Shown here one piece after another: positions 1 through 20,000 of a DNA stretch of 20,000 nt. The notes under the pieces are model-generated. The model was not told where the DNA came from. It ran no database searches and saw only the letters and a program-made list of their open reading frames with translations. The number at the start of each line of letters is the position of its first letter. Position 1 is the stretch's first letter. The translations under genes and the position numbers were made by a program. Source of the stretch: Vermamoeba vermiformis (Eukaryota); the NCBI GenBank assembly GCA_045837725.1, contig JBEWZL010000136.1:184857-204856 (forward strand). Direction: 5' to 3'.

Positions 1-2922
1 CCCAAAATTACTTATCTCCTTCCACAAACTCCATGGTTTTATCTGCAAAAATAGAGTAAATGATTGCAAAAAAGGGAAGCAACTTGTTACCTTCAAGTGA
101 TTTACAGCAACATTTTGACATTGTATGCAGAGCACTTTGGTAACAGAATACCTGTCATCCTTCTTTGTAAATAGTGGCACCATAACATCAGCAAAGGAGA
201 CTTTCTGTTTGTTGATATAAATGGCAGGATTTTTTTCGAAATCATTCAGGCTGTGGTCTTGCGTAACCTCCTTCCCTTGCACAACTCCACTCAGGGAAAT
301 CTATGCCATTGTGTTAATTCAAAACATTGTCAAGTAGTTACGCACATAATACTGAGGGTCTGCCCATGAAATGATGCTTGATAATTGTACAAATTGGCCT
401 GGATTGGCGACAAGTCTATAACGTGCCCACAAGGAAGCAGCTGTTGCATATTCCAAATCATTTTCTTGCTCTATCATATCAGTGCTCATGGTGGAAGTTC
501 CAATAATATGTAATAATGTGATTGGGAAGGAGTCAGGATGCATACTTGACAGCAAATCAATCTTGTATGTCTTAAAAATAATGTGAGTTGATTGACTTTT
601 TGCAATAACTGTACCTCAAATAGATTCAATGTGAAAGGCATTGTGTATGATCTTGTGGTAATCGATGTTGGAGTTTCTGATTTTGTGAAGTTAAAGGGCA
701 AAAGAATGCCAGCTGCCTCCAAGTCTGCATAACTCAGCTTCTTTCCTTCTGTCCTGCAATTAAACAATTGAGCTCTCTTTTCTTGTGAAGAAATGCTTTG
801 AGAAGGTACATACGTAAGAATTATTGTTGTGGGATCTTTTTCTAAGCATAAACTTGCAGCAACAATAATTTTTTGCCATTCTTGAGGATCAATCTTGTAG
901 TAGTCTGTTCCAACGTCTAACTCCATCATATTTGGGTAAAAATAACATGTGATTTGTGCACTCAAACTTGCCAAAATCTCTGTGCTTTGACTGTGTGAAA
1001 TACTTCCACTTTGCAACTCTTGCCTGTATCTGTGCATTGCAGTGAATAGAAATTCAATGGCTCGTGGAATACCAAAGGTCTTAATCCAAAGAGAATTGAT
1101 AATTTTACGAGAGTCTGCTGGCAGTACAGAGCTGGCTGGTTTAGAGTTTTGTAAGTAATGTTTGCCAAGGACAGATGAACATAGATCATCAAGATAGTCA
1201 AGTTTCAAGAGTGGATCCAAAGGCAAATTCACCCTTAAATAGGCAATTGAAGGGTCCTGCAATTCATGTAGTGGCCCAGATTTCAACCCAACCTGACGTC
1301 ATATGAGTTATCAGTTATTAAATAAAACCATACTTACCATTAATAACAAGGTGCAATCTGTTTTCTCGATGAATTCTTTATAAACAAAGTATGCAAGATT
1401 GCGATCCTGCTGCTTAATGTCTGTGAAACTCTAGGAAAGATTGTTAGCAAATCCTTGGGTTCAGAATTTCCTTACTTGACATTCATCAATATTCAGCAAT
1501 GTGATGGGTCTATCAGAAAGTTTAACATCCTTAAACACAGGTTTGTATGGAATCTGATCTTTTCCTACTTGATAGAATTTCCATAGTGATGTAAGTCTTG
1601 ACCCTGCATTTACAGCTGCAATCCAGTCCTCAGCAGTTGTTTCATCCACATTAATGCTTTGGCTTTTGATCGTTACTGTTGATAATTGATCTCCAATTGC
1701 CCTTGTTAACATTCTTTCACAAATTACTGCTGGAGTGAAAGACGTGTTGTATTGAGCAGCTGACGTGGATATAACTCGAACTTGAATGAGAGTTTTGTGT
1801 AGTTGTGCTAGAAATTCAAGTCGCTTTTCAATGTCCTGTAATTTGCTGTGCTCAAAGTTGTATTTTTGAGTAAACAATTGCTTTCTTTCCACTTTTGTTA
1901 AATCTATCCACTCTAACTCAATTTCTTCAACATTTTGTTTGCCAAGCAGAAATGACACCATAACATTTGGCAAGTGAAACACTCTTATGGCCCATTCAAG
2001 AGCCAATCTTGTTTTACCAAATCCTGGTGAAGTCACTGCTATTGTGTGCATTGGCTTTGAACATGCACCAGTGTAGTTATTATAACAGTCGTTAAGCAGG
2101 CTGAATATTGCTGTCTGATGGTTGTAAAAGGGTGGGTGGGATAGGCCTTGCCATGTACTGAGCCATAGAGTGCCCATGGGAACAAAGAAGGTAAATCGGT
2201 TGTCTCTGTGCTCCACTTTTGGTTTGTCCATTATTGCTTGTAACACATTTAATGCTCTTTGCACTTCTTCTGGGGGTGCGGTGTTGTATAGCCCATGCAA
2301 AATTCGAACCTTGGAATCTGCAGACAATTACTATACATTCAATAAATTGTTGTATTGCCTACCAGGGGATTTTTCTGCGTTCTTCTGTTGCTCTGTAATA
2401 GTAAACGTTAGTTGCAATTTGTTTTAACATAAAAAAATTTACTAAACAACAGAAAACTGCCAACGTTTTAGTTATAATAAAAATGGTAATACAATCGTTG
2501 ATTGTAATAAGAATACTACATACCTGGTTCCTTTGGAAGTCTCGACTTCTTCAGCTTTTCGATCTCAGCCCACAACGTTTGCAGAGCTGATTTCGAGATC
2601 TGCTTCTGCTTTAGTTCTTCTTCAAAATCACCAAAGAGGTCCTCGACTTTTTGGTAAGCAAGAAGCGACTTTCCAGAAACCTCTGCTTCGATCAGAATTT
2701 TGGCACTTTTTTCGGAAAACTTCAAGACTTTTCGTGCCCAATCAGCCACTTCTTCCCTTGTCCATGTTGCGTCTGGCTCAGTCACCTTATTTGTGCCTGA
2801 GCTCAAATTATTAATCAGTCAATATTTGCAGTTCGATTAAATCGGAAATGAAATAAAAATTAACACCTTTGGCAATTAATTAAAATCGATCAATTACCGG
2901 TAATTTGGTCATTTTTCTCCAT
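1..2922 (-). CDS. Crinkler/RHS (CR)-like protein: N-terminal SAM domain + P-loop NTPase + C-terminal PD-(D/E)xK-like endonuclease fold; 3' end beyond the window
   Basis: Phase-consistent exons 2922-2898, 2796-2524, 2392-2363, 2317-1476, 1430-1338, 1292-615, 570-346, 300-91, 42-<1, all with GT..AG introns. SAM signature WTREEVADWA...EAEVSGKSLL...LQTLWAEIEKL. Walker A TSPGFGKT (~2010-2033). Walker B LLNIDECQ (~1476-1499). REase-like IYIN...SFADVMV...VLCIQCQ in exon 91-300. Confidence 0.75.
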
Positions 2923-3361
2923 GTTTATAGTTTCTCGTTTAACTCTGCTTGAATTGCTATTTCAATTTTGTTAAATTAGTTCACTATCCTTTAAATAGGT
3001 TCGCTTAGCTTACTACTAACTGTGTTGCGTCCTATGCAAGTTGTTGCTAGGACCTAAGTTGTTGCTTTTGTTGCAAAACCGCGTTACACTTGTGGTCGTG
3101 GTTAATGGAATTAAATAAAAGCAGATCGTTCACAAAATCGGTTTTTCTCTTGAGATCACTAGCGAACAGTGCGGCATTATTTTAAACGAAATACCAACCA
3201 CTACTTGAACATTTTGCTATCGCCTATTCAGCGGCAGGTAGATGAAAGAACGAGATGTGCGGTGGATGTGACAGAACTCGGATCAATTATGAGTAACAGT
3301 AAAATGTACATATTTACATTCAAGGACAAGTTATTATTTACATGTAAACGTTATTATTATG

Positions 3362-5353
3362 CTAGTAGTTATTGACAGGACTATTATAAGATTGACTGGT
3401 CATATTTGGCGGACTTGCCTGATTAGGCGAACTAATTGAAACAACTTCGCCATTATTCGCTTCTCGCCTTCGCTTGAGCTCCGCGTACATGCGCATGAAA
3501 CACTTTTCAAGTTGTCTGTCGGTCATCGAAGTCATGTCAAGTTCCACGGCTGGCACAGGATTGGTCACTTCCGGCACTTTAACAATTACAGGCTGAGCAG
3601 CGGCAGCAGCAACTTTAGCAAGTTCTTCTTGTTGTTGCTTGCGCAGTGCTTCTTCTGCCTCGAGCTTCTTCGCCAGTTCATCGACTTGTTGCTTCAAAGT
3701 CTGTGCTTCGGCCTCTTTTTGTTTGCGCGCCTGTCGCTCATTTTTCCGCTGTTTCTCCGTGCGATCAAGACATTCTAGCAACACAAATTAAGGTTTTACC
3801 ACAAAAATGATAATATTTTGCTTCCACTTACGTGCCAACTCGCCGTTCTTCGACGTCAAAGTGTCAACCTCTTGTTCGACTTTCTTCAACCTGGCTACAT
3901 CTTCCTCACGTTCTAGTCTCGCAGCCTCGAGCTTGTTCATCAAAAAGATGTTCATCTCTTGCAACCTCTCGATCGCTCCGTTGTTCGCACCGTGGTACTG
4001 ACCAGAGTTCGAGTTGAAATTGTTGACTTCATTCGCGGGGACTACATGCGTGTTCGTGTTGACAGGGACCATGGCCGTACTCTGTGCCTCAAGGGCTTGT
4101 TGAATAGCTTCTTCTTTCTATAGGTACGAGGTTAGATCTGGCTACGTGAAGCACGTGCACTTCAGGACTTACTTGCTGCTTCAACTGCTCGATCTCATTC
4201 TTCAATTGATCTATCTCTTGTACTAGTGCCGCAGAGTTATCAATTTGTTGCTGTTGATTGGTCGCGTTGCTAGTATTGGCCGCAGCCTCTTCCGCGATCT
4301 TCTTGTAATCGTTGTTGGCCTTTCGCAACAAGGCTTTCAGCTACTCGTATCGATTAGTCCACATAATCACTCAGAATATTGCGTTCAAAGAATTGTTACC
4401 TTTGAGATTTCAATTTTTAGACCTTGAACCTCATCCACGCTCGGCTGCGAACTCGATCCAACGTTCATGGACACAGTAGCCTGCGAGGACTGGCTCGAAT
4501 ACGGCGTTGTATTAGGCGTGTATCCTTGAGTACTTGGTTGGCTCGAGACAATTAAACTGGCACCAGAAGCAGAGCCAGATCGAGTGACCGGTGAAGGCTG
4601 GGAAAACGAATGCGGTTCGGGTTCGGAGTACGGCTGCGTCTCTGGCTGCGAAAGACTTATTGGCTCCACTAACTTGTTGGGGGTGGACAAAACAGGTTGT
4701 GACGCAGACCTATTGAAGTTCGCGTTCGCTGGAGAAACAGATTGAGGATTTGGCTGGACGGATGCAGGGGAACGTTGGGGCTGAGGAGCACTAGGACCAT
4801 TTGTGCTCGTGTTCGTTGGATTATTTTTCGGCGGAGAGGATGTTATGGGACCAATAGTTGAATGGGTAACGTGGTTGTAAGTAGTCCGTTGAATCTTGGA
4901 TGGAGGTTGTTCTGCAGGTGGCTGCTGCTCGTCTCGTGGTCTTTTAGTTACTTGATCATATTTAGGCGTCGTGTTTGCTGGCTGCAGCTTCGTAGGAGTC
5001 GAGTAAGTGAATTGCTGGTTTTGATCAACTTTTAGAGGAGATGGAGTGGTGTTTTGGTTTCTATCTGGTGTGTTTTCGTATAATAATGCTCTTTGAGTTG
5101 GTGGTGCTCGTGAAGGCACTTGAATTTCAATTGGGCCAGAGGATTCGGTTTGGAGTCTTTTTGTTGGTGAATCCCGTGAATTATAACGAGATAATAGAGG
5201 ATCGGGACGTTTTTTAATACCACTATTATTTATATCATTTTTGTTGAAGGGTTTTAGCGCACCAAATTGCGGGGCAAATTGATTTGGAGGAGCTGCGCGA
5301 TGCGCTTCCCTAAAATCCGTCTTTTGTAATACCACTCGCTGTGCGTGTGCCAT
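3362..5353 (-). CDS. Uncharacterised protein with an S/P/Q/N-rich disordered N-terminal half and a coiled-coil C-terminal half
   Basis: ATG at 5353. Exons approx. 5353-4400, 4340-4173, 4117-3832, 3774-3362 splice in frame (ISK|LKALLRK; LKQQ|KEEA; ELA-Q-CLDR). Heptad-like E/K/Q-rich segments. Stop TAG at 3364-3362. Confidence 0.75.
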
Positions 5354-6538
5354 TATTTTTAAATAAATACAAAAAATATATTACATCCAGCTGTGGTGTC
5401 TTAAATCAAAAGATTGCGTGAATAAAATAAAAAAAGTTGACACGAGAAATTCTGCGAACAAAAATTCGAATAAAAAAAGTGCGGGAAAATTGACATTGGC
5501 CACAAACACCCCAAATTGCGTTTATAATATTAAAAACACCAAGATCGTTAGTTTCAAGCAACCAATTGTTCGCTGAGCTCCCAAAGTTTTCAAGCGTCAT
5601 TGTCATCACGTGCTCCAGGCACTGGTTTGGCGACAGCACAGTCACTGAAATATTCGCCGCCTTGCTGTGCTACTTCAGGCGCAAGTGTACAATGCAACGT
5701 CGTCTATTTAACGAATTAGCAGGCCAAAGCTCAAGTCAATCTCGCTAAGTACGTACTTGAGCCCCTTGGTACGCGGTCTTGAAGTACAATCGGTTTAAAG
5801 TATAGAGCGGATATCGCAGTATAGCTGGTATATGTCGATTAAGATCCGTCATGACTACGTATTGACATTAATACGAGACAAGAATAAGCGATTGTTACCG
5901 GTACGTACTCATGCCAGGATGCAGGGACACAGCGATGATATTTTTGCCTTGTTCTTTCAATCTTCGATTCAATTCTCGCGCAAACAAGATATTCGCCATT
6001 TTGCTTTGACCATAAGACTTGACTCGGCTATATCCTTTCTCCCAGTTCAAATCCTCGAATTGAATTCTTTTCACGTACGAATGTGCGCTCGAAGCTACGA
6101 CGACAATACGGCCAGGCTCGTTGATTAAATTATTTTTAAGGAATAAATCTGTCAATAAGAAGTGCGCTAAGTGATTCACACCGAATTGAAGTTCAAATCC
6201 GTCTACGGTCTTTGAGTACGGCGGGATCTGTTCATGATGTTAGCGATGCAATGCCTATCAATAAAATCTTACCATAACACCCGCGTTCTCGATCAAAAAG
6301 TCAACTTTTCTGCCGTTAGTTCGTTTCTTGTATTCCTCGACGAAGTTTCTGACGCTCTTCAAACTGGCCAATTCGAGAATGAAATACTCAACGGATCCAT
6401 TCTCCGCTTTGATCTTTTCAGCTGTTTCCTTTCCTTTTGCATCATCTCGAACGGCTATATAATAATTAATAATATTTCATGTGTTCTGGGTCAATTGAGC
6501 TCACTTACTGAAGTACACATCCGCATTCAATTTTGCCA

Positions 6539-6770
6539 CACAGCAAAAAATAAATCCCATCCTATCCAAAATTTCAATCTGGATAAGGATTAAACCGCAC
6601 AGCGCTCCACCCCACAACAACGAATTTAGATGGCTTTTCGATTGCTCACGGACAATCAAGGAGCCTCTATCCAGTTGTAGTGAAACGAGCGTCGCAGCGG
6701 GCTGTAGTAAAAAGTGAAATTCTTATCCTATCCAAAAAACGAGTTTGGACGGGATTTATTTTTTGCTGTG
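6539..6770. mobile_element. 232-bp non-autonomous DNA transposon (MITE), CACTA/EnSpm (CMC)-like, inserted in an SDR coding exon
   Basis: Perfect 20-bp terminal inverted repeats CACAGCAAAAAATAAATCCC (6539-6558 / 6751-6770), extending to 24 bp with one mismatch. 2-bp target duplication CA (6537-6538 / 6771-6772). Removing the element and one CA restores ETAKYLAKLNADVYF. Subterminal ATCCTATCCAAAA repeats. Confidence 0.9.
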
Positions 6771-6827
6771 CAGATATTTTGCCGTCTCTAATCCAATACC
6801 AGTATTCGCGCCAGTAATTAGTGCTAC

Positions 6828-6873
6828 CTAAACATGATATTAGTTTAATTTATTAGTGCAATTGGGAACTTGC
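6828..6873 (-). other. GC-AG intron (46 nt) in the SDR gene
   Basis: AAG|GCAAGT...TTTAG|GTA joins DLTGK to VALITG, the canonical SDR N-terminal motif. Confidence 0.85.
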
Positions 6874-7281
6874 CTTGCCGGTAAGATCTGGTCGATGCTT
6901 GTTGACACCTCCAGCACAATGCTAATATAATGAACTCGTTAGATACTGGTAGACTAATATGATTATTATTACCTTTCGCAGAGCATATAATAGAGATCCT
7001 CCAATCAATGATGCGGTGGCTAATTTGCCAAAGTACGGAAGTTGCGTCCAATACTCGATGAGTTCTTCTTGCATTTTTTGGTGTTATTGGTCCTAATTGT
7101 TATGTAGCTTTGATCGATTATAAATAATTTAAATTTGAAAAAGATGTCATTGACGGAGAAAAGGCGAATCCGCGAACAAACGGTATACCCGAGGCATTAT
7201 TTCTCCTTGTGATTTTCTGACATTGCCGTTAATAATATTACGATATTCTTTACCATTAAAACCCGCTGTTATTTGCGGATT

Positions 7282-9360
7282 TTATTCGATTTTTTCAACT
7301 TGAAGAGCCAATCCGCCTCGCGGCCTTAAAGTGGCCATTTGTTCGACTTCAAATTGATATGACGGTGATAATTGGAGATTGAACTGCGAGCATAATTGTG
7401 CTATAACCAATTTGCCTTCCACGATTGAGAAATTATTGCCAAGGCAACTAAAAAATTTGACATCGTGTCAGATTTGGATCGAGCAACATCAAGCACTTAC
7501 ATTCGCCTTCCAACAGCAAATGGCATATAATAATCTGTTATGGCCTTCGATTTTTCATCTTTGAAGCGGTCCGGATCGAAAGTCTCGCTATTTGTCCAGA
7601 TTTTTTCGTTTCGCTGGATCGCGTACATCGAAATTAAGACCATTGACTAAAAAGTATAAAAAGGTTAATAAATACCCATATGTATTTAACAGCGTGCAAA
7701 AAGAATGATTTCTTACGTCTTTGGCAACAAAATAATCGCCAGGCATTTCATCGTCGTGGAGCGCTGTTCGAGCGATCATTGGCGCGGGAGGATACAATCT
7801 CAGACTTTCCTAATATGGAAATAATTGTAAGCCCGCCAACTTCAATCGTAGTATATACTTAGAACTTACTTTAATAACATTGCCGATGAGTTCTAGTCGC
7901 TGCAAGTCGTTGTAAACCAACGGAAACGAAACTGTTTTCAATTCTTCTCTAATTCGCGTTTGTATCGCTGGATTTGCAGCGATAAAATACAGTGTAAATG
8001 CTAGGAAATTAGCGGATGTTTCGTGTCCGGCCAATAAAAACGTCATAATATTATCTTTCAACTGGCAAAATAGTTTCGTTAGTTCATTCATTGTTCTATA
8101 ACTATTTAATATGATTACTTACTTCTTTCTCGTTAAGAGGGTCCATATTTGAATCATTTGTTAATAAATAGTGTAGCAGATCTTTCTTCACGCCGGTAGA
8201 TCTGAGTGTTTCGCGTCCATTATTTTCGTTTCGTCTCTTTTGAATAATTTCTTGTACCAAATCCTATAATAACATTACCACTATAGTCAATATTTGATAG
8301 GACTTACGTTGAGATTTTTAAAAGCTTTATTCAGAAGCCGATTAGATCTGACCGGGAGTAGTTGCCAAAATGGAACAAATCTTCGCCACGGACTTTCAAG
8401 CTCATTTAAAATGAATTGAAAGTCAGCTGCAAACGAATCAGTGCTGTCATGATCGACATCCATGTTGAACGCACAATTCGTAATTATTGAAAAAGTCAAC
8501 CTACGAACAATATTAATCCTTTTGCCTTATTAGGAAGTATGTTAATAATGGCACGAACTTAGTTAATTCTTTGTGGGCTTCGAGATTGAACGGAGATTTT
8601 TGTTGAGCCTTCGAGATCCAGTTCTTCTCGATCCATTTCTGCGTTACAGTGTTGATTATAGGAAACATTTCTATTATATTTCCCGAGACAAAGGCACGTG
8701 ACACAATATCTCGATGTCGCTTCCACGTGGCACCTTCACTCATCAGCACTGAGTCCTTTGCAAGATCCTGCAGAACACCACTTTCATCGCTCACTTTGGC
8801 ATAGCTGATATAGTGAGAGTTAGCATACAAGTCATATTGTTATTGTATTGGTAATGCTATTATGAGGTTGTTACAATACCTGTTAATATCTGCAGTGAGA
8901 ACGTGTTTTGCCACTTTTGGATCCGACACGAAAATGAGTTTTCGACCGAGGAAGTTTACTGCATAGATGTCCCCGTATGTATCAAAATATTTTAATATTA
9001 AATCCTTGCTCGTGGCATTAATCTAGAGAAAAGTTAAATCCGCTAAACGGTCAAGAGTCCATGATCGTACCTTATTAGCATCACCAAAAAATTTGTTTTT
9101 CAAATAATTCAGTAACCACACGAGAAAATATGGCCCAGGAATGCTTCTAAATTTTTTCTGATTTTTTTGAGGCCAAATCCGTGAGGCTAAAGGTCCACTC
9201 ACCTATTTAGCGATAAGTTACTCGTAGAATAATAAAAAATATTATTGCGCGCATTTATACTATTAAAGACCGAGATCAATTAAAGATCAAGACTTACTAA
9301 GTAGATAAACAGAAATGTCGCCGTATATTTCAGCAACAGCCAAATATCAGTACTATTCAT
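7282..9360 (-). CDS. Cytochrome P450 (membrane-anchored; CYP4-like I-helix signature)
   Basis: ATG at 9360. Hydrophobic N-terminal anchor followed by IPGP, TWKRHR (WxxxR), FLLAGHETSA (I-helix), ESLRLYPP (ExxR), FDPDRF (PERF) and PFAVGRRICLG (heme Cys, split by an intron). Exons splice in frame to TAA at 7284-7282. Confidence 0.95.
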
Positions 9361-9584
9361 GATTACGAGACTATGTGCTGCATACTTTGTTGTTGAAAAA
9401 GTAAACCGAACAAAAGCCCTCGTTTTTAACTTCCGCTTAATTAAGCGCAAAAATTATTAGTTTATGGATTTAATGAAGCCAATTGGCATTGGTCGATTTT
9501 GCTGAAATTTCCTTCGCGTTGTTTCTCGACAGTTATTACAGTGATAAATTGTGCTTTATTTTACAAGTTTGGTTGCTTGAAGGA

Positions 9585-12500
9585 TCAAGCATGTACCATG
9601 CCCAGTTCGTTGTTGGTACCGGTGCCTTTGTTGGTTGAAAAGTCAAATACAACGAGATTACTGCAATCACCGCGATTGACTTCAATGCACCATAGTCCAC
9701 GATAATCTGTTTTAACTTTGGTACGACCGCGTAAGATGAAAATAGCGGATCTAGGGTTATCGAGTTTCCGTTGATGAGCAATCAGTACTATAGGTGCATC
9801 ACCAATATTCTGCAGTGCAATGTGACCTATCTGCGCGCCTTTGTTGCCTGACTCGCCGAACACGACGTACGTTGATTTAGTCGAGAGATGTTTGTGGTGC
9901 AACGGATCCTCTGCCAGCTAGTTAGTACTCCCTAGGATTATGAATTATAGAAGGTACCTCGTATTAGTTCATTAGCTGCGCATTCTGTCACTAAACCAGC
10001 TAATTTTGACGCAATTTGAATGGCGCCAGGATTCCACAAGTAATCAGGAATGTCTGCAAAGAATTCAGTTAATATTCCGTTCATGAACGGCTTCCTCTTC
10101 ATTCATTACGTGCCGTTATTCTCTGAGGGACTCTCTTCGAATATAGTGCTCTCTTCTAGCGTACTGTGCGTGAAATCGTGTTCGATTGGTCCGTTGAAAT
10201 CAGCGCTGTGCTCGATCACACTGGCCAGCGAGTACTTGTCTTCAGGACTAATCACATAGCCACCACTGCCATTGCTGCTGTTGCTGTCACTGTCATACGA
10301 CTTAGGCCGCGTAGGACTCGTGAGTGGCGCGTTATTGTTTTGGTCTGATGCGCTCTCTGACGCACTGCGCGGTGACTTTACAGCGGGTTTGTGCATGTCT
10401 GGAATCATCACAAAGTCTTCCAAGTCATCTTTTTCTGCACGCTCCAAACTGACCTATAATGAGTGTTATTACGCGTGTCACTTTCAAGTGTCAAAATGTC
10501 ATAATGTCACTTACACTTTTCGGTCTTTGGAATGTAACAACGCTTTTAATCCGTTCGAAAGTATTTCCAACAATGTTGTTCAGCTTCAGTCGCGACGTCT
10601 GTTTGACCATTCGTTTGCCGTTAATTTTCATGTACGGAATTCCTTCTTCATTCATTTCCAATTCGATTTCATTTCTTTGAGCTACAAATATAATCACACA
10701 TTAACCCATATTATTAACGATAAGAGGCTATTTCGAGGTACCTGCAAGGACTGGATTGCTGCTGACGAGTTCTGCAATGACTTGATTGATCTTTTGGACC
10801 CACGCTGATTTGTCTTCTTTGTTCGTGCACACAAACGCGTGCGTTTTGAGCGGACTGACCAAATAGAACATGTGTTTGTACGCTATTTTGAATCGTTAAG
10901 GAAAAATAGGAGGATTATGAATTTAAAATAAGAAAATAATGGTTGAAAAGGATACGTCCATTGAAACTGTCCATTGTGCACGCAGTCAGAACGGGAATCA
11001 TTTTATCTACACAAAAACGTCAGAACTGAGTTAACATACGAAATAATTCTATTAAACCTGAAAAATAAGCGTTCTAGATTCAAGATAATGAAAGATAAAG
11101 CGTACGTTTAAAAAAGATTGGACTTATTTTGGCTGTTACGTACCAACTTTCATGAGTCCACCGACGAGTGGCACGGCAGTCAACAAGAGATCGCTGAACA
11201 AAAACACAGCGCGCGTCTGCAGACTGTCATCGGTCATGGACAACTTGGCCAACATGCCTTCTTTCACGAACTTGCGTTGTGGCTCGACCAGCACTTGATT
11301 GCCCATGCGCACCAATTTGTTTTGAATTTCAATCACTTTTTCAATATTTTCTCTGTTACGGACACTACAACGAACAACGTTAAATAATAATTATTATAAA
11401 TAACCAGAGTGATTTTTTTTCATTTTTGACGATTTTCGCAAGAAAAAAAAATTGAGGCACGTACCTTTCGTTGACCCGATCCGCTACAGCACGAACTTTT
11501 ATAATCGCCGTTGTTAGATCATTATAATCAGGGTCACCTTGTGGTGTATATCGTTGAAGAGTCTATTAATAAGGAGTTATTGTCAATAACATATTCACGC
11601 GCAAAGTGAAGGATCCAATTCTTACCTCTAATAATAATACATAACGAGGAATTCCTACAAAAAATATTGCAAAGTTAATGCCACGTGATATTTTAACTTT
11701 TCATGAATAAGATGCACTTACTTTGTACAGGCATAATAAGATACATAAACGCGTCCAACTTTTTAGCGACCGGATTTTTTTGAAATTTCTACAAAAATTA
11801 TTGGTATTATTAATTTGCACAATATGTAGTGAGTATGATATATATTGTTAGGATCGACAACTTACTTGCAAAAAAGTCCTGAATTGAACGTTATTATTCA
11901 TTTCATAATTAACTGTTGCTGTTGAGGACTCGTAATTATCGCAGTATGTGCTGTAAGTCTTCAAATAAGGAGCCTATATTAATATTATATTATTAGTCAA
12001 AATTGAGCGTCAACCGAACAAGATTTTCATGAACGAGAAAAATCTTCGCGCAAAATAATAATACGAGGACTGAATAAGTATTTGAAGCAATATAATTGAA
12101 ATATATACGTACCATAGTAATAAAGATATCAGCCAAACGCTGGGTGTCTGCCCAAGTCTGCATCCGTTCCTCTAACCGTTTCAAAAGTTCCTTATTTACT
12201 GCTGCTAATGTTTCAATGTTCGAAAATATCTGCGTAATAATTCTTTTCTCTATAATAGGGCTATCCTCTTCGTCCAGCTTTCTCAGCGGCATTAACAAAT
12301 GCTAAACAGAAAATCAAAAATAAATTTAAAATTGCAAGTAATATTTGCGTACCTCTATAATGAGATCTAAGCACTGTACGTAATATCGCTCTGAATGGAG
12401 AATTTCAAAAGCTGCTGTATCGCGCTTGACTCGATGGACTAAGAAGAATAGAATTAGATCCCATTCTCAAAAATTCAGAAAATATTAATTAAAGCAAATT

Positions 12501-12904
12501 CTATCGTATCCACGCAAATTATTTAGGTTTTAATATTTTTTAGCTCTGAATTAATTACCTGGATCTCGTGGAGAATTTTCTACCACAGATTTACTCTCTT
12601 CAGTAGACTCGGGTTTAGGAAGCAATTCTTCTTCATTTTTACTCGCAATATTAGGTGTGTCGAGTGGTGGTACGGGTGAATTAGTGTTTTCTTCGGGCGT
12701 AATGGAATCAATGGGTACATCTAATTCTTTTTCGCTTGAATCGGTTTTTTCGACCTCAGGAGTAGCACTATCTTCTATATTAATAATATTTACATTCTCA
12801 GTTAATTTTTCAATATTTTCCGCGCTGTCCAGTTGCTCGATCAGCTCAGTTTTCGCATCCACCACTTCTTTGTGTTCTGAGCTTACGTTTGCTGTCTCAT
12901 CCAT
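9585..12904 (-). CDS. Dbl-family RhoGEF (DH-PH) with an acidic N-terminus, a Ser-rich linker and an unrecognised C-terminal domain
   Basis: DH motifs EILHSERYYV, QIFSNIETL, LADIF, YLKTYSTYCDNY, LIMPVQRIPRYVLLLE and VADRVNE. PH motifs RKFVKEGML and VFLFSDLLL. Extension to the stop at 9585 requires a GC-AG intron at 10113-10054; otherwise the ORF ends near 10106. The start codon is tentative. Confidence 0.88.
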
Positions 12905-13317
12905 CACTACTAATTAATAAATATATTTACAATACGAACATTTAGCAGTAGCGGTGTGTTACTTAAAAATACACGAATTGAAAAAATGCTGACGCGTCGC
13001 ACAATCAACAATTTATTATTTGACTCATAGAAAGGACTGATACGTGGCCATATGCATTAAAAATTATACTGCGCACTCAACACGAAGCCACGGGAAAGTT
13101 GACACCAGGAAACAATCTTGGCGTAACTTCGGCAAAAACAGCAGGCGAGTCAATCAATAGTCAACAATATCGTCATTCAATTCATTGATGACAGAGCAGG
13201 GCCAAGAAAAAATCAAGAACGGGACTGGCTTGGAAAGCTCCACAAATTGAAAACAAATATTTTGTCAACGACCGATTTTCTTCCATGTTAAAATACTAAC
13301 AAAGCAACACCAACATC

Positions 13318-16058
13318 ATGGAACGAGGACGAGGTAATAAATTATAAATAACTTTAATATTGCGCCTATCCTGATGAATGTGTCTCGATCGCTAATGGAT
13401 TCGCCTTTATTTAGGTCGTGGAGGCAGAGGACGCGGTGCTCCTCGAGGAAGAGGTGGCCGTGGTGGTCGTGGTCGAGGTGATTACGGCGGTCGCGGCCGT
13501 GGAGGTCGAGGTGGGCCAACACATCTCACGGATTTGGCTTGGGATGAAGGTAATCGCTCTAATTATAACAATTCATTGGCGATCTAAGACTAATATCGTT
13601 GTTTTAGCCTTGCAGTCAATTAAAGAAAACAAGATCAGTAACTTACAAAAAATACTCCTCAGTTATCCACAGTTACTCAACCAGGTTAAAAAAAATTCAG
13701 CAATATTATTGGAGGCCATAAATGAAGGTAATAAATACAAGTGTATCCGATTTAATTTCGAGATGAGACCTGTCAGTTAAACAATTATTTTTAGGGAATA
13801 TGGAGGCAATAAATATGCTCCTCGAGCAAAAAAATATCAATATAAACATAGAAGCATATAAACGAACACCATTGGACTTTGCAGCAAAAAATAATCTCGA
13901 AGAACTTGTTTGGCTATTGTCAAGCAAAAACGCGAAAGGCAAACCATTTCTATCTGCCATGGAAGGAGGTATGGCACATAATATTATTCATATTCTGATA
14001 TTAGTACTCTTTTCAGTAACACTGAGCAATATATATTGATCGATAAAAAATCGTGCGAGAGATCTGATTGCAAATGTTTAGGCCACGCAAAGCTTGCAGC
14101 ACAACTTATGAAACGACTATATTCGGATCCTAAAGAGGCAGCGCGAGATCACCGCGGAGATTACACATTGCCCGTGCACTTTGCAGGCTCAGTCGAGTGC
14201 CTCAAACTCGTGCTCCCACACAGCGATGTTAACGCCGTGAGGTAACTTCACCGATGATAATTTAATACGAAAACACTCTATAATGACATTATTATGTAGT
14301 TATATGTATGGCACGCCTCTACAAGCAGCAATAGCCTTCAAACATTTCGAAGTCGCTGAGTACTTGGTGGAGCACGTGCCAGACGTTGACTTCGAACCTG
14401 AAAGTTGGATCAATTCTATCGTGGGCCAATCACCGCTATTTTTAGCGTTAGTGGCTGGACATCGTCCGTTAGTTGAGAAATTATTGAATAGTGGCAAATG
14501 TCAACGAACACTCGATTCAACGATTGGATGTCCGACACCTGAAGAATACTTGATACTATTCGATAATAATCACGCTCAATCAAGCAGTGAGACAAAAAGC
14601 ATTTCTAGTAAGTCAATCGATGCCATTAATACAACATTCAATTTTGTTAACGTTCTGTTTCTGTAGCCAAACCAGGCCAAAAAGTTACATATGTGGCTTC
14701 TAAAGTCACCAAAGAACAATATTTAAATAGTATATTCAAGATACTAAACGTACCTGAAGAAGAACGAGTAATAACATACGAAGATCCGACAAAGCCTCAG
14801 ACCGAAGAGCCCAAAGAGCAAGATTCGATATATAATTATCCATCACTCGAAGAATGCCCTTCGTCTTTACTACGAGATTTCTTGACCAGCAGAAAAATAC
14901 AGTTTGATCCAAAGTACGGCAACTTTTCAATATTTTTTAAATATTACTCTATTGACCTTTATTATATCTAGTACTTTACACAACGAATTAGTTGAAAAGG
15001 TTAAGGACCTTAAAATTAAAAGTAAGTGTTCACAGCATAATTGATAGATGTTTATTAATCGCTGATCGGATCAGTTGAAAATACAACGCCAGAAGCCCAA
15101 AAAGATGAATCAACAGATATTTTAATTGACCGCGAGACTCTCAATGCAATTCCAGACTTCATTCCGTTCAAAGACTTGAAAGGCTATTTCGAACGTGATG
15201 ATCGTCAACATTTTTTGAAGCTAGATATCACCAATCAAAAAGGCAGCGCCGCGTTTCTTGATCTCAAAACTCCAGGTAAATATTTTCAAGAAATTTCTTT
15301 TTATTATTATTATTATTATTAAAATTATTAAATATTTGATAGGCGTGTATTCAATCCACCGAACTCATTTTTTCAACCAAAACTCGCTGTACCAATCGAA
15401 GATCGTGCTGTTGATGGGTCGACCATCATTGAACTCGACAACTCGCCTCTCAGAAGGTCTTGCATATCGTTTAGTCGGAGGTGTGGTCCGAGACTCTTTC
15501 GACTCCAAGTTGGTGGTTGAAAAACTTGAGCCAGGCATGGAACTTTTCTACGGAGAAGTTCATTTTCAAGATCATGAAAACGAGACTGACGACTTTGGCG
15601 GAAGAATTTTCGTTAACAACGGCAGGACATTTGTATTCTTTTCCGCGCTGTACGACGCACATCTGGAAAAAATGTCTGCTGAATTTGGCGTAGATACTGA
15701 ACTCGAACCTGATTCATACGAAGACGACCTCCGCATCAAAGTTCCGCTGCCGAGAATGCCGTACACGTTCTACGTTGGTGAAATGAAAGTTAAGCCCGGT
15801 GCAAATGACATCAAAGAAGGCGCAGTAATTGAAGGTGTGTGGTGGGAGACCAACCTGGAGAAGTACTCCGTGCCTGAAGTGTTCAACGAAGAAAATTTCT
15901 GCCGCAAAGGCAAATGGAGGATTGTCTCGCCGTTCAGTGAACAAGACGGACCTCAAAATCCTCAATTTGAAGTTGACTATGGCGATGAGAACCCACCACC
16001 AGAAGCGCCAGAGGAGCACCCTATTCACGAAGATTATTGGAGGAGCTCTACAAACTAA
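13318..16058 (+). CDS. RGG-box + ankyrin-repeat + HeH/SAP-like + unknown beta-rich C-terminal domain protein
   Basis: ATG at 13318. Spliced N-terminus MERGRGRGGRGRGAPRGRGGRGGRGRGDYGGRGRGGRGG. Ankyrin motifs RTPLDFAAKNNLEELV, GTPLQAAIAFKHFEVAEYLV and QSPLFLALVAGHRPLVEKLL. The exon junctions I traced splice in frame to TAA at 16058. Confidence 0.85.
15299..15320. repeat. (ATT)n microsatellite inside an intron of the ankyrin gene
   Basis: About 6 tandem ATT units, visible directly in the sequence. Confidence 0.8.
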
Positions 16059-16430
16059 ATAAACAACGACCTGGTTGAACACATCACTGCCTCTAAATCG
16101 CGCAATTTGTGGGTTCGTTCGAAAAAACTAGATCATATGCGAGGAGGCAAAGCCTTAATTTAACCAAATCGAATCTGATATTGTAGTAAGTAACCCTTTT
16201 ATTGCAATAATGGACCATTAGTAATCGTTATGCTGTTAGCTGGTGCATCAACTTGGGGCAAAAAATACACCGTGACGTACTGACAGCAGAATCTTGGTAT
16301 CGCTTTCTATTGCAGTATAATGATACACGTAAGTGGCATACAGCGAGATGAATCACATGCAAGTGACTTGTGTTCAAAAAATTGGTTTAAATTTCGCTCA
16401 CGAGAAAAGAAAATTCTATTTCGCTTTAAA

Positions 16431-19178
16431 ATGAAGAACGTTTATTTAGCTAGCATTCTAATACTAGCGTATTGCGGCCTTATATTCACGCAACAACTTT
16501 CTATTTTCGTGGACACAAACACCGGATCGGATTTGACTGGAGATGGAACAATCAACAAACCATTTCAAACAATCGTCGCTGCTCAGATGTACCTTAGATA
16601 TAACGTCACAAAAGAATCCTATTCTCGTACGTACACTACCTGCGGCACCCAATTTATTATTTTAATATTCACTTGGCAAGGATTTTGTGATTGACAGTAC
16701 ACAAATCTATGCTATTGAACGACCATATTATTAACACTATTAAATAGTGCATATAATGGGGAGGATGTGCGAGTAATTGGAGGTCGAACGGTTGGCGGAT
16801 GGAGTCTTGTAACCGACTCCGCAGTACTGAAGCGGTTGAATACTACCGCAAAATCTCACGTATGATATGGCATACTATTTGTTTAAACATAGTAATGGAT
16901 TTTTAGGTTTTAGTAGCAGATCTGGGCTCAACAGATCTGGGTCAATTAATGCGTCGAGGATTTGGAAGCAATGGCGCTGGCTTTGCCGCCATGGAACTAT
17001 TTTTCAATACAGAACCAATGACACTTGCCAGATATCCCAATAGCGTAAGTTAAACTGCCAACGTAGATCAGATCTATACTACTTTCATACTTCCTTGCAG
17101 GGTTTTCTGACCGTCAGTCAATTCGATAGCACTACGAGCAACTTCACATTCGACAGCAAGTCTGACAACATTGGTAACTGGAAGCTCGAATCGGATCCGT
17201 GGGCGTTTGGCTATTGGTACGAGGACTGGGCTGACGAGTACGTAACACTTTTGACACTTGACACGTGTCAAACTCTACTGACTTTTCCATTCATAGCTAC
17301 ATCCCAATAGACTCGTTTGTCTCTTTAGGATCAACTAATGTCTCCGCGCACATTGGATCGATGCCTGGTTATGGTGTTCAGGCCAAGCAAAGATTTTTCC
17401 TTCAAAACTTTCTGTCCGAGCTTGACAGCCCTGGCGAGTACTACATCGATAGAAACAGCTCTCAGATTTACTTTTGGCCTCCAACGAATGATTACGCTGA
17501 CGACGACTTTGTTGTATCTGTAGCACCCAACGCGTTTTCGTTAACCAGCGTTGCCTTCATCACATTCGAGGGATTCACTATTGAGGCTAGCCGTAAAGAG
17601 GGTGTTAAAGGCACTTCGCTAACAAATGTACGTATGTCAGGAGTCTTCACAGGGACTTTTCTAAATGATAATTGTAGGTGACTCTCTCGCACATGGTAGT
17701 TCGCAACACTGGCACGGACGCACTCAACTTGAGAGGCTCGAACATCGTCGTGGAATACTGTCAAATCTCCAACGCGGGAGATCGTGGAATTTGGTTCGTG
17801 GGTGGCGATAGAAACACACTCACTCGTGCCAGTAAGTCATAGGTGATATGTGATTTATTTCCTAATTTGGTAACAGACAACGTGGCCCGCAACAACATTA
17901 TTACTAAATTCGGTCGTTGGTCCAAAACATTCAAACCAGCGATCAATATGGACGGTGTAGGAATGCTTGCTGAACACAATGAAATGTACAACGGCCCTCA
18001 CGCTGCGTTGTTTTGGTCCGGCAATTACAACACGATGCAGTACAATGTTGTGCATGACGTAAGAAGTTCTTCGAGCCTTGTGCGACGAAGCAATGGCTAA
18101 CATTGCCAATATATTAGGTGTGCCTTGAGACTGCGGACGTTGGTGCGTTCTATTCAGGTAGAGATTGGACGAGATGTGGAAATGTCGTCAAGTACAATCT
18201 GTTTTAGTAAGTCATTTTGACACGTGTCAAACTAGAGTCAACGTTTTAACAAACTTTTGTCAGTAATATCACAGGATATGGATCATTAGGCGCAACTGGT
18301 GTATATTTCGACGATCAATATAGTTCTGGAGAAATTTTTGGCAACATTTTTTACAACGTCTACCGAGTATGTTTGAGCAACGGAATTTCTTATTCATGAA
18401 AATCTAATAACTCACGTCATATCACAGGGTGTTCTCATTGGCGGTGGCAGAGATAATACGGTCTATAATAACGTTTTCATTAACTGCGATACTGGTATTT
18501 ATATCGGTAAGTCGTGAGTTCGCGTTAATTTTTATTGAAATTTCGCAGACGCACGTGGTTTGGGAATTTGTGCAAAGAGCGCGAATTCAACGCTGATGCC
18601 AGCATTAGCTAGTGTACCTTATACTTCCGAGCCTTGGCTATCAGCTTTTCCTAAACTGGCGACCATTCTCGAGGTACACTTTTGCAACTATTTTTCATCT
18701 TCGGTAATTTAATCTTTCTACGTTCGGAAGGATAATCCAAATATACCCGCCGGCAACAGTATTGGCACGAATATATTTATCAATACGAAGACCTGGAAGA
18801 ACTTTTGCACGGCGGATATAATGACACCTCTCGTGACCGTTGACGAAAATTGTTTTAACTTGACAGTGAGTGACTTTCAAAACGTCAAAGGATTGAACTT
18901 TGCTATGCAAAATACTGGCCTCAATAAGTGCAGTGACACGTTCGTGTCAAATTTCCAACTCATTCCTGTTGATGAGATCGGAGTTAAACCAGGTATGGGC
19001 TTATCAACCTAAAAATACTATCAATCAAGGTATTAACTTGGTTTTAGAATCAGGGCCAACTGCCTCGCCGACAGAACCAAATTCCAACAATGAGCCGACT
19101 GGAACCGTGTCAACGTCTTCATGCCATTCTATTGCTAGTTACGTGCTCGCCGCTTCGCTTGGTTTATTAACGCTGTAA
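16431..19178 (+). CDS. Secreted right-handed parallel beta-helix (pectin-lyase-fold) protein of bacterial type (GH141-like neighbourhood), probably GPI-anchored
   Basis: Signal peptide MKNVYLASILILAYCGLIFT. Motifs GSDLTGDGTINKPFQTI, AYNGEDVRVIGG, ELFFNTEPMTLARYPN, WAFGYWYEDWAD, ELDSPGEYYID, DVGAFYSGRDW, GVYFDD, IGGGRDNTVYNNVF and IDARG. S/T/P-rich stalk and hydrophobic C-terminal tail. About 11 short introns; splicing at 16627-16747 is ambiguous. Confidence 0.85.
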
Positions 19179-19203
19179 TTCTATTCTTTTTATTATTAAA
19201 TAA

Positions 19204-20000
19204 TTAGATTAACAATGTCATCGTGATTAAGCTCATCAAGAATACAACGACATTGCTATGACTTGCGTTCGAAGTCACAGGTGACGAGGGACCTGAAGTA
19301 CTCGTAGGGGCAATGGAAGGATCGACCATGAATGAGCCAAAAGTGTACTCCATGCTGCTACTCGCACCTTTGATGGCAAGCGCAAGAGGCATGTTGTGAT
19401 TGGTCGGATCAACGATTTGCAGCTGAACAGAGTACTCGCCCTTCTCAACGCCAGAAATGTCAAACTGATCGACAATCGATACAGGACTCTCTGGCATCAC
19501 TGTGCGAAGATCGACCTTTGAAGTACCCTGCGCCACAACAGATCCGTTTGACACGAGTGCAAGATTGACATTCCATGCTTCGTAGATTGGTGCTACACCG
19601 TGATTGTTCCACGTGATGTTGATAGTAATGGCTGGTCGTTCAAAAGTTAGAGCAAACGATACTGACATTTTTACCAAAAAAAAGGAAATTTCCTTACTTG
19701 ATCCGACAGGTTCCAAAATGTCAATCTGTTCAATCGTCAATCTGAATCCAGCTGATTTACCCGTGTCCATCCAGTACAGTTGATCTGAGAATGGCATCGT
19801 ATCGTTAGTGATCTTGGGCAATCCATTGCCGTTTGCGACCAACGAGACGTGGTACTCTTTGACCTATTGGACAATTTAATCGTAAATTCAACTTGCCAGC
19901 AGATCTTTTTGCCGCTTTACCTGTCGCAAGGCCTCGCTCATGTTTGAGTTCGTTGGATAACCTCCGAACAATTCAGTGATGAATGGAGCTTGTTTCCAAC
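19204..20000 (-). CDS. DUF4832-like putative glycoside hydrolase, 3' part, probably GPI-anchored
   Basis: WKQAPFITE, YHVSLV, GFRL, TWNNHGVAPIYEAWNVNLAL, VDLRTVMP, GEYSVQLQIVDP and PLALAI resemble DUF4832-family proteins as I recall them. Ends with a PTSTSGPSSPVTS stalk and the hydrophobic tail VVVFLMSLITMTLLI. Introns at ~19920-19864 and 19697-19632. Confidence 0.7.

What the first reader, a model, noticed from the sequence alone, without database searches (positions are those of the whole stretch)
1..2922. SAM-headed NTPase + restriction-endonuclease-fold (Crinkler/RHS-like) conflict protein
Seen: an intact multi-exon ORF with SAM, Walker A (SPGFGKT), Walker B (LLNIDECQ) and a C-terminal N-x(5)-FAD...IQC motif. 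Known: the NTPase + REase core with variable N-terminal headers defines the transposon-derived CR (Crinkler/RHS) effectors, and SAM domains oligomerise. Inference: this may be an intracellular immunity or cell-death module in a protist, with SAM-driven assembly in place of a secretion header (no signal peptide or LFLAK header seen).
Basis: partly seen in the sequence, partly recalled or inferred. Interest (0 to 1): 0.7.

Follow-up and report, generated by a model that had tools for sequence, protein, structure and literature searches.

The report
Shuffled-header Crinkler-like protein, blunted nuclease
This is an intact, spliced gene for a SAM-headed ATPase with a predicted restriction-nuclease-like tail, one of at least 25 related genes in this eukaryote, whose SAM header also sits on unrelated enzyme cassettes; it is likely a member of the known Crinkler/RHS-type conflict proteins and likely binds DNA rather than cuts it.

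Summary
The gene lies on the minus strand, has ten exons and encodes 896 aa. It ends 332 bases beyond the window. All nine introns are GT-AG, and five appear as joints in public contigs.

The SAM header is confirmed at profile level, and both Walker motifs are intact. The genome holds at least 25 loci of this NTPase family. The same SAM, usually on a predicted phase 1-1 exon, also heads 13 other NTPase cassettes and one cassette with a fungal-type kinase. Header and cassette histories disagree (AU p = 5e-6). Shuffled headers on NTPase+REase and REase+kinase cassettes are the Crinkler/RHS (CR) pattern, so the CR reading is likely.

Three things remain open. No sequence link to a described CR family reached significance. 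The REase fold is supported by motif order and predicted topology, but the fold searches were inconclusive. This copy reads QCQ where the nuclease motif has (E/Q)xK, and only 3 of 17 paralogs keep the lysine.

Best reading: a nuclear, ATP-driven DNA-binding component of a SAM-linked defence repertoire, probably a weak or dead nuclease. Immunity, toxicity and SAM assembly are untested.

The parts
2898..2922 (-). Exon 1 (start codon, 8 codons plus 1 nt)
   Evidence: ATG and GT donor in the sequence; no transcript support
2524..2796 (-). Exon 2, phase 1-1, encodes the whole SAM header (SAM about 2540-2776)
   Evidence: Pfam SAM_2 E 0.002/0.0009; profile against PDB; donor seen as a joint in X1; phases
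2363..2392 (-). Exon 3, 10-codon linker
   Evidence: Both flanking introns skipped in an X1 contig
1476..2317 (-). Exon 4, N-terminal half of the P-loop NTPase with a large helical insert between the Walker motifs
2010..2030 (-). Walker A, SPGFGKT (aa 206-212)
   Evidence: Sequence; G, G, K, T nearly invariant in 16 aligned paralog exons
1476..1499 (-). Walker B, LLNIDECQ (aa 383-390), followed at once by an intron
   Evidence: Sequence; GT follows this motif in 20 of 20 family loci where the pattern was found, of 25 examined
1338..1430 (-). Exon 5, NTPase helix and sensor-strand region
   Evidence: Both flanking introns skipped in an X4 contig
814..1292 (-). Exon 6, end of NTPase and helical domain with GIPRA (1073-1059), a GxP-type motif
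   Evidence: likeness to the STAND GxP motif is recalled; downstream intron skipped in X1
615..753 (-). Exon 7, linker/small domain
   Evidence: junction at aa 627 contiguous in P0042
346..570 (-). Exon 8, first helix of the REase-like domain (LEYATAASLWARY, 456-418, conserved Glu)
   Evidence: helix 78-94 in the model of relative P0043
91..300 (-). Exon 9, three strands of the REase-like core: N-x5-FAD (Asp740, 189-187) and IQCQ (126-115; Gln at the lysine position)
1..42 (-). Start of exon 10 (375 nt; continues 332 nt beyond the window): remaining helix-strand elements and a 48-aa charged tail ending KKKKK, a likely nuclear localisation signal
   Evidence: NLS reading is inference

Best explanation
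The gene encodes an unsecreted SAM + P-loop NTPase + helical + predicted REase-like protein with a basic tail, likely a CR (Crinkler/RHS)-type conflict protein that likely acts in the cell's own nucleus as an ATP-driven DNA binder with a weakened or dead nuclease site. Shown: the anatomy, splicing, the paralog family, the shared and shuffled SAM exon, the QCQ motif. Inferred: (1) the lysine-rich tail imports it into the nucleus; (2) the STAND/AAA+-like NTPase switches or oligomerises it on DNA; (3) the REase-like domain grips DNA but cuts poorly or not at all; (4) the SAM joins it to other SAM-headed members of the repertoire, many of which keep a QxK-like site, so that it would serve as sensor, scaffold or damper in defence against invading DNA. 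The repertoire grows by gene duplication, loss and swapping of the symmetric SAM exon.
For: At least 25 family loci on 22 contigs; 17 of 25 carry both REase-like exons 8 and 9. The SAM exon matches 31 places; of 26 non-family loci fetched, 13 carry other Walker A/B cassettes and 1 a DUF6826 + fungal kinase (Pkinase_fungal E 3e-13). Profiles of the query family do not detect those cassettes (best E 1.4), yet the query SAM is 54-58% identical to three of their SAMs and 21-28% to SAMs of four of its own paralogs. Cassette labels are no more clustered on the SAM tree than shuffled labels (18 changes against 18.2), and one clade for the seven family SAMs is rejected (AU p 5e-6). Predicted phase 1-1 boundaries in 19 of 32 SAM loci against 9.5% of 724 control frames. 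NTPase+REase and REase+kinase are the two prevalent CR C-termini (PMC5289972, section 11). Atlas neighbours: unnamed Mucoromycota clusters at 0.98 and 0.95. Motif III has Lys in 3, Arg in 5, other residues in 9 of 17 members; Asp of motif II in 14 of 17. Canonical site is Asp on strand 2 and Glu-x-Lys on strand 3 (PMC3424549, section 10).
Against: No significant match to any described CR family: Pfam 0 relevant hits for P0042; the Atlas cluster with the Crinkler domain scored only 0.89, level with a DAP3-containing cluster. Foldseek on the C-terminal model gave nothing at E<=0.001; RNase H rows (10 of 45 shown) outrank and outnumber REase-fold rows (7 of 45; MspJI E 0.086). The model is of a relative (29% identical over this region), mean pLDDT 64, built on an alignment whose rows I chose so that my motifs lined up. 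The catalytic lysine can migrate to the next helix, and the query has lysines there. The SAM tree has 78 columns, 1 of 25 branches strongly supported and five long branches; homologous SAM exons inherit their intron phases, so the 19 of 32 are not independent. Nothing here bears on localisation or on a defence role.
Confidence: 0.45

Rival explanations
1. It is an active CR-type DNase with a non-canonical site: SAM clustering and ATP binding switch it on, and it degrades foreign or own DNA (immunity or cell death).
For: Helix-1 Glu and motif II Asp are kept in the query; catalytic residues of this fold migrate between elements (PMC3424549); BglII and BamHI work with Gln or Glu at the lysine position (recalled); paralogs L028 (QCK) and L038 (QAK) are canonical.
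Against: The lysine position takes eight different residues across 17 members (plus 134), which looks like relaxed constraint; in the query both the strand-3 acid and the lysine are replaced by Gln.
Confidence: 0.25
2. It is a settled descendant of a selfish or mobile NTPase+REase element (Medea1-like), kept by drift or by a private genetic conflict, with no defence role; headers are picked up by chance.
For: CR NTPase+REase pairs derive from mobile elements, and Medea1 has this architecture (PMC11342252 passage). Eight of 25 loci lack the C-terminal exons, some have stops or altered Walker motifs.
Against: No terminal repeats or tandem copies around the gene; nine introns, with the Walker-B intron shared by 20 of 20 scorable loci; an intact 896-codon frame despite 22-42% identity between paralogs implies long selection.
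Confidence: 0.15
3. It is an exported effector, like oomycete CRNs, delivered to prey, competitor or host cells with the SAM as a delivery header.
For: CR proteins generally lack signal peptides and use varied helical headers (PMC5289972); the basic tail would work in a target nucleus too.
Against: No Ubl/LFLAK header; the one Crinkler-model hit in the genome is a small stand-alone ubiquitin-like frame; a subclade has presequence-like N-termini, which point to the cell's own organelles.
Confidence: 0.1
4. It is a divergent housekeeping AAA+/P-loop protein (ORC/Cdc6-like or DAP3-like) and the C-terminal domain is not a nuclease fold.
Against: 25 dispersed, fast-diverging paralogs with swapped headers; only 37 relatives among 1.84 billion representatives, none a full-length conserved eukaryotic protein; no Pfam hit.
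Confidence: 0.05

Closest known systems
CR (Crinkler/RHS-type) proteins with NTPase + HTH + REase C-termini (Zhang et al. 2016, seen only through PMC5289972 and PMC11342252)
   Same: Variable helical header on an NTPase + helical + REase-like cassette; sister cassette REase-like + kinase under the same header; no signal peptide; basic tail; lineage-specific expansion.
   Different: SAM header rather than Ubl/LFLAK; no significant sequence match to PF20147 or PF07999; catalytic lysine mostly lost; intron-rich genes. I recall that the 2016 paper lists SAM domains among CR headers but could not check it (paper not held).
Tribolium Medea1 and CR-NTPase8/CR-REase7 mobile elements (PMC11342252 passage)
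   Same: NTPase followed by REase domain.
   Different: No mobile-element ends found; the His and extra Glu described for CR-REase7 were not looked for in a profile test; SAM header present.
STAND NTPases and archaeal ATPase_2 (NLRs, Apaf-1, CED-4, BrxC)
   Same: Walker A/B layout, GxP-type helical domain, top weak structural matches, Atlas neighbours at 0.88-0.89; SAM_Ste50p headers occur on fungal NLRs (PMC9815663 passage).
   Different: No repeat sensor domain; C-terminal REase-like domain instead; about 130-residue helical insert between the Walker motifs.
Polymerising SAM proteins (SAMD1, Polyhomeotic, SARM1)
   Same: Profile-level SAM homology.
   Different: Self-association of this SAM is untested.

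Membership tests
CR (Crinkler/RHS-type) proteins | N-terminal header that recombines among different C-terminal enzyme cassettes | tested here: met
CR (Crinkler/RHS-type) proteins | P-loop NTPase of the STAND/AAA+ neighbourhood followed by a helical domain | tested here: inconclusive
CR (Crinkler/RHS-type) proteins | C-terminal REase (PD-(D/E)xK) fold | tested here: inconclusive
   Order of elements and E/D/Q motif positions fit; Foldseek not significant; VIA lists filled by a coiled-coil insert of the relative
CR (Crinkler/RHS-type) proteins | Sequence homology to a defined CR-NTPase or CR-REase clade | not testable with these tools
   The clade profiles of Zhang et al. 2016 are not held; Pfam gave no hit; Atlas Crinkler cluster 0.89 is a lead only
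CR (Crinkler/RHS-type) proteins | Lineage-specific expansion with gene birth and loss | tested here: met
   25 loci, 8 without C-terminal exons; 37 hits in the representative library
Canonical oomycete/fungal CRN effectors | Ubl header with LxLFLAK and HVLVxxP | tested here: not met
   No motif in the protein; header is SAM
Trypanosome RHS proteins | Pfam RHSP (PF07999) match | tested here: inconclusive
   0 matches in the genome, but the control rang nowhere either
Active PD-(D/E)xK nucleases | Asp on strand 2 and (D/E/Q)-x-Lys on strand 3 | tested here: not met
   Asp740 present; strand 3 reads Q-C-Q; migration of the lysine not excluded
Active PD-(D/E)xK nucleases | Metal-dependent DNA cleavage | not testable with these tools
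   Bench assay
SAM domain superfamily | Sequence/profile homology to solved SAM domains | tested here: met
SAM domain superfamily | Homo- or hetero-oligomerisation | tested here: inconclusive
   See Tried and rejected
Intact mobile element | Terminal repeats or flanking transposase | tested here: not met
   Only short chance-like repeats; neighbours are ordinary genes

The most novel reading that the evidence does not exclude
A free-standing eukaryotic immune network built by exon shuffling: one symmetric SAM exon plugs six unrelated NTPase-nuclease cassettes, a nuclease-kinase and SAM-only genes into a common polymer, in which nuclease-dead members such as this one act as sensors or guards for active ones, while a sister clade of the same NTPase family is sent to mitochondria by a presequence.
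Probability: 0.15. Interest if true: 0.8.

Novelty: new variant of a known kind. Interest (0 to 1): 0.42.

Why it matters
CR proteins outside plant pathogens are almost untested. This genome gives a compact, intron-annotated repertoire in which the means of header swapping (a symmetric phase-1 exon) is visible, and in which natural paralogs with and without the catalytic lysine can be compared directly. If the SAM links dead and active members, it would be a paired sensor/effector logic like that of NLRs, built from different parts. The gene on its own is one more copy of a known architecture, hence the moderate score.

Tried and rejected
Homolog searches by shared words found nothing at E<=0.001: exon 4 against longer proteins, P0044, SAM alignment against longer proteins. 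These are weak negatives. Metagenome scan with exon 4: 0 of 109 candidate stretches; with the alignment: 1 of 186. Viral contigs: 0 of 17. PDB by sequence: NTPase and C-terminal profiles no real hit. PADLOC and NCBIfam: nothing for the query. Foldseek with the NTPase half: no match. C-terminal model: BFVD no match; both VIA runs were filled by the relative's coiled-coil insert, so REase chains could not appear among the 50 rows. Profile-profile comparison of the query-family C-terminus with five other SAM-headed C-termini: probability under 1% in 5 of 5. SAM dimer prediction: no verdict (score 0.00, mark 0.32; alignment not used). No run on record as RNA holds the stretch; raw RNA reads X6 and X8 matched only short pieces with many differences and were not used; X1 and X2 also hold unspliced pieces. 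Earlier scan findings: nothing in three look-ups. Literature: no paper in the held library for Crinkler + SAM domain, CR effectors + sterile alpha motif (61), Crinkler + amoeba + NTPase (81), Crinkler + mitochondrial targeting + REase (138); no listed row held 'CR-NTPase' (104); since Zhang et al. 2016 is not held, this does not show that SAM headers are unpublished. Alignments A4-A6 misplaced exon fragments and were dropped. The automatic motif table picked wrong first matches for L023, L025, L026 and L038; the counts given use the alignment for those. My first exon boundaries were wrong and missed one intron; the read joints corrected them.

Full report
Observation. The window is G000:C136:184857-204856 of a 43.3-Mb, 309-contig eukaryotic assembly; its lineage was not established. 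The gene lies on the minus strand in ten exons: 2922-2898, 2796-2524, 2392-2363, 2317-1476, 1430-1338, 1292-814, 753-615, 570-346, 300-91 and 42 onward for 375 nt, ending 332 nt beyond the window. The frame is open for 896 aa and all nine introns are GT-AG. Five introns are skipped by contigs of runs X1 (three) and X4 (two) at depth 2-3; these runs are RNA only by guess, and X1 and X2 also hold unspliced pieces. The junctions after aa 627, 702 and 772 are contiguous in P0042, a 1026-aa relative (28% identical over aa 33-896) whose sequence lacks the intron-derived inserts seen in genomic copies. The residue after IQC is Gln.

The C-terminal domain. Across 17 family members the pattern is a helix with Glu in most, a strand, N-x5-F-A-D (Asp in 14 of 17), a third strand ending Q-x-x, a helix and a hydrophobic strand. 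A model of the relative's C-terminal part P0043 (mean pLDDT 64, core blocks 70-90) gives helix 78-94, a short strand near 148-150, strand 162-168, a coiled-coil insert, strand 221-228, helix 240-249, strand 262-266, helix, strand. That is the order of the PD-(D/E)xK core (PMC3424549, passages and section 10). I chose the alignment rows so that these motifs lined up, so the model is not independent of the motif reading. Fold searches did not settle it: no Foldseek match at E<=0.001; among 45 rows shown 10 are RNase H (best E 0.051) and 7 are MspJI, Bse634I, EcoO109I, Ecl18kI and Cap4 (best E 0.086, probability 0.72; Cap4's fold recalled); both VIA lists were filled by the insert. The lysine position holds Lys in 3 of 17 members (L028 QCK, L037 HTK, L038 QAK), Arg in 5 and other residues in 9, including Gln in the query. 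The canonical versions favour the REase assignment; the scatter favours relaxed catalysis in most copies.

The family. Two searches of the genome found 25 loci on 22 contigs (a lower bound). Seventeen carry REase-like exons 8 and 9, eight have a SAM by profile and a ninth (L023) by eye, and eight lack the C-terminal exons in the stretches fetched, two of which reach a contig end. An intron follows Walker B in 20 of 20 loci where the pattern matched. A profile search of 1.84 billion representatives gave 37 hits, 52-535 aa, many ending at that same intron position, i.e. exon pieces of related genes. No terminal repeats flank the gene and its neighbours are ordinary genes.

The header is a mobile exon. 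The SAM exon matches 31 places: three family loci, two second pieces of split hits, and 26 other loci, all fetched. Thirteen of the 26 carry a different Walker A cassette (Walker B found in 12), falling by eye into five types, several ending in QxK- or SxK-like strands (VKQMKH, AIQTKH, IFQYKA, YSLKW); one carries DUF6826 plus a fungal protein kinase; four sit by F-box-like frames (recalled motif, no Pfam hit); eight have no long frame downstream. The query-family profiles do not detect these cassettes. The query SAM is closer to headers of foreign cassettes (54-58%) than to four of its own paralogs (21-28%). On a 28-row SAM tree the cassette labels need 18 changes against a shuffled mean of 18.2, and a clade of the seven family SAMs is rejected (p-AU 5e-6); two smaller groups were not rejected (p 0.17); the tree is short and poorly resolved. 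By a fixed rule, predicted splice sites flank the SAM in phase 1-1 in 19 of 32 loci against 9.5% of 724 control frames; copies are related, so this shows a shuffle-ready exon, not 19 events.

Comparison. The review PMC5289972 (passages and section 11) describes CR proteins as variable headers on C-termini of which NTPase+REase and REase+kinase are the two prevalent kinds, present in free-living eukaryotes, lacking signal peptides and derived from prokaryotic mobile elements. Both kinds occur here under one header. PMC11342252 (passages) links NTPase+REase to Medea1 and CifB. PMC9815663 (passages) reports SAM_Ste50p on fungal NLRs. PMC12957317 was seen as abstract and outline only. Zhang et al. 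2016 and its supplements, which define the clades and headers, were not available; my recollection is that SAM headers are listed there. So the protein works like a CR protein by architecture and evolution; membership by homology is not shown, and it is not a canonical LFLAK CRN.

Mechanism and verdict. Most likely (0.45) it is a nuclear, ATP-switched DNA-binding member of a SAM-linked defence repertoire with little or no nuclease activity of its own; rivals are an active non-canonical DNase (0.25), a settled selfish element (0.15), an exported effector (0.10) and a housekeeping NTPase (0.05). Every functional step is inference. A side result: five sequences (L032, L033, L035, P0010, P0011) form a well-supported clade (100/98; tree of 38 rows, L045 left out, 14 of 37 library hits included) with basic, acid-poor N-termini carrying R-x-x-(H/Q)-T-S, like mitochondrial presequences (no targeting predictor was available). 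New variant of a known kind; interest 0.42.

Noticed in passing
L032:3111-4127 (+), L033:4503-5474 (-), L035:3394-4194 (+); P0010, P0011: A clade of the same NTPase family has no SAM but basic, acid-poor N-termini resembling mitochondrial presequences; L034 and a few distant hits look similar. Possible organelle-targeted CR-type proteins.
   Followed up: partly
L054 (G000:C282:29000-36000, minus): SAM + DUF6826 (E 9e-5) + fungal protein kinase (E 3e-13): the REase+kinase type of CR architecture under the same header.
   Followed up: partly
L046-L049, L051, L052, L060-L063, L068, L069, L071: Thirteen SAM-headed genes with five other NTPase cassettes, several with intact-looking QxK strands; better candidates for active nucleases than the query. 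L049 has two SAM-like exons.
   Followed up: partly
L050, L053 (upstream of SAM), L066, L067 (downstream): SAM exon next to F-box-like frames (motif recalled; Pfam found none); L050/L053 and L066/L067 are near-identical recent duplicates.
   Followed up: no
L024, L027, L032, G000:C202:74810-75563, G000:C152:2902-3706: Family members that are truncated after the NTPase with a basic tail (L024, L027), have altered Walker motifs (L027, L032) or stops inside the match (C202, C152).
   Followed up: partly
L021:4189-5570 (+), just beyond the gene's 3' end: Convergent frames that resemble the end of an ABCC/MRP-type transporter gene (recalled likeness; Pfam found none); the last frames look degenerate.
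   Followed up: no
window 3362-5380 (-): Upstream neighbour: multi-exon gene for a Pro/Ser/Gln-rich, coiled-coil protein with strong GC skew and no Pfam family.
   Followed up: no
window 5895-6239 (-), 7810-8839 (-), 11136-12301 (-), 13767-14666 (+): Ordinary neighbours: short-chain dehydrogenase, cytochrome P450, RhoGEF, ankyrin-repeat protein.
   Followed up: no
window 16284-19012 (+) and 19204-19863 (-): Intron-containing genes with a GH141 insertion domain (E 1.5e-5) and DUF4832 (E 8e-10), families I recall as mostly bacterial; possible old gene transfers.
   Followed up: no
P0047: A distant relative from metagenome contigs also has a SAM-like N-terminus by eye (no Pfam hit), suggesting the pairing occurs in another organism.
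   Followed up: no
G000:C44, C193, C179, C78, C47: SAM-headed or family genes occur two to four to a contig within about 100 kb; clustering was not tested.
   Followed up: no
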